Notes under the pieces: model-generated
Told to the model about the DNA's origin: nothing
What the model saw: only the letters and a program-made list of their open reading frames with translations
Databases searched by the model: none
Part shown: positions 1 to 64,000 of the stretch, one piece after another
How positions within the stretch are numbered: the first letter of the stretch is position 1
Layout: each line of letters begins with the position of its first letter
Position numbers and translations under genes: made by a program
Source of the DNA: an uncultured Microbacterium sp.
GTDB taxonomy: Bacteria > Actinomycetota > Actinomycetes > Actinomycetales > Microbacteriaceae
Direction: 5' to 3'
Length of the DNA stretch: 64,000 nt
Assembly (NCBI RefSeq): GCF_945952435.1
Contig: NZ_CAMFHZ010000006.1
Location: forward strand, 83,183 to 147,182

Positions 1-275
1 CCGGGGAAGATCCCCCGGCCCTCGGGCGACTGCGAGATCCCCTTGACCACCCGCAGGTGGGCCTTCATCTTGGTGATGTCCTGCCCGTCGAACGTGATGG
101 ATCCGCTCGACGGGTTCAGCAGGCCCGAGATCGTCCGCATGGTCGTCGTCTTGCCCGCGCCGTTCGCGCCGATGAGGGAGACGATCTCGCCCTCGTCGAC
201 CGAGAACGAGATGTCGTGGATCGCTTTGATCCGGCCGTAGTGGACGGAGACGTCCTTGAGCTCAAGCAGCGTCAT
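1..275 (-). CDS. livF: Branched-chain amino acid ABC transporter ATP-binding protein (LivF type); 3' part lies beyond the window edge
   Basis: Reverse translation from cat at 273-275 gives [53 protein letters not shown] (Walker A GANGAGKT). It overlaps the livG stop by 14 nt. Confidence 0.85.
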   Translation of the reverse strand, partial: MTLLELKDVSVHYGRIKAIHDISFSVDEGEIVSLIGANGAGKTTTMRTISGLLNPSSGSITFDGQDITKMKAHLRVVKGISQSPEGRGIFP

Positions 276-1170
276 CTTCGGGCTCCCCCAGGTAGGCGGC
301 GATCACGCGCGGATCGTTGCGGATGGCGAGCGGCACGTCGTCGGCGAGCTTGCGCCCGAACTCGAGCACCACGATGCGGTCGGTGACGCCCATCACGAGC
401 TTCATGTCGTGTTCGATGAGCAGAACCGTGTACCCCTCGTCCCTGATGGACCGGATGAGGGCCATCAGATCCTCCTTCTCCGCCGGGTTGAAGCCCGCGG
501 CGGGCTCGTCCAGGCAGAGCAGCTTCGGATCGGTCGCGAGGGCTCGGGCGATCTCCAGACGGCGCTGGGATCCGTACGACAGGTCGCGCGAGCGCTTCTG
601 CGCGTGCTGTGCGATGCCGACGAACTCCAGCAGCGCCATGGCGCGCTCGACCGAGCTCTTCTCCTCCCGCACGTGCCGCGGCAGGCGCAGCAGCGCACCG
701 GGGACCGACGTGCGGTGACGGGCGTCCAGGCCCACGACCACGTTCTCCAGGGCGGTCATCTCGCCGAACAGGCGGATGTTCTGGAACGTGCGCGCCAGGC
801 CCATCCGGGTGATCTGATGCTGCTTGCGCCCCTTGACCGACACGCCCTCGAGGAGCACGTCGCCGCTCGTGGGCTTGTAGACGCCGGTCATGGCGTTGAA
901 GCAGGTCGTCTTGCCCGCGCCGTTCGGCCCGATGAGTCCGAGGATCTCCCCCCGCTTGATGTCGAACGTGACGTCGTCCAGGGCCGTGAGGCCGCCGAAC
1001 TTGATCGTCAGGTTCTTCACCTCGACGAGCTTCTCGCCCACCTCGACGTCGATCGGACGCTCCGACTCCGCACCCTCGACGAGAGGCGGCTCCTGACCGG
1101 GCACGATCGCCGGCTCCGCGGGGTCGAGGACGGGCTCGACGTTCTCCGGCTGCGCGCTCTGGTCGCTCAT
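262..1170 (-). CDS. livG: Branched-chain amino acid ABC transporter ATP-binding protein (LivG type)
   Basis: Lies in ORF 262..1566(-). I set the start at MSDQSAQ (ATG 1170), which overlaps the livM stop as ATGA. Walker [10 protein letters not shown], signature [13 protein letters not shown], Walker [11 protein letters not shown]. Confidence 0.9.
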
Positions 1171-2366
1171 GATGCGCTCCCTTCCGTGCGCGGCGCGGCC
1201 GGTGGTGCCGCGTTCTTGGGCACCTTCGGCGGCATGATCCACTCGCCCGCCTTGCGTCCAAAGGCCATCAGGCGCATCTTGGCGGGGATCAGACCCTGCG
1301 AACGGTAGATCATCAGGATCACGAGGGCGACGCCGAAGATGAGGTACTTGTAGTCGGCGATCGCCGTGAAGCGCAGCGGGATGTACGCGACGATCGCGCC
1401 ACCGAGGATCGCACCCACCTTGTTGCCCGTACCGCCCAGGACGACCGCGGCGAGGAAGAGGATCGAAGTCTGCACATCGAACTTCTGGTTGTTCACGAAG
1501 CCGACCTGACCGGCGAACAGCGCCCCGGACAGACCGCCGACGCTCGCGCCGATCGCGAAGGCCCACACCTTGTACTTGAAGGTGGGCACGCCCATCGTCT
1601 CCGCGGCGTCCTCGTCCTCGCGGATCGCGATCCAGGCGCGGCCGACGCGCGAGCGCTCCAGGTTGCCCACGAGCAGCAAGATGATGATGAGGATCGTGAT
1701 CGTCAGCCAGTACCAGGGCGTGCCGTTCGAGTTGGCGAAGATCGGGATCCCGTTGGGACCGTTCCCCGGAGGCCGGCCGACGTTCTGGAAGCCGACCTGG
1801 CCCTTCATCGCGGGGATGATCGTGGCGAGGATGCGGACGATCTCACCGAAGCCGAGCGTCACGATCGCGAGGTAGTCGCCCCGCAGACGCAGCGTCGGCA
1901 CGCCGAGCACCACGCCGAAGATCATCGCGATGACCATCGCCAGCGGCAGCGTCCACAGGTACGGGATCTTCAGATACGGCGAGTCCGGGCTCGTGAACAT
2001 CGCCGCCGTGTACGACCCGACCGCGAAGAACGCGACGTAGCCGAGGTCGAGCAGACCCGCGTAGCCGACGACCACGTTCAGGCCGACGGCGACGAGTGCG
2101 TAGACCGCCATCGCGAAGAGCGCGAGCGGCCAGTCGTTGCCGGGCGAGGTGGTGAGCGGGAAGAAGTTCAGGTAGGGCATCGCATAGGCGATCGCCACCA
2201 CCGGGATCATCCACGCCCACTGCATGGGACGCGAGAGGCCGTTCCAGCGCTCGCGGAAATCCCGGAACGGTCCGCGACGCGGGGTCGCGATCGATTCGGT
2301 CTCGATCGCCTCGCGGGCGGATTCCGCGGTCGGGAGGGGACGGGGTCCGTCGGCCGAGGTGCTCAT
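1167..2366 (-). CDS. livM: Branched-chain amino acid ABC transporter permease (LivM type)
   Basis: Lies in ORF 1167..2459(-). Start set at MSTSADG (ATG 2366), in ATGA overlap with the livH stop. Polytopic membrane sequence typical of LivM (LDLGYVAFFAVGSYTAA). Confidence 0.85.
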   Translation of the reverse strand: MSTSADGPRPLPTAESAREAIETESIATPRRGPFRDFRERWNGLSRPMQWAWMIPVVAIAYAMPYLNFFPLTTSPGNDWPLALFAMAVYALVAVGLNVVVGYAGLLDLGYVAFFAVGSYTAAMFTSPDSPYLKIPYLWTLPLAMVIAMIFGVVLGVPTLRLRGDYLAIVTLGFGEIVRILATIIPAMKGQVGFQNVGRPPGNGPNGIPIFANSNGTPWYWLTITILIIILLLVGNLERSRVGRAWIAIREDEDAAETMGVPTFKYKVWAFAIGASVGGLSGALFAGQVGFVNNQKFDVQTSILFLAAVVLGGTGNKVGAILGGAIVAYIPLRFTAIADYKYLIFGVALVILMIYRSQGLIPAKMRLMAFGRKAGEWIMPPKVPKNAAPPAAPRTEGSAS

Positions 2367-3379
2367 GCCTTGCTCCTTCCGAGGGTGGTTCCGAGGATGC
2401 CGGTCGGCCGCACGAGGAGGACGAGCACGAGGATCACGAAGGCCACGACGTCGGCCCACTGCGCGTCGCCGAGCAGGATCTGCCCGTAGTTGCCGACGAC
2501 GCCGAGCAAAATGCCGCCGAGCAGCGCTCCGCGCACGTTGCCGATGCCGCCGAGCACCGCCGCCGCGAACGCCTTGACGCCGAGGATGAAGCCGCCGTTG
2601 TAGATGACGCCGGACGGGACCAGCATCACGTAGAACAGGGCCGCAGCGCCGGCGAGCAGACCGCCGATGATGAACGTGATCACGATGGTGCGCTCCTTGG
2701 AGACGCCCATCAGGGTCGCGGTGTCGGGATCCTGCGCGACCGCGCGGATCCCGCGGCCGGTGCGGCTGCGCCGGATGAACAGGTCGGTGCCGACCATGAG
2801 CAGCACGGCCGCGACGACGATGATGATCTGCTGGTTCGTGATGATCGTCCCGAACACGTCGAACACGGGCGTCGGGATGAACATCGTCACCGCGGGCTGC
2901 GCGTTCGCCCCGCCGATGAACGGCAGGAAGATCAGGTACTGGATCGCGAACGAGACGCCGATCGCTGTGATGAGGAACGCGAGTCGCGGCGCGTTCCGTT
3001 TGCGCAGCGGTCTGTAGGCCACGCGTTCGACGATGAACGCGGTGACCGCCGAGGCCAGCATGCCGACCACGAGGGCGAGCAGCAGGTCCATGATGATCGC
3101 GGCGGGGCCGATCGTCGGCGCGCTCGGGCCGAAGCCGAGAGAGGTGAGGGTGATGACGACGCCGTAGGCGCCGACGATGAAGACCTCCGAGTGGGCGAAG
3201 TTGATGAGGCTCAGGACGCCGTAGACGAGCGTGTAGCCCACGGCGATGAGTCCGTAGACGGCCCCGAAGGTGAGGCCGTCGAAGGTGGCGCTCCAGAAGT
3301 TCTGGAAGAGCGCGTTGACGTCAAAGTTGATCCAGGAGGAGTCCGCGTGCACGACGGACAGGGCGAAGAGATCGAGCAT
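2363..3379 (-). CDS. livH: Branched-chain amino acid ABC transporter permease (LivH type)
   Basis: ORF 2363..3379(-), 338 aa, polytopic. LivH-like motifs (GLIAVGYTLVYGVLSLINFAHSE). Confidence 0.85.
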   Translation of the reverse strand: MLDLFALSVVHADSSWINFDVNALFQNFWSATFDGLTFGAVYGLIAVGYTLVYGVLSLINFAHSEVFIVGAYGVVITLTSLGFGPSAPTIGPAAIIMDLLLALVVGMLASAVTAFIVERVAYRPLRKRNAPRLAFLITAIGVSFAIQYLIFLPFIGGANAQPAVTMFIPTPVFDVFGTIITNQQIIIVVAAVLLMVGTDLFIRRSRTGRGIRAVAQDPDTATLMGVSKERTIVITFIIGGLLAGAAALFYVMLVPSGVIYNGGFILGVKAFAAAVLGGIGNVRGALLGGILLGVVGNYGQILLGDAQWADVVAFVILVLVLLVRPTGILGTTLGRSKA

Positions 3380-3430
3380 TCAGGGTCGCTTCCAAGCGGG
3401 CGCGGGTCTCGCGCCGGGAACGAGCGGGGG

Positions 3431-3472
3431 AAAAGGATCCCGCGACGCGGTGGTGTCTGCGTCGCGGGATCC
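3431..3472 (-). terminator. Intra-operon rho-independent-type hairpin after the binding-protein gene
   Basis: Perfect 14-bp stem: ggatcccgcgacgc (3435-3448) pairs with gcgtcgcgggatcc (3459-3472). On the minus strand it is followed by TTTTCCCCC. It sits between the SBP stop (3479) and the livH start (3379). Confidence 0.6.
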
Positions 3473-3478
3473 CGTCGG

Positions 3479-4696
3479 TCACTTTCCGATCTGTCCGATG
3501 TAGACGATCTTGCCGTCCTCGATCTTGTAGCCGTAGACCGCCGGAGCCTGCAGTTCACCCGTGGAGTCCCACTTGTAGTGCTTGCTCAGGCCGTCCTTGT
3601 CGTAGTCCTTCACCCAGGACTTGAGGTCGGCGCGGCTGGTCTTGCCCGCGTCGATGCCGCTCAGCAGCACGGTGGCCGCGTCGTAACCCTCGATGGAGTA
3701 CGTGCCGGGCTCGGCGCTGAACGCCGTCTTGTACTGGCCCTCGAAGTCCTTCAGCAGCTCGCCCGGGATGCAGGGGCAGGTGAAGAAGGCGTTCTTGGAC
3801 GCGTCGCCGGCCAGCTTGATGAACTGGTCGTCCTTGACGCCGTCGGGGCCGACGAACGAGCCGGTGAAGCCCTTGGCGACTAGCTGCTGGTCGAACGGGG
3901 CGGCCTCGGCGTAGTAGCCGGCGTAGTAGACCGCGTCGGGCTTGGCGTTCATGATCTTGGAGATCACGGCCGAGAAGTCCTTCTGGCCCGTGGTGACCTT
4001 GTCGCTGCCGATCTTGGCGGAGCCGAGCGCGTCACCGGTCGTCTTGGCCAGGCCGATGCCGTAGTCGGAGTCGTCCTGCACGAGGTAGACCTTCTTGGCC
4101 TTGAGCGTGTCGGTGACGAACTTGGCGGCGGCGGGACCCTGCTGCGAGTCGTTGCCGAGGCCGCGGAAGAACGTCGACCAGTCGTTCTTGGTCAGGTCGG
4201 GGTTCGTCGCCGAGGGCGTGATGTGCACGAGGCCCTGCTGCTCGAAGATGTTGCCCGTGGCCTTGGACTCGCCCGAGAAGGGGAGGCCGATGACGCCGAC
4301 GATGTCGGACTCGCTGACCGCCTGGGTCACCGGGCCCGTCGCCTTGTTCGGGTCGCCCTCGGTGTCGAACTTCTTGAACGCGACCTGGCAGCCGGGGTTG
4401 GCCTTGTTGTGCTGGTCGATCGCCAGCTGGACGCCGTTGAAGATGTTGATGCCGAGCTGGGCGTTGGGGCCGGTCTCCGCACCGATGTAGCCGATGGTGA
4501 GATTCGAGCACGTCGCCTTGCCGTCGCCCGCGGGCAGGACCGCGTCCTTCGGGGTCTCGACGGACGTCACCGTGGGGACGTCGACTCCGCCGCTGCCGGA
4601 GGAGGACGACGGCGTGGCCGCCTGGTTCGCGCAGCCCGCCAGCAGCAGCAGCGCTGCCGCAGCCGCGACACCCGCGATGGCCTTCTTTCGCAACAT
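3479..4696 (-). CDS. Branched-chain amino acid ABC transporter substrate-binding lipoprotein (LivK/LivJ family)
   Basis: ORF 3479..4696(-), 405 aa. Lipoprotein signal MLRKKAIAGVAAAAALLLLAGC. Periplasmic binding protein type I composition. It heads the liv operon. Confidence 0.85.
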   Translation of the reverse strand: MLRKKAIAGVAAAAALLLLAGCANQAATPSSSSGSGGVDVPTVTSVETPKDAVLPAGDGKATCSNLTIGYIGAETGPNAQLGINIFNGVQLAIDQHNKANPGCQVAFKKFDTEGDPNKATGPVTQAVSESDIVGVIGLPFSGESKATGNIFEQQGLVHITPSATNPDLTKNDWSTFFRGLGNDSQQGPAAAKFVTDTLKAKKVYLVQDDSDYGIGLAKTTGDALGSAKIGSDKVTTGQKDFSAVISKIMNAKPDAVYYAGYYAEAAPFDQQLVAKGFTGSFVGPDGVKDDQFIKLAGDASKNAFFTCPCIPGELLKDFEGQYKTAFSAEPGTYSIEGYDAATVLLSGIDAGKTSRADLKSWVKDYDKDGLSKHYKWDSTGELQAPAVYGYKIEDGKIVYIGQIGK

Positions 4697-4875
4697 GTGA
4701 TTGCCTTCCGATTCGGGTCACCGGTCGACCACTTCGTGGACTCCGGCGTCATCAAGGTGTGGTGAGCGTACAACGCTGTGGCCGCTCCGCGCACGACATT
4801 AGTCCGACGGAGTCCAGTTTTCGCGTGATAACGCGGGATGGATGTTCGGATCGTTACCTGCGCGACTTCTGCGCG

Positions 4876-5907
4876 TCATCTGTCGAAGGCGAGGAGGACT
4901 TTTCCGGAGCGGGAGGGATCGGCGGCCAGGCGGAACGCCTCGGCCGATTCCGACACGCCGAGCACGTGCGTGACGATCCCCTCGACGTCGAGCGATCCGT
5001 CCGCGAGGGCCGCGATCACCGCATCCAGCTCGCCCGCGAAACGCAGGGATCCGATCAGGCGCAGCTCCCGGACGATCGCGGTCGCGATCGGGACGGGGAC
5101 CTCACCGGCGCGCTGGAGCCCCAGCAGGACGACGGTCCCTCCCGGTCTGGCCGCGGAGATCGCTGCGGCCAGACCCTGCGGCGTCCCGCTCGACTCGACG
5201 ACCACGTCGGCGTACAGCCCCGAGATCGTCGACGCGTCGCGCGCGTCGATCGCCGTGGCCCCGCGGCGGGCGGCGAGTGCGAGCGGGAGGGGATGCAGGT
5301 CCGTGACCGCCACGGACGCCGCTTCGTGGTGCCGCGCGACCGCCGCGACGAGTTGACCGATCGGACCTCCGCCGATGACCACGACGCTGCGCCCTCGGAC
5401 GTCGCCCGCCTGCCCGAGGCCGTGCCAGGCGACCGCGGCGGGCTCCGCGACCGCGGCGAGGGCCGGATCGAGTCCGGCCGGAAGCGCGCGCAGCATGCGC
5501 GTCGGCACCGCGACCCGCCGCGCGAACGCGCCCTGCGTGTGCGGGAGGTGCATCGCGGAGCCGAGATAGGTCGAGGCCGGCGCCAGGTTGGGCCTGTCCT
5601 GCGGCCAAGGCGTCACGCCGTCCCCGTGCGGGGTGAGCGGGTGGACGGCGACGGCCGTCCCTGCCGCAGGACCGGATCCGTCCGCCGCGGCGACGAGCAC
5701 CGTGCCGGAGACCTCGTGCCCCAGGATCATCGGCTCGCGTAGGACGGAGGCCCCTGCGGCGCCGTGCTGGACGTAATGCAGATCGGAGCCGCAGATGCCG
5801 CCGAACGCGATCTCGACGACGGCCTCGTCGGGGCGCGGTGCCGGCTCGGCGATCTCCTCGACGCGCAGGTCGCCCGCGGCGTGGACGACGACGGCGATGT
5901 TCGGCAT
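4876..5907 (-). CDS. idnD: L-idonate 5-dehydrogenase-like zinc-type (MDR) alcohol dehydrogenase
   Basis: 343 aa. GGICGSDLHY, ILGHEVSG and YLGSAMHLPHTQGAF resemble E. coli IdnD (GGICGSDLHYY ... FFGSAMYFPHVDGGF). The structural-zinc Cys cluster is absent. Confidence 0.7.
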   Translation of the reverse strand: MPNIAVVVHAAGDLRVEEIAEPAPRPDEAVVEIAFGGICGSDLHYVQHGAAGASVLREPMILGHEVSGTVLVAAADGSGPAAGTAVAVHPLTPHGDGVTPWPQDRPNLAPASTYLGSAMHLPHTQGAFARRVAVPTRMLRALPAGLDPALAAVAEPAAVAWHGLGQAGDVRGRSVVVIGGGPIGQLVAAVARHHEAASVAVTDLHPLPLALAARRGATAIDARDASTISGLYADVVVESSGTPQGLAAAISAARPGGTVVLLGLQRAGEVPVPIATAIVRELRLIGSLRFAGELDAVIAALADGSLDVEGIVTHVLGVSESAEAFRLAADPSRSGKVLLAFDR

Positions 5908-5974
5908 GGGTTCCTCCTCGAGTGGGGTCCGGTCCTCTGGGACAGGACGGGTCTTCAGCGTCGCCGGCGTGCGT

Positions 5975-6703
5975 TCAGCGCAGCGGCGTCTCCAGTCGCA
6001 CGCCGCCCACGGTCACCGCGACGACCTGCCCCGGACGCACCGCGTTCTGCGAGAACGGGGCACCGGTCATGACGACGTCTCCCGGCCCGAGCGGCGACCA
6101 CGCCGCCACGTAGGCGAGACACCGCCGGATCGGGACGGGCAGAGCGGCGGCCCCCGTCGCGGCGACCGTCACGCCGTCGATCTCGAGCCTCAGCGCGACG
6201 TCGTCGAGGTCGAGAGCGGTGTCGATCCACGGCCCGAGCGGGGTGTACCCGGCACCGGACTTGGACTCGAAGTTGCGCGGATCGAAGGACGACCTGTCCG
6301 GGCTGGACAGGTCGTCGACCGCCGTGATCCCGAGCACGTACTCGTGCGCGTTCTCCGCGGTGAGCCCGTCCGTCCCGCGACCGAGCACGACCGCGATCTC
6401 CCCCTCCGCGACTACCTGGCCGGCGTCTCGACGCAGCAGCACGGGGACCCCAGAGCCCACGATCGTGCGCGGGCTCTTCAGCCACGCCTGCACAGGCGAG
6501 ACATGGTCGGGGCCGTTCTGCGCGATCCCCACGACGACGAGCGGATCCGAGGGCGCCAGGAGCACTCCCTCGGCAGGGCCGAGATCGGCCGGCTCCCTGC
6601 CCGCGGCGAAGGCGCGGTAGGGGTCCTCGATGCGGACGAGGCCCTCCCCCTCCTCGCGCACGAACACGGTGCCGTCGTGGGTCGCCGCACGCCCGATCCG
6701 CAT
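5975..6703 (-). CDS. Fumarylacetoacetate hydrolase (FAH) family protein
   Basis: Lies in ORF 5975..6817(-). Start set at MRIGRAA (ATG 6703), a 1-nt overlap with the idnO stop. FAH-family C-terminal pattern (GEIAVVLGR ... GITAVDDLS ... GDVVMTGAP). Confidence 0.75.
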   Translation of the reverse strand: MRIGRAATHDGTVFVREEGEGLVRIEDPYRAFAAGREPADLGPAEGVLLAPSDPLVVVGIAQNGPDHVSPVQAWLKSPRTIVGSGVPVLLRRDAGQVVAEGEIAVVLGRGTDGLTAENAHEYVLGITAVDDLSSPDRSSFDPRNFESKSGAGYTPLGPWIDTALDLDDVALRLEIDGVTVAATGAAALPVPIRRCLAYVAAWSPLGPGDVVMTGAPFSQNAVRPGQVVAVTVGGVRLETPLR

Positions 6704-7494
6704 CAGACCACCGCCGTCATTCCGCCGTCCACGTAGAGCGTCTGTCCGTTCACGAAGTCGCTCGCGGCACTGGCGAGGAAGACCGCGGCACCGACCAGAT
6801 CGCGAGGATCGCCCCATCGCCCGGCCGGGGTGCGTCCGCGCACCCAGGCCGAGAACGCCTCGTCGTCGACGAGGGCGCGGGTCAGCGCCGTCTCGAAGTA
6901 GCCCGGCGCGATCGCATTCGCCTGCACGCCGTGCGGACCGAGATCGGCGCAGAGCCCCCGCGTGAACATCACGATCGCCCCCTTCGTGGCCGCGTAGGCC
7001 GCGATCGACGGACGGGCGAGCTGCGACTGCACCGATCCGATCTGGATGAGCTTGCCGGATCCCCGTGCGATCATGCCTCGCGACACCGCCCTGCTGAGCG
7101 CGAACACCGCGCCGAGGTTGGTCTGCACGAGCGCGTCCCAGTCCTCGTCGGCGAAGGCGTCGATGCGTGCGCGGCGCTGGATCCCCGCGTTGTTCACGAG
7201 CACGTCGATGCGGCCGTGACGCGCCTCGATCCTCGCCACGGCGGCGTCGATGCCCGCGGTCTCCGTGAGCTCGAAGGCCTCTGCCGCCGCAGGCACCCCC
7301 GTCGCCGCCGCGATCTCCTCCGCGACCGCCTCCGCCGACCGCAACGAGCGTCCGTGCACGATCACCGTCGCCCCGGCCGCGGCGAGCCCCTCGGCGATCG
7401 TGCGGCCCAGTCCTCGGGTGGAGCCGGTCACGAGCGCGACGCGCCCGGTGAGGTCGAAGGCGGACAGTCCCGCGGGGAGGTCGATCGCGCTCAT
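6703..7494 (-). CDS. idnO: Gluconate 5-dehydrogenase / 5-keto-D-gluconate 5-reductase (SDR)
   Basis: C-terminal part of ORF 6703..9039(-), from MSAIDLPAG (ATG 7494). TGSTRGLG, VLVNNAGIQRR, YAATKGA and RWGDPRDLVGAAVFLASAASDFVNGQTLYVDGGM align closely with E. coli IdnO/Gno. Confidence 0.85.
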   Translation of the reverse strand: MSAIDLPAGLSAFDLTGRVALVTGSTRGLGRTIAEGLAAAGATVIVHGRSLRSAEAVAEEIAAATGVPAAAEAFELTETAGIDAAVARIEARHGRIDVLVNNAGIQRRARIDAFADEDWDALVQTNLGAVFALSRAVSRGMIARGSGKLIQIGSVQSQLARPSIAAYAATKGAIVMFTRGLCADLGPHGVQANAIAPGYFETALTRALVDDEAFSAWVRGRTPAGRWGDPRDLVGAAVFLASAASDFVNGQTLYVDGGMTAVV

Positions 7495-8903
7495 GCCCGC
7501 ACCGCCGAGAGGGACACGGTCGTGGCGTCGACCCCTTCCCCGGTCTCGTCGCGCGACACCTTCACGGCGTCGTCCACCCGCGTCAGGTCGCGGCGCAGCG
7601 TCTCCGGGGCGAGGAAGGTCGATGCGGTCGTGATGAGCGCGAGCACGGCCATGTAGGTCGCGAGCAAGACCCAGTTGTTGCCGCTCACCGCGAGCAGGTA
7701 GGCGCCGAGCACACCGGCCAGACCACCGGCCAGCACCGCCGAGATCTCCCGGGCCATCGCGACGCCGAGGTAGCGGTGCCGGTTGCCGAAGAGCTCGGGG
7801 AGCATGGCGCACTGCGGACCGAGCATCGAGTTGACGGCGACCCCGATGCCGATGGCGATCACGCCGACCGCGAGGAAGGGGTTGCCGAGCGACAGCATCC
7901 ACCAGGCGGGGAACGCGTACGCGAGCATGAACACCGCTCCGAACCGGTACACGGTGCGCCGGCCGAACCGGTCGGAGAGATAGCCGGTGAACGGCACGGA
8001 GAACACGCCGATCAGGGAGCCGATCGTCACGCCCCAGGTCAGCAGGCTCTTGTCCGCGATGGGGCCCACGACGGCCACGAAGAACGCCAGGCCGAGGGTC
8101 TGGAACATGTACGAACCGCCGTTCTCCGCCATGCGCAGTCCGATGCCGACGATCACGCCGGGCAGGCCGTGGCCGAAGATCTCGCGGAACGGGTGCTCTG
8201 CGACCTGCTCGTGCTTCTCCAGCTCCACGAAGGTCGGGGTCTCGCGCAGCCGCATCCGGATGAACAGGGCGAGCAGGATCAGCACGAACGAGAAGAGGAA
8301 CGGAACGCGCCAGCCCCAGCTCAGCAGCTGCTCCTTCGGCAGCGTCGAGATGCCCGCGAAGACGAGGGCGGCGAGCACCGTGCCGGCCTGGATCCCGATG
8401 AACGGCAGCGCCGCGAAGTAGCCGCGCCGGCGCACGGGCGCGTACTCGGCCATGAGCACCGTCGCCCCGGCCTGCTCCGCGCCGGCGCCGAACCCCTGGA
8501 GCAGGCGCATGAGCACGAGGAGGACCGGCGCCCACAGCCCCACCGCCGCGTACGTCGGCAGCAGCCCGATCGCGGTGGAGGCGCCTCCCATCAGCACGAT
8601 CGTCGCGACGAGCACCCACTTGCGCCCGAGCTTGTCGCCGAGGATCCCGAAGAACAGACCGCCGAAGGGCCGGGCGAGGAAGCCGACGCCGAAGGTCGCG
8701 AACGCGGCGACGGTCGCCATCCCCGGGTTGCCCTGGGGGAAGAACAGGACGTTGAAGATGAGCGCCGTGGAGAGGCCGTAGAGGGCGAAGTCGAAGTACT
8801 CCAGTGCGCTCCCGATGCTCGAGGCGAGCGTGGCCCGACGCAGATTCGCTGCGTACTCCGGATCCTCCGACGGTGTCTGCGCGGCGGGGTGCGTGGTCGT
8901 CAT
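7491..8903 (-). CDS. MFS transporter (metabolite:H+ symporter type), probable sugar-acid importer
   Basis: Lies in ORF 7491..8951(-). Start set at MTTTHPAAQ (ATG 8903). 12-TM-like profile. MFS motif GILGDKLGRKWVL. First gene of the idnO-FAH-idnD operon. Confidence 0.8.
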   Translation of the reverse strand: MTTTHPAAQTPSEDPEYAANLRRATLASSIGSALEYFDFALYGLSTALIFNVLFFPQGNPGMATVAAFATFGVGFLARPFGGLFFGILGDKLGRKWVLVATIVLMGGASTAIGLLPTYAAVGLWAPVLLVLMRLLQGFGAGAEQAGATVLMAEYAPVRRRGYFAALPFIGIQAGTVLAALVFAGISTLPKEQLLSWGWRVPFLFSFVLILLALFIRMRLRETPTFVELEKHEQVAEHPFREIFGHGLPGVIVGIGLRMAENGGSYMFQTLGLAFFVAVVGPIADKSLLTWGVTIGSLIGVFSVPFTGYLSDRFGRRTVYRFGAVFMLAYAFPAWWMLSLGNPFLAVGVIAIGIGVAVNSMLGPQCAMLPELFGNRHRYLGVAMAREISAVLAGGLAGVLGAYLLAVSGNNWVLLATYMAVLALITTASTFLAPETLRRDLTRVDDAVKVSRDETGEGVDATTVSLSAVRA

Positions 8904-8948
8904 GCCATCTCCTTCGATCGGCTCGCCTCGGCGATGGGATGACAATAC

Positions 8949-8978
8949 CAACCCGCTGGTCCTTGTTCAACCCTGTGG
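8949..8978. promoter_or_regulatory. Tandem pair of 11-nt boxes (caacccgctgg / caaccctgtgg) upstream of the MFS-idnO operon; candidate operator
   Basis: Copies at 8949-8959 and 8968-8978 (19-bp spacing), 46 nt upstream of the MFS start. The same CCAACCC-N9-TGTTCmACCC architecture recurs at 11036-11061. Confidence 0.45.
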
Positions 8979-9091
8979 ACGGACCTTCCGCGGCACTCGA
9001 CAGTCCCTCCCCGATCGCGTCACGATCGAACGCGCGCACGAATGCGGCGCGAGAGGGATCCGGGCGCGGGCCAGGCGCGGATCCGAGCCGT

Positions 9092-9889
9092 TCAGCGCGA
9101 GCGCGCGGCGCCGCTGAACGGGTTCGTCAGCGCCTTCGCGGCATCCTGCAGCGCATGACCGACGCGTTCGATGCGGTCGTATCCTGCGTCGGCGGCCGGG
9201 ATCGCGACGCCCAGCGCGAGCGCCGGATCCGACGGGGACCATCCGTCCAGCGGCACGGCGACGCCGACGATCCCACGGAACGACTCCTCGCCGTCGATCG
9301 TCCACCCGCGCGTCCGACCCGCCCGGAGCGCCTCCCACAGAGCTTCCAGGCCCGTGGCGCTGCGCTCCGTGAGCGCGGGGAAGGAGGCGTCCGCTCCGAG
9401 CAGCGCCTCCACCTCGGCGTCGCTCAGGGCCATGAGCAGCGCACGACCGGCCGCCGAGAGCGCGGCGGGCAGCCGGGAGCCCAGAGGCGTGCCCAGGCGC
9501 ATCGTGCGCGAGCCCTCGTACCGGGCCAGGTACAGCGCGTCGGTGCCGTCGAGCATCGCGACCTGGACGAGCTCGCCGGACAGGACCGGCGACGCCTCGC
9601 AGACGGCGTAGAACTCGCGGACCTGATTGAACTGCGCCGCGAAGGCACCGCCGAGCTCGGCCGTCCGCACCCCGAGACGATAGCCCTGGGCGCCTCGTTC
9701 CACCATGCCACCCGCCTCGAGGGCGAGGCAGAGGTTGGCGGTCGACGACTTGGCGAGACCGAGGCCGCTCGCGAGCTCCGTCAGCGTCCGCGGCCCCGCC
9801 GCCTCGGCGAGCAGGCCGAGCAGACGGATGCTCCGGGTCACGGCGGGCGCCGGATCGCGTCCTTCGCGGACGTCGCCCTCATCGGCCAT
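9092..9889 (-). CDS. IclR family transcriptional regulator
   Basis: C-terminal part of ORF 9092..10681(-), from MADEGDV (ATG 9889). N-terminal wHTH (RSIRLLGLLAEAAGPRTLTELASGLGLAKSSTANLCLALE) plus an IclR effector domain. Confidence 0.85.
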   Translation of the reverse strand: MADEGDVREGRDPAPAVTRSIRLLGLLAEAAGPRTLTELASGLGLAKSSTANLCLALEAGGMVERGAQGYRLGVRTAELGGAFAAQFNQVREFYAVCEASPVLSGELVQVAMLDGTDALYLARYEGSRTMRLGTPLGSRLPAALSAAGRALLMALSDAEVEALLGADASFPALTERSATGLEALWEALRAGRTRGWTIDGEESFRGIVGVAVPLDGWSPSDPALALGVAIPAADAGYDRIERVGHALQDAAKALTNPFSGAARSR

Positions 9890-9912
9890 GCGGAACTCCC
9901 TCGGTGATGCGG

Positions 9913-10974
9913 TCAGTAGAACTCGACCGTATCGACCACGGCGCGCGGAGCACCGCCGTCGAGCAGGCGCGTCGCGTCCGCCGCGAACCGCCGCGCGATC
10001 CGCTCCTCCTCCTTCGCGCTCAGCGCGGCCGTGTGCGGGCTGACGAGCACGTGCGGATGCGACCACAGTCGGGAGCTGCGCGGAAGGGGCTCGACCTCGA
10101 AGACGTCGAGGGCGGCGAACGCGATGCGACCGTCGTCGAGGGCGCCGAGAAGGGCCTCCTCGTCGATCACCGTCCCGCGCCCGACGCTCGCGAGGATCGT
10201 CCCGGGACGCACCGCCGCGAGCACCTCCGCGCCGATGAGGTGGTGCGTCTGCGCGGTGCCGGGAAGCGTGACCACGATGGCGTCGACGTGCGCGACGGCG
10301 TCGACGAGCTCCGCGAGCGGGACGAGCCGGTCGACCCCCTCGACGGGAGCCCCCGAGCGCGTGGTCCCCCACACCCGCGCCCCGAGCGCATGGAACCGGC
10401 GCGCGCATTCCGCGCCGATGCCGCCGAGCCCGACCACCAGCACGGTCATCTCGTCGAGTTGCCGCATCTCCCAGCGCTCCGGCCAGCTCCTCTCGCGCTG
10501 ATCCGCGAGGAGGCGCGGGAGGCCCTTCGCGCCGGCGAGCACACCGAACACGGCGAACTCGGCCAGTGGGGAGCCGTGCACTCCCGCGCTCGTGCTGAAG
10601 ACGACCCTCTCCAGGTCGGCGCGCTCCAGTTCGGCGGCCTTGATCTGGGCGCCGCCGCCGGCCGCGGTCGTCATCACCCACCGCAGCCGCGGATTGGCGC
10701 GCACGGTGCGGGCGAGGGCCGCGGGGTCCACGTCGGGGATCCCGAGAAGCGCATCGGCGGAGTCCACCATCTGCTCGAACGCCCGCTGCTCCGCGTCGGT
10801 CCTGTGGTGCTCCGGGTCGCCGGACCAGTCGGCGGGACCCCGCATCGGGCGCATGAGCGAGGGGTCGCGCACCATCTCCACGCGCGGCTCGAGCTCCTCG
10901 ATCAGCCGGCAGAGCGCGTCGTCCAGCGGCACCGCGGCGACCGCCCGCAGTCTCGTCGTCGCCTCATCGACCAT
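9913..10974 (-). CDS. D-isomer-specific 2-hydroxyacid dehydrogenase family protein (NAD-binding)
   Basis: ORF 9913..10992(-). I prefer ATG 10974 (MVDEATT), preceded by aaggagg. Rossmann motif VLVVGLGGIGAECARRF. C-terminal SPHTAALS. Confidence 0.8.
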   Translation of the reverse strand: MVDEATTRLRAVAAVPLDDALCRLIEELEPRVEMVRDPSLMRPMRGPADWSGDPEHHRTDAEQRAFEQMVDSADALLGIPDVDPAALARTVRANPRLRWVMTTAAGGGAQIKAAELERADLERVVFSTSAGVHGSPLAEFAVFGVLAGAKGLPRLLADQRERSWPERWEMRQLDEMTVLVVGLGGIGAECARRFHALGARVWGTTRSGAPVEGVDRLVPLAELVDAVAHVDAIVVTLPGTAQTHHLIGAEVLAAVRPGTILASVGRGTVIDEEALLGALDDGRIAFAALDVFEVEPLPRSSRLWSHPHVLVSPHTAALSAKEEERIARRFAADATRLLDGGAPRAVVDTVEFY

Positions 10975-11036
10975 CGCGGCCTCCTTCGTCACGCCGTCTT
11001 TCCGTCGCCACTTCCGTCGTCACTGTAGCGCGAATC

Positions 11037-11066
11037 CAACCCAATGAATACTGTTCCACCCAATGG
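11037..11066. promoter_or_regulatory. Second tandem pair of the CA(A)CCCNNTG(G/A) box, in the divergent promoter region
   Basis: caacccaatga (11037-11047) and cacccaatgg (11057-11066), between the 2-hydroxyacid dehydrogenase start (10974) and the downstream + strand operon (11087). Confidence 0.45.
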
Positions 11067-11086
11067 ATCTTCGCTACCATGACACC

Positions 11087-11992
11087 ATGAGCGACGCGAA
11101 CGACGATGTCACGGTCGGCATGCTGGGCCTGGGAGCGATCGGGCACCCGATGGCGCGACGGCTGCTGGACGGCCATGGGCGACTGCTGATCTCCTCGCGT
11201 CGTCCGCAGACCGAGCTCTCCGCCGCCGGGGCGACGGAGGTGCCGACCCCGCGCGAGCTGGGCGCCCGCGCGGACGTCGTCCTCGCCATGCTCCCCGACC
11301 TCCCCGAGCTGGAAGAGGTGCTCGCAGGATCCGACGGACTCCTCGCGGATGCGGGCGACCTCCTCCTGCTGATCGGATCCACCTCGTCCGCACCCGGCGT
11401 CCGCGCCCTCGCCGAACGGATCGCCGTGCAGACCGAGGGCCGGGTGCGCGTCGTCGACTGCCCCGTCTCCGGCGGCGTGGACGGCGCCGTCGCCGGGACG
11501 CTCTCGATCATGCTGGGCGGCGAGGACGCGGACGTCGCCCTCGCCGCCCGCGTCCTCGCCCCGTGCGGGACCCCCGTCGCTCTGGGGCCGCTCGGGTCGG
11601 GAGAGGTCGCGAAAGCGTGCAATCAGCTCGTCGTCGCCGCCACGATCCTGGCCCTGGGCGAGGCCACCGTGCTCGCCCACCGTTCCGGCCTCGACCTCGA
11701 CGCGCTGTGGACGCTGCTGGCCGGGGGCTACGCGGGATCGCGTCTGCTCGACAGCCGCCGCGCGCAGCTCGTCGCCGGAACCGATGAACCGAGCGGCATC
11801 GCCCGCTACATGGTCAAGGACCTCGGCTTCGCCCAGGCGATCGCCGAGGCGACCGGGACCGACCCGGCGCTGCTGCCCGCGCTGCGTGCGGCCTTCGACG
11901 ACATCGTCGCCTCCGGCCTCGGCGAGAGGGACATCTCCGTCACGCGACGGTACGTCGATCAACGACAGCCGCAGAATGGAACCAGGGGATGA
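11087..11992 (+). CDS. NAD(P)-dependent oxidoreductase, 3-hydroxyisobutyrate / tartronate-semialdehyde reductase family
   Basis: ORF 11063..11992(+). GMLGLGAIGHPMARRLL dinucleotide fold. Family motifs SGGVDGAVAGTLSIMLGG and KACNQL. The start (11063 or 11087) is uncertain. Confidence 0.75.
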   Translation: MSDANDDVTVGMLGLGAIGHPMARRLLDGHGRLLISSRRPQTELSAAGATEVPTPRELGARADVVLAMLPDLPELEEVLAGSDGLLADAGDLLLLIGSTSSAPGVRALAERIAVQTEGRVRVVDCPVSGGVDGAVAGTLSIMLGGEDADVALAARVLAPCGTPVALGPLGSGEVAKACNQLVVAATILALGEATVLAHRSGLDLDALWTLLAGGYAGSRLLDSRRAQLVAGTDEPSGIARYMVKDLGFAQAIAEATGTDPALLPALRAAFDDIVASGLGERDISVTRRYVDQRQPQNGTRG

Positions 11993-12041
11993 CAGCGATA
12001 CGCTGAACCCCTTCCCCCATCGGACACACGAGGAGATCACC

Positions 12042-13490
12042 GTGCCCACTCCCGCAGCCAACATCGGAGTCGTCGGACTCGCCGTCATGGGCTCGAACCT
12101 CGCCCGCAACCTCGCCAGCCGCGAGGGCAACACCGTGGCGATCTTCAACCGCAGCCCCGAGAAGACCGAGGCGCTCGTCTCGGCGCACCCCGAGTCCGGA
12201 TTCGTGCCGACGTACTCCTACCAGGAGTTCGCCGACGCGCTGCAGAAGCCGCGCACCGCGATCATCATGGTCAAGGCCGGGGCCGGCACCGACGCAGTGA
12301 TCGACGAGCTCGTCAAGGTCTTCGAGCCCGGCGACATCATCGTCGACGGCGGGAACGCCTACTTCCCCGACACGATCCGCCGCGAGAAGGCGGTCCGCGA
12401 GACCGGGATCAACTTCGTGGGCGCGGGGATCTCCGGCGGCGAGGAGGGCGCCCTGCACGGTCCGTCGATCATGCCGGGCGGATCCGACGAGTCCTGGGTC
12501 ACGCTCGGCCCGATCCTCCGCTCGATCGCGGCCGTCGCCGAGGGCGAGCCATGCGTCACGCACGTCGGCCACGACGGCGCGGGCCATTTCGTCAAGATGG
12601 TGCACAACGGCATCGAGTACGCCGACATGCAGCTCATCGCGGAGGCCTACGACCTCATCCGCCGGGGCACGGGCAAGAGCCCCGCCGAGATCGCCGACAT
12701 CTTCGCCGAGTGGAACAAGGGCGAGCTCGAGTCGTATCTCATCGAGATCACGGCCGAGGTCCTCCGCCAGGTCGACGCCGAAACCGGCAAGCCGCTCGTC
12801 GACGTCATCCTCGACCAGGCCGGCGCCAAGGGCACCGGCGCGTGGACCGTGCAGACGGCGCTGGCCCTGGGGGTCCCGGTCTCCGGCATCGCCGAGGCCA
12901 CGTTCGCCCGTTCGCTCAGTTCGCACCCGGAGCAGCGCGCGGTCGCGACCGACCTCCCGGGCCCTGACCACGCGCTGACCGTCGCGGACCCCGATGCGTT
13001 CATCGAGGACGTGCGCCTCGCGCTCTACGCATCGAAGATCGTCGCGTACTCCCAGGGCTTCGACGAGATCCGCGCCGGCGCCGCCGAGTACGGCTGGAAC
13101 ATCGACCTCGGCGCCATCGCGAAGATCTGGCGCGGCGGCTGCATCATCCGCGCGCAGTTCCTCAACCGGATCGCGGACGCCTACGCCGAGACGCCGGATC
13201 TGCCCGTCCTGATGACCGCACCGTACTTCGCCGAGGCGATCGGGCGCGCACAGTCGGCCTGGCGCCGCGTCGTCGTCGCGGCCGCGGAGGGAGGGATCCC
13301 CGCCCCCGCGTTCTCGTCCTCGCTCTCGTACTACGACGGGATCCGCGCCGACCGCCTGCCCGCCGCGCTCGTGCAGGGTCAGCGCGACTTCTTCGGCGCA
13401 CACACCTACCAGCGCGTCGACAAGCCCGGCACCTTCCACACGCAGTGGTCCGGCGACCGGACCGAGGTGGATGCCGTCGACACGCACTGA
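12042..13490 (+). CDS. gnd: 6-phosphogluconate dehydrogenase, decarboxylating
   Basis: Lies in ORF 11784..13490(+). GTG start at 12042, preceded by aggag. IGVVGLAVMGSNLARNL, GISGGEEGA, GHFVKMVHNGIEYADMQLIAEAY and FFGAHTYQRVD are canonical Gnd motifs. Confidence 0.95.
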   Translation: MPTPAANIGVVGLAVMGSNLARNLASREGNTVAIFNRSPEKTEALVSAHPESGFVPTYSYQEFADALQKPRTAIIMVKAGAGTDAVIDELVKVFEPGDIIVDGGNAYFPDTIRREKAVRETGINFVGAGISGGEEGALHGPSIMPGGSDESWVTLGPILRSIAAVAEGEPCVTHVGHDGAGHFVKMVHNGIEYADMQLIAEAYDLIRRGTGKSPAEIADIFAEWNKGELESYLIEITAEVLRQVDAETGKPLVDVILDQAGAKGTGAWTVQTALALGVPVSGIAEATFARSLSSHPEQRAVATDLPGPDHALTVADPDAFIEDVRLALYASKIVAYSQGFDEIRAGAAEYGWNIDLGAIAKIWRGGCIIRAQFLNRIADAYAETPDLPVLMTAPYFAEAIGRAQSAWRRVVVAAAEGGIPAPAFSSSLSYYDGIRADRLPAALVQGQRDFFGAHTYQRVDKPGTFHTQWSGDRTEVDAVDTH

Positions 13491-13501
13491 CCTGCGCCCT
13501 C

Positions 13502-13551
13502 GCACCGAAAGGCCCCTGCATCCCTCCGAGGGTGCAGGGGCCTTTCGGTGC
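13502..13551. terminator. Bidirectional terminator hairpin between convergent gnd and the ABC ATPase gene
   Basis: Perfect 19-bp inverted repeat: gcaccgaaaggcccctgca (13502-13520) and tgcaggggcctttcggtgc (13533-13551). Confidence 0.7.
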
Positions 13552-13561
13552 CGCCGGCGGC

Positions 13562-14266
13562 TCAGACCTCGGTCACGTGCCCGTTCTTCAGCCGGAGGCG
13601 CCGATGCGCCCGGCGGGCGACCGCCGAATCGTGCGTCACCACGATCAGGGTGAGCCCGCCGGCGCACAGCGATTCGAGCAGGTCGAGGATCTCGTCGCGC
13701 ATCTCCTCGTCGAGGTTCCCGGTGGGCTCGTCCGCGAGCAGCACGCGCGGGGTCTTCACGATCGCCCGTGCGATCGCGACGCGCTGCTGCTGTCCGCCGC
13801 TGAGCTCGCCCGGCAGGTGGTCGCCCCGATCCGCGAGACCGACCTGCGCGAGGGCCTCGTCCACGAGGCGCCGACGCTCGGCGGGAGCCGTCTTCGTCGG
13901 GACGAGGGCCATCGCGACGTTCTCCCTCGCCGTCAGCGTCGGGATGAGGTTGAACCCCTGGAAGACGAAGCCGATCTCCTCGGCGCGGATCCGGCCGAGC
14001 TCCCGATTCGACGCGGAGGACAGCTCGGTCCCCGAGAGCTCGAGCGATCCGCCGGTCGGGCGGTCGAGCGCGCCGAGGAGCTGCAGCAACGTCGACTTGC
14101 CGCCCCCGGTCGGCCCCTGGATCGTGACGAACTCGCCGGATCCGATCTCGACGTTCACGCCGATGAGCGGCGTGACGGTCTTCCCGTTGCCCTTGTAGGT
14201 GCGGGTGACGCCGGTGAGGCGGTAGAGCGCGGGCGTCTCGACCGGGGCGTTCTCGATGGTGCTCAT
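13562..14266 (-). CDS. ABC transporter ATP-binding protein (MacB/LolD/FtsE-like)
   Basis: 234 aa. Walker A GPTGGGKST, signature LSGGQQQRVAIARA, Walker B LLADEPTGNLD. Confidence 0.9.
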   Translation of the reverse strand: MSTIENAPVETPALYRLTGVTRTYKGNGKTVTPLIGVNVEIGSGEFVTIQGPTGGGKSTLLQLLGALDRPTGGSLELSGTELSSASNRELGRIRAEEIGFVFQGFNLIPTLTARENVAMALVPTKTAPAERRRLVDEALAQVGLADRGDHLPGELSGGQQQRVAIARAIVKTPRVLLADEPTGNLDEEMRDEILDLLESLCAGGLTLIVVTHDSAVARRAHRRLRLKNGHVTEV

Positions 14267-14315
14267 GTGTTCTCCTGTGTTCTGCTACGCCGTGGATCTC
14301 GTTCGGATGTCCGCG

Positions 14316-15869
14316 TCACGCCGCGGAACGGAGGGCTTCGGCCGGGCTCAGCCGCGCGGCACGCCAGCCGCCGACCGCACCGGCGACGAGACCGCCGAGG
14401 ATCGCGAGCCCCACGGCGGCGACGAGGATCTCCACGCTGAGCGGCGCGTGCAGCACCACGTCCTGCACCGACCGCCCGAATCCGCCGAAGCCTCCGCCGC
14501 CCGGTGCACCGGCACCGGCGCCGCCCGCGAGACCGCCCGCGGATTCCGCGCCCCCCGATCCCGCGGATGCCCGGCGCGCCAGGCCGCCCGCGCTCGCCCC
14601 CGAGATCGTCGGATGCACGAGATTCACGACGAGCACGCCGACGAGACCGAGCGCCAGGCCGGCGCCCCCTCCGATCACGCCCTGGACGAGGGACTCCCCC
14701 GCGACCTGTCGCACGATCCGTCCGTTCGACCAGCCGATGGCCTTGAGCGTCCCGAACTCGCGCGTACGCCGCGTCACGCCCGAGAGCGTGAACAGCACCG
14801 CCAGCAGCACGGCGACGGCGAGGACGATGATCGACAGCCAGGTGCCGAGGCCGGAGATCATCCCGGCCGCGCTGGACAGGGCGCCCGAGACGGTCGAGGC
14901 GAGCTCGGCCTGCGAGCTCACGGTGGCCGTGGGCACGGACTTCGTCAGCGCGGCCTGGACCGCGTCGATCTGCGCGGCGGAGGACGCCTTGACGTAGACC
15001 GTCGAGACGACGTCTCCCGTGCCGGCGATCTTCTGCGCGGTGCCCAGCGGCAGGTACACGTTCGCGGCGGTGTCTGCCGTGTCCGACGTGGAGGACACCA
15101 CCCCGACGATCGTGACGGTCGACCCGCCGACGTCGAGCGTGCTGCCGACGGACAGGCTCTTCGAGGTGGCGTACGTGCTGTCGACGAGCGCGACGAGCTG
15201 GCCGTCGTCGGCGGTGCGCAGCGTGCGCCCCGACGCGACCTTCACCGACGACAGCGGCCCCACCGTCGATCCTGCGGCCGGGTCGACCCCGAGCACCGTG
15301 AACGAGTTGATGCCGAAGCTGCCTCCGCCGAAGCGCGGGCGCTCACCCGAGCCGGATCCTTCGCCCGAACCGCCCTGTGCCGAGCCCTCCTGCCCGGTAC
15401 CCCCGGCCGAGGGCTGCTGCGCCGTGCCGCCGCTCTGCGTGCCCTGCTGGACCTGGCCGTCGAAGTTCAGGTTCGTCAGGCTGAGCGCGCCGGTCGACGC
15501 CGCGACCCCCGAGGTCTTCGCGACCGCGGCGACCGTGGCGGCGTCGAGGGTGCCCCGCGCCGGCGACGTGCGCAGGACCGAGGTCTTCAGGGTCGTGCTG
15601 CTTCCGTCGCTCCCCTGCCTCCCCCCTCCGGCTCCGAAGTCGAAGCGCTGACCGCCGTCGCTGCCGCGCTCCGCCTGGGCGCCCGTGACGGTGAGGTCCG
15701 TGCCGACGCCGTAGACGCTGGCGAGCGCCTGAGTCTGCGCGTCGCGGACCCCCGCGGACAGGGCGTTCACGACGATCACCAGGGCGATCGCGATGGCCAG
15801 ACCGACGGCGACGATGACCGTCTGCTTCTTGCGACCGGCCAGTTCGCGGCGCAGGTATGTCCCGTACAT
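14316..15869 (-). CDS. ABC transporter permease, FtsX/MacB type, with a large extracytoplasmic domain and Gly-rich inserts
   Basis: ORF 14316..15887(-). ATG 15869 (MYGTYLRR) is preceded by gaggag. N-terminal TM, long extracytoplasmic domain, C-terminal FtsX-like TMs. Contains low-complexity G/S/A stretches. Confidence 0.8.
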   Translation of the reverse strand: MYGTYLRRELAGRKKQTVIVAVGLAIAIALVIVVNALSAGVRDAQTQALASVYGVGTDLTVTGAQAERGSDGGQRFDFGAGGGRQGSDGSSTTLKTSVLRTSPARGTLDAATVAAVAKTSGVAASTGALSLTNLNFDGQVQQGTQSGGTAQQPSAGGTGQEGSAQGGSGEGSGSGERPRFGGGSFGINSFTVLGVDPAAGSTVGPLSSVKVASGRTLRTADDGQLVALVDSTYATSKSLSVGSTLDVGGSTVTIVGVVSSTSDTADTAANVYLPLGTAQKIAGTGDVVSTVYVKASSAAQIDAVQAALTKSVPTATVSSQAELASTVSGALSSAAGMISGLGTWLSIIVLAVAVLLAVLFTLSGVTRRTREFGTLKAIGWSNGRIVRQVAGESLVQGVIGGGAGLALGLVGVLVVNLVHPTISGASAGGLARRASAGSGGAESAGGLAGGAGAGAPGGGGFGGFGRSVQDVVLHAPLSVEILVAAVGLAILGGLVAGAVGGWRAARLSPAEALRSAA

Positions 15870-15870
15870 G

Positions 15871-15902
15871 CTTCTCCTCATCATCACGGTGATGAGGAGA
15901 AG
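15871..15902 (-). promoter_or_regulatory. Hairpin sequestering the Shine-Dalgarno of the permease gene
   Basis: Perfect 12-bp stem: cttctcctcatc (15871-15882) pairs with gatgaggagaag (15891-15902). On the mRNA the GAGGAG SD, 1-2 nt upstream of the AUG region, is paired with CUCCUC. Confidence 0.5.
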
Positions 15903-16038
15903 CTAGGAGCCGGTTCTGGGGCCGGATGATGACGGACCTATGCGCGCGCTAAGCGCCGACGTCCACCTCCGACCGGCGGGATCACCGAGACCTCGGTCTT
16001 CATAGTTGGTTCATAGGCAATTGAGGAGAATGGTCTTC

Positions 16039-16773
16039 ATGAACGATCACGCGCCCGAGTTGCGCCGCCCTGACGGCTCTCCCCTGCGGATCCTCGCGGT
16101 CGACGATGAGCCGATGCTCACCGACCTCCTCGCGATGGCGCTGCGGATGGAGGGCTGGGAAGTCCGCACCGCCGGATCCGGTCTCGATGCGCTGCAGGTG
16201 GCGCGCGATTTCGGTCCCGACGCCCTCATCCTCGACGTCATGATGCCCGACCTCGACGGCCTCGGCGTGCTCAGACGCCTTCGGGAGCAGGGGAACATGG
16301 TCCCTGTCCTGTTCCTCACCGCCAAGGACGCGGTGGGCGACCGGATCGCCGGTCTCACCGCCGGCGGCGACGACTACGTCACGAAACCGTTCAGCCTGGA
16401 GGAGGTCGTCGCACGCCTGCGGGCGGTGATCCGCCGCTCCGGCGGCGCGACCGCGGACGCGAGCGACTCGATCCTGCAGGTCGGCGATCTCACCCTCAAC
16501 GAGGACAGCCACGAGGTGGTGCGGGGCAGCGACGAGATCGAGCTGACCGCCACGGAGTTCGAGCTGCTGCGCTATCTCATGCGCAACGAGCGCCGCGTGC
16601 TGTCGAAGGCGCAGATCCTCGACCGGGTCTGGAGCTACGACTTCGGCGGACGGTCCAGCGTCGTCGAGCTCTACATCTCCTACCTGCGTAAGAAGCTCGA
16701 CGCCGGTCGCGAGGTGCCCCTGATCCACACGGTGCGCGGCGTCGGCTACATGATCAAGGCGCCGCAGCAGTGA
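16039..16773 (+). CDS. OmpR/PhoB-family response regulator
   Basis: ORF 16006..16773(+). ATG 16039 lies 9 nt after gaggag. Receiver (ILAVDDEPML ... DALILDVMMPDLDG ... LTAKD) plus a winged-helix output domain (RVLSKAQILDRVW ... VRGVGY). Confidence 0.9.
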   Translation: MNDHAPELRRPDGSPLRILAVDDEPMLTDLLAMALRMEGWEVRTAGSGLDALQVARDFGPDALILDVMMPDLDGLGVLRRLREQGNMVPVLFLTAKDAVGDRIAGLTAGGDDYVTKPFSLEEVVARLRAVIRRSGGATADASDSILQVGDLTLNEDSHEVVRGSDEIELTATEFELLRYLMRNERRVLSKAQILDRVWSYDFGGRSSVVELYISYLRKKLDAGREVPLIHTVRGVGYMIKAPQQ

Positions 16774-16777
16774 CGTC

Positions 16778-18382
16778 GTGCCGCTCGACACCCCGGCGAC
16801 CATGAACCCGTCCTCCGCGCGCGGCCGCGGGCCGCTCTCGCTGCAGGCGCGCCTCATGGCCGCCGTGACCGGCTTCGTGTCGCTCGTGCTCGTCGTCATC
16901 GCGATCGCGACGAGCGTCGTGCTCGGCAACGTGCTCAACGGGCGTCTGCAGGACGAGCTCGTGTCGGCGGGCAAGGGCATCGCCGCGGTGGCGATGCAGC
17001 GCACCGTGCTCAGTCATTCGCTTCCCGACGCCTCGGATCTCGTCGTCGGGCAGACGGGCGTGCAGACCGGGACGCTGGTCATGGTCGTGACCGAGAACTC
17101 CGCGACGGGCACCTTCGTGAGCGCCGACCACGTCGCGCAGGATCTCAGCCCGCTGCAGATGAACCAGGTCATCACCGCTCTCTCGCAGAACCGCTACGCC
17201 CAGGAGATCGCAGGGCTCGGCGACTACCAGTTCTCGCACCAGACCATCCGCGCCGCACCGGGCTACCAGATCATCACCGGGCTGCCCCGTGCGGCCACCG
17301 AGGCGCAGATCACCACGCTCTTCTCGGTCATCGCGATCACCACGATCGCGGGGCTGATCCTGCTCGCGCTCTCCACCGCGATCACCATCCGCCTCGCCCT
17401 GCGACCGCTGCGCGAGGTCGCGGCGACCGCGAACCGGGTCGCGAACCTGCCGCTGGACCGGGGAGACGTCTCGATCTCGGAGCGCGTCCCCGCCTCGGAG
17501 GCCGACCCGCGCACCGAGACGGGACTCGTGGGCGCCGCGCTGAACACCCTGCTCGACCACGTCGACGCCTCCCTCTCCGTGCGCCAGCGCAACGAGGAGC
17601 GGATGCGACAGTTCGTCGCCGACGCGAGCCACGAGCTGCGCACCCCGCTGTCCTCGATCCGGGGCTACTCCGAGCTGTCGCTGCGGGCGCTCGCCTCCCG
17701 GGATCCCGGCGTGCCGGAGGATCCCGCCACCGCGTCCGCGCACACGGCGCTGGAGAGGATCCAGGCGCAGTCGCTGCGCATGACGAGCCTCGTCGAGGAT
17801 CTGCTGCTCCTCGCACGCCTCGAGGAGGGTCGGGAGCTGACCCTGTCCACCGTCGACCTGTCCCGGCTCGCGATCGAGGGCGTCGAGGACGCGCGCCCCA
17901 CCGCACCCGAGCACCACTGGGCGATCGAGGTGCCCGAGGAGCCCGTCGAGATCATCGGCGACACAGGCAGGCTCCAGCAGGTCGTGACCAACCTGCTGGC
18001 CAACGCGAGGACGCATACGCCGGCCGGCACGCGGATCGCGATCGCCGTGGCCGAGGACGGCGATCACGCCGTCCTGCGCGTGAGCGACGACGGGCCGGGC
18101 ATCGATCCGGCCGTCCGCGACGAGTTGTTCTCGCGGTTCGCGCGCGGCGACCGCTCGCGGAACAGGGCTACGGGCGGATCGGGCCTCGGGCTCTCGATCA
18201 CCAAGGCGATCGTCGACGGTCACGGAGGGACCATCTCCGTGCAGAGCGAACCGGGATCGACCGTGTTCACGGTGCGCCTGCCGCGCACGCCCGAGACGGC
18301 AGCCGAGACCGCGGTCGCGGAGGGCACGGATCGACCCTCCCGCGGTGGCCACGACCTCGACGGAAGGCTCGGCGGACGCTGA
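16778..18382 (+). CDS. Sensor histidine kinase (periplasmic loop, HAMP, HisKA, HATPase_c)
   Basis: 534 aa, GTG start 4 nt after the RR stop. H-box FVADASHELRTPLSSIRGY, N-box LANARTH, G-boxes DDGPGI and GGSGLGLSI. Confidence 0.9.
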   Translation: MPLDTPATMNPSSARGRGPLSLQARLMAAVTGFVSLVLVVIAIATSVVLGNVLNGRLQDELVSAGKGIAAVAMQRTVLSHSLPDASDLVVGQTGVQTGTLVMVVTENSATGTFVSADHVAQDLSPLQMNQVITALSQNRYAQEIAGLGDYQFSHQTIRAAPGYQIITGLPRAATEAQITTLFSVIAITTIAGLILLALSTAITIRLALRPLREVAATANRVANLPLDRGDVSISERVPASEADPRTETGLVGAALNTLLDHVDASLSVRQRNEERMRQFVADASHELRTPLSSIRGYSELSLRALASRDPGVPEDPATASAHTALERIQAQSLRMTSLVEDLLLLARLEEGRELTLSTVDLSRLAIEGVEDARPTAPEHHWAIEVPEEPVEIIGDTGRLQQVVTNLLANARTHTPAGTRIAIAVAEDGDHAVLRVSDDGPGIDPAVRDELFSRFARGDRSRNRATGGSGLGLSITKAIVDGHGGTISVQSEPGSTVFTVRLPRTPETAAETAVAEGTDRPSRGGHDLDGRLGGR

Positions 18383-18454
18383 GGACCGCCGGGAGCGTCG
18401 CTGCGGGCCTGTCGCCCGTGCGGCACGGCCGCAGGCGCGCGATAGCCGGCGGCC

Positions 18455-19984
18455 TCAGTAGCCGGCGAAGGCGTCCGTCCGGACGCTGCGGGCACCGCGC
18501 AACGCCGGTGCGATCTCGGCGATGAGGCGCGGAGGACCGGAGACGTAGGCGTGCCGGCGCGCGAGATCCGGCACCAGGTTCCGCAGCAGCGCGGCGTCGA
18601 GGCGGCCGCCGCCGGCCCATTCTGCGCGATCGGGAAGGATCTCGGGGCGCTCGGGCGTCACGACCAGCACGCGCGAGGCCGACGCGGCGAGCTCGGGCAG
18701 ATACGCAGCCTCGTCCGCCGAGGAGGCGACGAGCACCACCACGGCGTCGCCGCGGTCCCCGGCCGCGAGCTGTGCCACGAGCGGCGTCACGCCGATCCCG
18801 GCCCCGACGAGGAGAACCGGCTCGTGACGTCGTCGTGGCAGCACGAAGTCGCCCCACACGCCCGTGGCGGTGAGCACGTCGTCGCGCTGTGCGGCGCCGA
18901 GCGCCCGCTTGTACGACGAGGAGCGCTCGGCCTGCCGATAGGCGATGCGCACGATCGGCAGCTCGGCCGGCGTGGACACGATGCTGAACTCCCGCCGCGT
19001 CCCCCGGGCGTCAGGGCGCCGGTGCGGCACCTGCAGCTCGAGGTACTGGCCGGCGACCGCACGGAACGGACGCCGTGCCCGGAACGTCAACTCCTGCACG
19101 GTCGGCGTGACCGCCCGGCTCCCCTGCAGCACCAGCCGGATGCCGGATCGCGCGACGAGCACGGCCGCGACGAGGTTGCCGACGAGGAGCGCGCGCTCCT
19201 GACCGAGTGTGATCGGACCGAGCGGGATCGGCCACCCCACGAGAGCGCCGACGATCACCGCCACGAGGAGCTGCTGCCACCTCCGCGCGGGCAGGGTGAG
19301 CGGCTCGGAGAGCATGAACGCGCCGAGGAAGAGCAGCGGGGACTGCACCAGGAGCAGGCTCAGCGTCCCGAGCGGATCCACGGGAAGGCCTGCGGCCGCC
19401 GACTGCAGCGCGAGCCGGGTCGTGCCGACGGCGAGGGCCACGACGGCGAACACGAGCGCGACCAGGATCCGCTCCGTCCGCCAGAGCACGAGCAGGCCCA
19501 GGATCAGCACGGGCAGGGCGAGGGCGGGAGTGCCGACCCACCAGGCCGAGAAGCCCAGACCGGTGAGCGTCAGCACGGTCGCCCCGACGGCGGCAGGGTT
19601 CAGCAGATGCCGCCCCCGCCAGACGAGCACGTACTTGGACAGGGCGGCGGCCACGCCCGCGAGCGCGATCCCGCCGATCTGGTCCGGATTGGCGCCCGGC
19701 TGCACGACGAACAGCAGGATGAACGCCGTGATGAACGAGGACTCCGCGCGGCGCGGAACCCGCAGCAGGGTCTGCGCCACCGCGTCGGTCGCGGAGGTCG
19801 CGAGCACGAGCAGGGCGAGGGTGGCGAGAAGGTCGAACGGCGTCGGCGAGATCGCCCCGACGGCGGAGAGCACCACCGCGATCACCGTGAGGAGCATCAA
19901 CGCGAAGAGCGTCAGGCGGTACATCGAGAGGCGGCCGAGCAGGCCGAGCACCCGCTCGCGGGCGCCGATCAGCGATGCGATCAT
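18455..19984 (-). CDS. Fusion protein: RnfD/NqrB-like polytopic membrane domain plus ferredoxin-NADP reductase-type FAD/NAD(P)-binding domain
   Basis: Lies in ORF 18455..20251(-). Start MIASLIG (ATG 19984), in ATGA overlap with the apbE stop. Membrane part contains RHLLNPAA (NqrB/RnfD-like). C-terminal part has REFSIVS (RxYS-type FAD site) and GAGIGVTP (NAD(P) site). Confidence 0.75.
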   Translation of the reverse strand: MIASLIGARERVLGLLGRLSMYRLTLFALMLLTVIAVVLSAVGAISPTPFDLLATLALLVLATSATDAVAQTLLRVPRRAESSFITAFILLFVVQPGANPDQIGGIALAGVAAALSKYVLVWRGRHLLNPAAVGATVLTLTGLGFSAWWVGTPALALPVLILGLLVLWRTERILVALVFAVVALAVGTTRLALQSAAAGLPVDPLGTLSLLLVQSPLLFLGAFMLSEPLTLPARRWQQLLVAVIVGALVGWPIPLGPITLGQERALLVGNLVAAVLVARSGIRLVLQGSRAVTPTVQELTFRARRPFRAVAGQYLELQVPHRRPDARGTRREFSIVSTPAELPIVRIAYRQAERSSSYKRALGAAQRDDVLTATGVWGDFVLPRRRHEPVLLVGAGIGVTPLVAQLAAGDRGDAVVVLVASSADEAAYLPELAASASRVLVVTPERPEILPDRAEWAGGGRLDAALLRNLVPDLARRHAYVSGPPRLIAEIAPALRGARSVRTDAFAGY

Positions 19985-20853
19985 GCGAAGACCTCCACCC
20001 GGCCCCCGGCCGACCCTTCGACCACGCCGTCCGTGGTCATCCGCACCCATTCCACACCGTGCCGGCCCGCGAACGCCTCCCCGCCGTCGAAGAAGAGCGC
20101 CGTGGCGGCCGCGTCGGCGAGCATCGCGACGGACGCGATCGCCCAGGTCGCCGCGACCGTCCGCACCGGCTCCCCGGTGCGGGCGTCGAGCACGTGATGC
20201 AGCCCGCCGTGGATCCCCGGCCAGGAACGACGGTTCACCGCGGATGCGCACAGGGCCTCGTCGGCGATCGTCGCAATGCCGATCGCCCGGGTGGGATCGA
20301 ACGGATGCTCGAGCCCGACCCGCAGGGGGCGCCCCGTCGTGCGCAGGTCGCCGCCCGCGTCCACGGTCCGCACGGCGTGGCCGAAGTCACCGAGCACGTC
20401 GTGCACGATGTCCACGAGACGCCCCTTGCCGACCGCGCCGACGTCGATCGTCGACGGCGTGCGCAGACGGAGCGCGCCGTCCGTCCAGGTCAGCGACGCC
20501 TCCCAGGCTTCCGGCGCGGGGAGCGCGCCCCGATCGCGCAACGAGTACGCGGCGTCGTACCCGCGCGCCGCGAGACTGTCCCCCACGAGCGGCTGCACCG
20601 CGCCGCCCGTCGCCGCGGAGAGCTCCTGGTACGCGTCGAACATCGCCCGGCCGTCCGCCGGCAGCGGGACCTCCTGGGGCTGCTGCGCGAGCGCGCGGAC
20701 GAGCGAGTCCGCACGGAAGCGCGACCAGGTGCGATCGAAGTCGTCGATGACGGCGAGGATCGCGTCGCGCTCACCGGATGCCGGCGCGCGCGCCTCCGCT
20801 CCGACGCCGACCTCCCAGACGGTGCCGATGGCCTCGAACCGCCAGGCGTCCAC
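19981..20853 (-). CDS. apbE: FAD:protein FMN transferase (ApbE family)
   Basis: 290 aa, GTG start abutting the upstream stop. ApbE-like blocks (DSLVRALAQ ... IDVGAVGKGRLVD ... VDAGGDL ... ASAVNRRSW ... HHVLDARTGEP). Confidence 0.85.
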   Translation of the reverse strand: MDAWRFEAIGTVWEVGVGAEARAPASGERDAILAVIDDFDRTWSRFRADSLVRALAQQPQEVPLPADGRAMFDAYQELSAATGGAVQPLVGDSLAARGYDAAYSLRDRGALPAPEAWEASLTWTDGALRLRTPSTIDVGAVGKGRLVDIVHDVLGDFGHAVRTVDAGGDLRTTGRPLRVGLEHPFDPTRAIGIATIADEALCASAVNRRSWPGIHGGLHHVLDARTGEPVRTVAATWAIASVAMLADAAATALFFDGGEAFAGRHGVEWVRMTTDGVVEGSAGGRVEVFA

Positions 20854-21340
20854 TCAGCCCTTGGCCTCGGAGCGGATCGTGTCGAGCGCCTGGTTGAACC
20901 CCTTGCCCGTCAGCGACGACCCTGCGACCTTGTCGACGCTCAGACCGTCGAGCTTCTTGCCGACCACGACGGCGGAGATCCCGTCGATGAACTGGCCCTG
21001 GTAGTTCCTGGTCTCCGGCGCCTGCGGATCGCCCGTCACCGTCACGGCGGTGACCGTGTCGTCGGCGACCGTGAGGGAGACCGAGATCTTCTCGACCGTC
21101 TCGGGGGTCTGGTACGAGCCGTCGGCCGCGTACGTCCCGTCCTTGTACTCGGTCGTGGACGTGGCCGCGGAGGTGGAGGAGACGGACGGAGTGCTCGTCG
21201 CCGACGTCTGCGGGGTGCTCGACGCCGAGGAGGCGGGGGTCTCCGCGGAGGACACCTCGGCGGCGCACCCGGACAGCAGCAGCGCACCGGCGATGCCGAC
21301 GAAGGCGGATCCTTGACGGACGGCGGGTGAGATGTTCATG
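20854..21340 (-). CDS. FMN-binding domain lipoprotein (extracytoplasmic, predicted flavinylation substrate)
   Basis: C-terminal part of ORF 20854..22164(-), from MNISPAV (ATG 21340). Lipobox LLSGC, S/T-rich linker, FMN_bind-like domain with VDKVAGSSLTGKGF (Dxx[S/T]GA[S/T]-type motif). Confidence 0.75.
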
Positions 21341-21395
21341 GGCACAGCCTGAGCAATGCAGCTGTGTATCGGCTTTGAGGCGTCGTTGTGCGACG

Positions 21396-22433
21396 TCAAG
21401 CCGCGCCGTCGAACATGCTCGTGACCGAGCCGTCCTCGAACACCTGGCGGATCGCCGTGGCGAGCAGCGGCGCGATCGGGAGGATGCGCAGACCCGGGAA
21501 TCGGCGCGATGCGGACAACGGGATGGTGTCGGTCACGACCACCTCGTCGATCGCGGGATCCTGCAGACGCTCGCTCGCCGGATCCGAGAAGATCGCATGC
21601 GTCGCCGCGACGATGACCTTGCGTGCCCCGTTCGCCTTGAGCGCCTGCGCCGCCTTGACGATCGTGCCGCCCGTGTCGATCATGTCGTCCACGAGGAGGC
21701 AGGTGCGCCCCTCCACCGTGCCGACGATCTCGTGCACGGACACCTGGTTGGCGACCTTGGGGTCGCGGCGCTTGTGGATGATCGCGAGCGGCGCGTCCAG
21801 GCTGTCGGACCAGGTGTCGGCGACCCGCACACGGCCCATGTCGGGCGAGACGATGGTCAAGGTCTCCCGATCCTCCGCCGTGAGGGTCTCCTCGAAGTGC
21901 TTGAGCAGCACGGGCTTGGCGAAGAGGTGGTCGACCGGGCCGTCGAAGAAGCCCTGGATCTGCGCCGCGTGCAGGTCGACGCTCATGACCCGGTCGGCGC
22001 CGGCGACCTTGAGCATGTCGGCGACGAGGCGGGCCGAGATCGGCTCGCGCCCCCGGCCCTTCTTGTCCTGGCGGGCGTAGGGATAGTAGGGGGCGACGAC
22101 GGTGATGCGCTTGGCAGAGGCGCGCTTGGCGGCGTCCAGCATGATGAGCGTCTCCATGAGCCACTCGTTGATCGGATTCCCGAAGGACTGCACGATGAAC
22201 AGATCGCAGCCGCGAATCGACACCTCGAAGCGTGCGTAGATCTCGCCGGATGCGAACGTGCGGTGCTCCACGGGGGCGATCTCGGTGCCCAGCGCTGCGG
22301 CGACGGCGGCCGTCAGGTCGGGGTGCGAGCGGCCACCGGCGACGACGAGCCGCTTCTTGGTCTTCGCGACCAGACCGGGCGCGATGTCGTTGTCGCGATC
22401 CAGCTCGACCGTCGTGTTCTTCTTGCGCCCCAT
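21396..22433 (-). CDS. prs: Ribose-phosphate pyrophosphokinase
   Basis: 345 aa. YYPYARQDKK, VSPDMG and LLVDDMIDTGGTIVKAAQALK are canonical PRPP synthetase motifs. Confidence 0.95.
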   Translation of the reverse strand: MGRKKNTTVELDRDNDIAPGLVAKTKKRLVVAGGRSHPDLTAAVAAALGTEIAPVEHRTFASGEIYARFEVSIRGCDLFIVQSFGNPINEWLMETLIMLDAAKRASAKRITVVAPYYPYARQDKKGRGREPISARLVADMLKVAGADRVMSVDLHAAQIQGFFDGPVDHLFAKPVLLKHFEETLTAEDRETLTIVSPDMGRVRVADTWSDSLDAPLAIIHKRRDPKVANQVSVHEIVGTVEGRTCLLVDDMIDTGGTIVKAAQALKANGARKVIVAATHAIFSDPASERLQDPAIDEVVVTDTIPLSASRRFPGLRILPIAPLLATAIRQVFEDGSVTSMFDGAA

Positions 22434-22443
22434 CGGACCCGCC

Positions 22444-23874
22444 TTATTCCGCCGAATCGGCCCGCGACGCGGCCTCAGCCGCCGCGGTGCCTGCTCTGTT
22501 CTTCTCGACCCACCCCTCGATGTTGCGCTGAGGGGCGACGCTCATGGCGAGAGCACCGGCCGGGACGTCCTTGCGGACGACGGCTCCTGCACCGGTCTTC
22601 GCACCGTCTCCCAGCCTAACGGGCGCGACCAGCACCGTGTGCGACCCGGTGTGCACCTCGTCGCCGATCTCCGTGCGGTGCTTGTTCACGTCGTCGTAGT
22701 TCGCCGTGATCGTGGAGGCTCCCAGGTTGACGCCGCGCCCGACCGTCGCATCGCCCACGTAAGAGAGGTGTGGCACCTTGCTGCCGTCCCCGATCTGCGC
22801 GTTCTTCGTCTCGACGTAGGCGCCGATCTTGCCGTCCGCGCCCAGGGTCGTGCCCGCGCGCAGGTAGGAGAACGGTCCCACCGTCGCCCGCGGCCCGATC
22901 ACGGCGAGCGTCGCCTCGGAACGGCGCACCTCGGCGTCCTCGCCCACCTCCGTGCTCACGAGAGTGGTGTCCGGCCCGACGGTCGCGCCCGTCGCGATCG
23001 ACGTGGCGCGGTGCAGATACGTGTTCGGCAGGATCGTGACGTCGGGGGCGAGCGTCACGTCGTCGTCGATCCACGTCGTCGCCGGATCCTGGATCGTCAC
23101 GCCCTCGCGCTGCCAGCGGCGCAGGATCCGCTCGTTCATGATCCGCCCGACCTCGGCCAGCTGCACGCGGTCGTTCACGCCGTACGTCACGGCGACGTCG
23201 GCGACGACCGAGGCGGCCACGCGCGCACCGTCGCGGCGGAGCAGACCAGGGACGTCCGTGAGGTACATCTCGCCCTGCGCGTTTTCGCTGCCGACCTCGG
23301 GGAGGTAGCGGCGCAACGTCTCCACGCGGAACACGTACATGCCCGCGTTGATCTCGTGGATCGCTGCTTCCTCCGGTGTCGCGTCCTTCTGCTCGACGAT
23401 GCGGTCGACGTCGCCGTCCGCGTCCCGCACGATGCGCCCGTACCCGGTCGGATCCGCCACGACGGCGGTCATCAGGGTCGCCGGGACGTCGGCGGCGCGA
23501 TGCTCCGCGACGAACGCGCCGAGCGTGTCGGCATCCGCGAGGGGGCAGTCACCGGAAAGCACGAGCACGTCCCCGGCGAAGTCCGCGGGCAGGGCGTCGA
23601 CGGCGAGCTGCACGGCCCGGCCCGTGCCGGGGATCTCGTCCTGATCGACGAAGAGCACGCCGGGGTGGTCCTCGGCGAGCGCCGCGACGATCCGGTCGCG
23701 CTCGTGCCGCACGACGACCTCGATGTACTCGGCGTGCAGGTGACCGGCCGTGGCGAGGACGTGACCCACGAGCGGACGTCCCGCGATCGGATGCAGCACC
23801 TTCGGAAGGCGCGACTTCATGCGCGTGCCCTGACCGGCCGCGAGCACGATGATGGCGAGCGTGTTCTGCGTCAT
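22444..23874 (-). CDS. glmU: Bifunctional UDP-N-acetylglucosamine pyrophosphorylase / glucosamine-1-phosphate N-acetyltransferase
   Basis: Lies in ORF 22444..23907(-). Start MTQNTLAIIVLAAGQGTRMKS (ATG 23874). C-terminal left-handed beta-helix hexapeptide repeats. Confidence 0.95.
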   Translation of the reverse strand: MTQNTLAIIVLAAGQGTRMKSRLPKVLHPIAGRPLVGHVLATAGHLHAEYIEVVVRHERDRIVAALAEDHPGVLFVDQDEIPGTGRAVQLAVDALPADFAGDVLVLSGDCPLADADTLGAFVAEHRAADVPATLMTAVVADPTGYGRIVRDADGDVDRIVEQKDATPEEAAIHEINAGMYVFRVETLRRYLPEVGSENAQGEMYLTDVPGLLRRDGARVAASVVADVAVTYGVNDRVQLAEVGRIMNERILRRWQREGVTIQDPATTWIDDDVTLAPDVTILPNTYLHRATSIATGATVGPDTTLVSTEVGEDAEVRRSEATLAVIGPRATVGPFSYLRAGTTLGADGKIGAYVETKNAQIGDGSKVPHLSYVGDATVGRGVNLGASTITANYDDVNKHRTEIGDEVHTGSHTVLVAPVRLGDGAKTGAGAVVRKDVPAGALAMSVAPQRNIEGWVEKNRAGTAAAEAASRADSAE

Positions 23875-23875
23875 G

Positions 23876-23947
23876 CTCCGCCGCCAGGATTCGAACCTGA
23901 ACCTCACAGCTCCAAAGGCTGTCGTGCTGCCGTTACACTACGGCGGA
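23876..23947 (-). tRNA. tRNA-Gln (anticodon UUG), no encoded CCA
   Basis: Minus-strand sequence tccgccgtagtgtaacggcagcacgacagcctttggagctgtgaggttcaggttcgaatcctggcggcggag. It folds as a cloverleaf: acceptor tccgccg/cggcgga, anticodon stem acagc/gctgt with loop cTTTGGa, and T loop ttcgaat. Confidence 0.9.
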
Positions 23948-24061
23948 CCGCGGCCGTCGCCCTGCGACGCCCGCGTCTCAAGTCTGCCATGCGGGCGCGG
24001 TGTGATCCGGACGGAACGAGACGGACATCGCTCCGCAACACATCCCGGCGATGCTGGAGGC

Positions 24062-24562
24062 ATGACCCTCACGATCGCCCGCGTCCGGACCGGCACTCCC
24101 GAGCTGTCCGGTTTCCTCGCCGATCACCTTCGCGACCTGGAGCCGACGGCACCTCCCGAGAGCCGCCATGCCCGCCCGCTCGCGGCGTTGCTGTGCCCGG
24201 ACGTACGGCTGTTCGCGGTGACGCTCGACGGCGTCCTGGCCGGCACGGGTGCCCTCGCGGCGCTCGAACCGGACCACGAGGAGCTGAAGTCGATGCGCAC
24301 CGCACCGTCGTTCCGAGGCAGGGGCGTCGCGGTCGCCCTCCTCCGAGCACTCCTGGCCGACGCCCGCGCACGCGGCATCCAGCGCGTCTCGCTCGAGACG
24401 GGGAGCTCCGACTTCTTCCGGCCCGCACGCCGTCTGTACGAGCGAGCAGGGTTCCGCCCCTCCGGCCCTTTCGGCGGCTATGCGCCGGATCCGCACAGTG
24501 TGTTCCTGACCCTCGCGCTCGCCCCGGCCCCCGATCGCGCTTCTGTCATGATGGCCGGATGA
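24062..24562 (+). CDS. GNAT family N-acetyltransferase
   Basis: Lies in ORF 23849..24562(+), from MTLTIARV. Acetyl-CoA motif RGRGVAVALLRALLADAR. ATGA overlap with the downstream marR. Confidence 0.8.
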   Translation: MTLTIARVRTGTPELSGFLADHLRDLEPTAPPESRHARPLAALLCPDVRLFAVTLDGVLAGTGALAALEPDHEELKSMRTAPSFRGRGVAVALLRALLADARARGIQRVSLETGSSDFFRPARRLYERAGFRPSGPFGGYAPDPHSVFLTLALAPAPDRASVMMAG

Positions 24563-25068
24563 GCATCGCCGACGAGCGCACCGGAGACGAGGTCGACCGC
24601 ATCGTCGCGGCATGGAACACGCAGCGCCCTGATCTGGACTTCTCGCCGCTCGAGGTGCTCTCCCGCGTCGACCGGCTCTCCCGGCTGCTCGACCGCGCGC
24701 GCCGCGACGTGTTCCGCCGCAGCGACCTGGAGCCCTGGGAGTGGGATGTGCTCTCGGCGCTGCGACGCGCCGGCTCCCCCTTCCAGTTGAGTCCCAAGCA
24801 GCTCCTGCAGCAGACGCTCGTGTCGAGCGGCACCATGACGAACCGGATCGACCGCCTCGTCGGACGCCGCCTCGTGCGCCGCGAGGCGGATCCCGACGAC
24901 GGACGCAGCGTGCACGTCACGCTCACCGACGACGGCCGGGTGCGCGTCGACGCGGCGATCACGCGGCTCGTCGACGCCGAGGCGACCCTGCTCTCCGCAC
25001 TTCCCCGCGGCGACCGCGAGCGACTCGCCACTCTGCTGCGAAAGCTCAGCCTCAGCTTCGACGCCTGA
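24559..25068 (+). CDS. MarR family transcriptional regulator
   Basis: C-terminal part of ORF 22258..25068(+), from MSIADERTG. wHTH LSPKQLLQQTLVSSGTMTNRIDRLVGRRLVRREADPDDGRSVHVTLTDDG. Confidence 0.85.
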   Translation: MSIADERTGDEVDRIVAAWNTQRPDLDFSPLEVLSRVDRLSRLLDRARRDVFRRSDLEPWEWDVLSALRRAGSPFQLSPKQLLQQTLVSSGTMTNRIDRLVGRRLVRREADPDDGRSVHVTLTDDGRVRVDAAITRLVDAEATLLSALPRGDRERLATLLRKLSLSFDA

Positions 25069-25074
25069 ACCGGG

Positions 25075-26028
25075 TCAGGCGTCGGCGTCCGCATCGACCA
25101 GGACGACGACCTTGCCGGTCACCCGGCCGGTCTCGACGCGCTCCTGCGCTGCGGCAAGCTCGTCGAGCGGATACGTCGCGTCGAGGTGCACCGTCAGCGC
25201 TCCGGCGTCTGCGAGCGCGGCGATGCGCGCGAGCTGAGCGCCGTCGGCGGAGACGAGGATCCGCGTGACCGGATCCGCTCCTGCCTCGCGCAGCCGCTCC
25301 TCCTGCTCCTTCGAGAGACCGGTGATCGTGACGACGGCTGTGCCCTGCCCGATCGCCCCGTGCGGGGGTGCACCGTCCACCGTGACGATGACGGCATCGA
25401 CGGGCCCGATCGCGGACAGCGCCGCCTTGTCCCGGTAGTCCACGACCTCGGCGGCGCCCCAGCCGGCGACGAGCGCGCTCTTGGCAGGGCTCGCCGTGGC
25501 GATCACGTGCGCTCCCCGCGACGCGGCCAGCTGCACGGCGAGGTGCCCCACTCCCCCGGCGCCCCCGAGCACGAGCACGCGGCGCCCCTCGGCACGGTCT
25601 CCGATCCCTGCGGCGTCGAGCGCCTGCCATGCGGTCAGCGCGGCGAGGGGCGCCGCCCCGGCCTGCGCCGCGGTCCAGCGGCGAGGAGGCGCGGCCAGAT
25701 CCGTCGCCGGTACGACCGCGTACTCGGCGAGCGTGTGCGCGGCCTCGGGGAACGCGGCGAGCGCGAACACCCTGTCGCCGGCACTCCACTCCTGCACGCC
25801 CTCTCCGGCGGCGACGACCGTCCCTGCGACGTCCCATCCGGGATGCGCAGAGTAGCGGATCGCGCCGAAGTCGTGGCCGGCGGCGCGGATCTTGACGTCG
25901 ACCGGGTTGAGCCCCGCCGCCGCCACCTTCACGAGCACCTCGCCCGGCCCGGGCTCCGGCGTCGCGATCTCCTGGATCGAGACGACCTCCGCCGCGGATC
26001 CTGCTCCGGTGTATGCCGCTGCACGCAT
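25075..26028 (-). CDS. NADPH:quinone oxidoreductase-like MDR family oxidoreductase
   Basis: 317 aa. EVLVKVAAAGLNPVD. Nucleotide motif VLVLGGAGGVGHLAVQLA. C-terminal GRVTGKVVV. Confidence 0.8.
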   Translation of the reverse strand: MRAAAYTGAGSAAEVVSIQEIATPEPGPGEVLVKVAAAGLNPVDVKIRAAGHDFGAIRYSAHPGWDVAGTVVAAGEGVQEWSAGDRVFALAAFPEAAHTLAEYAVVPATDLAAPPRRWTAAQAGAAPLAALTAWQALDAAGIGDRAEGRRVLVLGGAGGVGHLAVQLAASRGAHVIATASPAKSALVAGWGAAEVVDYRDKAALSAIGPVDAVIVTVDGAPPHGAIGQGTAVVTITGLSKEQEERLREAGADPVTRILVSADGAQLARIAALADAGALTVHLDATYPLDELAAAQERVETGRVTGKVVVLVDADADA

Positions 26029-26046
26029 GTCTCTTCCCCTTCGCCG

Positions 26047-27000
26047 TCAGGCCTGCGCCGGGGACCACTCGGAGACGCGACGCAGATGGTCGATCTCGTC
26101 CGGAGCGAGCTCCAGACGTCCTCCGACGAGCAGATCCGGCACCTGGTCCACCGTGCGAGCGCTGGCGATCGGCGCGACGACCGCCGGCTGCGCACGCAGC
26201 CAGGCGAGCGCCGTCGACGCGATCGAGGCTCCGTGCGCGTCGCCGATCTCCTCTAGGGCATCGATGATGCGCAGTCCGTGCGCCGTGGCGTACTTCGCCG
26301 CGCCTCCGGCACGCGGTGAGGTCTGGCCCGCGGTGTCCGTAGAGCGGTACTTGCCGGTCAGGAAGCCGCTCGCGAGCGACGAGTACGGGACGAGCCCGAG
26401 GCCCAGCTCGGTCGCGAGCGGGGCGATGCTCTCCTCGACGTCGTTGCGGTGCACGAGGTTGTAGTGCGGCTGCACGGCGACCGGGCGTGCGACACCGGTC
26501 TCGCGAGCGATCCGATCCCACTCGCGGATCCGGTCCGCCGAGTAGTTCGAGACGCCGACGTACCGCACCAGTCCGTCCGAGACGAGCCTGCCGAAGGCCG
26601 CGACGGTCTCCTCGAGCGGCACGGACGGGTCGTCGAAGTGGGCGTAGTACAGATCGATCGCGTCCACGCCGAGCCGCCCCAGCGACGCCTCCGCGGCGCG
26701 GCGCACGTTCGCCGCGGACAGCCCGGGGAACTGCGGATGCTGGCTCACCTTCGTCGCGACGACGGTCCCTGCGGGGCGGCGCGAGGCGAGCCATTCACCG
26801 AGGATCGTCTCGCTCTCCCCGCCGCTGTTCCCCGGCGCCCAGGCGCTGTACGAGTCGGCGGTGTCGACGAAGTCCCCTCCGCCGGCGGTGAAGGCGTCCA
26901 GCACCGCGAAGGACGTGTCCCGGTCGGCGGTCCAGCCGAACACGTTGCCTCCGAGGGAGAGGGGGAAGACGGAGAGGTCACTGGATCCGATGCGCGTCAT
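26047..27000 (-). CDS. Aldo/keto reductase
   Basis: Lies in ORF 26047..27489(-). Start MTRIGSSDLSVFPLSLGGNVFG (ATG 27000). AKR blocks FVDTADSY, LYYAHFDD, VRYVGVSNY. Confidence 0.85.
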   Translation of the reverse strand: MTRIGSSDLSVFPLSLGGNVFGWTADRDTSFAVLDAFTAGGGDFVDTADSYSAWAPGNSGGESETILGEWLASRRPAGTVVATKVSQHPQFPGLSAANVRRAAEASLGRLGVDAIDLYYAHFDDPSVPLEETVAAFGRLVSDGLVRYVGVSNYSADRIREWDRIARETGVARPVAVQPHYNLVHRNDVEESIAPLATELGLGLVPYSSLASGFLTGKYRSTDTAGQTSPRAGGAAKYATAHGLRIIDALEEIGDAHGASIASTALAWLRAQPAVVAPIASARTVDQVPDLLVGGRLELAPDEIDHLRRVSEWSPAQA

Positions 27001-27077
27001 ACTCGGCGCAACCGCCGGACCCCGATGACTATTTCCTGGCACACCGCTCGGGCTCGCCCCTGGCTCTGGCCATCGGC

Positions 27078-27098
27078 GCTGGTCGCTGGTCGCTGGTC
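27078..27098. repeat. Microsatellite (GCTGGTC)x3 at the head of an A-depleted tract (27061-27134)
   Basis: Read directly. Three perfect 7-mers are followed by GCTC-rich sequence. There is one A in about 74 nt. Confidence 0.9.
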
Positions 27099-27134
27099 GC
27101 TCGCTCTTGCCGCTCGCTCTGGGCCTTCTTCGCC

Positions 27135-27368
27135 CGCGATATGTCGGCCCGGTGCAGGAAGGCAGGACTGGTGCGCGGATCCCGGCCGATATACCGAACC
27201 CTGGCCGACATATCGCAGCGTGGTGGCGAGTGACAGGCGAGGCAGTGGCGAGGCGAGGGAGCGACGGAGGCCGGGCCGCGGTCCCAGACGGAGGGGCGGC
27301 GTGATGCACGAATGTAGGACCGCTGCACCGATCAGGACCGACACACCGGACCCTGGCCGACATATCGC
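27135..27368. repeat. Three copies of a 14-15-bp motif GGCCGACATATCGC(G): one inverted, two direct
   Basis: cgcgatatgtcggcc (27135-27149) is the exact reverse complement of ggccgacatatcgcg (27354-27368). A third copy, ggccgacatatcgc, is at 27203-27216. The two direct copies share a 23-nt context, ccg(a/g)accctggccgacatatcgc. Confidence 0.9.
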
Positions 27369-27404
27369 GCAAGTCACGGGGAGCAAGCCGGACCACGGAC
27401 TCGG

Positions 27405-27510
27405 AACAGACCAACAACCCAACAGACCAACAGACCAACAGACCCGACAACCCCACAATCCCACAACCCAACGGACCCAACAACCCCACAGATCCGACAC
27501 CCCGACAGAA
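27405..27510. repeat. A+C-rich, T-depleted tract with CAGACCAA repeats
   Basis: aacagaccaacaacccaacagaccaacagaccaacagaccc... There are only two T in 106 nt. It mirrors the A-depleted left tract. Confidence 0.9.
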
Positions 27511-27524
27511 CTAGGCTGGGCGGA

Positions 27525-28499
27525 ATGGCGATGCGCTCTCCCCTGCCCGTGCGCGACGGCGTCGGCGCGACCCGGCTGCGCGTGCCCGCAGAAGGGCCGT
27601 GGCCCACGGTGGGCGCCTACATGGTCGAGCGCTTCTTCCACCTCGACCCCGAGCGACTGCTCGGCCGGTTCGACCGGGGCGAGATCGTGACGTTCGACGG
27701 CACGCCGCTCTCCCGCGACACTCCGCTGGGCGTGCACGATTTCGTCTGGTACTACCGCGAGCCCCCGGTCGAGAAGGAGATCCCGTTCGAGGTCGAGATC
27801 CTCCACCAGGACGCGGATCTCGTCGTCGTCGACAAACCGCATTTCCTGCCGACGACGCCCGGGGGCAAGTACCTGCAGAACTCTGCGCTCGTGCGGCTGC
27901 GCAACGCGCTCGACAACCCCGACCTCACGCCGATCCATCGCCTCGACCGCGCGACGGCGGGCCTGCTCATGTTCTCGACGCGGCCGGTCACCCGCGGCGC
28001 GTACCAGCTGCTCTTCGAGCGGCGCGAGGTCGCGAAGGTCTACGAGGCCGTCTCATTGCTGCCGGAGGGCTGGGATCCGTCGTCCCCCGCGCTCGGCGGA
28101 CGCCCCTTCCCGCTCGTGCACCGCAACCACATCGAGAAGCTGCGCGGGAACGTGCGCGTGCACGTCGATCCGACCAGGGAACCGAACGCCGAGACTCTCA
28201 TCGAGCTCCTCGGCTCCGACGATCGCGTGCTGCACACGCTGCTGCGCCCGCACACGGGCCGGATGCACCAGCTGCGCGTGCACCTCGCCGAACTCGGCGC
28301 AGGGATCCTGCACGACGGGTTCTATCCCGACCTCCTCCCCGAGGCGCCGGACGACATCGCCCGCCCCCTGCAGCTGCTCGCCCGCGAGCTGCGCTTCACC
28401 GATCCGCTGACGGGTGCGCCGCGGGCGTTCGTCACACGGCGCACCCTGCAGGACGCTCCGCGGAGCGGATCGGCCCGATCCGGCGTCAGCGGCGCATGA
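27525..28499 (+). CDS. RluA-family pseudouridine synthase
   Basis: 324 aa. Catalytic motif HRLDRATAGLLMF. DLVVVDKPHFLPTTP. C-terminal HQLRVHLA. Confidence 0.85.
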   Translation: MAMRSPLPVRDGVGATRLRVPAEGPWPTVGAYMVERFFHLDPERLLGRFDRGEIVTFDGTPLSRDTPLGVHDFVWYYREPPVEKEIPFEVEILHQDADLVVVDKPHFLPTTPGGKYLQNSALVRLRNALDNPDLTPIHRLDRATAGLLMFSTRPVTRGAYQLLFERREVAKVYEAVSLLPEGWDPSSPALGGRPFPLVHRNHIEKLRGNVRVHVDPTREPNAETLIELLGSDDRVLHTLLRPHTGRMHQLRVHLAELGAGILHDGFYPDLLPEAPDDIARPLQLLARELRFTDPLTGAPRAFVTRRTLQDAPRSGSARSGVSGA

Positions 28500-29145
28500 T
28501 CCGCCGGGCGAGCCACGTGCCCAGCGTCTGCACGAGATGCACGAACACGACGATGAGCACGATCGCCGCCCACATCACGTACGGCTCGAACTGGCGCAGA
28601 CCGTAGTCGAGGGCGAAGGCGCCCAGGCCGCCGCCGCCGATCGCCCCGGCCATCGCCGTCATGTCGATGAGAGCGACCACCACGAACGTGTAGCCGAGGA
28701 TGAGCGGTCCGAGCGCCTCCGGGATGGCGACCGTGAAGAGGATCCGCCACGGGCCGGCGCCCATGGCTCTGGCCGCCTCGAGAACCCCGGCCGGAACCGA
28801 GACGAGGTGCTGCTCGACGATGCGGCCGATCGCGAAGGACGCGGCGATCCCGATCGCGAAGGCACCGGCGTTCACGCCGATGCTGGTGCCCACGACCACC
28901 CGGGTCAGCGGGGTGAGCACGACGATGAAGATCACGAACGGGATGGGTCGGAAGAAGTTCACGACCAGTCCGATCACGCCGTACACGGCGCGGTTCGCGA
29001 GGAGCCCCCCGGGGCGGGTGACGTAGAGCCCCGCGCCGATGATCGTGCCGAGGATGCCGCTCATCACCAGCGCGATCGTCGCCATGTAGAGCGTTTCGAC
29101 GGCGGCCTGCCAGAACTCCGGCTGCAGTTCGAAGAGCCGATCCAT
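28486..29145 (-). CDS. metI: Methionine ABC transporter permease
   Basis: 219 aa. MetI-like, with EAARAMGAGPWRILFTVAIPEA (EAA loop). Coupled to the metN stop. Confidence 0.9.
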   Translation of the reverse strand: MDRLFELQPEFWQAAVETLYMATIALVMSGILGTIIGAGLYVTRPGGLLANRAVYGVIGLVVNFFRPIPFVIFIVVLTPLTRVVVGTSIGVNAGAFAIGIAASFAIGRIVEQHLVSVPAGVLEAARAMGAGPWRILFTVAIPEALGPLILGYTFVVVALIDMTAMAGAIGGGGLGAFALDYGLRQFEPYVMWAAIVLIVVFVHLVQTLGTWLARRIMRR

Positions 29146-30212
29146 CAGCGCACCTCCTCGTCGGACGCGGAGGTGTCGACGGCATCGACGCCCTCGGTCA
29201 CGGTCGCGTGCGTGCGGATCGTCGCGAGCGCCCGATCGATCACCTCGTCCGCACCGCGGATCGCGAGCGTCAGATGCCCGAAGGCCCGCCCGCGGATGTC
29301 GTTGATGCCGCCGTAGACCAGCTCGAACGGCAGCCCGGCCTGGGCGAGATCCAGGAACACCTGCGCCTGCGAGGAGTCGCCGTCGCGGAAGGAGAACGTG
29401 ACGAGGCGGCCCTCGTGCCGTGCGGCCAGCGAGGACCGTTCGGTGGGGCTCGGCACCCCCTTGATGACGGTGCCGACGAAGCGCTGCGAGGCCGGGTTCT
29501 GCGGCGCCGAGAACACCTCGAACACGTCCCCCTGCTCGACCACGCGCCCCGCCTCCATGACGGCGACCTTCGTCGCGAGGGTCTGGATCACGTCCATCTC
29601 GTGCGTGATGACGACGATCGTGACGCCCTGCTCCCGATTCACGCGCGCCAACAGCTCGAGCACCTCGTGCGTGGTCTGCGGATCGAGTGCGCTGGTCGCC
29701 TCGTCCGCGAGCAGGATCGCGGGACGCGTCGCGAGGGCCCTGGCGATCCCGACGCGCTGCTTCTGACCCCCGGAGAGCTGCTCGGGAAAGGATCGGGCCT
29801 TGTCCGAGAGACCGACGAACGCGAGGAGCTCTGCGACCCTCGCCTCGATGTCGGCCTTGGCCCAGCCCGCGAGCTTGAGCGGGTAGGCGACGTTCGCCCG
29901 CACGCTCTTCGCGGCGAAGAGGTTGAACTGCTGGAAGATCATCCCGATGCCGCTCCGGACGTCGCGCAGCTCCCGCTCGGAGAGGGTCGTGATGTCGGTG
30001 CCGTCGACGGTCAGGCTTCCGCTCGTGGTCGGCTCCAGCGCGTTGATGAGCCGCACCAGGGTGGACTTGCCCGCACCGGAGTACCCGATGATCCCGAACA
30101 CGTCGCCCTGCTCGATGTCGAGGGTGACGTCGTCGACCGCGACGACGGGCGCACCATCGCGGGAGGTGGGCGGATAGGTCTTGGTGACGCCTCTCAGGCT
30201 GACGATCGGCAT
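29145..30212 (-). CDS. metN: Methionine ABC transporter ATP-binding protein with C-terminal NIL/ACT-like regulatory domain
   Basis: Lies in ORF 29145..30332(-), from MPIVSLRGVTKTY (ATG 30212). Walker A GYSGAGKST, LSGGQKQRVGIARAL, LLADEATSALD. C-terminal NIL-type domain. Confidence 0.9.
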   Translation of the reverse strand: MPIVSLRGVTKTYPPTSRDGAPVVAVDDVTLDIEQGDVFGIIGYSGAGKSTLVRLINALEPTTSGSLTVDGTDITTLSERELRDVRSGIGMIFQQFNLFAAKSVRANVAYPLKLAGWAKADIEARVAELLAFVGLSDKARSFPEQLSGGQKQRVGIARALATRPAILLADEATSALDPQTTHEVLELLARVNREQGVTIVVITHEMDVIQTLATKVAVMEAGRVVEQGDVFEVFSAPQNPASQRFVGTVIKGVPSPTERSSLAARHEGRLVTFSFRDGDSSQAQVFLDLAQAGLPFELVYGGINDIRGRAFGHLTLAIRGADEVIDRALATIRTHATVTEGVDAVDTSASDEEVR

Positions 30213-30273
30213 GGAGGTCCTTCTCGCTTCGTGAATGCCGTGGCCCGCGCGCGAGCGGGCCGCCGGCGGCGGG

Positions 30274-30323
30274 CAGAGGGAACCGGGCGACGCAGGAGCG
30301 CGACGCCCGGTTCCGCTCTCTGC
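30274..30323 (-). terminator. Intercistronic hairpin between metQ and metN
   Basis: Perfect 11-bp stem: ggaaccgggcg (30279-30289) pairs with cgcccggttcc (30304-30314), with imperfect outer extension gcagag/ctctgc. Confidence 0.45.
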
Positions 30324-30345
30324 GGCGGGCAACGGTGGTCCGGGA

Positions 30346-31233
30346 TCAGCTCCGGTGATCCTTCGCGTCCTTCTCGACGGTCGTGAGGACCTTCTCCAGG
30401 TCGGCGCCGTCGAGGGCGACGGGCACCGCGGTGTCGCCGGAGGACTTCTTGAGCCCCGCCTGCACGGCCTTGTCGGTCTGGAAGATCTTCACGAGCTTGA
30501 GGTAGGTCGCGTTGTCCTTGTCCTCGGGACGGGACGCGAAGATGTTGACGTAGGGCTGAGCCTGGGCGTCCTTCGCGTCGTCGGTGGTGAGCGCGTCCTT
30601 GAAGGTCAGCCCGGCCTTCGTCACGAAGTCGTTGTTGAGGATCGCGGCGTCCACGTCGGGCAGCGCGTTGGGGATGAGCGCGGCCTCGAGCGGCGTGACC
30701 TTGACCTTCGACTTCGCCGTGTCGATGTCGGCGATGTCGCTGAACGCGGTGCCGCCGCTCTTGAGCGAGATGAGTCCGGCGGACTGCAGCACGAGCAGCG
30801 CGCGGGCCTGGTTCGACGCATCGTTCGGAACCGCCACGCTGCCGCCGGCGGGGATGGCCTTCACGCTGTCGTGCTTCTTGGAGTAGAGGCCGAGGGGGTA
30901 GATCGCGGTGGATCCGATCGGGACGAGCTTCTGCCCTGAGGCCACGTTGTACTGCGCGAGGTAGACGATGTGCTGGAACTCGTTGAGGTCGAGGTCCTTC
31001 TCGGTGAGGGCCGGGTTGGGCTTGTCGTAGGACTGGAAGTCGACGAGCTGCACGTCGATGCCGTCCTTCTTCGCGGCCGCGACGAAGGCGGGCCACTGCG
31101 GGTCGCTCTTGCCGACGACTCCGATCTTGACGGTCTTGTCCGAGGAGGACGCGGACGAGCAGCCGGCGAGCGAGAAGGCGAGCGCGGCGGCCGCGGTGGC
31201 GGCCACGAGCACGGTGGTGAGACGACGGGACAT
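30346..31233 (-). CDS. metQ: Methionine ABC transporter substrate-binding lipoprotein (MetQ/NlpA family)
   Basis: 295 aa. Lipobox FSLAGC. NlpA-family blocks (FQHIVYL ... VAVPNDASNQARALLVLQSAGLI). Confidence 0.9.
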   Translation of the reverse strand: MSRRLTTVLVAATAAAALAFSLAGCSSASSSDKTVKIGVVGKSDPQWPAFVAAAKKDGIDVQLVDFQSYDKPNPALTEKDLDLNEFQHIVYLAQYNVASGQKLVPIGSTAIYPLGLYSKKHDSVKAIPAGGSVAVPNDASNQARALLVLQSAGLISLKSGGTAFSDIADIDTAKSKVKVTPLEAALIPNALPDVDAAILNNDFVTKAGLTFKDALTTDDAKDAQAQPYVNIFASRPEDKDNATYLKLVKIFQTDKAVQAGLKKSSGDTAVPVALDGADLEKVLTTVEKDAKDHRS

Positions 31234-31335
31234 GACGGTGGGTTTCCTCTCTTGGGGGACTCCGTCACGCTATGCGTGGGATCGGATCCCTCCCGAATCG
31301 AGGTGTCACACGGCGTCACAGCCTCCCGTGCTCGC

Positions 31336-33153
31336 TCAGTCGACCTCTTCCAAGCCCTGCAGCCGCAGCTGCTCCAGATCGAGCCGAGCCGAGATCCGCC
31401 GGACGATGAGGTCGTCCACCGTGCCGGACCTGCGCAGCCCGAGCAGCACCTCGCGCTTGCGATCGAGCAGCGCGAGCTTGAGCCGGGTGAACTCCTCGTG
31501 CCGCACCAGCGGCGAGCGCTGGAGCAGGTCGACGTCGTCCGAGGTGGCGAGCATCTGCAGCGTGGCGCCCTCGGCGGAGGCGCGCGCGCCGACGGCTCCC
31601 TGACCGTCGTCCCCGTCCGGCGCGTCGCCGTCCGGGGAGGGATCCGAGCGCGCGGACTCCAGGTCTCCGATCGATTCCCTCCGATCCGTTTGCCCGGCGA
31701 GCGGATCGGGTTGGTCGAGGATGGCGTCCAGCGCCTCCACCTCGGCATCGACGAGGGCCTGCTCGCGGGCCAGGGTGCGCGCGTTTGCATATTCCAGCAT
31801 CTGGTAGCCCTCGAAGCGCACCCGGTCCCGCACGTCGTCGCTGACCCCGTGCTCGACCGCGAGGTCGTCGAGCGCGGCGAGCGCCGCCCCCGAGATCGCA
31901 CGCTCGGCGAGCTCGTACTCCTCGGCCTCGCCCTGATCGCGCGGGATCCTCGCCCAGCGCACCATCGCGGGAAGGAGCATCCCCTGCACGAGCAGGCTCA
32001 GCAGGATGACGCCCGCCGTGACGAAGACGATCTCGTCCCTGCCGTCCAACGCTCCCCCGGCGATCTGGCCGGTGGGCACGCTCAGCGCGATCGCGAGCGA
32101 GACCGCGCCCCGCATTCCCGCGAAGGTGCTCAGCACCCGGGAACGGGCGCGCACCCCGCGCGGAGGCCGAGGCCCCCCGCGCGGCGAGAGGAACGGGACG
32201 CCGAGCAGCTGGAACGCGTAGCGCACGGCCAGCAGCACGACCCAGACCGCGATCGTGACGAGCACGAGGCGTCCGATCGCGCCGATCGACGTGTGGTGCA
32301 GCACGAACTGCACCTCGAGGCCGATGAGCACGAACAGGGCGCCGTTGAGCAGGAAGACCCCGAACGGCCAGGCGGCGTCCGCTTGGCGCCGCGAGGCGGC
32401 CGTCGTGACCCTGGGCGACACGTAGGCGATGATGACGCCGGCGACGACGACCGCGAGCACGCCCGACGCGCCGATCACCTCGGCGAGGAGGAAGGCGACG
32501 AACGGGATGAGGAGCAGCGTCGTGTTGATCACGATGGTCGAGGCGACGGCCCGCAGCAGCAGGTAGCCGAGCGCGGCGACGACGACGCCGGCGAGGATGC
32601 CGCCGACGTAGGACACGACGACCGTCCACGTCACGCTGAGCGGGCTGATGCGTCCGCCGACGGCGAGAGAGAGCGCGATCGCGTACAGCACGAGAGCCGT
32701 GCCGTCGTTCGTCAGGCTCTCCGCCTTGAGCTTCATGAACATGCGCCGCGGGAGCATGCGTCCCAGCGCCGCGACCGCCGTGGCGTCCGGCGGGGCGACG
32801 GCGGCGCCGAGGATCAGCGCGGTCTCCCAGGGCAGGCCGAACAGCAGACCGACCGCGGCGACGGAGAAGGCGGACGCCACGACGAGCAATGTGCTCATGG
32901 GCAGGATGTAGCGGAAATCACGACGGATCGACCGCAGCGAGGTCGTCAGGCTCTCCCAGAACAGCATCACCGGCAGGAACAGCAGCAGCACCGTCTCCGG
33001 AGGGAGCTGGATCTCGCGCAGCGCGGGCACGAACCCGAGGGCGAGTCCCAGCACGACCAGGACGAGAGGGAGCGCGATCCGCAGACGCGGGGCGAGAAGG
33101 GCTCCGACCAGAATGGTCGCGCCCAGCAGTACGGTGACTTCGAGTCCTTGCAT
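31336..33153 (-). CDS. Na+/H+ antiporter (CPA1/NhaP type) with a long cytoplasmic C-terminal domain
   Basis: Lies in ORF 31336..33195(-). Start MQGLEVTVLL (ATG 33153). About 12 TMs with AVAPPDATAV and ESLTNDGTALV motifs, then an acidic coiled C-terminal region of about 200 aa. Confidence 0.85.
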   Translation of the reverse strand: MQGLEVTVLLGATILVGALLAPRLRIALPLVLVVLGLALGFVPALREIQLPPETVLLLFLPVMLFWESLTTSLRSIRRDFRYILPMSTLLVVASAFSVAAVGLLFGLPWETALILGAAVAPPDATAVAALGRMLPRRMFMKLKAESLTNDGTALVLYAIALSLAVGGRISPLSVTWTVVVSYVGGILAGVVVAALGYLLLRAVASTIVINTTLLLIPFVAFLLAEVIGASGVLAVVVAGVIIAYVSPRVTTAASRRQADAAWPFGVFLLNGALFVLIGLEVQFVLHHTSIGAIGRLVLVTIAVWVVLLAVRYAFQLLGVPFLSPRGGPRPPRGVRARSRVLSTFAGMRGAVSLAIALSVPTGQIAGGALDGRDEIVFVTAGVILLSLLVQGMLLPAMVRWARIPRDQGEAEEYELAERAISGAALAALDDLAVEHGVSDDVRDRVRFEGYQMLEYANARTLAREQALVDAEVEALDAILDQPDPLAGQTDRRESIGDLESARSDPSPDGDAPDGDDGQGAVGARASAEGATLQMLATSDDVDLLQRSPLVRHEEFTRLKLALLDRKREVLLGLRRSGTVDDLIVRRISARLDLEQLRLQGLEEVD

Positions 33154-33286
33154 CAGTGCCTTCCGACGAGCGCGATCGCACGGGGCGGCGCGCACCCGTG
33201 CTGGGCTTCAGCACCGTCCACCCCCACGGTATTCCCGTCCGCCGCCTCCGACCAGGGCATCCGTGCGAACAGCGGCCCGGGACGCC

Positions 33287-33898
33287 TCAGAGTTTGAAGA
33301 AGGCGACGACGCCGTGCAGCGCGAGCTCGACGCCGATCGCCGCGATGAGGAATCCCATCACGCGGGTGAGCGCGCCGATCCCCGTCGGCCCGAGCTTCTC
33401 GACCAGTGCGGTGCCGTAGCGCAGGGAGATCGCGATGACGACGGCGATCGCGAGGCAGGCGAGGACCACGCCGATGCGCTCGTCGACGCGGGTGTGCCGC
33501 GCGGAGAGCGCGATCACCATGCCGATCGCGCCCGGACCCGCCACGAGCGGGAGCGCCATCGGTGAGAAGCTGATGTCGCGCTTGCTGATCGCCCCCTCCT
33601 TCTCCTCCCCGGAGAGCTTCGGCTGGGCGGTCAGCATCCCGTATCCCGAGTGCAGGACCACGAGGCCACCGGCGATCTGCAGGGCCGCCAGGGAGATCCC
33701 GAAGACGCTGAGCAGCAGCGTGCCGGCGACCGCGAAGACGATGAGGATCGCGGCGACGCAGATCCCGGTGCGCCAGGCCTGCCGGCGCACGTCTTTCTCC
33801 GCCATCCCGGACGTGAGACCGGCGAACGCGGCGAGCGCGCCGATCGGATTGGTGATCGGGATGAGCGCGACGAACGACGCGAGCAGGACGGTCCACAT
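33287..33898 (-). CDS. MarC family membrane protein
   Basis: Lies in ORF 33287..34132(-). Start MWTVLLASFVALIPITNPIG (ATG 33898). MarC signature ITNPIG and FSPMALPLVAGPGAI. Confidence 0.8.
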   Translation of the reverse strand: MWTVLLASFVALIPITNPIGALAAFAGLTSGMAEKDVRRQAWRTGICVAAILIVFAVAGTLLLSVFGISLAALQIAGGLVVLHSGYGMLTAQPKLSGEEKEGAISKRDISFSPMALPLVAGPGAIGMVIALSARHTRVDERIGVVLACLAIAVVIAISLRYGTALVEKLGPTGIGALTRVMGFLIAAIGVELALHGVVAFFKL

Positions 33899-33966
33899 GG
33901 CTCCATTCTCCTCCGAGGCGGATACTGTTCGAGGAGGGCGACCCGCCCGCGAGTCGGAGGAGAGCA

Positions 33967-34144
33967 CATGTTCGGTGAGAAGCGACGCGAGGAACGACGC
34001 GACGAGGAAGCACTCGACCTCGCGAAGAAGCAGGCGGCGGAGGCCGTCGATTCGAGCGAGACCGACGATGCGTCGTTCGAGCCGGACGAGCCCCTCGAGG
34101 AGTCCGAGGAGACCGACGACGTCCGGGAGCACCCCGGTCGCTGA
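33967..34144 (+). CDS. Small, highly acidic hypothetical protein (58 aa)
   Basis: ATG 33967 is preceded by ggaggagag. MFGEKRREERRDEEALDLAKKQAAEAVDSSETDDASFEPDEPLEESEETDDVREHPGR. Third-codon positions are mostly G/C. No recognisable family. Confidence 0.45.
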
Positions 34145-34181
34145 CCTCTGACGTGCGCGGCCCGCGCCTCGCGTGTCAGAG
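34145..34181. terminator. Hairpin between convergent genes, overlapping the cls stop
   Basis: cctctgac (34145-34152) pairs with gtcagagg (34174-34181), around a GC-rich loop. Confidence 0.4.
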
Positions 34182-35636
34182 GATCGGGGACATCATCGCC
34201 ACCGCGTTCTGTCCCAGCCGCCGCGGCCACGGCCACGCCGCGACCTCCTCGGCGGTCACTCTGCGCGAGGCCGCGAGATACTCCTGCTGACGCGCGCCGA
34301 CGCGCGCGGCGAGGGCCGGGCTGTCCGCGAGGAGGTTGTTCTCGTCGTTCAGCTGCAGGCTGCGCCGATCCATGTTGGCGGATCCGACGAGGCACAGTCG
34401 GTCGTCGATCGTCATGGTCTTCGCGTGCAGCAGTCCGAGCGGGTACTCGTACACCTCGACCCCTGCGTGCAGCAGGTCGGCGTAGGTGCTCCGTGCCGTC
34501 GCGGCGACCAGCCAGGAGTCGTTGTGCGCCGGGAGGATCAGGGTCGTCGCGACGCCGCGCTGCGGGGCCGCGCAGATCGCCTGCAGCAGCGGCTGGTCCG
34601 GGGCGAAGTACGGCGTCGTGATGGTGAGGCGATCGCGCGCGGATGCGATCGCCGTGACGAAGGCCTCCGACATCGCGGGATCGGGCGAGGTCGGCCCCGT
34701 CCCGAACATGGCCGCCACGTCGCTCCCCGCGTGCGGTGCGGGCGCGCCGGGTGTCGCCGAGCCGGTGTCCGCCGTCACCTGCTCCCCCGTCTCGGCGCGC
34801 CAGGAGGTGAGGAACAGCCACTGCTCCTGGGCGACCACGGGTCCTTCGCAGCGGAAGAAGACGTCGACCCAGGGAGCGAACCGCGGCTTGATGCGGAAGG
34901 CCGCGTCCGCGCAGTTCCGGCTCCCGCAGAAGGCGACACGCCCGTCGATCACGACGATCTTGCGATGGTTGCGCAGGTCGGGACGCCCGATCGCGAGGTG
35001 CCCGAGTCGCGGCACGTCATCGAGCGCGGCCACGAGGTGTGCTCCCGCGTCGCGCAATTGCCCGACGCGCGGAGAGCGCAGGAAGAGCTTCGATCCGAGC
35101 GCGTCGACGAGGATCCGGCACGCGACACCACGCCGCGCTGCGGCGGCCACGGCGTCCGCGACGCGGCCCCCGTCCCCGTCGTCGAGCCAGATGTAGAAGC
35201 TGATGTGGACGCTCGTGGTGGCGGCATCGATGTCGGCGACAAGCTCGTCGATCGCCCCTTGGGAACTCTCCGCGAGGGTGATCCGGTTGCCCGCGGTCGG
35301 ACCGAAGCCGTTGATCGACTGGACGAGGCGGAACGCCGACGCGTCCGTGGGGTCCAGGTGCTCCGGCGCGGGTGCGACCGGTCGGGCGATCGCCTGCTCC
35401 GCGTCGCGGAGCGCCTTGACCCTCCGTCGTCCGATGTCGGTCTCGCCGAGGAGGAGGTAGGCGAGGATCCCGACCAGCGGCAGGAAGAGCACGACGGCCA
35501 CCCACGCGACGCGCGCGGACGGGGTGCGGTTCGGACGGACCAGGGCCAGGCCGATGACGACGAGCTGCGCGACGAGGACGACGATCGAGAGGATCACGCC
35601 TCCGGGGCCGAAGGCGGTGCTTCCACTCCAGATCAC
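34176..35636 (-). CDS. cls: Cardiolipin synthase (phospholipase D superfamily)
   Basis: Lies in ORF 34176..36047(-). GTG 35636 (VIWSGST) lies just after the upstream stop. Two N-terminal TMs and two HKD motifs (NHRKIVVIDGRVAFCGSRN and LHAKTMTIDDRLCLVGSANMD). Confidence 0.9.
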   Translation of the reverse strand: MIWSGSTAFGPGGVILSIVVLVAQLVVIGLALVRPNRTPSARVAWVAVVLFLPLVGILAYLLLGETDIGRRRVKALRDAEQAIARPVAPAPEHLDPTDASAFRLVQSINGFGPTAGNRITLAESSQGAIDELVADIDAATTSVHISFYIWLDDGDGGRVADAVAAAARRGVACRILVDALGSKLFLRSPRVGQLRDAGAHLVAALDDVPRLGHLAIGRPDLRNHRKIVVIDGRVAFCGSRNCADAAFRIKPRFAPWVDVFFRCEGPVVAQEQWLFLTSWRAETGEQVTADTGSATPGAPAPHAGSDVAAMFGTGPTSPDPAMSEAFVTAIASARDRLTITTPYFAPDQPLLQAICAAPQRGVATTLILPAHNDSWLVAATARSTYADLLHAGVEVYEYPLGLLHAKTMTIDDRLCLVGSANMDRRSLQLNDENNLLADSPALAARVGARQQEYLAASRRVTAEEVAAWPWPRRLGQNAVAMMSPIL

Positions 35637-35643
35637 GGGCGCG

Positions 35644-36534
35644 TCAGTCCCAGAGCGGATCCTGCGGAACCGCGAGATAGCCGGCGCGGAGCTCGTCCCG
35701 CAGGCTCGGTCGGGACGGATGCCAGCCGAGACGCTCCCTGGCACGGTCGGCTCCGGCGTGCTGGTCCAGCAGGAGCAGTTCGGCGAGCGCCGGATGGATC
35801 CGCGGCGCGGCCTCCGCGACCGTCTCCGCCTGCGTCGCGCCACCCACCGCGGACGCGGCGGCCTCTGCGAGTTCCCCCACGGTCGGGGCGTCGTCGTTCG
35901 CCGCGATGTAGAGCTCGTTGTTGTGCGATTCGGCACCGACGATCCGCACATACAGGTCGGCGAGGTCGTCCACGTGCACCGTAGCCCAGTGCTGTGCGCC
36001 ATCGCCGAGGTATGGGACGACCGTCGATCCGTCGCTCGTCCGCGCATCGTCCACGAAGCGCCGCGGGATGCCCTGTCCGTGGCCGTAGACCACCCCGGGG
36101 AAGACGATGACGGAGCGGACCGACTCCTGCGCCATCAGGCTCTTCTGCATGTCCACCATCCACGACACCGCGGCGGGCGGACGCTGCGGGGACCGCTCGG
36201 TGAGGTCGCGGCCGGATCCGAACGTCCAGAGGCTGCTGGTGTAGATGAACGGCTTGTCCCCGTTGGTCAGCCCCGGCGTGATCGCCGCGATGAACTCGGC
36301 GTCGCCCGCGTGCGACGTGGCGGTGTGGATCACGCCGTCCGATTCCAGCGCGAGCGCGTCGAGCGTGCGGGAGTCGTCCTCGTCCGCGAAGAACGCCTCC
36401 GCCCCTGCCGCCTGCACCTCCGCCGCCTCGTCCTGGTCCTCGACGAGCGCGGTCACCCGATAGTCGGCCGCGAGGAGAGCGTTCATCACCCCCCGCCCGA
36501 GGAAGCCGGTGGCTCCGGTCAGCAGCACGCTCAT
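35644..36534 (-). CDS. NAD-dependent epimerase/dehydratase family protein (atypical/extended SDR)
   Basis: 296 aa. N-terminal VLLTGATGFLGRGV. Confidence 0.75.
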   Translation of the reverse strand: MSVLLTGATGFLGRGVMNALLAADYRVTALVEDQDEAAEVQAAGAEAFFADEDDSRTLDALALESDGVIHTATSHAGDAEFIAAITPGLTNGDKPFIYTSSLWTFGSGRDLTERSPQRPPAAVSWMVDMQKSLMAQESVRSVIVFPGVVYGHGQGIPRRFVDDARTSDGSTVVPYLGDGAQHWATVHVDDLADLYVRIVGAESHNNELYIAANDDAPTVGELAEAAASAVGGATQAETVAEAAPRIHPALAELLLLDQHAGADRARERLGWHPSRPSLRDELRAGYLAVPQDPLWD

Positions 36535-36722
36535 CTTGTCCTCCTCGTGGGCCCTCGCGGTCCGGTCTGCGTCCGACGCTATCCGCCGCCCGGCCCGGCG
36601 ACAAGGGTCGGATCCCCGTGCCGGAACGACGCGCCGTGGCGTCCGCTGGTCAACGGATCGCCCGCGGAGTACCGTCGCTCCCAGCGGGCGCGCCCGGCCC
36701 GCCCGGAACGAGGGAGTGCAGA

Positions 36723-37385
36723 ATGAGCGATCACGCCGACAGGGTCTCCGCCGCGCTGATGGGGTCGCCGGCTCCCCGAGACCTCGCCTGGACGGACTTC
36801 GTCATGCTCTGGAAGGAGCGTGCGGACGAAGTCGAGGAGGAGTCGGGAGATCGCCTGGCCGTGCGCATGAACGGCCACCGGGTCGTCTTCCGGCGCCCCC
36901 ACGACGGCGTGGTCTCGATCCAGGACGTCGAGGACGCCCGCCACCTGCTGACCGCGCAGCCGGTCGAGAAGGGCGAAGGACGTCTCCTCGCCGTCACCAT
37001 GGACGACGAGCGGGCCCGCATCTGGGATTTCGATCTCGACGCGACGACGGTCCAGGACGAGACGCACACCCTGCGGGACGGGGATCCGCGGGCGCATCAC
37101 CTGCGCACGGTCGAGCGGCACACCGGGCGCGACGACGAGCGCGACCTCGTGCACTACTTCGACGAGGTGGCCGATCGGATGCAGACCGAGTTCGCGGGCC
37201 GCCGATTCGTGCTGTTCGGTCACGGCGACGGCACGTCGGATGCGGCCGCGCTCTTCGCCGCGCGTCTGCGCAAGGAGCATCCGCTCGTCGCGGGCGCGAT
37301 GATCGCCGAGGAGCGGATCGACCTGAGCGCCGCCACCCCTGCCGACATCGAGGCGGCGGCGCAGAAGGCCGCCGCCCGGGGCTGA
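36723..37385 (+). CDS. Hypothetical two-part cytoplasmic protein (220 aa), no confident family assignment
   Basis: Lies in ORF 36618..37385(+). ATG 36723 is preceded by gagggag. Third-codon positions are mostly G/C. The C-terminal part (ARIWDF ... HYFDEVADRM ... RFVLFGHGDG) loosely recalls host-attachment/eRF1-like proteins. Confidence 0.6.
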   Translation: MSDHADRVSAALMGSPAPRDLAWTDFVMLWKERADEVEEESGDRLAVRMNGHRVVFRRPHDGVVSIQDVEDARHLLTAQPVEKGEGRLLAVTMDDERARIWDFDLDATTVQDETHTLRDGDPRAHHLRTVERHTGRDDERDLVHYFDEVADRMQTEFAGRRFVLFGHGDGTSDAAALFAARLRKEHPLVAGAMIAEERIDLSAATPADIEAAAQKAAARG

Positions 37386-37692
37386 CCGGCCCTCACCGCA
37401 ACGGGCCGTATTCCGCGGCCGCGGCCGCGACGCGGTTGTTGTAGTGGCCGGAAGCAGGCGATCAACGCTCGGCGCCGAGCACGTCCGTTCGACACCCGCA
37501 GCGCAGGGTGCCCCGGGCGGCGAGATGTCCGCGGCCGTGCCGGTGGGCGCGGGCGAGGGACGCCTGCGCGGATCCTCCGCTCGGGCGTTCCGCGGAACGG
37601 CGAGACCCGGAGCGCCCGGGCGGGCGGGAGATGCGTCGTGCGTGCGTGCTCGGCATCTCGTCACCACCCTCGCGTCTCATCGCGTCATCCCC

Positions 37693-37727
37693 GTTATTTA
37701 GCATGATTCTCGTTTTCGTTAATGATC
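37693..37727. promoter_or_regulatory. AT-rich island with promoter-like hexamers and a degenerate Zur-like half-site
   Basis: gttatttagcatgattctcgttttcgttaatgatc. TTAGCA-N17-AATGAT on the + strand. Minus-strand cgagaatcatgctaa matches 10/15 of the box at 40000. Confidence 0.3.
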
Positions 37728-37798
37728 CGGCCCGGCGATGCAACTCCTGTCAAGTCGAGTGCGACGCAGCGATTCACCGCGAAGGATGCGGCTGTTAT

Positions 37799-37813
37799 TG
37801 AGAACGGTTGTCA
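37799..37813. promoter_or_regulatory. Zur-type (Fur-family) palindromic box upstream of the COG0523 gene
   Basis: tgagaacggttgtca = TGAgAAC-G-GTTgTCA, within the extended palindrome ttattgagaacggttgtcagtaa. It lies 13 nt upstream of ATG 37827. Confidence 0.7.
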
Positions 37814-37826
37814 GTAAGCTGGCGGG

Positions 37827-38852
37827 ATGATCCTGCCTCGCGTTCCGGTCGTCGCCGTGACGGGGCATCTCGGCGCGGGTAAGACGAGCCTGCTCAACCA
37901 CCTGCTGCGCGCGGAGGGCGCACGGATCGGCGTGGTCGTGAACGACTTCGGCACGCTGAACGTCGACGCGGCCCTGGTCACCGGTCAGATCGACGAGGCC
38001 GCGGCCATCTCCGGAGGTTGCGTGTGGTGCCTCCCCGACGCCGGCGGCTTGGACGAGGCCCTGGAACGCCTCTCCCACCCCCGCCTCCGCCTGGATGCGA
38101 TCGTGGTGGAGGCCAGCGGCGCGGCGGACCCCGTCGTCCTGGCGAGACTGATCCGGTTCAGCGGCGCCGAACGCGTCAGGCCCGGCGGCGTGGTCGAGGT
38201 GATCGACGCGGTCGAGCACTTCACCACCGTCGACACGCGCGAGGCCCCGCCCCTGCGCTATCGCGCCGCGACCCTCGCCGTGATCGGCAAGAGCGACCTG
38301 CTGCCGCCGGACGAGCGCGCACGCACGGTCGAACGGATCCGACACCGCATCCGGGAGAGCAATCCACGGATCCCCGTCCTCCTCGCTCGCCACGGCGGCA
38401 TCGACCCCGCACTGGTCTTCGATGTCGCGGAGCACGCGGATCCCGCCGACCAGCTGCCGATCGCCGCCCTCCTGCGGGAGGAGGCGCACGACCACTCGCC
38501 CGGGCACGCGCACGCGCAGGCGACGTCGATCGCGCTGCGCGGGCCCGTCGCGCCCGGAGCCCTGGTCGATTTGCTCGAAGATCCGCCGCCAGGCGCCTAC
38601 CGGATCAAAGGACGCGTGCGCGTTCGTACTCCGAGGGACGATCGCGGGTACGTGGTCAACGTCGTCGGGCGCATGCTCCACATCGCCGCGTTGCCCGAGC
38701 CGCCGCGCGACGGAGAGCTCGTCGCCATCGGGCCGATGCTCGACCCCGTCGAGGCGCATCGGCGGCTGGCCGCCGTGCTCGACGCTCCGTCCGCGGCCCC
38801 CGATGCCGCCGGGCTCAGGAGACTCCGGCGGCATCGACGCCTCAGCGAGTGA
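37827..38852 (+). CDS. COG0523/CobW-family G3E GTPase (putative zinc metallochaperone)
   Basis: 341 aa. P-loop GHLGAGKTS, EASGAADP, GKSDL. His-rich linker EEAHDHSPGHAHAQ. CobW_C-like domain YRIKGRVRV. The metal motif is GCVWC instead of GCxCC. Confidence 0.85.
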   Translation: MILPRVPVVAVTGHLGAGKTSLLNHLLRAEGARIGVVVNDFGTLNVDAALVTGQIDEAAAISGGCVWCLPDAGGLDEALERLSHPRLRLDAIVVEASGAADPVVLARLIRFSGAERVRPGGVVEVIDAVEHFTTVDTREAPPLRYRAATLAVIGKSDLLPPDERARTVERIRHRIRESNPRIPVLLARHGGIDPALVFDVAEHADPADQLPIAALLREEAHDHSPGHAHAQATSIALRGPVAPGALVDLLEDPPPGAYRIKGRVRVRTPRDDRGYVVNVVGRMLHIAALPEPPRDGELVAIGPMLDPVEAHRRLAAVLDAPSAAPDAAGLRRLRRHRRLSE

Positions 38853-38928
38853 CGTGCCCGTGCCCCCGGTGCGGCGATCCGTCAGGGGACGCGCGCGGCG
38901 TAGGCGACCGTCGCCTTCGTCGACGCGA

Positions 38929-39819
38929 TCAGGTGCGGGACGCGCGAGCGATGGACTCGATCGACGCGTCCAGGGTGCGGGTGAACTCGTCGTCGCTCTG
39001 CGACACGGCCAGGCCGTCGAGCAGCGCACGGCTGAAGCTCGCGATCACGCCGGGATTCCGCGCCAGACGTGCGTTCGCCTCGTCCCGGCCGTACCCGCCG
39101 GAGAGCGCGACGACGCGCGCGACCCTCGGATGGTCGACGAGCTCCCCGTAGAAGCCGTCGACGCTCGGCAGGGTGAGCTTGACGGCGACCCTCCCCGCCT
39201 CCGGGAGCGCGTCCAGCTGCGCGAGGAGCTGCGCTTTCAGGAGTTCCTCCGCCCGTTGCTTGTCGGGGATGCGGATGTCGATCTCCGGTTCGAGGATCGG
39301 CACGAGTCCCGCCGCCAGAACGTGCTCGGCGACCTGGATCTGCTGCGCCACCACCCTCGCGATGCCGATCGGGTCGGCGGCATGGACGAGCGACCGCTCC
39401 TTCGTGCCGAACACGCCGCGGTCCGCGGCGTGGGCGAGCAGACCGTCGAGATCGTTGATCTCACGCATCGTCTGCACGCCGTCCCGGGGATCGTCGAGTC
39501 CGTGATCGATCTTCAGGAAGGGCAGGATCCCCTTCACCTTCCACAGGTACGCAGCCACGCCGATCCCGTCGACCGTCCGATCGAGGGTGCCGTCGAACAG
39601 GATCGCCCCCAGGATGCGATCCCCGGTGAAGGCCGAGCTGGTGAGGACGCGGGAGCGGGCGGCGTGGATGCGCTCGAGCATCTCCTCCTCGTCGCGATAC
39701 TGCGACTCGTCGACGCCATAGCGCCGGAGCGCGTCCGGCGTGCTTCCCCCGCTCTGGTCGAGCGCGGCGATGAAGCCCCTCCCCTTCTCGAACCGGGCGA
39801 GCTGGGCGGCGTCGGGCAT
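38929..39819 (-). CDS. Class I (Schiff-base, metal-independent) fructose-bisphosphate aldolase
   Basis: Lies in ORF 38929..39861(-). MPDAAQLARFEKGRGFIAALDQSGGSTP, PFLKIDHGL, FGTKERS, LVPILEPEI, VAVKLTLP and VALSGGY align along the whole length with staphylococcal-type class I Fda. An alternative GTG start is at 39861. Confidence 0.85.
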   Translation of the reverse strand: MPDAAQLARFEKGRGFIAALDQSGGSTPDALRRYGVDESQYRDEEEMLERIHAARSRVLTSSAFTGDRILGAILFDGTLDRTVDGIGVAAYLWKVKGILPFLKIDHGLDDPRDGVQTMREINDLDGLLAHAADRGVFGTKERSLVHAADPIGIARVVAQQIQVAEHVLAAGLVPILEPEIDIRIPDKQRAEELLKAQLLAQLDALPEAGRVAVKLTLPSVDGFYGELVDHPRVARVVALSGGYGRDEANARLARNPGVIASFSRALLDGLAVSQSDDEFTRTLDASIESIARASRT

Positions 39820-39863
39820 CGGCAGGTGCTGGGGGCCTCGGCGGGCCGGTCTGGCAACCACGC

Positions 39864-39986
39864 TCAGCCCTGTCGGCCTTTGAAGCGCGGGTTGAGCTTG
39901 TTGATGACGTAGACCCGCCCTCGGCGGCGCACCACCTGGGCTCCGGGCTGATTCTTGAGGGATTTGAGGGACGCACGGACTTTCAT
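39864..39986 (-). CDS. rpmJ: Ribosomal protein L36, cysteine-free (C-minus, zinc-independent) paralog
   Basis: Not in the ORF track (40 aa). Read by hand: [40 protein letters not shown]. It has no Cys or His zinc ligands, like YkgO-type L36. SD aaggag lies upstream. Confidence 0.85.
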
Positions 39987-39999
39987 GATGACTCCTTAC

Positions 40000-40014
40000 T
40001 GAGAATGATTATCA
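40000..40014. promoter_or_regulatory. Zur-type palindromic box in the divergent L36 / COG0523-like promoter region
   Basis: tgagaatgattatca = TGAgAAT-G-ATTaTCA. It lies 13 nt from the L36 start codon and 48 nt upstream of ATG 40063. Confidence 0.75.
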
Positions 40015-40062
40015 TTCGCTAGCATACGAGGCACCAGACAAAAGATGAAAAGAGGGACGCGC

Positions 40063-41094
40063 ATGGAACCGGTCGGCGTGATCGCGGTGGTGGGCGCAGG
40101 CGACACGGAACGAGGCGGCTACGCGACCGCACTGGCGCACCGGACGAACCGGGCGCTCATCCCCGCGTCGCGGCTGTCAGGATCTCCCGATCCAGCGCAG
40201 GAGGCCGCCGTGCTGGCGTCCTGGACCGACGTCCCGGAGGGCGTCGTGGTCGACATGCCCGACGAGGTGCCCGCGGGCGAGATCATCGGCACCTTCGTCG
40301 ACGTCGAGCAGGGGAGCACCCTCCTCGGCATCGTGTGCGTCGTCGACGCGGCACGAGTGCGCGACGAACTGCGACGGGTGGACGACGTGCCGCTGAGGGA
40401 CAGGGACAGCGGTATCGCCGCCCTGCGGGAGTCGCGCGCACGGCTCACCGCGTGGCAGATCGAGTTCGCCTCGACGATCGCGCTGGTGAACTGGTCGACT
40501 CTGGCCGCCTCGGAGCTGTCGCTCATCGCGTCGCTGCTGAGTCATCTGAGCCCCCGCGCGCGTCTACGCTTGCACGGCGGTATCGTGGAGCGCCTCGTCT
40601 CGGACGACGCCTACGCGGTGGAACAGGACCGCCCAGGATGGATGTGCCTTCTCAACGAGAGCTTCGATCCCCCGCTGACGGATCCCCGGGTGTCCGCCCT
40701 GCGCTACGAACAGGTCCGCCCGCTGCATCCGGGGCGCCTGGCCCACCTCCTGGACGCGCGGATCGAGCCGGGAGAGTTCGGCACCGTGGTGCGCTCCGCC
40801 GGATTCTGCCGTCTCGCGAGCCGCGGCGGCATCGTCGCGCAATGGGAGCACGTCGGGTCCGTGATCTCCCTCAATCCGGTCGCCGTCGACGCGCGACTCG
40901 ACGATGCGGACGAGATGCTCTCCCTCGGACAGGACCTCGCGTTCGTCGGGATCGACCTGGACCGGGACGGTCTCGTCGCCGCGCTGGACGAGGCCGCACT
41001 CACCGATGCCGAACTCGCCGAGGGCCCCGAAGCCTGGGCGAGGTTCGCCGACCCGTTCCCCACCTGGGCGACGGCATCCGATCGGCAGGACTGA
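40063..41094 (+). CDS. Degenerate COG0523/CobW-like protein (predicted pseudo-GTPase) retaining a CobW_C-like domain
   Basis: ORF 40045..41094(+). ATG 40063 is preceded by agaggga. The P-loop position reads VVGAGDTERG (no Lys-Ser/Thr). There is no CxCC. The NKxD position reads VNWS. The C-terminal part (VRSAGFCRLASRGGIVAQWEHVGSVISL ... LAFVGIDLD) resembles CobW_C. Confidence 0.65.
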   Translation: MEPVGVIAVVGAGDTERGGYATALAHRTNRALIPASRLSGSPDPAQEAAVLASWTDVPEGVVVDMPDEVPAGEIIGTFVDVEQGSTLLGIVCVVDAARVRDELRRVDDVPLRDRDSGIAALRESRARLTAWQIEFASTIALVNWSTLAASELSLIASLLSHLSPRARLRLHGGIVERLVSDDAYAVEQDRPGWMCLLNESFDPPLTDPRVSALRYEQVRPLHPGRLAHLLDARIEPGEFGTVVRSAGFCRLASRGGIVAQWEHVGSVISLNPVAVDARLDDADEMLSLGQDLAFVGIDLDRDGLVAALDEAALTDAELAEGPEAWARFADPFPTWATASDRQD

Positions 41095-41201
41095 ACGCCC
41101 CGGCGCGTGTGAGGCACGAGACGCGGCAGGGGTGCGTCGCGCACGACGCACCCCGGGCGTGCAGGAGCGTTCGACGCGCTCCGCGAACGGTTCCGACCGA
41201 C

Positions 41202-41846
41202 TCAGTGCTCGTCGTAGTGGTCGCCGTGCTGCGCGTGCTTGTGGCCGTCGTGGAGATAGTCCACGTGCCCGTCGTGCTCGACGGTGTCGTGACCGCAGTC
41301 GGCGCCGTGCGCATGGTCGGCGGGCGTGTGCTCCGCCACCGACTCGTGCTCGTCGTAGTGGTCGCCGTGCAGCGCGTGCCGGTGCGTGCCGTGCACGTAG
41401 TCGACATGGTCGCCATGAGGCACTGCCTCGTGGCCGCAGGCCGCCCCGTGCTCGTGCTCCGCGGCGGTGTGCTCGGCGTGGACGTCGGTGTCGGTCATGA
41501 TGACCCTTTCTCTATTGATGGGCGGTGCGGAGGGTGACGCTTGCGGAATCGCGGCCTGAGTTTCCGCAGTTTCCCGGACGTGCGCGAGCGCATCGGCGAT
41601 GACGTGGCTGACATGCAGATCCGCGAGCCGGCAGATGACCTCCTTGCCGCTTCGCTGCGATGTGACCAGCCCCGCCTGGCGCAGGGTCCGCAGATGCTGG
41701 GACACCAGCGGCTGCGACATGCCCGTCGCCTCGACCAGCGCTCCGACCGTCCGCGGCTCCTGCCCGATCGCGTGCAGAAGCTCCAGTCTCGACGCACTGC
41801 CCAGCACTTTGAAGAGTTCGGCAGCGGCGGCGATTCCCCGATTCAT
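41202..41846 (-). CDS. ArsR/SmtB-family metalloregulator with alpha5-type metal site, fused to a C-terminal tandem His/Cys-rich domain
   Basis: Lies in ORF 41202..41918(-). ATG 41846 is preceded by ggagg. HTH LFKVLGSASRLELLHAI ... SQPLVSQHLRTLRQAGLV. ADLHVSHVIADALAHVRE fits DxHx10Hx2E (SmtB D104/H106/H117/E120). No stop occurs before the tail, which has 25 His and 2 Cys in 94 aa. Confidence 0.8.
   Translation of the reverse strand: MNRGIAAAAELFKVLGSASRLELLHAIGQEPRTVGALVEATGMSQPLVSQHLRTLRQAGLVTSQRSGKEVICRLADLHVSHVIADALAHVRETAETQAAIPQASPSAPPINRERVIMTDTDVHAEHTAAEHEHGAACGHEAVPHGDHVDYVHGTHRHALHGDHYDEHESVAEHTPADHAHGADCGHDTVEHDGHVDYLHDGHKHAQHGDHYDEH
41205..41486. repeat. Tandem duplication (2 x 141 bp) encoding the 47-aa His-rich unit
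   Basis: The 25-mer gtgctcgtcgtagtggtcgccgtgc occurs at 41205-41229 and 41346-41370. The protein units both end HVDYxHxxHxHAxHGDHYDEH. Confidence 0.85.
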
Positions 41847-41910
41847 GATCTTTTCCTCCATACGACCATACATATAAATATATTGCAATGTGTCGATAGA
41901 GTTGGGAATC

Positions 41911-41952
41911 GTTCTCACTCGGGGCGCCGACGTCGAAGCCCCGAGTGAGAAC
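41911..41952 (-). terminator. Terminator hairpin downstream of the ABC-F gene
   Basis: Perfect 14-bp stem: gttctcactcgggg (41911-41924) pairs with ccccgagtgagaac (41939-41952). Confidence 0.6.
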
Positions 41953-41986
41953 GAGTCGCCGGTCGAGGCGGTCCCGGCGCAGGCGC

Positions 41987-43795
41987 TCAGCCGAGTCGCT
42001 CTGTGAGGTCGAACCAGCGGAGCTCGAGCTCCGAGACCTCGTCCTCCTGCGCCGTGATCGCCTTCATCCGCTCCCCCAGCCCCGCGTAGTCGGACTGGTC
42101 GTGGTCGGCGAGCGCGTGCTTCGCCTTCTCGACCTCGCCGTTCAGCTTCTCCATCCGCCGTTCGAGCGCCGCGAGCTCCTTCTCCGCGGCACGCCGATCC
42201 GCCCCGGTCAAGACGGCGCTGCCGGACGCGGCGGCGGGATCCGGGCGCCCTGCAGACGCGTCGGGGAGCTGTGCCCGCATCCGCAGATACTCATCGACGC
42301 CGCCCGGGAGATGCCGGAGACGCCCCGAGCCATCCGGTCCCGGAAGAATCGCGTACTGCTGATCCGTCACCCGCTCCAGGAAGTAGCGGTCGTGCGAGAC
42401 GACGAGCAGAGTGCCCGGCCAGGAGTCGAGCAGGTCCTCGATCGCGGCCAGCATGTCGGTGTCCATGTCGTTCGTCGGCTCGTCGAGGATCAGCACGTTC
42501 GGCTGGTCGAGCAGCACGAGCAGCAGCTGCAGGCGCCGCTGCTGACCGCCCGACAGATCCTTGACCGGAGTGGACAACTGCGCCGACGAGAAGCCCAACC
42601 GTTCGAGCAGCTGCCCCGGGGTGAGCTCGGCCGCCTTCGATCCCGTGCCGAAGGTGTAAGTCGTGCGGAGGCGCCCGATCACGACCCGCACGGGCTCGTC
42701 CCACACGTCCTGCAGCTCATCGAGGCGCTGTGTGAGCGTGCGCACCTGCACGGTCTTCCCGTGCTTGACCCGTCCGGAGGTCGGCGCGACCGTGCCGGAC
42801 ACGAGTCCCAGCAGCGTCGACTTCCCCGCACCGTTGACGCCGAGGATCCCGGTGCGCTCGCCCGGCGCGATCCGCCACTCGACGTCGCGGAGGACGTCCC
42901 TGTCCCCGAAGCGCACGCCCGCGTCGACGAGGTCGACGACGTCCTTGCCCAGGCGAGAGACGGCGAGCGACTGCAGAGCGATCCGATCGCGGATCTCCGG
43001 GACGTCGGAGATGAGCGCGTTGGCGGCGTCGATCCGGAACTTCGGCTTCGAGGTGCGGGCCGGGGCGCCGCGGCGCAGCCAGGCGAGCTCCTTGCGGGCG
43101 AGGTTCTGACGCTTCGCCTCCGTGGCGGCGGCCATGCGGTCGCGCTCGACGCGCTGCAGGATGTACGCGGCGTATCCGCCCTCGAAGGGCTCGACGATCC
43201 TGTCGTGCACCTCCCAGGTCTCCGTGCAGACCTCGTCGAGGAACCAGCGGTCGTGCGTCACGACGAGCAGGGCGCCCTGGTTCGCCGGCCAGCGCCTCTT
43301 GAGGTGAGCGGCGAGCCACGTGATGGCCTCGACGTCGAGGTGGTTGGTCGGCTCGTCGAGGGCGAGCACGTCCCAGTCGCCGGCGAGGAGCCGGGCGAGG
43401 GCGACGCGGCGCCGCTGGCCGCCGGACAGGTCCGCGACCGAGGCGTTCCAGTCGAGATCGCCGACGAGCCCCTCGATCACATCGCGGATCTTCGCGTCAC
43501 CGGCCCACTCGTGCTCCGGCGCCTCTCCGACGATGGTCCGCCCGACCGTGAGCGCATCGTCGAGCACGTCCGCCTGATCCAGGACGCCGATCGTGGTGCC
43601 TCCGCGCACGGTGACCCGGCCGCGGTCCGGCTCGCGCCGCCCGGCGAGCATCGCGAGGAGGCTGGACTTGCCGTCGCCGTTGCGGCCGACGATCCCGATC
43701 CGATCGCCCTCCTCGATCCCGAGGGTGAGGGAGTCGAAGACCACGCGGGTGGGGAACTCGAGGTGGAGGCCTTCGGCCCCGAGGAGATGTGCCAT
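41987..43795 (-). CDS. ABC-F family ATPase (Uup/EttA-like, no transmembrane domain)
   Basis: 602 aa. Two ABC cassettes (GRNGDGKSS and GVNGAGKST, with LSGGQRRRVALARL and LSGGQQRRLQLL) and a C-terminal coiled-coil. Confidence 0.9.
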   Translation of the reverse strand: MAHLLGAEGLHLEFPTRVVFDSLTLGIEEGDRIGIVGRNGDGKSSLLAMLAGRREPDRGRVTVRGGTTIGVLDQADVLDDALTVGRTIVGEAPEHEWAGDAKIRDVIEGLVGDLDWNASVADLSGGQRRRVALARLLAGDWDVLALDEPTNHLDVEAITWLAAHLKRRWPANQGALLVVTHDRWFLDEVCTETWEVHDRIVEPFEGGYAAYILQRVERDRMAAATEAKRQNLARKELAWLRRGAPARTSKPKFRIDAANALISDVPEIRDRIALQSLAVSRLGKDVVDLVDAGVRFGDRDVLRDVEWRIAPGERTGILGVNGAGKSTLLGLVSGTVAPTSGRVKHGKTVQVRTLTQRLDELQDVWDEPVRVVIGRLRTTYTFGTGSKAAELTPGQLLERLGFSSAQLSTPVKDLSGGQQRRLQLLLVLLDQPNVLILDEPTNDMDTDMLAAIEDLLDSWPGTLLVVSHDRYFLERVTDQQYAILPGPDGSGRLRHLPGGVDEYLRMRAQLPDASAGRPDPAAASGSAVLTGADRRAAEKELAALERRMEKLNGEVEKAKHALADHDQSDYAGLGERMKAITAQEDEVSELELRWFDLTERLG

Positions 43796-43914
43796 GTCCG
43801 TACCAGGCTAGTCGTGCCGTGCTCGGCGCTCTCCGTGCACGGGCGAGTCCGGTACGGTCGGGGAGTGCGCGCCGATGCGATGATCAAGCCCCGCGGCCGC
43901 AGGATGAAGGTGGT

Positions 43915-45282
43915 ATGAACGTTTCGCGTCACTCGTCGGAACGAGCGCGTTTCTCCGTGAGCCTGCTTCTCGTCGCGGCCGTGGTCGTCGCAGGCGCGTA
44001 CATCACCTGGGCCCGCCTTCCCGCCGAGCATCGCCGTAGGCCGTGGGCGGAGGACGCGAACGTCTTCCTCTTCGACGCCGTTCGCCACGGCCCTTGGAAC
44101 GTGGTCGTCGAGGGCTACGCGGGGTATCAGCATCTCATCCCTCGTCTCGTCATCGCAGCCATCTATCCATTCTTCGACATCGTTCGATACCCGATGCTCG
44201 TCTTCGCCATCTGTTCCGTACTCACAGGACTCGCCGCCGCTGCGGTTCTCTGGCTCGCGCGGGACCTCGTGCCGTGGCTGCCCGCGCGATTGACGCTCGC
44301 CACGATCACCGTGCTCCTTCCCTTGTCCGCTCAAGAGACCGTCGGGAATCTCGCCGACCTGCACGTCTACGCGATGTGGCTCGCGCCGTGGCTACTCCTG
44401 TACAGACCGCGCAAGTGGAGCACAAGCGCGGGCTGGGCCGTCGTCACCTTCCTCGTGGTCATGACGGAAGTACAGGCGGTCTTCTTTCTCTGGATCATCG
44501 CATTCCGGCTTCGCCGCGCCGAAGTACGAGCCTTTCCGATCTTTGCGGCGTATCTCTCGGGCGCCGCGTGGCAGATCGTCACTGCTCTCCTCGTCTCCCG
44601 CCCTCCCGGTGAAGGACCGCTGAGCATCGGCTCGACCACGCTTGGATGGATGATCAACACGGTGATCCCCATAGTGCAAGCGGACCCAGACGCGGTCCGA
44701 GCGATCATCCGGACGTCGGGCGTTCTCCTTGCCTGGCTGATCCTCATCCCGATCGTCGTCGCTGCGGGCGTCGTCTTTTGGAAAGGCGCGACCGCGCAGC
44801 GCGTGCTCACCGCCGCTCTGTTGTTGGGCTCCGCGGCAACCTACACCGGCAGCGTCTGGGCGAACAGCTCGAACGCCTTCCGCTATGCCGAAGTCGGCCT
44901 GGAGCACATCGATGCGCTTGCGGTGAACATACGGTACGGCGTCCCGTCCGGCATGTTCCTGATCGCTGTCATCCCGGTCGCTGCCGCAGTCCTCGTGGAT
45001 CGCGCACGGGACGCCCCTGCATCCGAGCACCGAACGTCGACACGCGTGCATCTGACGGCGGCCATTGCCGCGATCTGCTGCAGCGCCCTGATCGTCCTTC
45101 TTTGGCATGGGTCCCTTCATGTCTTCTCGCTCCGCACGACGGTCCCCGAATGGCCGACCGCCGCGCGCGCGGCGATTGACGAATGCCAGTCTGTGTCGCC
45201 GCCGACCACCGTCACGCTTCCGGTGGCCCCGTGGCGATCCGTGACGCTTTCCTGTCACGAGCTGCTTGCCGTGCATCGATGA
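43915..45282 (+). CDS. Polytopic integral membrane protein of unknown function (possibly GT-C-like)
   Basis: Lies in ORF 43789..45282(+), from MNVSRHS (ATG 43915). At least 10 hydrophobic segments. Sampled lines have lower GC (about 48-68%) than neighbouring genes. Confidence 0.65.
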   Translation: MNVSRHSSERARFSVSLLLVAAVVVAGAYITWARLPAEHRRRPWAEDANVFLFDAVRHGPWNVVVEGYAGYQHLIPRLVIAAIYPFFDIVRYPMLVFAICSVLTGLAAAAVLWLARDLVPWLPARLTLATITVLLPLSAQETVGNLADLHVYAMWLAPWLLLYRPRKWSTSAGWAVVTFLVVMTEVQAVFFLWIIAFRLRRAEVRAFPIFAAYLSGAAWQIVTALLVSRPPGEGPLSIGSTTLGWMINTVIPIVQADPDAVRAIIRTSGVLLAWLILIPIVVAAGVVFWKGATAQRVLTAALLLGSAATYTGSVWANSSNAFRYAEVGLEHIDALAVNIRYGVPSGMFLIAVIPVAAAVLVDRARDAPASEHRTSTRVHLTAAIAAICCSALIVLLWHGSLHVFSLRTTVPEWPTAARAAIDECQSVSPPTTVTLPVAPWRSVTLSCHELLAVHR

Positions 45283-46352
45283 CGATCGCGTTTCCCGAAG
45301 GGGAATCCGCGGGCCTGCGATCCGAGCCCTCGCCCGTCGAAAGCGGCGGCTCCCTGACGCACGAGAAACGTCCTCTCTTGAAGGGCGCCGCCCATCCGCT
45401 GACCGCGTCGCCGGTCGATCTGGCCACGCGGCTGCCGGAGGGCCTGACGCTCGACGCGGCACAGCGCGCCGCCGCGCAGGCGTTGGACGCGCCGCACCGG
45501 CACGGCGTCTATCTGTACGGCCCCGTGGGCCGGGGAAAGACCGTGCTCGCGGAGGCGTACCTCGACGCCCTCCCGACGCGACGCCGACGGCGCGTGCACA
45601 TGCACGACTTCTTCCGCGACCTGCAGGGATCCCTCGGCGCCGACCGCATCCCGCTCCCCCAGGCGCTGGACCGCTTGGTCGGGCGGACACGCGTGCTGCT
45701 GTTCGACGAGTTCCACGTGGACGACGTCGCCGACGCCGTGTACCTCGCCGCGACCGTCCAGCACGTGCGGGAGCGCGGGATCCTCCTCGTCGCCACCTCG
45801 AACGAGACGCCGGCGGAGCTCCTTCCCGGGGTCTGGCACGAACGCTTCGTCCCGACGATCGACCTCATCGAGCGCCATCTGGACGTCATCCCGATCGGCG
45901 AGGGCGCCGACTACCGGCGCACCGACGCGGGACGACCCGCGATCGGTTTCGCGGCGGGGTCGTGGATCGTCGCGGATCCCGGCGAGCAGCCGCCGCCGAC
46001 GCTCCTCGCCGCGGACGGCGGAATAGAGATCCCCGTCCGCGCGCAGGACGGGGATCGCATCGTCGCGTCGTTCGACGACCTGTGCCGCTCGCCGCTCGGA
46101 ACGGCACAGTATCTGTGGCTCGCCGAGCGCGCCACAGGGCTGCGCCTCGTGGACGTGCCCGACCTGTCCGGCGCCGACAGGGAGGCGCTGCTCCGGTTCT
46201 GCCATCTCGTCGACGTGCTGCACGATCGCGACGTGCGCCTCGACGTGCGCGCCGCCGCCCCGGCCGAGAGCATGAGCTCGGCGGCGGTCCCTCCGCGGGC
46301 GCTCCAGCGCACCCTCAGCCGCCTTGCGATGCTCGCGCGCGGGACGGCCTGA
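45279..46352 (+). CDS. zapE: AFG1/ZapE-family AAA-type ATPase
   Basis: Lies in ORF 45183..46352(+), from MTIAFPEG (ATG 45279), in ATGA overlap with the upstream stop. Walker A GPVGRGKTV, Walker B LLFDEFHVDD, SN sensor VATSNE. Confidence 0.75.
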   Translation: MTIAFPEGESAGLRSEPSPVESGGSLTHEKRPLLKGAAHPLTASPVDLATRLPEGLTLDAAQRAAAQALDAPHRHGVYLYGPVGRGKTVLAEAYLDALPTRRRRRVHMHDFFRDLQGSLGADRIPLPQALDRLVGRTRVLLFDEFHVDDVADAVYLAATVQHVRERGILLVATSNETPAELLPGVWHERFVPTIDLIERHLDVIPIGEGADYRRTDAGRPAIGFAAGSWIVADPGEQPPPTLLAADGGIEIPVRAQDGDRIVASFDDLCRSPLGTAQYLWLAERATGLRLVDVPDLSGADREALLRFCHLVDVLHDRDVRLDVRAAAPAESMSSAAVPPRALQRTLSRLAMLARGTA

Positions 46353-46382
46353 CGGAGGAACGCCCGACCACCCGGCGTCCGG

Positions 46383-47153
46383 TCACTCGGCCGTCCGCAG
46401 GTGGACGACGTCGCCCGCGGACACGCGGCGCTCGACGCCGTCGACCCGCACGACGAGCGCGCCGTCCGGGGCGAGCGCCGTCGCCTCCCCGAGGAGCTCG
46501 GCATCGCCGGGGAGAACCACGCGCACCCGGCGTCCGAGCGTCACACAGCGTTCCGCCACCGCGGCGTGCAGGCCGCTCGCGACCGCGGAGCCGTGCTCGA
46601 TGAGACCGGCGACGGCCGCGTCGAGTCGCGCGAGGTACCCCGCCACGAGCAGATCCAGATCGGGCTCGACGCCCTCCGCGGCGAACGACGTCGCGGTCGG
46701 GACGGGCAGCTGCTCGGGCGTCATCGCCGTGTTGACACCCGAGCCGACGACGACGACGTCGGCTCCTACCGCCTCCGCGAGGATCCCGCAGATCTTGCGA
46801 TCGCCGACGAGCACGTCGTTGGGCCACTTCAGCCCGACCGCCGCCCGGCCGAGCTGCGCGGCGATCGCCTCCGCCATCGCCAGCCCTGCCGCGAGCGGGA
46901 TCCAGCCCCGCTCCGAGACCGGCACACCGCCGACCCGCAGCAGCACGGAGAGCGCGATCGCCGATCCCGCCGGCGCCGTCCACACGCGGTCCAGGCGTCC
47001 CCGCCCCGCCACCTGGTCCTCGGTGAGCAGGGCCGAGAGGTGAGGCCAGCCCACGACGTCCCCCGCATGTGCGCGCAGGTCGGCGTTCGTGGATCCGGTG
47101 GACGGGACGATCTCGAGACGGGAGGCGGCCGCGGCGCTGTGCGGGAAGGTCAT
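46383..47153 (-). CDS. birA: Biotin--[acetyl-CoA-carboxylase] ligase (class I, no HTH)
   Basis: 256 aa. [12 protein letters not shown] (GRGRxxR biotin motif) and KWPNDVL. Confidence 0.9.
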
Positions 47154-47297
47154 GCGGTCACCCTAGTCCGACCGCCGCGTCGTCCTCCGACGGCCGGAAC
47201 GCGCCCCTCGGAATCAGAGAGGGGGCACAGAGGAACGGCGATCGGGTTGTGCCGGTCATCCAAGTCGTGCACGGGACCCGGCGCTAGTGTGGGAAGC

Positions 47298-48887
47298 GTG
47301 ACGGACACGCCTGACCTCTACACCACCGCCGGCAAGCTCGCCGATCTCCGCGCCCGCTACGAGGAGGCCGTGGTCGCCCCCGAAGCCGCCGCGCGCGACA
47401 AGCAGCACGCGAAGGGCAAGATGACCGCCCGCGAGCGCATCGAGCTGCTCGTCGATCCCGGCAGCTTCGTCGAGTTCGACGAGTACGTGCGCCACCGCAC
47501 CACCGCGTTCGGCATGGACAAGAACCGCCCCTACGGCGACTCCGTCGTCACCGGGGTGGGAACGATCAACGGCCGCACCGTGGCCGTCTACTCCCAGGAC
47601 TTCACGACGTTCGGCGGCTCCCTCGGCGAGGTGTCGGGCGACAAGATCATCAAGATCATGGAGTTCGCGCTGCGCAGCGGCGTGCCCATCATCGGCATCC
47701 TCGACTCCGGCGGCGCGCGCATCCAGGAGGGCGTGCTCGCTCTCAGCAAGTACGGCGAGATCTTCCGTCTCAACACCCGCTCCTCCGGCGTGATCCCGCA
47801 GATCTCGATCATCATGGGTCCGGCGGCGGGCGGCGCCGTGTACGGCCCCGCGCTGACCGACTTCGTGATCATGGTGGACAAGACGAGCCAGATGTTCGTC
47901 ACCGGCCCCGACGTCATCAAGACCGTGACCGGCGAGGACGTCGGCATGGAGGAACTGGGCGGCGCCTACACGCACAACACGCGGTCAGGGGTCGCGCACT
48001 ATCTCGCGGAGGACGAGGACGACGCGATCGACTACGCGCGGACGCTGCTCGGCTTCCTTCCGGACAACAACATGGCGGAGCTGCCGTCCTACTCCTCGAC
48101 GTTCGAGTTCGAGACGACGGACGCGGACCGCGAGCTCAACGTCCTCATCCCGGACTCCCCCAACCAGCCCTACGACATCCACACCGTGATCGAGCACGTC
48201 GTCGACGACGGGGACTTCATCGAGGTGCAGCCGCTGTTCGCCCCGAACATCGTGATCGGCTTCGGCCGGATCGAGGGGCGCTCGGTCGGCATCATCGCCA
48301 ACCAGCCCTCGCAGATGGCGGGGACGCTGAACATCGAGGCCGGCGAGAAGGCCAGCCGTTTCGTGCGCTTCTGCGACGCGTTCTCGGTGCCGATCGTGAC
48401 ACTCGTCGACGTGCCGGGCTACCTGCCGGGAACCGACCAGGAGTGGACCGGTGTGATCCGCCGCGGCGCCAAGCTCATCTACGCCTACGCCGAGGCCACG
48501 GTGCCGCTGGTGACCGTGATCCTGCGCAAGGCCTACGGAGGCGCGTACATCGTGATGGGCTCCAAGCAGCTCGGCGCCGACGTGAACCTGGCCTGGCCGA
48601 CGGCGGAGATCGCCGTGATGGGCGGCCAGGGGGCGGTCAACATCCTCTACCGCAACGAGATCAAGAGGGCCGAGGAGGCGGGCGAGGACGTCGCCGCCGT
48701 GCGCACCCGACTCGCGAACGAGTACACGTACAGCGTCACGAGCCCGTTCCTCGCCGCAGAGCGCGGCGAGATCGACGGTGTCATCGAGCCCGCGACCACC
48801 CGCGTCGCGATCGCCAAGGCGCTGCGCGCGTTGCGTGGCAAGCGGGCGGAGCAGCCGCCGAAGAAGCACGGGAACATCCCGCTGTGA
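47298..48887 (+). CDS. accD5: Acyl-CoA (propionyl/acetyl-CoA) carboxylase carboxyltransferase beta subunit
   Basis: Lies in ORF 46401..48887(+), from GTG 47298 ([17 protein letters not shown]). Canonical carboxyltransferase blocks ([29 protein letters not shown]). Confidence 0.9.
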
Positions 48888-49108
48888 GCGCGGAGGAATC
48901 GCCCGCGGCCGTCGAGATCCAGGTGCTCCGCGGCACGGCGTCGGAGGAGGAGCTGGCGGCTCTCATCGCCGTGCTCTCGGACGCCTATCTCGCGGAGGAG
49001 GCCGACGCCGTGGCCGCGGAACGTCGCGTCTCCGTGTGGGAACGCAACCAGCGGGGATTGCGCTCCCCTCTGCGCCGGGACATTCCCTGGGGACGCTTTT
49101 CCGGCTGA
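48884..49108 (+). CDS. Acyl-CoA carboxylase epsilon subunit
   Basis: GTG 48884 overlaps the beta-subunit stop. 74 aa, [19 protein letters not shown] ... WERNQRGLR, typical of AccE. Confidence 0.75.
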
Positions 49109-49274
49109 TCCCGGCACATTTCCCGGAGCGATCGGAACGTTCTTCGCCTGGATCCGGATTTGTCCCCCGAAATACCTACATACACCTGAACGGCGTTTCG
49201 GAATACTTTTTCTTGCAACGCTTCGCGTTCGGCCGGATCTCTGCCACAGGGTAGGCAGACGATCTCCGGTCTCT

Positions 49275-49339
49275 GCGGAACGGTTTTCGGGTAACTGTTC
49301 CGCACTGGCGAGGGGCCGGCGATCACGCCGCCCCTCGCC
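49275..49339 (+). terminator. Two consecutive hairpins in a long convergent spacer (possible terminator of a + strand transcript)
   Basis: gcggaac (49275-49281) pairs with gttccgc (49297-49303). ggcgagggg (49307-49315) pairs with cccctcgcc (49331-49339), followed by cttt. Confidence 0.35.
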
Positions 49340-49426
49340 CTTTCCGTTCCCGGGCACCGAACGCGCGCGCACGAGCACGCGCGGCGCGCTCGCGGCCACG
49401 GGGGCGCGAACGGCTGCGCGGGGCGC

Positions 49427-50422
49427 TCAGCGCGGGATCTCGTGCCAGAGCTCGACGGAATCGTCGTCCGAGGACTGTCCCGCGGCGGATCGGCCGACGA
49501 CGGTGACCGCCACCCGCTCGTCCTTGGGCGCGCGAATGATGAGACGCGCGGACGTGGCCTCCGCGAGCACGTCGGCGAGTTCCTCCCTCACCCTGACCTT
49601 CACGGCCTCGTCGAGACCGGCGAGCCCGCCGTCGTCGAAGACCGTGACGGCGGCGCCGCGGGCTCGCGCGATCGCGATCGTCTCCCGCGCACGGTCGTTG
49701 AGCAGCTCCCCGCCGCGCATCTCGTCGCGCAGGCGGCCCTCCGCGAGGTGGGCGACGCGGCGCTCCTCGGCCGAGAGGTTCCCCCGGGTCTCGATCACCC
49801 TGCTGAGGCTGGGGCCGGCCGCGTGCAGCGCGTACTGCACGCGTTCGCGTCGCTCGCGCTGTCGCACGGCCTGCGTGGCGTGCCACGCCGAGGCGTCCTG
49901 CTGCACGAGGGCGAGGCGGTCCGTGTCGCGCACGGCACGCCCCCAGAAGCCCACCAGCAGCTGGGCGATCACCATCCAGACGATCGAGCCGACGAGGCCG
50001 AGGCCGAGGGCATCGGGAAGCCCGATCCATCCCGCGGCGGACAGCGTGAGCACGGCCAGCACGATCCACCCGATCGTGGGCCGTCGTCGCACCACGCAGA
50101 CCACGCCGATGAGACCCACGGAGCCGATGTACCAGGTGGCGTAAGGAGCGCGCAGGGTCTCCGGGGAGAGCCCGAGGTTGGTGAGCTCGGGGATCGCCGC
50201 GGCGGCGAGCAGGGCGATCACCGCCGCCCAGGCGGGCATGCGCACCTCGGCCGCGGAGCCGACGAGGGAGATGGTGGCGATGGTGGCGAGGAAGGTGAGG
50301 ACAGAGAGGAGCACGAGCACCGGTCGTGCCGGAATCGTGGTCCACCAGACGGCCCTCGCCGCGAAGTAGAGGGAGAAGATCAGGGCGAGTCCGGTCGCCA
50401 CCGTGCGGACGGTCAGCTTCAT
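49427..50422 (-). CDS. Polytopic membrane protein with a degenerate histidine-kinase-like cytoplasmic domain
   Basis: Lies in ORF 49427..51406(-), from MKLTVRTVA (ATG 50422), in ATGA overlap with the HK stop. About 6 TMs. RRERVQYALHAAGPSLSRV resembles the neighbouring HK H-box region (HERVAVAALMHDSVLAAL). I saw no N/G1/G2 ATPase boxes. Confidence 0.6.
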   Translation of the reverse strand: MKLTVRTVATGLALIFSLYFAARAVWWTTIPARPVLVLLSVLTFLATIATISLVGSAAEVRMPAWAAVIALLAAAAIPELTNLGLSPETLRAPYATWYIGSVGLIGVVCVVRRRPTIGWIVLAVLTLSAAGWIGLPDALGLGLVGSIVWMVIAQLLVGFWGRAVRDTDRLALVQQDASAWHATQAVRQRERRERVQYALHAAGPSLSRVIETRGNLSAEERRVAHLAEGRLRDEMRGGELLNDRARETIAIARARGAAVTVFDDGGLAGLDEAVKVRVREELADVLAEATSARLIIRAPKDERVAVTVVGRSAAGQSSDDDSVELWHEIPR

Positions 50423-51648
50423 ATCCGTGCCCACCTCAGCGTCACCGTCGTGCCTCCGCTCCCGGAATCGATGGTCGCCGATCCGCCGACGGCCGCCATC
50501 CGGGCGATGATCGAGCCGCGGATCCCCAGCCGGTCCGGACGCACCTGGGACGGATCGAATCCGCCGCCGGTGTCGCGCACCGTCACCTTCGTGCCGCCTT
50601 CGCCGATGCCCTCGACGACGACCGCGAGGCCGCGGGCGCCGGCATGGGCGACCGCGTTGCTGATCGCCTGGCGCGCGGCGAGCGCCATCGCACGGGCGAT
50701 CCGGTCGGGCACCGTGCCCTGTCCGTGGCACTGCACGTCGGCGGTGACGCCCAGCTGCTCGATCGCGAGACGCAGATCCTCGGCGATGAGCTCGATCCGC
50801 ACCGGCTCCTCGTTGCCTTCCTGGGTCGGCGCCTCCGCGTTCGCGAGCCGGGTCAGCGCCTCGCGGGCCATCTCGACGGCGAGGTGCCGCGCACGGTCCG
50901 TGCTGGCGCGCTCGGCCGCGATCAGCGCCGCCAGGACGCTGTCGTGCATGAGCGCCGCGACCGCGACGCGCTCGTGCTCCGCCGCCTCGGCCGCGGCGGC
51001 CGCGGTGTAGAGGGCGACGGCCCGCTCCCTCGCGTCGTCGACACCGCTCGCCACGGAGCGGAACATCCAGCCGAGCCCGACGAGCACGAGGCCCAGGATC
51101 AGGGTGAAAGAGACGTCGAACGCGGTGACGATCCAGAATTCGGGGCGGAAGTCGCCCTGGATGAGGCGGATCGTGCCGTATAGGAACGGGCCGAACACGG
51201 CCCAGGCGACCTGGACCCGGAGGGGGAAGGCGACGACCGCCGCCACGCCGGCGACGTTGACGAGGAAGAAGATCCAGGGCTGGTCCGCCGGCTGCACGCC
51301 CGGACCCCGGCTCGCGACGACCGGCCACAGCACGAGGACCCCGATGTAGGCGATGAAGAACAGTCCCGCGGCCACCCGCGCCCCGCGCCCGATCACGCAG
51401 CAGCACAGCATCGCGAGCCAGGGGCCGAACACGAGGGCGAGCAGGGCGAGGTGCGGGAGATCCGGACGGGTCATCTTGACCAGCGCGTTGATGAGCGCCT
51501 GGGCACCGAGCGCGAACGCGCCGACGCCCACGACGATCATGATGATGCGCTCCATGCGACGGCCGGTGAAGCGCTCGAACTCCTGGCCGACCTCCTTGGG
51601 CGTCGAGACGTGCTCCCAGGCCTCGCGCAATCCCTGATCGGCGGACAT
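50419..51648 (-). CDS. Sensor histidine kinase (HisKA_3 / NarL-partner type), polytopic
   Basis: Lies in ORF 50419..51726(-), from MSADQGL (ATG 51648). H-box ALMHDSVLAAL, N-box ISNAVAHA, G-boxes RDTGGGF and GIRGS. Confidence 0.85.
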   Translation of the reverse strand: MSADQGLREAWEHVSTPKEVGQEFERFTGRRMERIIMIVVGVGAFALGAQALINALVKMTRPDLPHLALLALVFGPWLAMLCCCVIGRGARVAAGLFFIAYIGVLVLWPVVASRGPGVQPADQPWIFFLVNVAGVAAVVAFPLRVQVAWAVFGPFLYGTIRLIQGDFRPEFWIVTAFDVSFTLILGLVLVGLGWMFRSVASGVDDARERAVALYTAAAAAEAAEHERVAVAALMHDSVLAALIAAERASTDRARHLAVEMAREALTRLANAEAPTQEGNEEPVRIELIAEDLRLAIEQLGVTADVQCHGQGTVPDRIARAMALAARQAISNAVAHAGARGLAVVVEGIGEGGTKVTVRDTGGGFDPSQVRPDRLGIRGSIIARMAAVGGSATIDSGSGGTTVTLRWARI

Positions 51649-51667
51649 GTCGTTCAGCCGATCCGGT

Positions 51668-52360
51668 TCAGCCGACGCTCTGCGCGTCGTCCTCGGAGGC
51701 GTCGACGATGCCGTCCTCCATCGCACGCCGCAGCAGATCCACCTTGGTCGGCGCGGGACGGCCGACCTCCACGTACTTCACCCGGATCCGGGTGATGTTC
51801 TCCTTCGCCGTGGAGTACGCCACGCCGAGCCGCTCCGCCACGACCTTGAGCGGAAGGCCGGTCGCGTACAGGCGCAGCACCTCGCGTTCGCGCACCGACA
51901 GCTGCGCGTCGGCGAAGGCGGTGTCGCCGTCGACGGCGTTCGCCCACTCCACGTTGTTGAGGGGCTCCCCGCTCGCGACCGTGCGGACCGCATCGATCAC
52001 GTCGTCGAGAGGGGCGGATTTCGAGATCACGCCCGCGGCACCGGCGGCGAGAGCCTCGCGCACCGCTGCGGGGCGGTCCGCGACGCTGTGGATCACGACA
52101 CTGGATCCGTCGGCGACGAGGCGCGTGACGTTCTCCGTGACGGTGCTGCCGTCGCCGAGCATGAGGTCGAGGACGACGACGTTGGCCGGCCGGGGAAGGC
52201 TCGCCCGGCGATGCTCCAGATACTGCGGCACCCCGGCGCCCGAGAAGACGACGTGGAAGGACGCCTGCTCGAGGGCAGCCGCGAGGCCCAATCGCACCGA
52301 CTCGTGGTCATCGACGAGAGCTACGCTGTTCACGGATTCACCATAGCCGGGAAAAGGCAT
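51668..52360 (-). CDS. NarL/LuxR-family response regulator
   Basis: Lies in ORF 51668..52597(-). Receiver (ALVDDHESVRLGL ... VVLDLMLGD) plus LuxR HTH (LSVREREVLRLYATGLPLKVVAERLGVAYSTAKENITRIRVK). The start is ATG 52360 or GTG 52333. Confidence 0.85.
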   Translation of the reverse strand: MPFPGYGESVNSVALVDDHESVRLGLAAALEQASFHVVFSGAGVPQYLEHRRASLPRPANVVVLDLMLGDGSTVTENVTRLVADGSSVVIHSVADRPAAVREALAAGAAGVISKSAPLDDVIDAVRTVASGEPLNNVEWANAVDGDTAFADAQLSVREREVLRLYATGLPLKVVAERLGVAYSTAKENITRIRVKYVEVGRPAPTKVDLLRRAMEDGIVDASEDDAQSVG

Positions 52361-52397
52361 CCGATCCGCCTCCGTGCGCGACAACCGCCACGCATCG

Positions 52398-53681
52398 TCA
52401 TCCGCGGCCGAACAGCACCACGGTCTCGAGGTGATGGGAGTGCGGGAAGAGGTCGAAGGCGCGCAATCGCTGCGGTTCGTACCCGAGGCCGCGGAACGTC
52501 GCCAGGTCTCTCGCGAGGGCGACGGGATCGCAGGCGACGTAGGCGATCGCGGCGGGATCCAGGGCGGCGACGTCCTCGACGACCGCGCGTCCCGCACCCG
52601 ATCGCGGCGGATCCAGGATCACCGCGCCGCCGGCGATCGCGGCCCGCTCCTCCCCCTCCTGGTCCCGGAGGAACCGATCCACCCGGGCCGTGACCGCGCG
52701 CGCCCCGAGGTCGCGGAGGTTCTCCGCGGCATGACGGGTCGCGCGCGGCGAGGACTCGACGGTCGTGATCCGGCGTGCGCCGAGCCGCGCAAGCGTGGCC
52801 GAGAAGAGGCCGACGCCGCCGTAGAGGTCCAGGTGCGCGGCGTCCGGGTCCACGCGTCCGTCGAGCACGTCGGCCACCGCGTCGTCGAGCAGCGTCGCCG
52901 CGGCCGGATGGATCTGCCAGAACCCGTTCGCATCGAGGGCGAAGTCGCGGCCGGCCACGCTCTCCCGGATGGTCTCGGGATCCGCACGGCGGGGTGTGGT
53001 CCGCCGCCGGCCGGATCCGGACCTCGCCGGATCGCGAGAGGCGCGCGCGGACTCGGGACGGAGCAGTCGCCGTACCTCCCCGTCCCCGGGCTCGACGAGC
53101 TCGATCCTTCCCTCCGGGAGTCCGTCCAGCCCCCGGGCGACGGCGGCGATCGCCGGACGGGCGAGCACGTGATCCGCGACGGGCACGACTCGGTGGCTGC
53201 GCGCGGCGAACGGCCCGATCCTGCCCTCCGCGTCGATGTGCAGCGTAACCCTGGTGCGCCAGTGCTCGTCCGCACCCGGCGCCTCGACCTCGGGCGCAAT
53301 GAGGCCGCCCCCGGCGAACCGGTCGAGCGCCTCCTGCAGCACGGTCCTCTTCAGGACGCGCTGCTCGGCGATGTCGATGTGCCCCAGGTCCGCGCCGCCG
53401 GGGCGCAGCGCGGGCGCGCGCGACACGTCCGCCTCGGCCCAGACGTGCGGACGACGATGGGGGGACGCGTCGAGCACCTCGACCGTCTCGGCCCGCCAGA
53501 ACGAACGCGTGTCCTCCCCGGTCTGCGGGTCGCTGAGCCGCGCCCGTACCCGCTCGCCGGGGATCGCGTCCGAGACGAACACGACGCGGCCCTCGTGGCG
53601 GGCGACGAAGACGCCGCCGTGCGCGACGCCCGTCACGTCCAGATCGAGCAGGGGGCCTTCGGCGGGGGACGAGGAGTTCAC
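52398..53681 (-). CDS. TRAM-domain class I SAM-dependent RNA (uracil-5) methyltransferase (RlmD/TrmA family)
   Basis: 427 aa, GTG start. N-terminal TRAM-like GVAHGGVFVARHEGRVVFV. SAM motif LDLYGGVGLFS. DPPRSGAG. Catalytic YVACDP. Confidence 0.8.
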   Translation of the reverse strand: MNSSSPAEGPLLDLDVTGVAHGGVFVARHEGRVVFVSDAIPGERVRARLSDPQTGEDTRSFWRAETVEVLDASPHRRPHVWAEADVSRAPALRPGGADLGHIDIAEQRVLKRTVLQEALDRFAGGGLIAPEVEAPGADEHWRTRVTLHIDAEGRIGPFAARSHRVVPVADHVLARPAIAAVARGLDGLPEGRIELVEPGDGEVRRLLRPESARASRDPARSGSGRRRTTPRRADPETIRESVAGRDFALDANGFWQIHPAAATLLDDAVADVLDGRVDPDAAHLDLYGGVGLFSATLARLGARRITTVESSPRATRHAAENLRDLGARAVTARVDRFLRDQEGEERAAIAGGAVILDPPRSGAGRAVVEDVAALDPAAIAYVACDPVALARDLATFRGLGYEPQRLRAFDLFPHSHHLETVVLFGRG

Positions 53682-53769
53682 CCCCCGATCATTCCAGAGT
53701 GCGCCGAGCGCCGGGAGGAGGCCGCTCCTCTCCTCCCCCTCGCGCCCGCGATCCGGCTAGCGTGGCCTC

Positions 53770-54426
53770 ATGCGCGTCTGCCTCGCCTCGACCTCGCCCG
53801 CCCGCCTCGCCCTGCTCCGGCAGAGCGGCATCGAGCCGCTGTGCGTGTCCCCCGACGTGGACGAGGACGCCGTGGGAGAGGCCGCCGCGGCTCGCGCAGG
53901 GCGGCCGCTCGCGCCCGACGAGCTCGTGCTGCTGCTCGGCCGCGCGAAGGCCGCCGACGTCGCAGCGAGGATCGAGCGGATCGAGCCGGGCTTCGACGGC
54001 ATCGTGATCGGCGGGGACTCGATGTTCGAGATCGACGGCGAGGTCTACGGCAAGCCGCACGAGCCGGAGCGGGCCATCGCCCGCTGGCGGGCGATGCGCG
54101 GACGCACGGGCGTGCTGCACTCCGGGCACAGCGTCATCCGCGTGACTCCCGGCGCCCCGGATCGGGAGGAGCACGCGGTCGCCGATGCCTCGGTCACCTT
54201 CTCCGCGGACGTCGACGACGCGGAGGTCGCCGCGTACGTCGCGACCGGTGAGCCCCTGCTCGTCGCCGGCGCCTTCACGGTGGACAGTCTCGGCGGCGCG
54301 TTCATCGAGCGCGTCGACGGGGATCCGTCCACGGTCGTGGGCATGTCGCTGTCAACGCTCCGCCACCTCGCCGGGCGCCTCGGGATCCGCTGGACCGACC
54401 TGTGGAACGCGGTCCCCGCCGAGTAG
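53770..54426 (+). CDS. maf: Maf-like nucleoside triphosphate pyrophosphatase
   Basis: 218 aa. LASTSPARLALL ... GGDSMF ... KP ... GAFTVD pattern. Confidence 0.85.
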   Translation: MRVCLASTSPARLALLRQSGIEPLCVSPDVDEDAVGEAAAARAGRPLAPDELVLLLGRAKAADVAARIERIEPGFDGIVIGGDSMFEIDGEVYGKPHEPERAIARWRAMRGRTGVLHSGHSVIRVTPGAPDREEHAVADASVTFSADVDDAEVAAYVATGEPLLVAGAFTVDSLGGAFIERVDGDPSTVVGMSLSTLRHLAGRLGIRWTDLWNAVPAE

Positions 54427-54532
54427 GCCCGACGTCCCGAGGGGTCTCTCGTAGGATCCGACAAGGATCGGCCGGTGATTCTTGTGGAGGGTCGTCAAAA
54501 GTATCGCCCCCCATGTGGATAGGCTGACACTC

Positions 54533-56302
54533 ATGCCTGCTATTGCCAAGGTTCTCGTCGCCAACCGTGGCGAGATCGCCGTCCGCATCATCCGCGCCGC
54601 GCGCGACTCCGGCCTCTCCTCCGTGGCGGTGTACGCGGACCAGGATCGGGACGCGATGCACACGAGGCTCGCCGACGAGGCCTACGCGCTGGACGGCGCG
54701 ACCAGCGCCGACACCTACCTGCAGATCGACAAGATCCTCTCGATCGCCCGCCGATCCGGCGCCGACGCGGTGCACCCCGGCTACGGCTTCCTCGCCGAGA
54801 ACGCCGACTTCGCACGCGCGGTCATCGGCGCTGGCCTGACCTGGATCGGCCCGTCTCCCGCGGCGATCGAGGCCCTGGGCGACAAGGTCACCGCACGGCA
54901 CGTGGCCGAGAAGGTCGGCGCGCCCCTGGCACCGGGAACCCCCGGTCCCGTCGAGACCGCCGACGAGGTGGTCGCCTTCGCGAAGGAGGTCGGCCTCCCG
55001 ATCGCGATCAAGGCGGCCTACGGCGGCGGCGGCCGCGGCCTCAAGGTCGCGCGCGAGCTCGACGAGGTCGCCGAGCAGTTCGAGTCCGCGACGCGCGAGG
55101 CCATCGCCGCCTTCGGACGCGGCGAGTGCTTCGTCGAGAAGTACCTCGACAAGCCGCGTCACGTCGAGACGCAGTGCCTCGCGGACGCCGAGGGCAACGT
55201 CGTCATCGTCTCCACCCGCGACTGCTCGCTGCAGCGTCGCCACCAGAAGCTCGTCGAGGAGGCTCCGGCGCCGTTCCTCACGGAGGAGCAGAACCGCGTT
55301 CTCTACGAGGCGTCCAAGGCGATCCTCAAGGAGGTCGGCTACGTCGGGGCCGGCACCTGCGAGTTCCTCATCGGGGCCGATGGCACGATCTCGTTCCTCG
55401 AGGTCAACACGCGACTGCAGGTCGAGCACCCGGTCTCCGAGGAGGTCACCGGGATCGACCTGGTCCGCGAGCAGTTCCGCATCGCCGCCGGCGGCACCCT
55501 CGACTACGACGACCCTGCGCCCCTGGGCCACTCGATCGAGTTCCGCATCAACGGCGAGGACCCCGGCCGCAACTTCCTCCCGCAGCCCGGCCCCGTGCAC
55601 GTGTTCAAGACGTTCGGCGGCCCGGGCGTGCGCCTGGACTCGGGCGTCACCGCGGGCGACGAGGTGTCCGGCGCCTTCGACTCGCTGCTCGCGAAGATCA
55701 TCGTGACGGGCAAGGATCGCGCCGAGGCGCTCGAGCGTTCGCGCCGCGCGCTCGAGGAGTTCGAGGTGTCGGGGCTGCCCACCGTGCTGCCCTTCCACCG
55801 CAAGGTCGTGAACGACCCGGCGTTCACCGCCGAGGACGGACGCTTCGGGGTCTACACCCGCTGGATCGAGACCGAGTTCGTCAACGACATCCCGGCCTGG
55901 GACGGAGAGCTCGAGGCCCCGTCCGCCGCGGCCGGCCGGCACACGGTCGTCGTCGAGGTCGCCGGAAAGCGTCTCGAGGTCAGCCTGCCCGACCGCGTGG
56001 CCGCATCGGTGGTCGGCACCGGGGGCCGCCCGGCCGCCGTGCCGTCGTCCCGACGCAGCCACGCCAAGACGGCGAACGCGGGCGCCTCCGGCGACGCGGT
56101 GAAGTCGCCGATGCAGGCCACCGTCGTCAAGGTCGCGGTCGAGGAGGGGCAGCAGGTCGTCAAGGGCGATCTGGTCGTCGTCCTCGAGGCGATGAAGATG
56201 GAGCAGCCGCTGCAGGCGCACAAGGACGGCGTCATCGGCAACATCAACGCCGACGCGGGTGCGACGGTCGCCGCCGGACACCAGCTCCTCACGATCAGCT
56301 GA
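54533..56302 (+). CDS. accA3: Acetyl/propionyl-CoA carboxylase alpha subunit (biotin carboxylase + BCCP)
   Basis: Lies in ORF 54482..56302(+), from [25 protein letters not shown]-grasp blocks. C-terminal biotinyl motif LEAMKME. Confidence 0.9.
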
Positions 56303-56349
56303 CGCTCCGACTCCGGCCCCCGGTCCCCCGGACGCCCGAACCCCCGGAT

Positions 56350-56433
56350 CGCGTTTCCCTCCCCTCTGCGTCTTTCCCTCCCCTGCGCTGCGTAGCTGGG
56401 GGGAGGGAAAGGCGATCAGCAGAGGGAAACGCG
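56350..56433. terminator. Nested inverted repeats between convergent genes (probable bidirectional terminator)
   Basis: cgcgtttccctc (56350-56361) pairs with gagggaaacgcg (56422-56433). ctttccctcccc (56372-56383) pairs with ggggagggaaag (56400-56411). The direct repeat tttccctcccct occurs twice. Confidence 0.55.
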
Positions 56434-56458
56434 CGTGATCGCCGCGGGCGCGATCGTC

Positions 56459-57898
56459 TCAGCGGGCGATGTAGACCTGGTGCATCGCTCGCGTGGCGTC
56501 GGTGATGCTGCTCGTGATCGAGGGGTAGGCCGCGAAGACGCGCGACACCTGGTCGACGTTGAGCCGACGCTCGACGGCCAGGGCGAGGGGGTAGATGAGC
56601 TCGGACGCCTTCGGGGCGACGATGACCGCGCCGATCACGGTGCCGGATCCCTTGCGCGCGATGATCTTCACGAAGCCGTCGCGGATGCCCATCATCTTGG
56701 CGCGCGGGTTCGCGGCGAGCGGCAGCTTGTGCACCAGTCCGTCGATGACGCCGTCCTCGACGTCCTTCTCGCTCACTCCGATCGTGGCGATCTCCGGCGC
56801 GGTGAAGATGTTCGCGGTGATCTTCTGCTTCTCCAGCGGGATCACCACGTCGCCGAGAGCGTGGAAGACGGCCGTGCGCCCCTGCATCGAGGCCACCGAG
56901 GCGAGCGGGAAGAAGTTGGTGCAGTCGCCGACCGCGTAGATGTTCGAGACCGAGGTGCGGGCGACGCGGTTCACGCGGATGTGCCCGGATTCGGTCAGCT
57001 CGACGCCGACCTCCTCGAGCCCGATCCCCGCCGTGTTCGGGATCGAGCCGACCGCCATGAGGCAGTGGCTCCCCTCGACCGTGCGACCATCCGAGAGCGT
57101 CACCACGACGCCGTCCTCGGTGCGCTGCACGCTGTCGGCACGGGACTTCGACAGCACGGTCATGCCGCCGCGTTTGAAGACCTTCTCCAGCACCTTGGCC
57201 GCGTCCTGGTCCTCCCCGGGCAGCACCTGGTCGCGGCTCGAGATGAGCGTGACCTTGGCTCCGAGGTTCATGTACGCGGAGGCGAACTCGGCTCCGGTGA
57301 CGCCGGATCCGACGACGATGAGATGCTCGGGCAGCGTCTTCATGTTGTACAGCTGGGTCCACGTGAGGATGCGCTCGCCGTCCGGTTTGGCGGAGTCGAG
57401 CTCGCGCGGCGAGGCGCCGACCGCCACGATGAGCGTGTCCGCCTCGATCCGGTCGAAGTCCGTGCCGTCCGCCGACGTCGCCACGACGATCGCGTTCGGT
57501 CCGTCGAGCCGACCGTGGCCGGAGAGGATGGTCACGCCCGCATCGAGCAAAGTCGTGCGCATGTCCTCGGACTGGGCGCCGGCGAGCGCGAGCAGCCGCT
57601 TGTTCACCGCAGCGAGGTTGATCGCGATCTGGGGCTTGAGCGGCTTGCCCTCCGCACCCTTCGCGTAGAACTGCACGCCGAGGTCCGTGGCTTCGGAGAT
57701 CGCGACCGCGGCATCGGCCGTCGCGATGAGGCTCTTGGACGGGACGACGTCCGTGAGCACGGCGGAACCTCCGACGCCGACGCGCTCGACGAGGGTCACC
57801 TCGGCTCCGAGCTGGGCCGCCGCGAGGGCGGCCTCGTATCCACCGGGGCCGCCGCCGAGCACGGCGACGTGCTGAGAACGCTCGAACATCAAGGTCAT
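56459..57898 (-). CDS. lpdA: LpdA-like flavoprotein (pyridine nucleotide-disulfide oxidoreductase family) lacking the redox-active CxxxxC; probable NAD(P)H quinone reductase
   Basis: Lies in ORF 56459..57916(-), from MTLMFERSQ (ATG 57898, SD ggag). GGGPGGYEAA FAD motif. The disulfide position reads GGSAVLTDVVPSK. Synteny with the deoD-pmmB-like genes is as in mycobacteria. Confidence 0.8.
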   Translation of the reverse strand: MTLMFERSQHVAVLGGGPGGYEAALAAAQLGAEVTLVERVGVGGSAVLTDVVPSKSLIATADAAVAISEATDLGVQFYAKGAEGKPLKPQIAINLAAVNKRLLALAGAQSEDMRTTLLDAGVTILSGHGRLDGPNAIVVATSADGTDFDRIEADTLIVAVGASPRELDSAKPDGERILTWTQLYNMKTLPEHLIVVGSGVTGAEFASAYMNLGAKVTLISSRDQVLPGEDQDAAKVLEKVFKRGGMTVLSKSRADSVQRTEDGVVVTLSDGRTVEGSHCLMAVGSIPNTAGIGLEEVGVELTESGHIRVNRVARTSVSNIYAVGDCTNFFPLASVASMQGRTAVFHALGDVVIPLEKQKITANIFTAPEIATIGVSEKDVEDGVIDGLVHKLPLAANPRAKMMGIRDGFVKIIARKGSGTVIGAVIVAPKASELIYPLALAVERRLNVDQVSRVFAAYPSITSSITDATRAMHQVYIAR

Positions 57899-58005
57899 GC
57901 CTCCATTCTCCCGCATCCGCTCCCCCGCGCGTGCCGCTCCGGCCCCGCACGCTCATCCGCGCTCCGCCTCGCGGCGCTCCGATCCGGGGCCGTATCCTCG
58001 ATCTC

Positions 58006-58836
58006 ATGGCTGATCTGAACCACCCCCTCGACGACCCGAGCGCCGACCCCTTCGCCATCGCCGCCGAGGCCGCGAGCGACATCCGCCGGCTCACCGGCGT
58101 CGACCGCCACGACATCGCCGTCACGCTGGGATCCGGCTGGGGCAAGGCCGCCGAGCTGATCGGCGAGACCGTCGCCACGATCCCGGCGACCGAGGTCACC
58201 GGGTTCTCCAAGCCTGCCCTGGAAGGCCATGTCGGCACGCTGCGCAGCATCGTCACCCCGTCCGGCAAGAACGTCCTCGTGATCGGCGCGCGCACGCACT
58301 ACTACGAGGGTCACGGTGTGCGCCGCGTCGTGCACAGTGTGCGCACCGCGGCGGCGACGGGTGCGTCCACCATGGTCCTCACCAACGGCGCCGGCGGGGT
58401 CCGCGAGACCTGGACCCCCGGACAGCCCGTGCTCATCAGCGACCACATCAACCTCACCGCGGACTCGCCGCTCGAAGGGGCGACGTTCATCGACCTCACC
58501 GACCTCTACAGCGCGCGTCTGCGCGACCTCGCCCGCACGATCGACCCGTCCCTGGACGAGGGCGTCTACACCCAGTTCCGCGGCCCTCACTACGAGACCC
58601 CGGCCGAGGTGCAGATGGCCAAGCGCATCGGGGGCGACATCGTCGGCATGTCGACGGCGCTCGAGGCGATCGCCGCGCGCGAGGCCGGCATGGAGATCCT
58701 CGGGTTCTCGCTCATCACCAACCTGGCGGCCGGCATCCAGACCACGCCGCTGAGCCATGCCGAGGTGATCGAGGCGGGGCAGGCCGCCGAGCCCGTCATC
58801 TCCTCGCTGCTCGCCCGCGTGATCGGCGCGCTGTGA
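58006..58836 (+). CDS. punA: Purine nucleoside phosphorylase (trimeric PNP-I family)
   Basis: Lies in ORF 57931..58836(+), from MADLNHP. GSGWG, GHVGTL, YYEGH, LTNGAGG, GPHYETPAEV, GMSTALE. Confidence 0.9.
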   Translation: MADLNHPLDDPSADPFAIAAEAASDIRRLTGVDRHDIAVTLGSGWGKAAELIGETVATIPATEVTGFSKPALEGHVGTLRSIVTPSGKNVLVIGARTHYYEGHGVRRVVHSVRTAAATGASTMVLTNGAGGVRETWTPGQPVLISDHINLTADSPLEGATFIDLTDLYSARLRDLARTIDPSLDEGVYTQFRGPHYETPAEVQMAKRIGGDIVGMSTALEAIAAREAGMEILGFSLITNLAAGIQTTPLSHAEVIEAGQAAEPVISSLLARVIGAL

Positions 58837-60527
58837 GCGCGCGGGAGACCGCACGGCTCGCGGAGGCGCGGGCGTGGATGCGGCAGGATCCGGATCCGGA
58901 GACGCGCGACGAGCTCGCCGGCCTCATCACCCTCGCGGCGTCTGGGGACGAGGCCGCCGTCGCCGAGCTGGAGGACCGGTTCGGATCACGGCTCGCCTTC
59001 GGCACAGCGGGTCTCCGCGGCGCGCTGGCGGCCGGCTCCAACCGGATGAACCGGGTGCTCGTCGCGCAGGCCGCTGCCGGCTTCGCCGCCTACCTGCGGG
59101 AGAAGGCGGCACCGGACGCGACGCCCACGGTCGTCATCGGCTACGACGGGCGCAAGAACTCCCGGGTGTTCGCGCGCGACTCGGCCGAGATCTTCGCCGG
59201 GGCCGGGCTGCGTGCCGTCCTCCTTCCGCGACTGCTGCCCACCCCGGTCCTCGCGTTCGCCGTGCGGCACCTGGACGCGGACGCCGGCGTGATGGTGACC
59301 GCGAGTCACAACCCGCCCAACGACAACGGCTACAAGGTCTACCTGGGCGGCACGGATCAGGGTTCGCAGATCGTGTCCCCCGCCGATGCCGAGATCGCCG
59401 CGCACATCGAGCGGGTGGCCGCCGACTCCGACGCGCTGACCATCCCGCGCTCGACCGGGTACGAGACCGCGGGCGAGGACGTGGTCGACGCCTATGTCGC
59501 CGCGACCGCGACCGTCGCCCCCGCTCCCATCGGCGCCGCCGGTCTGCGCTGGGTCTACACCGCGATGCACGGCGTGGGATGGGAGACCCTCTCGCGGATC
59601 CTCGGCGACGCCGGGTACCCGGCACCGTGGACGGTCGGCGAGCAGCGCGACCCCGATCCGACCTTCCGCACCGTGTCGTTCCCGAACCCGGAGGAGCCGG
59701 GTGCGATGGACCTCGCCTTCGCGAAGGCCCGCACGCTCGGCGCGGAGCTCGTCATCGCGAACGACCCCGACGCCGACCGCCTCGCGGTGGGCATCCCCGA
59801 CGAGACCGCGGAAGGCGGCTGGCGGCGGCTCTCCGGCAACGAGGTCGGGATGCTGCTCGGCTGGCGCGCGGCCCGCGCCGCGACCGCCTCCGGCCCCGCG
59901 GCCCCCGGCACCTCGCTGGCGTGCTCTCTCGTGTCGTCGCCCGCGCTGGCCGCGATCACCCAACGCTACGGCCTCGACTTCCACGAGACGCTCACCGGCT
60001 TCAAATGGATCTCGCGTGCGCCAGGGATCGCGTTCGGCTACGAGGAGGCGCTCGGATATCTGGTCAACCCGGACACGGTGCGCGACAAGGACGGCATCTC
60101 CGCCGCCGTCGCACTTCTCGGCCTGGCCGCCGAGGCCCGCGGTCGGGAGGCGACGATCGCCGATCTGCTCGACGAGATCGCGGCCGAGATCGGGTTCTTC
60201 GCCAGCGGGCAGGTCTCGATCCGGGTGGACGATCTGACGGTGATCGGACGGATCATGTCCGCTCTACGGCAGGATCCGCCGACCGCGTTCGGCGAGGGCG
60301 CGGTCGTGTCGGCCGAGGACCTGCTCGCGGCCCCGGAGGGGGCGCCGACCGGCGACGTTCTCCGGTACCGCCTGGCCGACGGTTCGCGCGTGATCGTGCG
60401 CCCCAGCGGGACGGAGCCCAAGCTCAAGGTCTACATCGACGCCCGCGCCGATTCCGCACCGGCGGCGGCGCAGACCGTGGCGGACCTCGAGGACGCCGTG
60501 CGCGCGCTGCTCGCGGCGCGCGGCTGA
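58833..60527 (+). CDS. Phospho-sugar mutase (phosphomannomutase / phosphoglucomutase / phosphopentomutase-like, alpha-D-phosphohexomutase family)
   Basis: 564 aa. GTG overlaps the punA stop. Active-site TASHNPPNDNGYK, metal loop ANDPDADR, C-terminal RPSGTEPKLKVY. Confidence 0.9.
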   Translation: MSARETARLAEARAWMRQDPDPETRDELAGLITLAASGDEAAVAELEDRFGSRLAFGTAGLRGALAAGSNRMNRVLVAQAAAGFAAYLREKAAPDATPTVVIGYDGRKNSRVFARDSAEIFAGAGLRAVLLPRLLPTPVLAFAVRHLDADAGVMVTASHNPPNDNGYKVYLGGTDQGSQIVSPADAEIAAHIERVAADSDALTIPRSTGYETAGEDVVDAYVAATATVAPAPIGAAGLRWVYTAMHGVGWETLSRILGDAGYPAPWTVGEQRDPDPTFRTVSFPNPEEPGAMDLAFAKARTLGAELVIANDPDADRLAVGIPDETAEGGWRRLSGNEVGMLLGWRAARAATASGPAAPGTSLACSLVSSPALAAITQRYGLDFHETLTGFKWISRAPGIAFGYEEALGYLVNPDTVRDKDGISAAVALLGLAAEARGREATIADLLDEIAAEIGFFASGQVSIRVDDLTVIGRIMSALRQDPPTAFGEGAVVSAEDLLAAPEGAPTGDVLRYRLADGSRVIVRPSGTEPKLKVYIDARADSAPAAAQTVADLEDAVRALLAARG

Positions 60528-60534
60528 GCCGCCG

Positions 60535-60789
60535 ATGGCGAACCGCACCGTCGTGATCCGCGTCGCGGGAGGCGCCCACGCGCGTCCCGTCGCGGAGCTC
60601 GTCCGCCTCGCGATGGCCCACGACGGTGCGGTGGAGCTCACGACGTCCACCGGACGGCGGGTGGACCTCGGCAGCGTGCTCGCGGTGATGGACCTCGCGC
60701 TCCTGGCGGGCGACGAGGTCGAGCTCTCCGCGGACGGAACGGATCCGGAAGCGGTCCTCGACGCGCTCGAGCGCGTGCTCGCCGGCTGA
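60535..60789 (+). CDS. HPr-family phosphocarrier-like protein (orphan, second copy)
   Basis: 84 aa. VAGGAHARPVAELV (His-15 region) and GSVLAVMDL (Ser-46 region). It starts 7 nt after the mutase stop. Confidence 0.75.
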   Translation: MANRTVVIRVAGGAHARPVAELVRLAMAHDGAVELTTSTGRRVDLGSVLAVMDLALLAGDEVELSADGTDPEAVLDALERVLAG

Positions 60790-60802
60790 CGGGACCCGGC
60801 GC

Positions 60803-62797
60803 TCAGCCGTCGATCACGGCGGCGAGCTCGTCGAGGAACCCGGAGAAGGTCTCGCCGCGGCGCAGGATCCGCTGCACGCTGTCCGCCTCGCCGAACACCT
60901 CGACGAGTTGCTCGAACACGGTCTGGAACGCGTCGCGATCCTGCTCGCTGAAGGCGGCGAGCGCGACGACCTGCACCCGTCCGCCGCCCCAGCCGACGGA
61001 TCCGGCGGCGACTCCGATCGCGATCGCCGTGCGCCGGGCGGTCATCTGCAGCGCATGCGGGACCGCGAGGGCGTCGCTGAAGGCCGTCGAGGAGAGCCGT
61101 TCGCGGTGGATCGTGTTCTCGATGTACGCCTCGTCGATGAGACCGGCCGCGACGAGCCGGTCGCCGAGGAGACGGATGATCCCCTCCTCCCCCACGTCCG
61201 GCAGGGGTTGCACGTAGGCGTCGGCGGACAGGTAGCGCGACAGCTCCTCGCGCAGCCGTGCGAGCCGCCTGCTCCGCCGGACGCGGGCCGCGGCCTGCTG
61301 CACCCGCTCCACGTCGGCCTCGGTGAGGAAGGGCTGGATCAGCACCGTGCGATCGCCCGCGGTGCGCAGGGGCACCGTGCTGAGCACGAGGTCGGTGTCG
61401 ATCTCGGAGGCGTCGGGATCGACCGTGGTGATCATCCGCACGACGTCGATGCCCTGCCCGAGCGAGCGGTCCACCCGAGAGCGCAGCACCTCGTGCAGCT
61501 CGTAGTAGCCCGGACAGACGATCGTGGCCGTGAGGAGGGACTCGGCGCGCCGGCTGCGCTCGAGCCGTCCGCCGACGTGCATCGCCACGTAGGCGATCTC
61601 GTCGTCGTCCACGCGCAGGCCCAGGCGATTCTGCAAACCGTTCACGATCGACACCGCGACCTCGAAGATCATCGGGTACGCCGCCTTGAGCGAGCGCGTG
61701 AGCGGGTTGCGCGCCCGCGACTCCTCCTGCGCCCGGCGGAGCAGGTTCTGGGTGTGCAGGGCCAGCCTCAGCACGAAGGCGTCGTCGATGAGATCGACCT
61801 GGTAGTCGTTCGCCGCCTGCACCACCTCGGCGCGCACGGCCGCCTCGACCTCCGGATCCAGCCCCGCACGGGCGAGCGTGGCGGGATCCGTGCCTCCTGG
61901 GCTCACGATGCGGGTGAGGATCAACCCCGACAGATGCGCCAGGTCGCCCGGCCCGAGCCGCACGCCGAGCCGATCCTCGGCGAGCTGCGCGATGACCCGC
62001 GCGACGGGATCCGCCTCCCGGGGGATCTCGTCCGACCGGAGCGCACCCGACCGCGCACTCCCCGGGGCGCGCCCGTCCGGATCCTGCGCGCTGCCGGACT
62101 CGCGCCCCGCGGCGTCGAGCGGCCGGCCTGCGGCGACGCGGTCGGCGGCGATCGCGATGTGCAGCAGCACGTCGGTGATCCCCAGCTCGTTCACGTAGTA
62201 GCCGAGCCCCGCGAGCTCCGCGACGAGGTCCGCCTTGAACGGTGCGACCGCCTCGGGGGTGATCGCCCCTCCCGCGAGCGCCAGGCGGAACGGATCGACC
62301 GGGAAGTCCGCCGCGTCCATCTCGTCGTGCGCGAGGCGGCTGAGCAGCCGGCGCTGCTCCTTCTCCGGACCGACGAGGCGGACCACGTCGCGCTCGCGCA
62401 CGAGCCGCAGCCCTGTCCCGTCCAGCAGCGCGCGCACGCGGGAGAGGTCGGCATCGACCGTCGCCTCGCTCACGTGCAGCCGGTCGGCGGCCTCGAAGAC
62501 GTCGATCCCGTCCCGCTCGTCGAGCAGGGCGCGCACGAGCGCGTGCATGCGCGCCCGCGGCGTCGCGTCGCTCCCCGATCGGGCGGCCAGCGCCTCCCGC
62601 GCCGAGGCGCCGGCACGGTATCCGGAGCCGCCCGACAGCACGGCGTCCCGCTCCGGCACCCGCGCGTTGAGCGCGGTGACGTAGGCGCGCACGCTGCGCG
62701 GCGTCACGCCGAGCATGTCCGCGAGGCGGGGGCCCGGGATCCAGGCGTCTTCCCGCAGGAGCGCGGTGAGCAGCCGATCCTGCCGTCGAGTCGACAC
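60803..62797 (-). CDS. PRD-domain transcriptional regulator (HTH + 2 PRD + EIIB-like + EIIA-like; MtlR/BglG-family architecture)
   Basis: 664 aa, GTG start. N-terminal HTH (RLADMLGVTPRSVRAYVTAL). PRD regions (ITDVLLHIAIAADR ... IAYVAMHVGG). C-terminal EIIA(Mtl/Fru)-like LAVPHAL. Confidence 0.8.
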   Translation of the reverse strand: MSTRRQDRLLTALLREDAWIPGPRLADMLGVTPRSVRAYVTALNARVPERDAVLSGGSGYRAGASAREALAARSGSDATPRARMHALVRALLDERDGIDVFEAADRLHVSEATVDADLSRVRALLDGTGLRLVRERDVVRLVGPEKEQRRLLSRLAHDEMDAADFPVDPFRLALAGGAITPEAVAPFKADLVAELAGLGYYVNELGITDVLLHIAIAADRVAAGRPLDAAGRESGSAQDPDGRAPGSARSGALRSDEIPREADPVARVIAQLAEDRLGVRLGPGDLAHLSGLILTRIVSPGGTDPATLARAGLDPEVEAAVRAEVVQAANDYQVDLIDDAFVLRLALHTQNLLRRAQEESRARNPLTRSLKAAYPMIFEVAVSIVNGLQNRLGLRVDDDEIAYVAMHVGGRLERSRRAESLLTATIVCPGYYELHEVLRSRVDRSLGQGIDVVRMITTVDPDASEIDTDLVLSTVPLRTAGDRTVLIQPFLTEADVERVQQAAARVRRSRRLARLREELSRYLSADAYVQPLPDVGEEGIIRLLGDRLVAAGLIDEAYIENTIHRERLSSTAFSDALAVPHALQMTARRTAIAIGVAAGSVGWGGGRVQVVALAAFSEQDRDAFQTVFEQLVEVFGEADSVQRILRRGETFSGFLDELAAVIDG

Positions 62798-62906
62798 GCC
62801 GCCTCACCTCTCGTCTCGCCCGTCGTCGCCCCGGCGGCATCGCCGGGACGTCACTTCCTCCTCCGCCATGATCTCAGGATCCACGGCGGAAGGGGCCGGA
62901 AGGCGT

Positions 62907-62924
62907 CTTCCGCCCCGGCGGAAG
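62907..62924. promoter_or_regulatory. 8-2-8 palindrome CTTCCGCC-CC-GGCGGAAG, with additional GGCGGAAG/CCGGAAGG copies, in the PTS operon leader
   Basis: Read directly. Further copies are at 62886-62893 (ggcggaag) and 62896-62903 (ccggaagg). Confidence 0.4.
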
Positions 62925-62982
62925 GGATCCTGGTGGCACCCTCCGCCCCTGGGTCGGGAGGATGATCCGGAAGGAGGGTTCG

Positions 62983-63282
62983 ATGAGGATCCAGGTGGTC
63001 TGTGGCGCGGGCGCCTCGAGCACATTCGTCGCCGGCCGGCTGCGCCGGGCCGCGCTCGACGCAGGCCGGGACTGGGAGATCACCGCCTCCTCCGTCGATC
63101 GCCTCGACCCCACCGCCGACATCGTCCTGCTCGGCTCTCATCTCGCCGAACGGCGCGACGAGCTCGCGCAGCGCGCGCTGCGGGCCACGCTCATCGTGCT
63201 GCCCCCGGAACTCCTCACCGACCTCGAGGGGGCCCGGCTGCGGGCCCTCGTCGAGGACACCGCTCTGAAAGGAACGTCATGA
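62983..63282 (+). CDS. PTS EIIB component (lactose/cellobiose-type PTS_IIB fold)
   Basis: Lies in ORF 62962..63282(+). ATG 62983 is preceded by ggaaggaggg. MRIQVVCGAGASSTFVA carries the active-site Cys. Confidence 0.75.
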   Translation: MRIQVVCGAGASSTFVAGRLRRAALDAGRDWEITASSVDRLDPTADIVLLGSHLAERRDELAQRALRATLIVLPPELLTDLEGARLRALVEDTALKGTS

Positions 63283-63560
63283 CCGCCGAGACACGCACCG
63301 TCCGCATCGGCTCCTCGCACGGGCTGCACGCCAGGCCCGCGAAGATCTTCGCGCAGGCCGCGAAGGAGACCGGCCTGCCGGTGACGCTCGCGAAGGACGC
63401 CGGCAAGCCGGTGAACGCCGCCAGCATCCTGGGCGTGATCGCGCTCGGGCTGGAACAGGGGGACTACGTCACTCTCTCCGCCGAGGGCGACGGCGCGGAG
63501 GCCGCACTCGACCGTCTCGCCGAACTGCTGGTCACCGACCACGACGAGGGCGCCGCCTGA
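63279..63560 (+). CDS. ptsH: Phosphocarrier protein HPr
   Basis: 93 aa. GSSHGLHARPA (His-15), NAASILGVIALG (Ser-46 region). ATGA overlap with the EIIB stop. Confidence 0.85.
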   Translation: MTAETRTVRIGSSHGLHARPAKIFAQAAKETGLPVTLAKDAGKPVNAASILGVIALGLEQGDYVTLSAEGDGAEAALDRLAELLVTDHDEGAA

Positions 63561-64000
63561 TGGCCGAGGTGCGCGGCGTCGGCATCGGACAGGGCGTCGC
63601 GGCGGGGCCGGTGCGCCGCATGACGCAGGCCCTTCCCGCGCCGGACGAGACGCCGAGCACGATCGGCGCGGATCAGGAGCGCGTCCGGGTGCAAGACGCG
63701 ATCTCCTTCGTCGCGGCGGACCTGTCGTCCCGGGCGGAGTCGGTCGACGGAGCGGCCGCCGAGGTGCTGGAGGCGCAGGCCATGATCGCCGAAGACCCGA
63801 CACTGGCCGACGAGGTCGAGGAGCGGATCGCGGCGGGGTCGACGGCGGAATGGGCCGTGCATGACGCGTTCGCCGGATTCCGCTCCTCGCTCGAGGCCGT
63901 GGGCGGCTATCTCGGCGAGCGCGCGGCCGATCTGGACGACATCGCCCAGCGCGTCCTCGCCCGCCTCCGCGGAGTCGCGGCCCCGGGCATCCCCGATCCC
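63560..64000 (+). CDS. ptsI: PTS Enzyme I (phosphoenolpyruvate-protein phosphotransferase), N-terminal part; truncated by window edge
   Basis: ATG 63560 overlaps the ptsH stop. Hand translation of the + frame: MAEVRGVGIGQGVAAGPVRRM ... AEVLEAQAMIAEDPTLADEV ... matches the EI N-terminal HPr-binding domain. Confidence 0.8.
   Translation, partial: MAEVRGVGIGQGVAAGPVRRMTQALPAPDETPSTIGADQERVRVQDAISFVAADLSSRAESVDGAAAEVLEAQAMIAEDPTLADEVEERIAAGSTAEWAVHDAFAGFRSSLEAVGGYLGERAADLDDIAQRVLARLRGVAAPGIPDP

Follow-up and report, generated by a model that had tools for sequence, protein, structure and literature searches.

The window, i.e., the whole 64-kb stretch of the chromosome of an uncultured Microbacterium that was analysed, contains at approximately positions 37690–41990 a locus in which a first-pass annotation had listed six elements: two Fur-family palindromes, an intact and a degenerate COG0523 gene, a Cys-free L36 paralogue, a class I aldolase and an SmtB-type repressor with a His-rich tail. 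Each was found at the coordinates it had reported. The features of the locus are:

37695–37715: weak Zur-like site (17.3 bits; the weakest training site has 20.5 bits)
37799–37813: predicted Zur box 1, TGAGAACGGTTGTCA (exact pattern match; 28.4 bits)
37827–38852, + strand: COG0523-1, G3E GTPase (PF02492, PF07683)
38929–39819, − strand: class I fructose-bisphosphate aldolase (NF003784, 422 bits for a cut-off of 392)
39864–39986, − strand: type-B Cys-free L36, L36B (NF002021, 80.9 bits for a cut-off of 70; PF00444)
40000–40014: predicted Zur box 2, TGAGAATGATTATCA (exact pattern match; 32.0 bits)
40063–41094, + strand: pseudo-COG0523, a 343-aa pseudo-GTPase of COG0523 fold (PF07683, CobW_C, as sole Pfam match)
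41202–41846, − strand: whole ArsR/SmtB-His ORF, a 214-aa fusion (PF01022)
41202–41498, − strand: His/Cys-rich putative metal-binding module of two 47-aa repeats, fused in frame to arsR
41499–41846, − strand: ArsR/SmtB-family winged-helix repressor (PF01022, NF033788)
41870–41892: block ACATATAAATATATTGCAATGTG, immediately 5′ of arsR and conserved in relatives
41903–41917 (21-bp site 41900–41920): weak Zur-like box TGGGAATCGTTCTCA (16.3 bits)
41906–41957, − strand: strong hairpin, just past the stop codon of the ABC-F gene
41987–43795, − strand: ABC-F gene, with the hairpin directly 3′

The L36B protein (40 aa) has no Cys and matches the NCBIfam type-B L36 model, in agreement with its initial description; the identical protein is encoded in many genomes, each time adjoining a pseudo-COG0523 gene. 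As in E. coli ykgM-ykgO (L31B/L36B; PMC11672702), the gene is a Cys-free L36 paralogue repressed by Zur, the repression being predicted here; in contrast to E. coli, it has the aldolase gene downstream and a divergent pseudo-GTPase gene, and L31B is absent. In the L36B operon, the aldolase gene comes second, 44 nt past the L36B stop codon, and the proposal that it encodes a class I (Schiff-base, metal-independent) enzyme is confirmed by the NF003784 score and by its best PDB match (2iqt, E 2e-89). As this gene lies in the L36B operon behind a predicted Zur box, its control by zinc is implied. In S. aureus, the class I aldolase FdaB takes over from the metal-dependent class II enzyme during metal starvation (PMC9973326), the role of metal-independent back-up that we propose here. 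However, the limiting metal is manganese in S. aureus, in which the two-component system ArlRS is described as contributing to resistance to Mn starvation (PMC9973326), and the L36B operon context is particular to the present aldolase.

COG0523-1 had been described as an intact GTPase. This holds for its nucleotide motifs (GHLGAGKT, VEASGAADP and GKSD, from alignment to YjiA), but not for the CxCC zinc motif, which is mutated to CVWC by a Cys-to-Trp change: CxCC is found in 117 of the 120 closest homologues and CVWC in this one alone. The RxKG arginine finger (motif defined in PMC13001444) is present and reads YRIKG directly in the sequence. In the second COG0523 gene, the GTPase motifs are destroyed, as had been noted: the P-loop/Walker A and CxCC are absent, the Walker B segment is deleted, NKxD is LVNW in the family alignment and the arginine finger is RSAG; GFCR and DPFPxW are conserved. 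Walker A and CxCC are likewise absent from all 87 top-scoring cluster representatives (211 bits or more), so that, as judged from these sequences, the pseudo-GTPase state is family-wide. The AF2 model (pLDDT 85) has YjiA as top PDB match, and the nearest canonical relatives obtain their best scores as ZigA. In Kocuria, the pseudo-COG0523 gene carries the box and L36B is not adjacent.

The canonical COG0523 protein ZigA and the Walker-A-less Mrf/Rv0106 are known beside alternative ribosomal protein genes in mycobacteria; Rv0106/Mrf, which has CXSC and is encoded among C− ribosomal protein genes, is Zur-regulated and binds ribosomes in low zinc (PMC6094098, PMC7431043, PMC2770081). Like Mrf (MSMEG_6069/Rv0106, MPY recruitment factor), pseudo-COG0523 belongs to the COG0523-like proteins that lack Walker A and a canonical CxCC, is encoded beside a Cys-free ribosomal protein gene, is predicted to be Zur-regulated and coexists with a canonical COG0523 in the same regulon. 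It differs from Mrf by (i) its shorter length (∼340 versus ∼400 aa), (ii) the deletion of Walker B and the lack of any Cys motif and (iii) its partner, L36 of the 50S subunit, the 30S subunit being the one on which Mrf acts. As it scores 52 bits on the MRF model, for a cut-off of 375, and higher for ZigA (89 bits), the analogy with Mrf rests on parallel loss and context and not on orthology.

Both 15-bp palindromes reported initially are exact matches to TGAGAAYGRTTRTCA, for which the expected count is 0 (100 shuffles). A 21-bp scoring matrix was built from 71 orthologous sites of other genomes, all of at least 20.5 bits, the window being left out; boxes 1 and 2 are the sole sites of at least 20 bits in the 64 kb, all others scoring at most 17.3 bits. 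Box 1 has TAAGCT and the ATG of COG0523-1 after it and thus overlaps the core promoter of this gene, and a strong box is present upstream of each of the COG0523-1 orthologues in L019, L021 and L036. Box 2 is common to the divergent promoters of L36B and pseudo-COG0523: it begins 14 nt before the start codon of L36B, adjoining the ribosome-binding site of this gene, and overlaps both a promoter-like site (39988–40015) and the −10 element (TATCAT) of the pseudo-COG0523 promoter. A box is found at this fixed position before L36B in ∼70 genomes or loci of many actinobacterial genera, and in the znuACB-zur operons of relatives znuA is preceded, at 37 nt, by the same box. The boxes resemble C. glutamicum Zur operators verified by EMSA, such as TAATGATAACGGTTATCATTT, and 13 of 15 positions agree with the S. 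coelicolor consensus TGAAAATGATTTTCA (PMC2823685). Also shared with these two species are a 21-bp 10-1-10 / 7-1-7 palindrome overlapping core promoters, divergent genes served by one box and targets that include znuACB, COG0523 and RpmJ paralogues; in contrast, the local consensus favours TGAGAA...TTATCA, and neither class I aldolase nor pseudo-COG0523 is described as a target in these species (PMC2823685). The fixed place before L36B, the place before znuA and COG0523-1 in relatives and the likeness to verified operators thus uphold the earlier assignment to Zur and support boxes 1 and 2 as predicted Zur operators. Whether the 37695–37715 site is a Zur box is uncertain; it is an AT-rich patch ∼100 bp upstream of box 1, within a 440-bp gene-free stretch in which no Rfam match was found.

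The ArsR repressor has an alpha5 metal site (D76, H78, H89 and E92) and no Cys-based site; the pattern DxHx10HxxE is invariant in 19 orthologues. Its C-terminal module contains two copies of the repeat HxHGxxCGH-x4-HxDHxDYxHxxHxH-x2-HxDHYDEH, encoded by a tandem DNA repeat (41205–41336 and 41346–41477), with 25 His, all after the alpha5 Glu, and 2 Cys, one per repeat. Proteins of this His-rich family number ∼1,858, and no Pfam or PDB match was found for them. The ACATATAAATATATTGCAATGTG block, which contains overlapping palindromes, has a single copy in the window (0 expected) and one in each locus, each time upstream of arsR, and is a candidate for the ArsR operator and core promoter. The weak box TGGGAATCGTTCTCA has two mismatches to the palindrome pattern; its orthologue in relatives sits between the −10 element and the ribosome-binding site of a divergent zur, the aligned sites in arsR-zur intergenic regions being TGGGAAAGGTTCTCA and TGAGAGGGCTTCTCA. 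The arsR/His-rich operon could therefore answer both regulators; in that case, as for M. smegmatis smtB-zur (PMC7174638), plain induction by excess would be too simple a reading.

In 11 loci of relatives, arsR is divergent from zur (a Zur-like gene); by this comparison, zur is a normal member of the neighbourhood, and the site has lost it here. As initially stated, no znuABC-type importer, metal exporter or zur gene is visible in the window: tblastn, Pfam and the contig annotations revealed no Fur-family gene, ZnuA/ABC-3, CDF or P-type ATPase among the window ORFs covered, ∼8 kb without called genes lying outside the Pfam scan. In Mycobacterium and Corynebacterium, an SmtB/Znr gene adjoining zur is already known (PMC2823685, PMC7174638). 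In the M. smegmatis/M. tuberculosis smtB-zur regulon, as in this locus and its relatives, clustered Zur targets comprise alternative ribosomal proteins and several CobW-like proteins, and zur is in genetic linkage with an SmtB-type sensor, with a Zur box in the sensor/zur promoter that leads to dual control (PMC7174638). However, arsR and zur of the relatives are divergent rather than co-transcribed, arsR is trailed by, and here fused to, a His-rich gene, no ZitA-type exporter target was found and L36B is the sole alternative ribosomal protein.

Taken together, these data indicate that the region is probably a cluster of zinc-limitation (Zur regulon) units adjoining an ArsR/SmtB-type metal-sensor operon. 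In zinc-replete cells, Zn-Zur would bind boxes 1 and 2 and block three promoters, those of COG0523-1, of the L36B-class I aldolase operon and of the divergent pseudo-COG0523 gene. When zinc is scarce, Zur would leave the DNA: the Cys-free L36B would take the place of the zinc-ribbon L36, and the Schiff-base aldolase would keep glycolysis and gluconeogenesis going when a putative metal-dependent class II enzyme is under-metalated. The COG0523 GTPase would allocate zinc to clients, its CxCC site being damaged in this lineage. The P-loop-less COG0523 would work without hydrolysing nucleotides; like mycobacterial Mrf, it would most likely act on the remodelled ribosome or together with it. Apo-ArsR should repress its own operon through 41870–41892 until metal binding releases the block. 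In Synechococcus SmtB-SmtA, an alpha5-site ArsR/SmtB repressor is likewise paired with the gene of a small metal-sequestering protein. By our reading, the small His/Cys-rich protein of the relatives may buffer metal in the cytosol or hand it over, as a histidine-based equivalent of SmtA; in contrast to the Cys-rich metallothionein SmtA, this putative metal binder is rich in His and contains a single Cys in each 47-aa repeat, and its gene is co-transcribed with or fused to arsR and not divergent from it.

The cognate metal of this operon is putative, as Ni/Co sensors, too, may have alpha5 sites and as the classic nickel binders include His-rich proteins such as Hpn and the HypB tails. The operon might thus serve nickel or cobalt sensing (NmtR/KmtR-like) and storage, merely beside Zur genes: DxHx10HxxE is common to Zn and Ni/Co sensors, no zinc exporter or other target is present nearby and the operator block is found upstream of arsR only. 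Outside Microbacteriaceae, the His-rich gene adjoins ArsR genes in two Acidobacteria contexts and a Fur-family gene in another, and in Pseudomonas it follows a gene row resembling zinc-independent-paralogue clusters known from Pseudomonas; in 4 of 9 such contexts no metal-related neighbour was found. The Pseudomonas context, the divergence of arsR from a Zur-like gene in 11 loci, the Zur-like box in their common promoter and the SmtB/Znr-zur pairing as a known actinobacterial zinc design (PMC2823685, PMC7174638) make a Ni/Co module unlikely and argue for a zinc sensor.

The first-pass annotation had suggested that the locus may be one unit. Comparative genomics contradicts this view, as the five genes are not conserved together: the divergent L36B/pseudo-COG0523 pair with its one common box is alone stable (73 of 80 species). 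L36B is linked to the class I aldolase in 8/80, all close Microbacterium relatives, ArsR/His-rich lies directly downstream of the pseudo-GTPase gene in 13/80, with zur mostly divergent from arsR, and COG0523-1 is at most 10 kb away in 3/80 relatives. The locus is a lineage-specific gathering of Zur-regulon modules and no single conserved unit. With these counts, and with L36B and the box both absent near distant aldolase homologues (52–60% identity), one might see adjacency by chance or history of independent genes that mean nothing functionally as a unit. This is quite unlikely, since a strong box at a conserved position is present in three of the four transcription units and since the remaining one, arsR, has zur linked to it in 11 relatives; moreover, co-regulation is possible without fixed gene order, and M. 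smegmatis Zur targets cluster likewise (PMC7174638). The earlier interpretation is therefore partly supported: the locus is a real, predicted Zur regulon cluster, of a well-known type of system. The SmtB-type sensor beside Zur-regulon genes and the active/pseudo COG0523 pair, both regarded initially as not textbook, have mycobacterial precedents in the SmtB-zur linkage and in ZigA/Mrf, whereas Zur control of an aldolase substitution appears undescribed in the literature searched. Three leads are uncharacterised: the class I aldolase behind a predicted Zur box, the family of pseudo-COG0523 proteins and that of the His-rich proteins linked to ArsR.

In 16 of 16 relatives the His-rich gene is a separate small ORF, translationally coupled to arsR, and the fusion is found in this lineage alone, to which this comparison assigns a frameshift that fused the two genes. 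The initial description of a repressor with a 25-His tail is thus correct for the alpha5 site and the 25 His, but the tail is a fused separate gene and no native part of the repressor. As the module retains its own ribosome-binding site and ATG (41496–41498; 98-aa product), the His-rich protein can still be made separately. The fusion and CVWC, both unique to this lineage, might reflect sequencing or assembly errors or decaying genes in a partly degenerate locus, and the loss of zur from the site makes local decay conceivable. We consider this distinctly improbable, given that six metagenome contigs, assembled independently and derived from different samples, have the same sequences, that both ORFs are full length with high third-position GC and that the His-rich part keeps its translation start.

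The consensus TGATAATGATTATCA also resembles the classical Fur box, and some relatives have more than one Fur-family gene near the locus (two matches in L015). Nevertheless, control by another Fur-family regulator (Fur, Nur or PerR-like) in an iron, nickel or peroxide response is highly improbable, as the box precedes hallmark Zur targets (Cys-free L36, znuACB-zur operons and COG0523 genes) and agrees with EMSA-verified operators of C. glutamicum and the S. coelicolor footprint consensus, and as RpmJ paralogues of Leifsonia xyli, another member of the Microbacteriaceae, were earlier placed in the Zur regulon (PMC2823685).

The right half of the weak box upstream of arsR is reused as one arm of the 41906–41957 hairpin. 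This hairpin, with 26-nt arms that are 88% complementary and an RNA fold of −51.4 kcal/mol (z = −5.7), is likely the terminator of the ABC-F gene.

Four transcription units are found between 37.7 and 42.0 kb, comprising the five genes that the first-pass annotation had grouped, together with two palindromes, into a compact zinc-homeostasis island (37690–41990):

37827–38852, plus strand: COG0523-1, a COG0523 GTPase gene forming its own transcription unit
38929–39819, minus strand: class I fructose-bisphosphate aldolase gene, in operon with L36B (spacing 44 nt)
39864–39986, minus strand: L36B, a type-B, Cys-free L36 gene heading this operon
40063–41094, plus strand: pseudo-COG0523, a COG0523-like pseudo-GTPase gene divergent from the L36B-aldolase operon
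41202–41846, minus strand: ArsR/SmtB gene whose ORF continues into a His-rich segment, convergent to pseudo-COG0523

Both COG0523-type proteins are 100% identical to database entries from uncultured Microbacterium. This gene order recurs on metagenome contigs from independent assemblies, and five of these cover the cluster from end to end. At 80 species-level loci of relatives, L36B is divergent to pseudo-COG0523 in 73/80 cases, the aldolase gene follows L36B in 8/80, the ArsR/His-rich genes lie directly after pseudo-COG0523 in 13/80 (17 within 10 kb), zur stands beside arsR in 11/80, znuA is nearby in 8/80 and COG0523-1 is within 10 kb in 3/80. None of the relatives has all five genes within 4.3 kb: the nearest case, M. 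marinilacus, extends over ∼8.3 kb and includes zur along with two further Zur-boxed genes. Hence the island is a set of regulon modules in a compact, lineage-specific arrangement rather than a conserved cassette. The cluster itself was observed as first described; its interpretation as a zinc island is supported in part, the L36B/pseudo-COG0523 pair being the only frequent neighbourhood. The accompanying claim that the window has no zur, znuABC or exporter gene holds for the ORFs covered by tblastn, Pfam and the contig annotation, about 8 kb without called genes lying outside the Pfam scan.

The palindrome pattern proposed in the first pass has exactly two matches, at 37799–37813 (box 1) and 40000–40014 (box 2), with none expected from shuffled sequences. 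A 21-bp matrix with the consensus TAATGA(G/T)AAnnnTTATCATTA was built from 71 distinct L36B/COG0523-like intergenic sites of other genomes, the window organism being left out to avoid circularity. Boxes 1 and 2 score 28.4 and 32.0 bits respectively (training sites, 20.5 to 42.6 bits); the runners-up in the 64 kb reach 17.3 and 16.3 bits. Actinobacterial Zur operators are 7-1-7 or 10-1-10 palindromes, such as TGAAAATGATTTTCA and TAATGATAACGGTTATCATTT (PMC2823685). Box 2 is identical to the S. coelicolor footprint consensus TGAAAATGATTTTCA at 13/15 positions, both boxes are similar to EMSA-verified C. glutamicum operators such as TAATGATAACGGTTATCATTT, and their flanks, TA(A/C)T...ATT(A/C), agree with the 21-bp form of the operator. 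The position is conserved as well: in most of ∼70 loci (from Microbacterium, Leucobacter, Nesterenkonia, Nocardia, Saccharopolyspora, Arachnia, Gordonia and others) the start of the box lies 13–16 nt ahead of the L36B start codon, the box following directly on the L36B ribosome-binding site. Like boxes are found 37 nt before znuA in the L36B-znuACB-zur operons of the M. barkeri group (a box precedes znuA in 8 loci), before COG0523-1 orthologues (3 loci) and, in relatives, before a Pyr_redox_3/SBF-transporter operon. Box 2 also overlaps a promoter-like −10 element of the plus-strand gene. In palindrome likeness and in conserved position at the promoters of hallmark targets (znuACB, Cys-free ribosomal proteins, COG0523), boxes 1 and 2 match actinobacterial Zur operators, and by every test short of wet work they are predicted to be such. 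On this strong comparative evidence, it is very probable that Zur would repress from both boxes in zinc-replete cells and that low zinc would lead to derepression.

The two genes of the minus-strand operon are those named in the first pass. L36B scores 80.9 bits on NF002021 (cut-off 70) and has neither Cys nor His among its 40 residues, as in type-B L36, defined by an L36 fold without the Cys3His zinc ligands; it is a zinc-free replacement for L36, as established for the family. The aldolase reaches 422.4 bits against an equivalog cut-off of 392 and aligns end to end with 2iqt (E 2e-89), and these matches identify it as a genuine class I enzyme of the PRK05377 type. The L36B-aldolase operon behind a Zur box is found in 8/80 species, all close Microbacterium relatives. 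A general linkage of class I aldolase relatives to L36B or to a Zur box was rejected, as it was seen at none of 18 metagenome loci with homologues of 52–60% identity; by comparison of loci, the aldolase is a recent recruit to the regulon. In S. aureus, a metal-independent aldolase backs up the class II enzyme, the metal in that case being manganese (PMC9973326). By analogy, the Microbacterium enzyme is probably a zinc-sparing substitute. A Zur-controlled class I aldolase has no direct precedent in the searchable literature (subscription papers lying outside this scope) and, if zinc-sparing, would represent a new enzyme substitution in central carbon metabolism.

The second COG0523-like gene had been described as having destroyed GTPase motifs, and this proved to be a family-wide property. 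When compared with the features of G3E GTPases (Walker A GxxGxGK[ST], Walker B ExxG, an NKxD-type G4, CxCC and an RxKG C-terminal domain), pseudo-COG0523 has VVGAGDTER at the Walker A position, a deletion of the Walker B segment, LVNW in place of NKxD, no CxCC, and RSAG in place of RxKG. Across an alignment of 117 homologues the P-loop reads VxAVVGxCxPER, the CxCC region is missing, the ExSG segment has been lost by deletion, NKxD is replaced by LVNW and RxKG by RS(A/S)G, with GFCR, PLHP and DPFPxW kept throughout. When 1.84 billion representatives were searched in full with an HMM, 152 proteins were returned at E ≤ 1e-30, and neither Walker A nor CxCC is present in the 87 best-scoring representatives (87/87; bit score at least 211). 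The two-domain COG0523 fold is retained: PF07683 (CobW_C) matches with an E value of 1.3e-8, and the best PDB matches of the confident AF2 model (pLDDT 85) are YjiA structures (4ixm and 1nij, E ∼1e-12); a sequence search of the PDB gave no match. This pattern of loss and conservation is that of a true pseudoenzyme, not of a decayed copy.

As reported previously, the mycobacterial Mrf, Rv0106, is under Zur control, has its gene among those of C- ribosomal proteins and associates with ribosomes at low zinc (PMC6094098, PMC7431043, PMC2770081); it has no Walker A and carries a CXSC motif (Haas et al.). The pseudo-COG0523 family repeats this design, with a box common to pseudo-COG0523 and L36B in 73/80 species and no Walker A; however, it is not Mrf by score, as the protein obtains 51.9 bits on NF047431, the model for the ribosome hibernation factor-recruiting protein MRF (model positions 134–305), against a cut-off of 375, and 89.4 bits on ZigA. 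Its nearest canonical relatives also score best as ZigA, and no MRF-grade protein is found among its top 150 relatives. Orthology with Mrf was rejected, the gene and 20 distant relatives all scoring higher on ZigA and none reaching the MRF cut-off (NCBIfam). The analogy in context leaves it possible, if somewhat doubtful, that the pseudo-GTPase acts on or with remodelled ribosomes in an Mrf-like manner; alternatively, its role may be that of a zinc-binding or partner protein without any ribosome connection. A large and stable COG0523-derived pseudo-GTPase family tied to L36B in many actinobacterial genera bears on the function of COG0523 and Mrf-like proteins at the ribosome. If the ribosome-associated role is true, ribosome remodelling and hibernation control in zinc starvation would reach across most Actinomycetota.

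In Kocuria, L36B does not adjoin pseudo-COG0523 in any of five loci (L033, L057, L063, L065 and L074), and the pairing is therefore frequent, not obligatory. The upstream Zur box is kept in 4/5 of these loci, L063 having none of at least 20 bits; at L033, L057 and L065, the loci with checked upstream ORFs, an unrelated same-strand gene lies ahead of pseudo-COG0523. The MAG VLC_086 carries two pseudo-COG0523 genes (L018 and L024).

COG0523-1 had been described as a GTPase with intact nucleotide motifs. These motifs are present as in homologues (Walker A GHLGAGKT, Walker B VEASGAADP, G4 GKSD), and its C-terminal domain matches PF07683 and carries the RxKG arginine finger (motif defined in PMC13001444) as YRIKG. 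However, the CxCC motif reads CVWC (GCVWC codons at 38013–38027, with the Trp codon TGG at 38022–38024), whereas C[LVIM]CC is found in 117/120 of the closest homologues (63–100% identity, many actinobacterial genera) and Trp only in COG0523-1. All six independent metagenome contigs carry the change. As all three Cys residues of CxCC are zinc ligands in MigC and ZigA (PMC12208494), "intact" holds for the nucleotide site only, and CVWC may mark an allele that has naturally lost or changed its function. A gene-free stretch of 440 bp (37386–37826) precedes COG0523-1, its 3′ end being an AT-rich patch, TTATTTAGCATGATTCTCGTTTTCGTTAATGA (especially 37690–37735), that contains a weak Zur-like site of 17.3 bits (37695–37715), which may be either an additional operator or a relic. 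Rfam scanning of 36000–43000 yielded two sub-threshold chance matches only, and therefore no riboswitch or sRNA accounts for this gap.

The last gene had been described as an SmtB-type alpha5 repressor with a tail of 25 His. The winged helix-turn-helix is that of ArsR proteins (PF01022, E 4.6e-14; NF033788, 81 bits with a cut-off of 55), the alpha5 ligand set DxHx10HxxE is present as DLHVSHVIADALAHVRE in a pattern invariant in 19 orthologues, no Cys-based metal site is present in the ArsR part, and the 25 His were confirmed. In 16/16 relatives compared, however, the tail is a separate gene encoding 51 aa (one repeat) or 96–98 aa (two repeats), which starts in an ATGA overlap with the arsR stop in 12/16 and otherwise up to 12 nt downstream, mostly behind GGAG. 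In the window, the ancestral arsR stop context (…KGSS-stop) is readable in the +1 frame, and hence a frameshift fused the two ORFs; the His-rich gene still has its own ribosome-binding site and ATG. The two His-rich repeats are a tandem DNA duplication.

The His-rich family comprises ∼1,858 proteins from many phyla, among which are Actinomycetota, Acidobacteriota and Proteobacteria. It is marked by the repeat HxHGxxCGH…HxDHxDY.H..H.H..H.DH.DEH and matches nothing in Pfam or the PDB; the AF2 model, of mediocre confidence (pLDDT 67), is a beta-hairpin ladder with nothing significant in Foldseek, so no fold was assigned. In Chloracidobacterium the gene lies directly after an ArsR gene, in an Acidobacteriota MAG it is divergent from an ArsR-ZIP/ArsP permease pair, and in another genome it adjoins a Fur-family gene. 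In a Pseudomonas sp. (L097–L100, 1–4351), it ends a row of Hexapep, amidohydrolase and second ThrRS genes adjoining a TonB-receptor/ABC uptake system, the first two being gamma-carbonic-anhydrase-like and dihydroorotase-like. This row resembles the zinc-independent-paralogue clusters of Pseudomonas and is presumably of Zur type; no obvious box was found in the 108-nt spacer read there. Four other contexts outside Microbacteriaceae have no metal-related neighbours and are uninformative. An SmtB-linked His-rich protein has no direct precedent in the searchable literature, again with subscription papers outside the scope.

Upstream of arsR, relatives carry the block CACACATAAACAGATTGCAATGTGA, followed by TATACT and a weak Zur-like palindrome, TGAGAnnnnTTCTCA; the window retains the block (41870–41892) and the weak box (41903–41917). 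No second copy of the block occurs in the window or in the relatives' loci, and the only visible ArsR target is therefore its own operon, which has a conserved candidate operator and a co-transcribed His-rich gene as candidate sequestration gene. Alpha5 sensors as a class are released by metal from an operator of 12-2-12 type and control a gene for resistance or sequestration. ArsR may be a Zn-responsive autorepressor controlling a His-rich buffer, a prediction to which we give slightly less than an even chance; the main rival is a specificity of the same ArsR for Ni/Co instead of Zn. In 11/80 loci the next, divergent gene is of the Fur family and ∼50% identical to the Zur of znu operons. The pairing of SmtB/Znr with zur, with dual control of the promoter by both regulators, is known in Corynebacterium and Mycobacterium (PMC2823685, PMC7174638). 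In the window, zur is gone from this site. The expected zur start is occupied by a strong hairpin, probably the terminator of the ABC-F gene, and its location at the zur site of relatives suggests a rearrangement that removed zur. The hairpin (41906–41957) lies just after the ABC-F stop codon and has 26-nt arms (z = −5.7); one arm coincides with the right half of the weak Zur-like box.

Bacterial survival of zinc starvation, including that imposed by the host, depends centrally on Zur regulons, Cys-free ribosomal paralogues and COG0523 proteins. A bolder and rather unlikely reading gives two uncharacterised protein families of the cluster a new part in zinc biology. The arsR-coupled His/Cys-rich repeat protein would use His residues to buffer zinc in the cytosol or to hand it over, would be controlled by ArsR/Zur and would be functionally comparable to SmtB-SmtA; the P-loop-less COG0523 partner of L36B would be a nucleotide-independent, ribosome-associated Mrf-like factor. 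Current models are not overturned: the locus points to three uncharacterised components, among them a small, unannotated and widespread His-rich protein with recurrent links to regulators of the ArsR and Fur families, and to two natural mutants, the arsR/His-rich fusion and the CxCC-to-CxWC variant, which are ready-made genetic probes.

Several features of the relatives and of the surroundings were also recorded. The cultivable relative M. marinilacus YM11-607 (NZ_JAIJZW010000002.1) has two diverged copies, ∼55 kb apart (L019 and L045), of the module in which L36B is divergent to pseudo-COG0523 and His-rich-arsR to a zur-like gene, and therefore two Zur-like paralogues. An operon behind a Zur box, encoding a Pyr_redox_3 flavoprotein together with an SBF-family transporter, is found at L019 (5959–8253), L020 (6998–9298), L023 (2955–5154), L034 (6508–8668) and L045 (7564–9723); it lies between COG0523-1 and the aldolase gene in L019 and L021, is absent from the window, and is reminiscent of cg0795/cg0794 in C. 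glutamicum, an oxidoreductase/COG0523 pair under Zur control. The M. barkeri group (L008, L010, L012–L014, L052 and L075) has a long operon, L36B-znuA-znuC-znuB-zur-ArsP_1 permease-DUF1980, that is boxed twice, ahead of L36B and again 37 nt ahead of znuA. In the window, the region 43789–45282 has a GC content of 0.62–0.67 compared to ∼0.72 around it, contains a 497-aa multi-pass membrane ORF without Pfam match, and is possibly acquired DNA.

Follow-up and report, generated by a model that had tools for sequence, protein, structure and literature searches.

A Zur-type operator upstream of a putative operon for a zinc-independent ribosomal protein L36 and a class I fructose-bisphosphate aldolase in Microbacterium

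The window, by which we mean the whole 64-kb stretch of Microbacterium DNA analyzed here, contains a gene for a class I fructose-bisphosphate aldolase (FBA) that directly follows a gene for an alternative form of ribosomal protein L36. The genes and sites around this pair are listed below, with coordinates counted from the first nucleotide of the window.

37799 to 37813: second Zur-type box, TGAGAACGGTTGTCA, preceding the COG0523 GTPase gene by 13 nt
37827 to 38852, plus strand: COG0523 (CobW/YciC-type) GTPase, convergent with fda (PF02492, 109.5 bits; PF07683, 44.4 bits)
38929 to 39819, minus strand: fda, class I FBA, 296 amino acids (NF003784; fold match to 2iqt)
39820 to 39863, minus strand: L36-fda spacer, 44 nt, with neither a Zur box nor a TAnnnT hexamer
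39864 to 39986, minus strand: rpmJ2, leading gene of the apparent operon, for a zinc-independent, Cys-free type B ribosomal protein L36 (NF002021, PF00444)
40000 to 40014: Zur-type operator, TGAGAATGATTATCA, 15 bp, reading TGATAATCATTCTCA on the minus strand
40045 to 41094, plus strand: COG0523-like protein, divergent partner on the same box (PF07683; CobW_C kept)
41202 to 41846, minus strand: ArsR/SmtB-family regulator fused in frame to a 98-amino-acid His-rich repeat protein, a neighbor in the cluster
41903 to 41917: third Zur-type box, TGGGAATCGTTCTCA (11/12), preceding the ArsR/His-rich gene by about 57 nt

The rpmJ2 product is 40 amino acids long, has no Cys and no His, and matches both NCBIfam NF002021, "type B 50S ribosomal protein L36" (80.9 bits; cutoff, 70), and PF00444 (70.3 bits). 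It is a type B (C-minus) L36 that lacks the Cys3-His zinc ligands; a Cys-free L36 is also what the initial annotation of this DNA had proposed. A Shine-Dalgarno sequence, AAGGAG, sits between the box and the L36 ATG, and the gene ends with a TGA codon at 39866-39864. The distance from there to the aldolase gene depends on which aldolase start is used. The longest fda open reading frame spans 38929-39861 on the minus strand and begins at an alternative start, GTG 39861, leaving a gap of 2 nt. The conserved start is ATG 39819, leaving 44 nt; all 15 of the 15 aligned homologues begin MPD or MTD at this position, the family model begins to align at residue 18 of the longer frame, and gene callers chose ATG 39819 on 8 metagenome contigs from the same organism. 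The Shine-Dalgarno sequence before this ATG is weak (GAGG, ending 17 nt upstream), making the true start and the efficiency of translation uncertain; two Microbacterium relatives have GAGGAG about 9 nt upstream of the fda start. No terminator-like site was found when the spacer was searched, and its RNA folded no better than shuffled sequences (z = +0.33). The homologous L36-fda spacer measures 36 nt in M. marinilacus; in Microbacterium sp. B2969 it measures 31 nt. Both gap lengths and the lack of a terminator between the two genes had been put forward in the initial annotation, and they agree with our results.

The aldolase scores 422.4 bits against NCBIfam NF003784/PRK05377, "fructose bisphosphate aldolase" (cutoff, 392), over positions 4-295 of the 297 in the model. 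Its match to PF00274 covers the N-terminal half only (23.9 bits; cutoff, 22.2), and its sequence matches PDB entry 2iqt with an E value of 2e-89. An AlphaFold model of the protein (pLDDT, 88.8; pTM, 0.88) was compared with known structures by Foldseek, giving a TM score of 0.93 to 2iqt and scores of 0.71-0.79 to the class I FBAs of rabbit, human, Drosophila, and Plasmodium. The modeled protein thus is a class I FBA TIM barrel along its whole length. In an hhalign comparison with the rabbit aldolase, D21, K103, K140, R142, E177, S240, and R264 correspond to rabbit D33, K107, K146, R148, E187, S271, and R303, and all seven are invariant across 16 actinobacterial sequences. A global pairwise alignment to the rabbit enzyme had misplaced the C-terminal half; global hhalign mended S271 and R303 but not K229. 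Both pairwise and profile alignments left unaligned the strand-6 region that holds rabbit K229, the Schiff-base lysine. The invariant K214 (in VAVKLTLP) falls within a strand predicted at 211-216, flanked by the strands bearing E177 and S240, and we infer from the model that it occupies the place where the Schiff-base lysine would be. The protein contains no Cys, and by its class I fold and mechanism it is an aldolase without a metal site. Judged by its sequence, it is a bona fide class I FBA.

The operator at 40000-40014 precedes the L36 ATG by 13 nt in a 58-nt divergent intergenic region and contains a perfect 7-1-7 palindrome, GAATGAT-A-ATCATTC, inside TGAGAATGATTATCA. A simple promoter scan, covering sigma-70-like consensus sites only, predicted a −10 element (TATCAT) for the divergent plus-strand promoter, and the operator overlaps it. 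TGAGAATGATTATCA agrees at 14 of 15 core positions with the mycobacterial Zur consensus, published on the basis of experimentally defined sites from M. tuberculosis and M. avium paratuberculosis (PMC7174638). It also matches 12 of 12 positions of our search pattern, TGANAAYNRTTNTCA, which had been tuned on the boxes of the loci themselves and is to that extent circular, a problem mitigated by the published consensus and by the control loci described below. An AT-rich consensus, TGAAAATGATTTTCA, had been our first scoring pattern; it under-scored the GC-richer Microbacteriaceae boxes, and TGANAAYNRTTNTCA was used instead. When one mismatch or fewer to TGANAAYNRTTNTCA was allowed, the 64-kb window yielded 3 boxes against 0.04 expected, a number reached in none of 100 shuffles, and the three span only 4.1 kb. 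An identical box stands at the same location in Microbacterium sp. B2969. These results bear out the earlier call of a Zur-type box ahead of L36. No FUR-family (Zur) gene was found in the 64-kb window; in relatives, a FUR-family gene lies 1-4 kb away.

The initial annotation had suggested looking for Zur boxes at other actinobacterial class I fda genes. We examined a comparison set of 14 loci with aldolase homologues 59-73% identical to the window protein. In 12 of the 14, a box scoring at least 11/12 preceded fda, or the leading gene of its apparent operon, by 13-51 nt; the other 2 had a 10/12 box. The boxes occurred in four arrangements. The order box-L36-fda was found in the window, M. marinilacus, and Microbacterium sp. 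B2969, genomes whose relatedness keeps them from being independent cases. A box directly before fda was found in Salana, Mycobacterium sp. 155, Mycobacterium NPDC003323, Plantactinospora, Rothia, one metagenome locus (L054), and Tessaracoccus, where the box and fda come after L28-L33-cobW. In M. xanthum, a box lies between fda and the divergent znuA-...-zur genes (znuA<-box->fda), and in "Ca. Corynebacterium faecigallinarum" the order is box-methyltransferase-fda. In most genomes, fda is not adjacent to L36. The same loci carry the motif ahead of the canonical Zur targets znuA, cobW, and L36 and have FUR-family genes nearby.

The background of such boxes was low. Their composition-based expectation was 4e-5 to 1.5e-4 per upstream region, and high-GC control loci gave 1 match per 273 kb, itself upstream of an fda. 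Since 12 of the 14 loci carry the box, in four arrangements and against this background, Zur control of the class I aldolase is strongly supported by the sequence comparison, independently of L36. The earlier proposal of a zinc-independent aldolase isozyme under Zur accordingly gains on two sides: the L36-fda pair recurs together with its box, and the box is found at fda itself where that gene does not adjoin L36.

The aldolase family is not always zinc-regulated, because homologues from deeper actinobacterial lineages and from about 55 metagenome loci lack the box. A search of genome contigs with the aldolase protein alone returned 9 loci, mostly distant metagenome-assembled genomes (MAGs), and searching metagenomes with the family alignment gave 80 loci at 55-62% identity, which we used as negative controls. 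None of these 80 had L36 or COG0523 neighbors, and a Zur-type box was present in one, L054. The homologues without a Zur-type box comprise those of the Nitriliruptoraceae and Acidimicrobiales MAGs and of about 55 high-GC metagenome loci. Within genera, the distribution of fda is patchy. The reading of fda as a Zur regulon member takes in Microbacterium, Salana, and Rothia; Tessaracoccus and Propionicimonas; Mycobacterium and Corynebacterium; and Plantactinospora.

We consider it likely that rpmJ2 and fda form a Zur-repressed operon that supplies a zinc-free L36 together with a replacement for the class II aldolase. The two genes would be transcribed as one two-gene operon. The rpmJ2-fda promoter would be occluded by zinc-loaded Zur sitting on the palindrome at 40000-40014, and the same operator would cover the −10 element of the divergent COG0523-like gene. 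When zinc became scarce, Zur would leave the DNA and rpmJ2 and fda would be expressed. The zinc-free L36 would then take the place of the zinc-ribbon L36 in ribosomes, while the metal-free Schiff-base aldolase would take over the cleavage and synthesis of fructose-1,6-bisphosphate from a zinc-dependent class II aldolase that the genome presumably also encodes. Glycolysis and gluconeogenesis would be kept running and the cellular demand for zinc lowered. On the sequence evidence, the aldolase probably serves as a reserve glycolytic enzyme that is turned on when zinc is exhausted.

An alternative that we regard as improbable is that fda is expressed constitutively from its own promoter, in the L36 gene or in the spacer, with control by the box limited to L36 and the divergent COG0523-like gene. 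The promoter scan, limited as it was to sigma-70-like consensus sites, leaves some room for such a promoter. However, the spacer has neither a −10-like TAnnnT hexamer nor a terminator, and fda genes without an L36 neighbor have a Zur-type box of their own, which would be unexpected if the aldolase were indifferent to zinc.

Quite improbable, too, is a Zur-regulated enzyme with some other role, one that cleaves a different ketose phosphate or that has a moonlighting or ribosome-associated function tied to L36. The window aldolase and the S. aureus enzyme share only about 50% identity, the Schiff-base lysine could not be matched residue by residue to rabbit K229 in the alignment, and the tight pairing with L36 and the COG0523-like protein recurs. 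Nevertheless, the NF003784 score exceeds the curated equivalog cutoff, the full-length fold of the protein matches class I FBAs, and the equivalents of D33, K107, K146, R148, E187, S271, and R303 are conserved, while most genomes keep fda apart from L36.

Could the aldolase instead be the sole housekeeping FBA of the organism, its adjacency to L36 being without regulatory meaning? As the initial annotation had stated, no class II aldolase gene was found in the 64-kb window: the best tblastn hit had an E value of 0.96, with an M. tuberculosis Fba sequence as the query and the search meant as a screen only. Nor was PF01116, the class II FBA family, found in any of the relatives' loci that we fetched. 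The lack of a class II gene within the window counts for the housekeeping explanation, as do the boxless homologues of the deeper-lineage MAGs and of the roughly 55 metagenome loci. Against it, a repressor site occupied in zinc-replete cells would leave the aldolase off under normal conditions, and fda is patchy within genera. Moreover, M. tuberculosis relies on an essential class II FBA (PMC4031216), yet the fda copies of Mycobacterium spp. carry the box. We therefore think this explanation very unlikely. It is extremely unlikely that a different Fur-family or other metalloregulator, responsive to iron, manganese, or nickel, binds the palindrome and ties the aldolase to a metal other than zinc, for although no FUR-family gene was found in the window and S. 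aureus FbaA is manganese dependent, with FdaB protecting in manganese starvation (PMC9973326), the motif fits the experimentally based mycobacterial Zur consensus and precedes the hallmark Zur targets znuA, COG0523, and the alternative L36 and L28-L33 genes.

The proposed Zur-controlled replacement of a class II by a class I aldolase has several partial parallels. Diatoms reportedly deploy metal-free class I FBA isozymes when the metal of the class II enzyme is scarce, under iron limitation. The diatom switch differs in belonging to eukaryotic algae, in responding to iron rather than zinc, and in its regulators and its long eukaryote-type class I enzymes. E. coli FbaB (class I, DhnA type) resembles the aldolase described here in being a second, metal-independent FBA beside a zinc-containing class II enzyme, FbaA. 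It belongs to another family (PF01791, DeoC/LacD-like) and is induced by gluconeogenic carbon sources, and it is not known to belong to the Zur regulon. The authors of the S. aureus study speculated that FbaB could help E. coli in zinc limitation (PMC9973326).

The closest functional parallel comes from that same study, in which S. aureus FdaB, a class I enzyme, functionally replaces the metal-dependent class II FbaA in metal starvation (PMC9973326). S. aureus FdaB scores 515 bits against NF003784 and shares about 50% of its residues with the window aldolase, and the two proteins apparently belong to the same family. FdaB stands in as a metal-independent aldolase when metal is withheld, as we propose for the window enzyme. 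In S. aureus, however, the metal is manganese, regulation involves the ArlRS two-component system and a further metal-responsive factor (PMC9973326), no Zur box has been reported, and the gene is unlinked to genes for alternative ribosomal proteins. The initial annotation knew of no established aldolase example. With FdaB a metal-independent substitute has in fact been demonstrated, so that this statement holds only in the narrower sense that FdaB is not known to be Zur-regulated.

Zur-regulated, zinc-independent paralogues described previously are the C-minus forms of L31, L33, L36, and S14, together with FolE2, DksA2, PyrC2, and HemB2 (Haas et al. 2009, PMC2770081). As proposed for the present locus, a Zur operator represses a zinc-free substitute that is often clustered with COG0523 and znuABC genes, and the aldolase here shares its apparent operon with the classical C-minus L36 example. 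The aldolase falls outside the nine enzyme families of that survey, which did not cover Actinobacteria. It is also an analogue, with a different fold and mechanism from the class II enzyme (Schiff base versus metal enolate), rather than a paralogue with its ligands lost. The Zur regulon of M. tuberculosis and M. smegmatis is similar in its operator consensus, its alternative ribosomal proteins, and its COG0523 GTPases (PMC7174638). In M. smegmatis, however, the Zur- or TPEN-regulated genes include no FBA; the sole aldolase among them is eda, which is down-regulated (PMC7174638). For M. tuberculosis, no class I FBA is annotated (PMC4031216).

Our searches of the open-access literature turned up no class I FBA reported to be under Zur control. 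We think it fairly probable that the class I aldolase is a conserved, hitherto unrecognized member of the Zur regulon in several actinobacterial groups. The zinc-dependent class II aldolase would then be a physiological zinc choke-point of bacterial central carbon metabolism, and fda and zinc limitation would provide the gene and the inducing condition for the long-disputed "class I aldolase activity" of some mycobacteria. The known Zur-controlled substitutions of zinc proteins concern ribosomal proteins and a few biosynthetic enzymes, and a core step of glycolysis and gluconeogenesis would be new among them. If this is correct, bacteria guard central carbon flux at the aldolase step in zinc starvation, the widely used pair of class I and class II FBAs joins the metal-sparing switches, and a Zur box beside fda could serve as a simple annotation marker for "second" aldolases. 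It would also be relevant to class II FBA inhibitors as antimycobacterial and antifungal drugs, since carriers of fda would own a bypass that is switched on by zinc limitation, including that imposed by host nutritional immunity.

The genes on either side of the pair add to the picture of a zinc-starvation cluster, to which the COG0523 GTPase at 37827-38852 belongs. The divergent product of 40045-41094 has a degenerate P-loop (GAGDTERGG) and gives weak, sub-threshold matches to ZigA and to the MRF hibernation-factor GTPase; metagenome gene callers begin this gene at 40063. A COG0523-like gene is paired with L36 in M. marinilacus, Microbacterium sp. B2969, Mycobacterium sp. 155, and Tessaracoccus as well. 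No NCBIfam family matched either the His-rich protein or the small protein encoded after fda in three genomes. The ArsR/His-rich gene is called as a 214-amino-acid protein on metagenome contigs, and the C-terminal 98 amino acids of its product are 82-85% identical to the products of separate genes in M. marinilacus and "Ca. Corynebacterium faecigallinarum."

The L36 and aldolase (fda) genes are read in the same direction, from the following elements.

40014-40000, minus strand: TGATAATCATTCTCA, within the 58-nt divergent intergenic region
Between TGATAATCATTCTCA and the L36 gene, minus strand: AAGGAG ribosome-binding site
39986-39864, minus strand: type B L36 gene, 40 codons
Terminating at 38929, minus strand: long ORF, preceded by a spacer

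The 40-aa product scored 80.9 bits against NF002021 (cutoff 70) and 70.3 bits against PF00444, and it lacks both cysteine and histidine. Its sequence identifies it as a zinc-free, type B ribosomal protein L36, as the initial annotation had proposed. The spacing reported there, 44 nt, or 2 nt counted from GTG 39861, was exact, and the junction indeed contained no terminator-like element; RNA structure there did not exceed that of shuffled controls (z = +0.33), and the spacer held no TAnnnT hexamer. Counted from the GTG, the ORF aligns to the NF003784 model from its residue 18 onward. The 15 homologues in the alignment all start with MPD or MTD at the position of ATG 39819, and gene callers picked this ATG for the identical gene on eight metagenome contigs, giving 296 aa. 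The Shine-Dalgarno sequence of the window fda is poorly placed. GTG 39861, 2 nt past the L36 stop, is a possible alternative, translationally coupled start.

With 422.4 bits, the long ORF exceeded the cutoff (392) of the NCBIfam equivalog NF003784, fructose bisphosphate aldolase. Its nearest solved structure was the Porphyromonas gingivalis class I fructose-bisphosphate aldolase (FBA), 2iqt (E = 2e-89), on which the AlphaFold model (pLDDT 88.8) superposed with a TM of 0.93; it also superposed over the full length of class I aldolases from rabbit, human, an insect and an apicomplexan (TM 0.71 to 0.79). In a profile alignment with an approximate rabbit sequence, D21, K103, K140, R142, E177, S240 and R264 corresponded to D33, K107, K146, R148, E187, S271 and R303 of rabbit aldolase A, and all seven were invariant in 16/16 actinobacterial aldolase sequences. 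The Schiff-base lysine (rabbit K229) did not align with this approximate query, and the invariant K214 probably sits in the strand of the model where its equivalent is expected. The protein has no cysteine. An approximate S. aureus Fda/FdaB sequence matched NF003784 at 515 bits and was ~50% identical to the window protein. Approximate queries were used for S. aureus Fda, rabbit aldolase A and M. tuberculosis Fba, and the results that depend on them are screens, not proofs. Together, the family score, the 2iqt match and the aligned catalytic residues uphold the class I assignment, and we consider the predicted protein a genuine class I aldolase.

We searched for Zur-type boxes with the pattern TGANAAYNRTTNTCA, allowing at most one mismatch; this pattern was tuned on the compared loci themselves, though it is in line with the published consensus and was also run on control loci. 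Against 0.04 matches expected, the 64-kb window contained three, all inside 4.1 kb.

37799-37813: box 13 nt ahead of the COG0523 GTPase gene
40000-40014: box between L36 and the divergent COG0523-like gene, which keeps the CobW_C domain alone
41903-41917: box ~57 nt ahead of the ArsR/His-rich gene

The second box, TGAGAATGATTATCA (40000-40014), includes a perfect 7-1-7 palindrome, and 14 of its 15 core positions fit the consensus YGA[AT]AAY[ACG]RTT[TG]YCR from experimentally defined mycobacterial Zur sites (PMC7174638). Because the three boxes accompany COG0523, L36 and ArsR/His-rich genes within 4.1 kb, the region is predicted to be a cluster of zinc-starvation genes. The window has no FUR-family, ZnuA, L31, L28 or L33 gene.

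The initial annotation had called for a survey of Zur boxes at class I fda genes in other Actinobacteria. We compared named homologues (64-73% identity) and loci from two collection scans, and found boxes in four gene arrangements, all matching at least 11 of the 12 pattern positions.

Box-L36-fda: the window, Microbacterium marinilacus, Microbacterium sp. B2969
Box-fda, no L36 upstream: Salana multivorans, Mycobacterium sp. 155, Mycobacterium sp. NPDC003323, Plantactinospora sp., Rothia halotolerans, Tessaracoccus caeni, metagenome contig L054
znuA<-box->fda: M. xanthum, where two boxes separate fda from a divergent znuA-ABC-zur operon
Box-methyltransferase-fda: Ca. Corynebacterium faecigallinarum, with the box ahead of the methyltransferase

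The box of Microbacterium sp. B2969 is identical to that of the window, and the L36-fda spacers are 36 nt in M. marinilacus and 31 nt in B2969. Where L36 is missing upstream, the box ends 16-51 nt ahead of the start codon. In Mycobacterium sp. 155, L36 lies downstream of fda, convergent and with its own box, and in Tessaracoccus an L28-L33-cobW cluster precedes fda. Actinopolymorpha and a Propionicimonas MAG had 10/12 boxes at the equivalent relative position; no box was found at the Nitriliruptoraceae and Acidimicrobiales MAG homologues or at ~55 high-GC metagenome loci (homologues 55-62% identical). The background rate was one match per 273 kb, that match being L054, and from base composition 4e-5 to 1.5e-4 of such upstream regions should carry a box matching 11 or more of the 12 positions. 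We regard this sequence comparison as the decisive evidence. Since the box accompanies fda with or without L36, the conserved predicted target is fda itself and not simply the gene beside it.

Two box placements were read from the sequences. In the first, the box lies 12-26 nt from the start codon and a TAnnnT hexamer precedes it, by 4-5 nt in the window, Microbacterium sp. B2969 and Salana and immediately in Mycobacterium sp. NPDC003323, so the box probably covers the transcription start. In the second, 43-51 nt separate the box from the start codon and the hexamer is 0-2 nt downstream of the box, which would put the box between −35 and −10. Both would be classical repressor positions. On the plus strand, a predicted −10 element, TATCAT, overlaps box 40000-40014.

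As a rule, Actinobacteria use a class II FBA as their aldolase, and we infer that the window organism also has one. Zinc-loaded Zur on the operator would block both the rpmJ2 (L36)-fda promoter and the divergent promoter; zinc depletion would derepress both, zinc-free L36 and metal-free aldolase would be produced together, and the class I enzyme would step in as the class II FBA lost its metal. M. tuberculosis relies on an essential, Zn2+-dependent class II FBA and has no class I gene annotated (PMC4031216). Zinc deficiency in yeast substantially lowers the activity of class II Fba1, although this was not what chiefly limited growth (PMC11001634).

Zinc-free substitutes that Zur represses and that cluster with COG0523 and znuABC are a well-established principle, and the nine enzyme families of the foundational survey, which covered Proteobacteria, Bacilli and Cyanobacteria and left Actinobacteria outside, include no aldolase (PMC2770081). 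In M. smegmatis, no FBA is part of the Zur/TPEN regulon (PMC7174638). S. aureus FdaB, apparently of the same NF003784 family as the window aldolase (approximate sequence), replaces metal-dependent FbaA under calprotectin; there, however, the limiting metal is manganese and the regulators are ArlRS and an unknown factor (PMC9973326). FdaB/FbaA is the sole aldolase case cited in the accessible portion of a 2024 review, and we found no report linking Zur to a class I FBA in the open-access literature.

Among the neighboring genes, 41202-41846 (minus strand) encodes an ArsR/SmtB-type regulator and a 98-aa His-rich repeat protein fused in one reading frame, with the box at 41903-41917 upstream. The His-rich part has two copies of ...HGDHxDYxH(D)GHKHAxHGDHYDEH and matched no NCBIfam family; regulator and repeat protein are separate, overlapping genes in M. 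marinilacus, Microbacterium sp. B2969 and Ca. Corynebacterium faecigallinarum (82-85% identity in the two of these that were compared). The COG0523-like protein (40045-41094, plus strand) keeps CobW_C, has a degenerate P-loop (GAGDTERGG) and gave weak, subthreshold matches to ZigA and the ribosome-hibernation-factor-recruiting GTPase MRF. Its gene is divergent from type B L36 in the window, M. marinilacus, Microbacterium sp. B2969 and Mycobacterium sp. 155 and in one operon with it in Tessaracoccus. The full COG0523 GTPase (37799-38852, plus strand, including the box 13 nt upstream) is convergent with fda and has the metal-binding motif GGCVWC instead of the usual CxCC.

Further genes recurred in relatives. 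A conserved, uncharacterized protein of 93-96 aa with the motif ...VVGLATVSRLLAIELAAATGA... (6896-7177, 6908-7198 and 5928-6218 of comparison loci L018, L022 and L107) lies directly 3' of fda in M. marinilacus, Plantactinospora and M. xanthum; it is missing from the window and matched no NCBIfam family. A Methyltransf_23 SAM-dependent methyltransferase, with no homologue in the window, recurs near Zur-type boxes (4205-4933, 1199-1921 and 7746-8594 of L103, L104 and L105). Its best NCBIfam match, a daptide-type methyltransferase, was weak (40.7 bits against a cutoff of 175). The gene is immediately 5' of fda in Ca. Corynebacterium faecigallinarum, closes an L31-L36-CobW_C operon without a scored box in Tessaracoccus, and has its own upstream box in Actinopolymorpha. 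In Mycobacterium sp. NPDC003323 (L109, 2512-4969), the boxed fda follows a DUF1490-P-type ATPase pair at a distance of 31 nt and lies near a znuA-ABC cluster, so that metal exporter and zinc-starvation genes adjoin each other.

Follow-up and report, generated by a model that had tools for sequence, protein, structure and literature searches.

A COG0523-derived family of predicted pseudo-GTPases encoded beside a type-B L36 gene in Actinomycetota

The target gene and its surroundings

The gene studied here, hereafter the target, is located at positions 40063..41094 on the + strand of the window, the whole 64,000-nucleotide stretch of DNA from an uncultured Microbacterium sp. that was analysed. 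It encodes a COG0523-derived, predicted pseudo-GTPase of 343 aa, which is a derivative of the ZigA clade. The ORF is unbroken; its start at 40063 is backed by the N-termini of homologs and is preceded, 5 nt upstream, by the Shine-Dalgarno sequence GAGGGA, while another possible ATG is found at 40045. The GC3 of the target is 0.86, with values of 0.85-0.96 for the adjoining genes, and when both strands were compared, no other ORF at the locus showed a coding-like GC profile. The intact frame and native codon usage described in the original prediction are thus borne out. Downstream, a GC-rich hairpin of 11 bp (41129..41154, no strand assigned) lies between the convergent target and ArsR genes and is a candidate terminator without a T-tract. 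The 107-nt intergenic region between these two genes folds with -61.7 kcal/mol (z = -2.3), and no Rfam match was found in 36500-42500.

Between the target and the L36 gene, a Zur-type palindrome (39999..40018, no strand assigned) with the core TGAGAAT-G-ATTATCA was identified. The box, TGAGAATGATTATCA at 40000-40014, has a PWM score of 30.3 bits and overlaps a promoter-like site on the + strand (39988..40015), consisting of a -35 element ATGACT, a 16-nt spacer and a -10 element TATCAT; one such site was found, against 0.0 expected in shuffles. A second Zur-type box, TGAGAACGGTTGTCA at 37799-37813, belongs to the COG0523 gene at 37827-38852. These are the only two Zur-type matches in the 64-kb window, for a chance expectation of 0.00. 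The original prediction had placed both genes under the same Zur-type box: the boxes are indeed of one type, but they are two separate boxes and not a single shared one. A Zur-type box is also conserved upstream of homologs in related loci, where its PWM score has a median of 33.5 bits, and Zur control of the target is predicted from these sites.

On the - strand, divergent from the target, we found the gene of a type-B (Cys-free) L36 protein (39864..39986), which scores 80.9 bits against NF002021 (cut-off 70). Immediately downstream of it on the same strand lies the gene of a class I fructose-bisphosphate aldolase (38929..39861; 422 bits against NF003784, cut-off 392). The L36-aldolase arrangement recurs in about 12 related loci, and the aldolase is probably carried on the Zur-controlled transcript of L36.

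Fold and motif loss

Membership of COG0523 has been defined by homology, a CxCC motif and a P-loop GTPase domain (Haas 2009). The sole Pfam match of the target is a CobW_C domain (PF07683), encoded at 40693..40995 on the + strand and covering residues 211-311 (E 1.3e-8; 35.1 bits, cut-off 22), in agreement with the CobW_C-like C-terminal half noticed originally. The cobW nucleotide-binding domain (PF02492) gave no Pfam match in the target at E <= 0.1, and every one of the 120 homologs listed matches PF07683 only.

With regard to the fold, a profile built from the family alignment retrieved no COG0523 chain among PDB sequences, only a chance granulin match (E 0.2), so that a fold search was needed. 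The AF2 model of the target (pLDDT 88, pTM 0.88) gave YjiA structures as its best Foldseek matches (4ixm, 4ixn and 1nij, E about 1e-11), the top one with an E value of 5.5e-12 and a probability of 1.0 over about 367 aligned columns. The modelled fold is YjiA-like, with two domains, at an identity to YjiA of 14-16% and a TM score of only 0.37-0.40. YjiA itself is an active GTPase and has the CxCC motif that the target lacks. To our knowledge, E. coli YjiA (PDB 1NIJ, 4IXM) is the only COG0523 protein with a solved structure.

The motifs were mapped by profile-profile alignment and by MAFFT alignment with ZigA-type proteins. The Walker A motif, GxxGxGK[ST], aligns with a remnant, G11-A-G-D-T-E-R17-G18 (40093..40116, + strand), in which the lysine has become arginine and the serine or threonine has become glycine; the family consensus at this site is G-x-C-x-P-E-R-x, and none of 117 family members contains G.{4}GK[ST]. 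The loss of the P-loop proposed earlier therefore holds, whereas the register read by eye, GAGDT against GAGKT, is three residues off. The switch-I/CxCC hairpin, about 45 residues long, is deleted in the target according to the MAFFT alignment, and C.CC occurs in 0/117 members, in agreement with the absence of a Cys motif stated in the original prediction. The only cysteines of the target are C92, C195 and C249, which form neither a CxCC nor a CxxC motif.

The Walker B/G3 region is reduced to V-V-V-D64-M-P66-D (40243..40263, + strand; MAFFT alignment with ZigA-type proteins). Here ExxG reads D64-M-P-D, so that the acidic residue stays and the glycine is lost; the corresponding family columns are E64 (113/117) and P66 (114/117). 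The 'CVVDA' strand and the helix that follows it (40327..40368, + strand) are conserved, with C92 and D95 retained, and H98 and D102 of the family are R98 and E102 in the target. At G4, the NKxD motif is replaced by V142-N-W144-S145 (40486..40497, + strand), as had been read from the sequence; W144 is found in 115 of the 117 members and [NT]KxD in none of them.

In the C-terminal domain, RxKG is an invariant motif of COG0523, located on beta-2 (PMC13001444). In the alignment with ZigA-type proteins, R244-S-A246-G247 (40792..40803, + strand) takes its place: the arginine finger is retained and the catalytic lysine is gone. R244 and G247 are present in 117/117 members, and A246 in 97/117. The last 23 residues form a low-confidence, probably flexible C-terminal tail, with a mean pLDDT of 66 for residues 331-340 and then 39 for residues 341-343. 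This tail carries the motif D-P-F-P-x-W (41050..41067, + strand), of which D330, P331, F332, P333 and W335 are near-invariant in the family, and which is also present in canonical ZigA-type proteins.

The target contains no lysine at all (family median 1; none in 41 of 117 members), and the G motifs can therefore not simply sit shifted elsewhere in its sequence. Its net charge is -24, for a family median of -20, and is similar to that of ZigA-type proteins, which makes it uninformative on a chaperone role for the basic L36. By alignment, the GTP-binding signatures G1, the G3 glycine, G4 and the C-terminal lysine are all lost from the target, in line with the claim that the nucleotide motifs of this COG0523 derivative are gone, and we infer that nucleotide binding is absent. 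The public label of the family proteins, 'GTP-binding protein', is almost certainly wrong. The original prediction had been silent on the losses at G3 and RxKG, the absence of lysine, the conserved L36 linkage and the precedent of Mrf.

It might be argued that the protein is an atypical switch which binds a nucleotide or a phosphorylated ligand in a non-canonical manner, with R17 replacing the Walker lysine and R244 serving as finger. R17, found in 116 of 117 members, does align with the Walker A lysine, and neither the acidic residue of Walker B nor the arginine of RxKG has been lost. Nevertheless, two glycines of the phosphate loop are replaced, one by a variable residue and one by glutamate, a proline is found inside the loop, and helix 1 begins at residue 14 in the AF2 model, three residues early. 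As the Mg-binding Ser/Thr, the G3 glycine, NKxD and switch I are also missing, we consider such a switch very unlikely.

The family, its relatives and its L36 partner

We found 288 homologs of the target, and an exhaustive profile search yielded 167 representatives at 50% identity (E < 1e-30). A genome scan detected the family in 179 species, and the 80 loci that were examined all belong to Actinomycetota. The replacement motif G-x-C-x-P-E-R is common to more than 100 clusters (50% identity), and the replacement residues G11, C13, E16, R17, E64, P66, W144 and R244 are conserved in the family. Conservation of the degenerate motifs in orthologs, the test that the original prediction had set itself, was therefore observed. 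Nothing on the target family was found in the literature on COG0523 pseudo-GTPases or COG0523-like proteins.

Of the 117 columns conserved in the family, the target deviates at 11, for a median of 6, examples being C13G, E64D and H98R, and this could be taken as the mark of a decaying pseudogene or of a lineage-specific relic without function. However, in all 80 loci the matched segment is free of stop codons, the frame is unbroken and the length is uniform, and the dN/dS of the family is 0.25-0.40. The target also has a native GC3, a promoter-like site, a Zur box and a Shine-Dalgarno sequence, and an identical copy of the protein is found on 9 contigs. Judging from these features, the gene is under purifying selection and is not a pseudogene, in line with the original remark that it is not an obvious one; we find a decaying gene hardly credible.

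In 73 of the 80 related loci, a divergent type-B L36 gene lies beside the target homolog, a Zur-type palindrome being conserved in the interval, and L36 is devoid of cysteine in 74/74 copies (73 loci and the window). Two genomes carry the family gene twice (L003/L030 and L042/L080), and there a separate L36 gene accompanies each copy. The remaining 7 loci, for instance in Kocuria, have the Zur box and lack the L36 gene. All-against-all clustering of ORFs over 4.5 kb in the 80 loci, a noisy comparison owing to antisense high-GC ORFs, returned L36 as the sole conserved neighbour. The divergent type-B L36 gene is thus the conserved genomic partner of the family. The L36 proteins are 85-100% identical, which is too conserved for a co-phylogeny with the target. 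Type-B L36 also occurs in bacteria that are not known to possess the target family (E. coli ykgO), and the family protein is therefore not generally required for L36B. The adjacency of the two genes could also reflect merely a shared operator.

Sequence comparisons indicate that the target descends from the ZigA-type COG0523 zinc metallochaperone clade. The ZigA model NF038288 is its best-scoring NCBIfam model (89.4 bits, cut-off 600), matched at model positions 125-309 only. ZigA/ZagA (YciC), which forms SSN cluster 1, shares Zur regulation, predicted in the target, and the two-domain architecture. The 'VDA' strand, QxEFA, RPxHPxR, the RxKG arginine and the LLTDxE...DPFPxW tail of ZigA-type proteins are also found in the target. 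In contrast, Walker A, the switch-I/CxCC hairpin, the G3 glycine, NKxD and the RxKG lysine are present in ZigA-type proteins and absent from the target, and PETEEY of the former corresponds to [PH]-[LM]-T-D-P-R in the target family.

The gene at 37827 encodes a COG0523 GTPase that has its own Zur-type box in the same zinc island and in which G1, G3, G4 and RxKG are intact; the motifs originally quoted for this protein are present, and its CxCC reads CxWC, unlike in 117 of 120 relatives. The two proteins had been presented as paralogs, but close paralogy is rejected by BLASTP (not significant, E = 0.89), by hhalign (probability 28%), by the ZigA-type HMM (168 bits for the target, 77 bits for the 37827 protein) and by their differing C-terminal ends. 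They share a superfamily and belong to different subfamilies. Of the 80 related loci, only about 10 have a 37827-type gene at a distance of up to 6 kb, which gives no pointer to the target as a regulator of this GTPase, the role put forward at first.

These data also bear on the possibility, the original idea applied to another partner, that the target is a natural dominant-negative or decoy of a ZigA-type chaperone, which would occupy a client or docking site via its retained C-terminal domain and DPFPxW tail and thereby keep a client bound or influence an active COG0523 GTPase. Such a role would fit with the occurrence of this C-terminal domain and tail motif in canonical ZigA-type proteins too, with the dominant-negative behaviour in cells of engineered RxK mutants of MigC (PMC13001444), and with an active COG0523 gene under its own Zur box 1.2 kb from the target. 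However, that neighbouring GTPase is of another subfamily with another C-terminus and is seldom found near the family, and no ZigA-type gene is conserved there either, as the ORF clustering gave L36 alone. A decoy is, in our opinion, unlikely.

The target most resembles Mrf, yet it belongs to a separate family, set apart by model score and by published descriptions. Mrf is the Mpy recruitment factor (M. smegmatis MSMEG_6069, M. tuberculosis Rv0106) (PMC2770081, PMC7431043, PMC6094098, PMC11052692), and Rv0106 lacks GTPase motifs (PMC2770081). Mrf is expressed along with zinc-free (C-) ribosomal proteins and attaches to the 30S subunit (PMC6094098, PMC7431043). Its recruitment of Mpy requires neither ATP nor GTP, and it is zinc-sensitive (PMC6094098, PMC7431043), binding up to three zinc ions (PMC7431043). 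Mrf is Zur-repressed and its gene adjoins those of zinc-free ribosomal protein paralogs; for the target, Zur control is predicted from sequence, and its gene likewise adjoins that of type-B L36.

Against the Mrf model NF047431, the target scores 52 bits (cut-off 375; model positions 134-305 only), which is lower than its score against ZigA, and this cut-off was also missed by all further candidates scanned, ten intermediate relatives and two COG0523 genes nearby. Mrf has a CxxC motif, C64/C67, flanked by four histidines and acting as a zinc-dependent degron (PMC7431043), whereas this region is deleted in the target; C..C is absent from the target and occurs in 1/117 family members. At the P-loop position, the target family has a different motif, GxCxPER. 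The Mrf gene is part of an S14/S18/L28/L33 operon and the protein acts on the 30S subunit, whereas the target family gene is divergent from that of L36, a 50S protein. An Mrf-like function in the target family would be convergent or very diverged.

Candidate metal site and possible role

Several potential metal ligands are conserved in the family, namely C13 (96%), E16, H98 (95%), D102, C92, H222 (100%), C249 and H263. C13, E16 and H98 co-vary with phi values of 0.75-0.84, compared with 0.56 for the correlation with overall conservation, and D102 co-varies with them. From this co-variation and the topology of the P-loop, a metal site may be proposed, in most members, where the P-loop used to be. 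The C13/E16/H98/D102 cluster may bind zinc, which would render most family proteins zinc-sensitive. The target has lost C13, H98 and D102, which are now G13, R98 and E102; with three of the four ligands replaced, it would rely on Zur alone. C13 is missing in at least 37 further family representatives, and the core function is therefore independent of that site.

These residues could point to a GTP-independent zinc binder without a ribosome role, which would store or pass on zinc in starvation as a buffer, a sensor or a passive metallochaperone through the new Cys/Glu/His/Asp site, with C92, H222, C249 and H263 as possible extra ligands. The conservation of all eight candidate ligands, the strong co-variation of four of them, the zinc chaperones among the ancestors of the family and the zinc binding by Mrf would agree with such a function. 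Nevertheless, the target is still under purifying selection without C13, H98 and D102, C13 is absent from many other members, and the high-affinity CxCC site has been deleted throughout the family. A zinc binder of this kind is doubtful.

The likeliest role of the target, which we put forward tentatively and by analogy, is that of an adaptor, derived from a ZigA-type chaperone, that is linked to the ribosome and acts independently of nucleotide when zinc is scarce. Zur would leave its box in zinc starvation, and only then would the target be made, along with the zinc-free L36. While the cell changes over to zinc-free ribosomes, the target would bind the ribosome or ribosomal proteins without nucleotide; it could assist the incorporation or the stability of type-B L36, or bring in another factor. 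The analogy is with Mrf: this factor associates with ribosomes that contain zinc-free (C-) proteins and, with no need for GTP, brings in the hibernation factor Mpy. We infer both the ribosome association of the target and the metal site of the family.

A more specific scenario, which we regard as rather doubtful, is that the family arose when, for a second time and independently, a ZigA-type zinc chaperone was turned into a nucleotide-free ribosome factor, here dedicated to L36. Its P-loop would have been rebuilt as a Cys-Glu-His-Asp zinc-sensing site, lost again in the target, where Arg98 stands in place of the metal. In many Actinomycetota, such a factor might, during zinc starvation, accompany zinc-free L36 or place it in the ribosome, or else remove zinc-bound L36 so that its zinc is released.

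None of the bacterial Zur-regulated COG0523 proteins has a known client (PMC11672702). A defined mechanism is available for Mrf alone, which is itself GTPase-dead and acts on ribosomes. The family described here is an example of a P-loop that may have been repurposed, with GxCxPER co-varying with a distant His/Asp pair. A second family of seemingly dead GTPases, widespread, sharply defined and nearly always paired with L36, provides a concrete partner to test, and it lends support to a ribosomal role of the ZigA clade.

Loss of the nucleotide-binding motifs

The 343-aa ORF at 40063-41094 (forward strand) has, as originally predicted, an intact frame and a native composition: a GAGGGA ribosome-binding site precedes its ATG by 5 nt, its GC3 of 0.86 resembles that of neighbouring genes, and no other ORF on either strand there looks coding. 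The predicted CobW_C-like C-terminal half was recovered as the sole Pfam domain matched (35.1 bits); Pfam did not recognise a cobW nucleotide-binding domain. Both domains are matched by the neighbouring COG0523 GTPase, encoded at 37827-38852 (the 37827 protein). The NCBIfam models for ZigA (89 bits, cut-off 600, match beginning at model position 125) and Mrf (52 bits, cut-off 375) both score below their cut-offs. An AlphaFold2 model computed from a 56-sequence family alignment was confident (pLDDT 88, pTM 0.88), and its top PDB matches were three E. coli YjiA entries (E 5.5e-12 to 1.6e-11, probability 1.0), which indicates that the modelled protein has a COG0523 fold.

The motifs were mapped by aligning the family with the 37827 family using hhalign and with ZigA-type COG0523 proteins using MAFFT. 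Both place G1 identically; they differ only in the register of G4 and in the segment deemed missing between G1 and the 'VDA' strand. In the MAFFT alignment the hairpin bearing CxCC is the deleted part, whereas hhalign gaps Walker B and pairs its strand with the CxCC strand. Given that the acidic residue and the 'VDA' aspartate are separated by 31 residues in this protein and by 32 in the 37827 protein, the MAFFT reading is favoured.

In the alignment, the Walker A motif G-x-x-G-x-G-K-[ST] is replaced by G11-A-G-D-T-E-R17-G18. The claimed loss of Walker A is thus borne out, although the by-eye register of GAGDT against GAGKT was three residues off. Helix 1 of the model starts at residue 14, three residues early, which points to a collapsed phosphate-binding loop in the predicted structure. 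The ~45-residue beta-hairpin carrying switch I and CxCC is absent, as the original prediction had it for CxCC. Walker B (ExxG) reads D64-M-P66-D, with the acid kept and the glycine gone, and the 'VDA' strand is retained (C92, D95). NKxD has become V142-N-W144-S, confirming the VNWS reading, and RxKG has become R244-S-A246-G247. RxKG is reported in a 2026 preprint to be the sole invariant motif of COG0523 C-terminal domains, its arginine serving as arginine finger and its lysine as a catalytic residue (PMC13001444). Lysine is entirely absent from the protein (median of the other ORFs in the window, 2.35%), which rules out that the motifs are present but shifted. The family as a whole is extremely lysine-poor, with a median of one per ~343 aa and none in 41 of 117 members; one idea is that this might avoid lysine-directed tagging (pupylation) in Actinobacteria.

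A conserved actinobacterial family

The protein had been regarded as a paralog of the 37827 gene product. It is not a close one (BLASTP E = 0.89; hhalign probability 28%), and an HMM built from ZigA-type sequences, the zinc-chaperone clade, gave it 168 bits, against 77 for the 37827 protein. It shares with canonical ZigA-type proteins the RPxHPxR region, the '[FL]xxLATR' strand and the C-terminal LLTDxE...GPxxW...DPFPxW tail, in contrast to the 37827 protein, which ends in RRLRRHRRLSE. DPFPxW sits in a low-confidence tail of the model and looks like a docking peptide. That the protein is a decoy for ZigA-type clients seems to us quite unlikely. The profile search also returned further relatives of ~340-380 aa that keep Walker A without CxCC or lack both, so degenerate derivatives of the ZigA clade are not rare. 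Among these ZigA-clade relatives, P0336, P0343-P0345, P0354 and P0361 have either Walker A without CxCC, with RSRG for RxKG, or neither Walker A nor CxCC, and their sequences suggest that several degenerate COG0523 lineages may have arisen independently.

Of 288 homologs identified by a word-indexed search, the 120 listed all have CobW_C only, and those with a source-given name are mostly called 'GTP-binding protein'. At E < 1e-3 the exhaustive profile search yielded 2,642 cluster representatives, of which 167 passed E < 1e-30, and neither Walker A nor CxCC occurs in any of the ~100 full-length core members among them. When a single genome of each species was scanned, a relative turned up in 179 species, the best 80 of which belong without exception to Actinomycetota (Microbacterium, Leucobacter, Gulosibacter, Kocuria, Nesterenkonia, Rothia, Brevibacterium, Arachnia, Acidipropionibacterium, Nocardia, Gordonia, one Mycobacterium and Saccharopolyspora).

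The degenerate motifs are maintained in orthologs, and the replacement motifs are conserved in their own right. Within 117 members, the former P-loop columns retain G11 (116), C13 (112), P15 (102), E16 (114) and R17 (116); further conserved residues are E64 (113), P66 (114), C92 (115), D95 (116), H98 (111), E134 (117), S137 (115), W144 (115), H222, R244 and G247 (117 each) and C249 (114). A pseudogene would be expected to show decay in orthologs, and none was seen: the matched segment is free of stop codons in 80 of 80 related loci, and dN/dS between the window gene and its seven nearest orthologs is 0.25-0.40. The pseudogene explanation is therefore extremely improbable; the protein is a member of a family, and the finding holds up and is not peculiar to one genome.

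Across 198 family sequences, C13 and H98 are both present in 151 and both absent in 33, while C13 occurs alone in 10 and H98 alone in 4. C13, E16 and H98 are mutual best co-varying columns (phi 0.75-0.84), P15 and D102 co-vary with them less tightly (phi 0.50-0.64), and C13 correlates with overall conservation at 0.56. C13 and E16 lie at the start of helix 1, following strand 1, and H98 and D102 lie one helical turn apart just past the neighbouring 'VDA' strand; with ordinary P-loop topology, C13, E16, H98 and D102 would face the former nucleotide/Mg site. A candidate metal site is a reasonable reading of this Cys/Glu/His/Asp cluster. In the window protein the cluster has been lost, with G13, R98 and E102 at three of its positions and D64 for E64 besides, and its closest relatives (62-69% identity) keep C13. 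Arginine recurs in place of H98 in members without C13, and one may speculate that Arg98 forms a salt bridge in place of a metal. We consider it unlikely that the protein is a GTP-independent zinc binder, and very doubtful that it is an atypical ligand-binding switch.

Zur-type boxes and gene neighbourhood

The Zur-type boxes TGAGAATGATTATCA (40000-40014), before the gene, and TGAGAACGGTTGTCA (37799-37813), before the 37827 gene, are the only pattern matches in 64 kb (0.00 expected by chance). The sequence has the 7-1-7 palindromic form of actinobacterial Zur sites, and the box at 40000-40014 overlaps the spacer and -10 of the region's only promoter-like site. We take both to be putative Zur sites from the surrounding gene content and from the S. 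coelicolor and mycobacterial consensus; palindromes of this kind are described in a review. A matrix from related-locus sites gave those loci a median of 33.5 bits, a partly circular check since the same sites were scored, and only the two boxes exceed 20 bits in the window. A weaker Zur-like site (about 15-16 bits) lies at 37697-37722, ~100 nt upstream of the strong box (37798-37817), so the 37827 gene may have two operators.

Divergent from the gene is a gene for type-B L36 (40 aa; NF002021, 80.9 bits, cut-off 70), followed downstream by one for class I fructose-bisphosphate aldolase (NF003784, 422 bits). A type-B L36 gene, divergent and upstream relative to the homolog and separated from it by the same palindrome, was found in 73 of 80 loci, and none of 74 L36 copies contains cysteine. 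The other seven loci, Kocuria among them, lack L36 but keep the box. Two genomes carry two family copies each, M. marinilacus (L003/L030) and Frigoribacterium JB110 (L042/L080); every copy is accompanied by an L36 gene of its own, so the pair appears to duplicate as a unit. No other conserved neighbour was found across the related loci, and a 37827-type gene lies within 6 kb of the homolog in only about 10 of 80. The proposal that the protein regulates the adjacent GTPase found no support.

Several other features of the region were recorded. L36 and aldolase (38929-39986, reverse strand) appear to form a single, putatively Zur-controlled transcript, in which the class I aldolase would be a zinc-independent stand-in for the zinc-dependent class II enzyme; the pair recurs in about 12 related Microbacterium-type loci and, in another arrangement, once in Mycobacterium sp. 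141. An ABC-F gene, of a family of ribosome-binding ATPases, occupies 41987-43795 (reverse strand). Its orthologs (64-74% identical) adjoin or lie near the homolog in Kocuria, Gulosibacter and Leucobacter (loci L018, L021, L023, L027, L039, L046, L048 and L057), a synteny across two bacterial families that could reflect ancestral position or a functional link. An ArsR/SmtB-family regulator (41202-41918, reverse strand) has a C-terminal extension with two ~45-aa His-rich repeats (41205-41336 and 41346-41477; DNA copies 74% identical; pattern ...HG..CGH..V.H..HVDY.H.GH.HA.HGDHYDEH). In about one in four of the 80 loci, the homolog is closely followed by a similar arsR gene, and other related loci have a stand-alone His-rich ORF. 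Between the ABC-F gene end and the arsR start, a 52-bp near-perfect palindrome (41906-41957; two 26-nt arms, 88% complementary, no spacer), overlapped by a weak Zur-like site (41902-41921, 15.5 bits), may serve as terminator, as ArsR operator or as both. A 255-aa ORF of coding-like composition that immediately precedes the zinc island (36618-37385, forward strand) matches nothing in Pfam or NCBIfam. The 37827 protein itself reads C65-V-W67-C68 (CxWC; 38019-38030), whereas 117 of 120 members of its family have CxCC and it alone has tryptophan at the middle cysteine; its identical sequence occurs on 9 contigs. Both COG0523-type proteins of the island have thus privately lost a family-conserved cysteine.

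Comparison with Mrf and possible role

Rv0106 of M. tuberculosis was described as 'COG0523-like', without both GTPase motifs and with CxSC (Haas et al. 2009, PMC2770081). Its M. smegmatis ortholog, the Mpy recruitment factor Mrf, is co-expressed under Zur control with the zinc-free (C-) ribosomal protein operon. It binds the 30S subunit and brings in the hibernation factor Mpy independently of ATP and GTP; zinc-bound Mrf is degraded by ClpS/ClpP through its C64xxC67/His site (PMC6094098; PMC7431043). The present family resembles Mrf in ancestry, G-loop loss, predicted Zur control and an adjacent zinc-free ribosomal paralog. Four points set it apart: it fails the Mrf model, the CxxC region of Mrf is wholly absent, the family has its own replacement motif, and its tie is to L36, a 50S protein, whereas Mrf binds 30S. 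No paper on the family was found in the literature searched, which did not cover a 2021 sequence-similarity-network study. Given that Mrf is already known, the concept is not new and the novelty of the family is limited. The best-supported reading, which we hold tentatively and at somewhat less than even odds, is that the protein may act as an adaptor that needs no nucleotide, is induced through Zur and is linked to the zinc-free ribosome, in particular to type-B L36.
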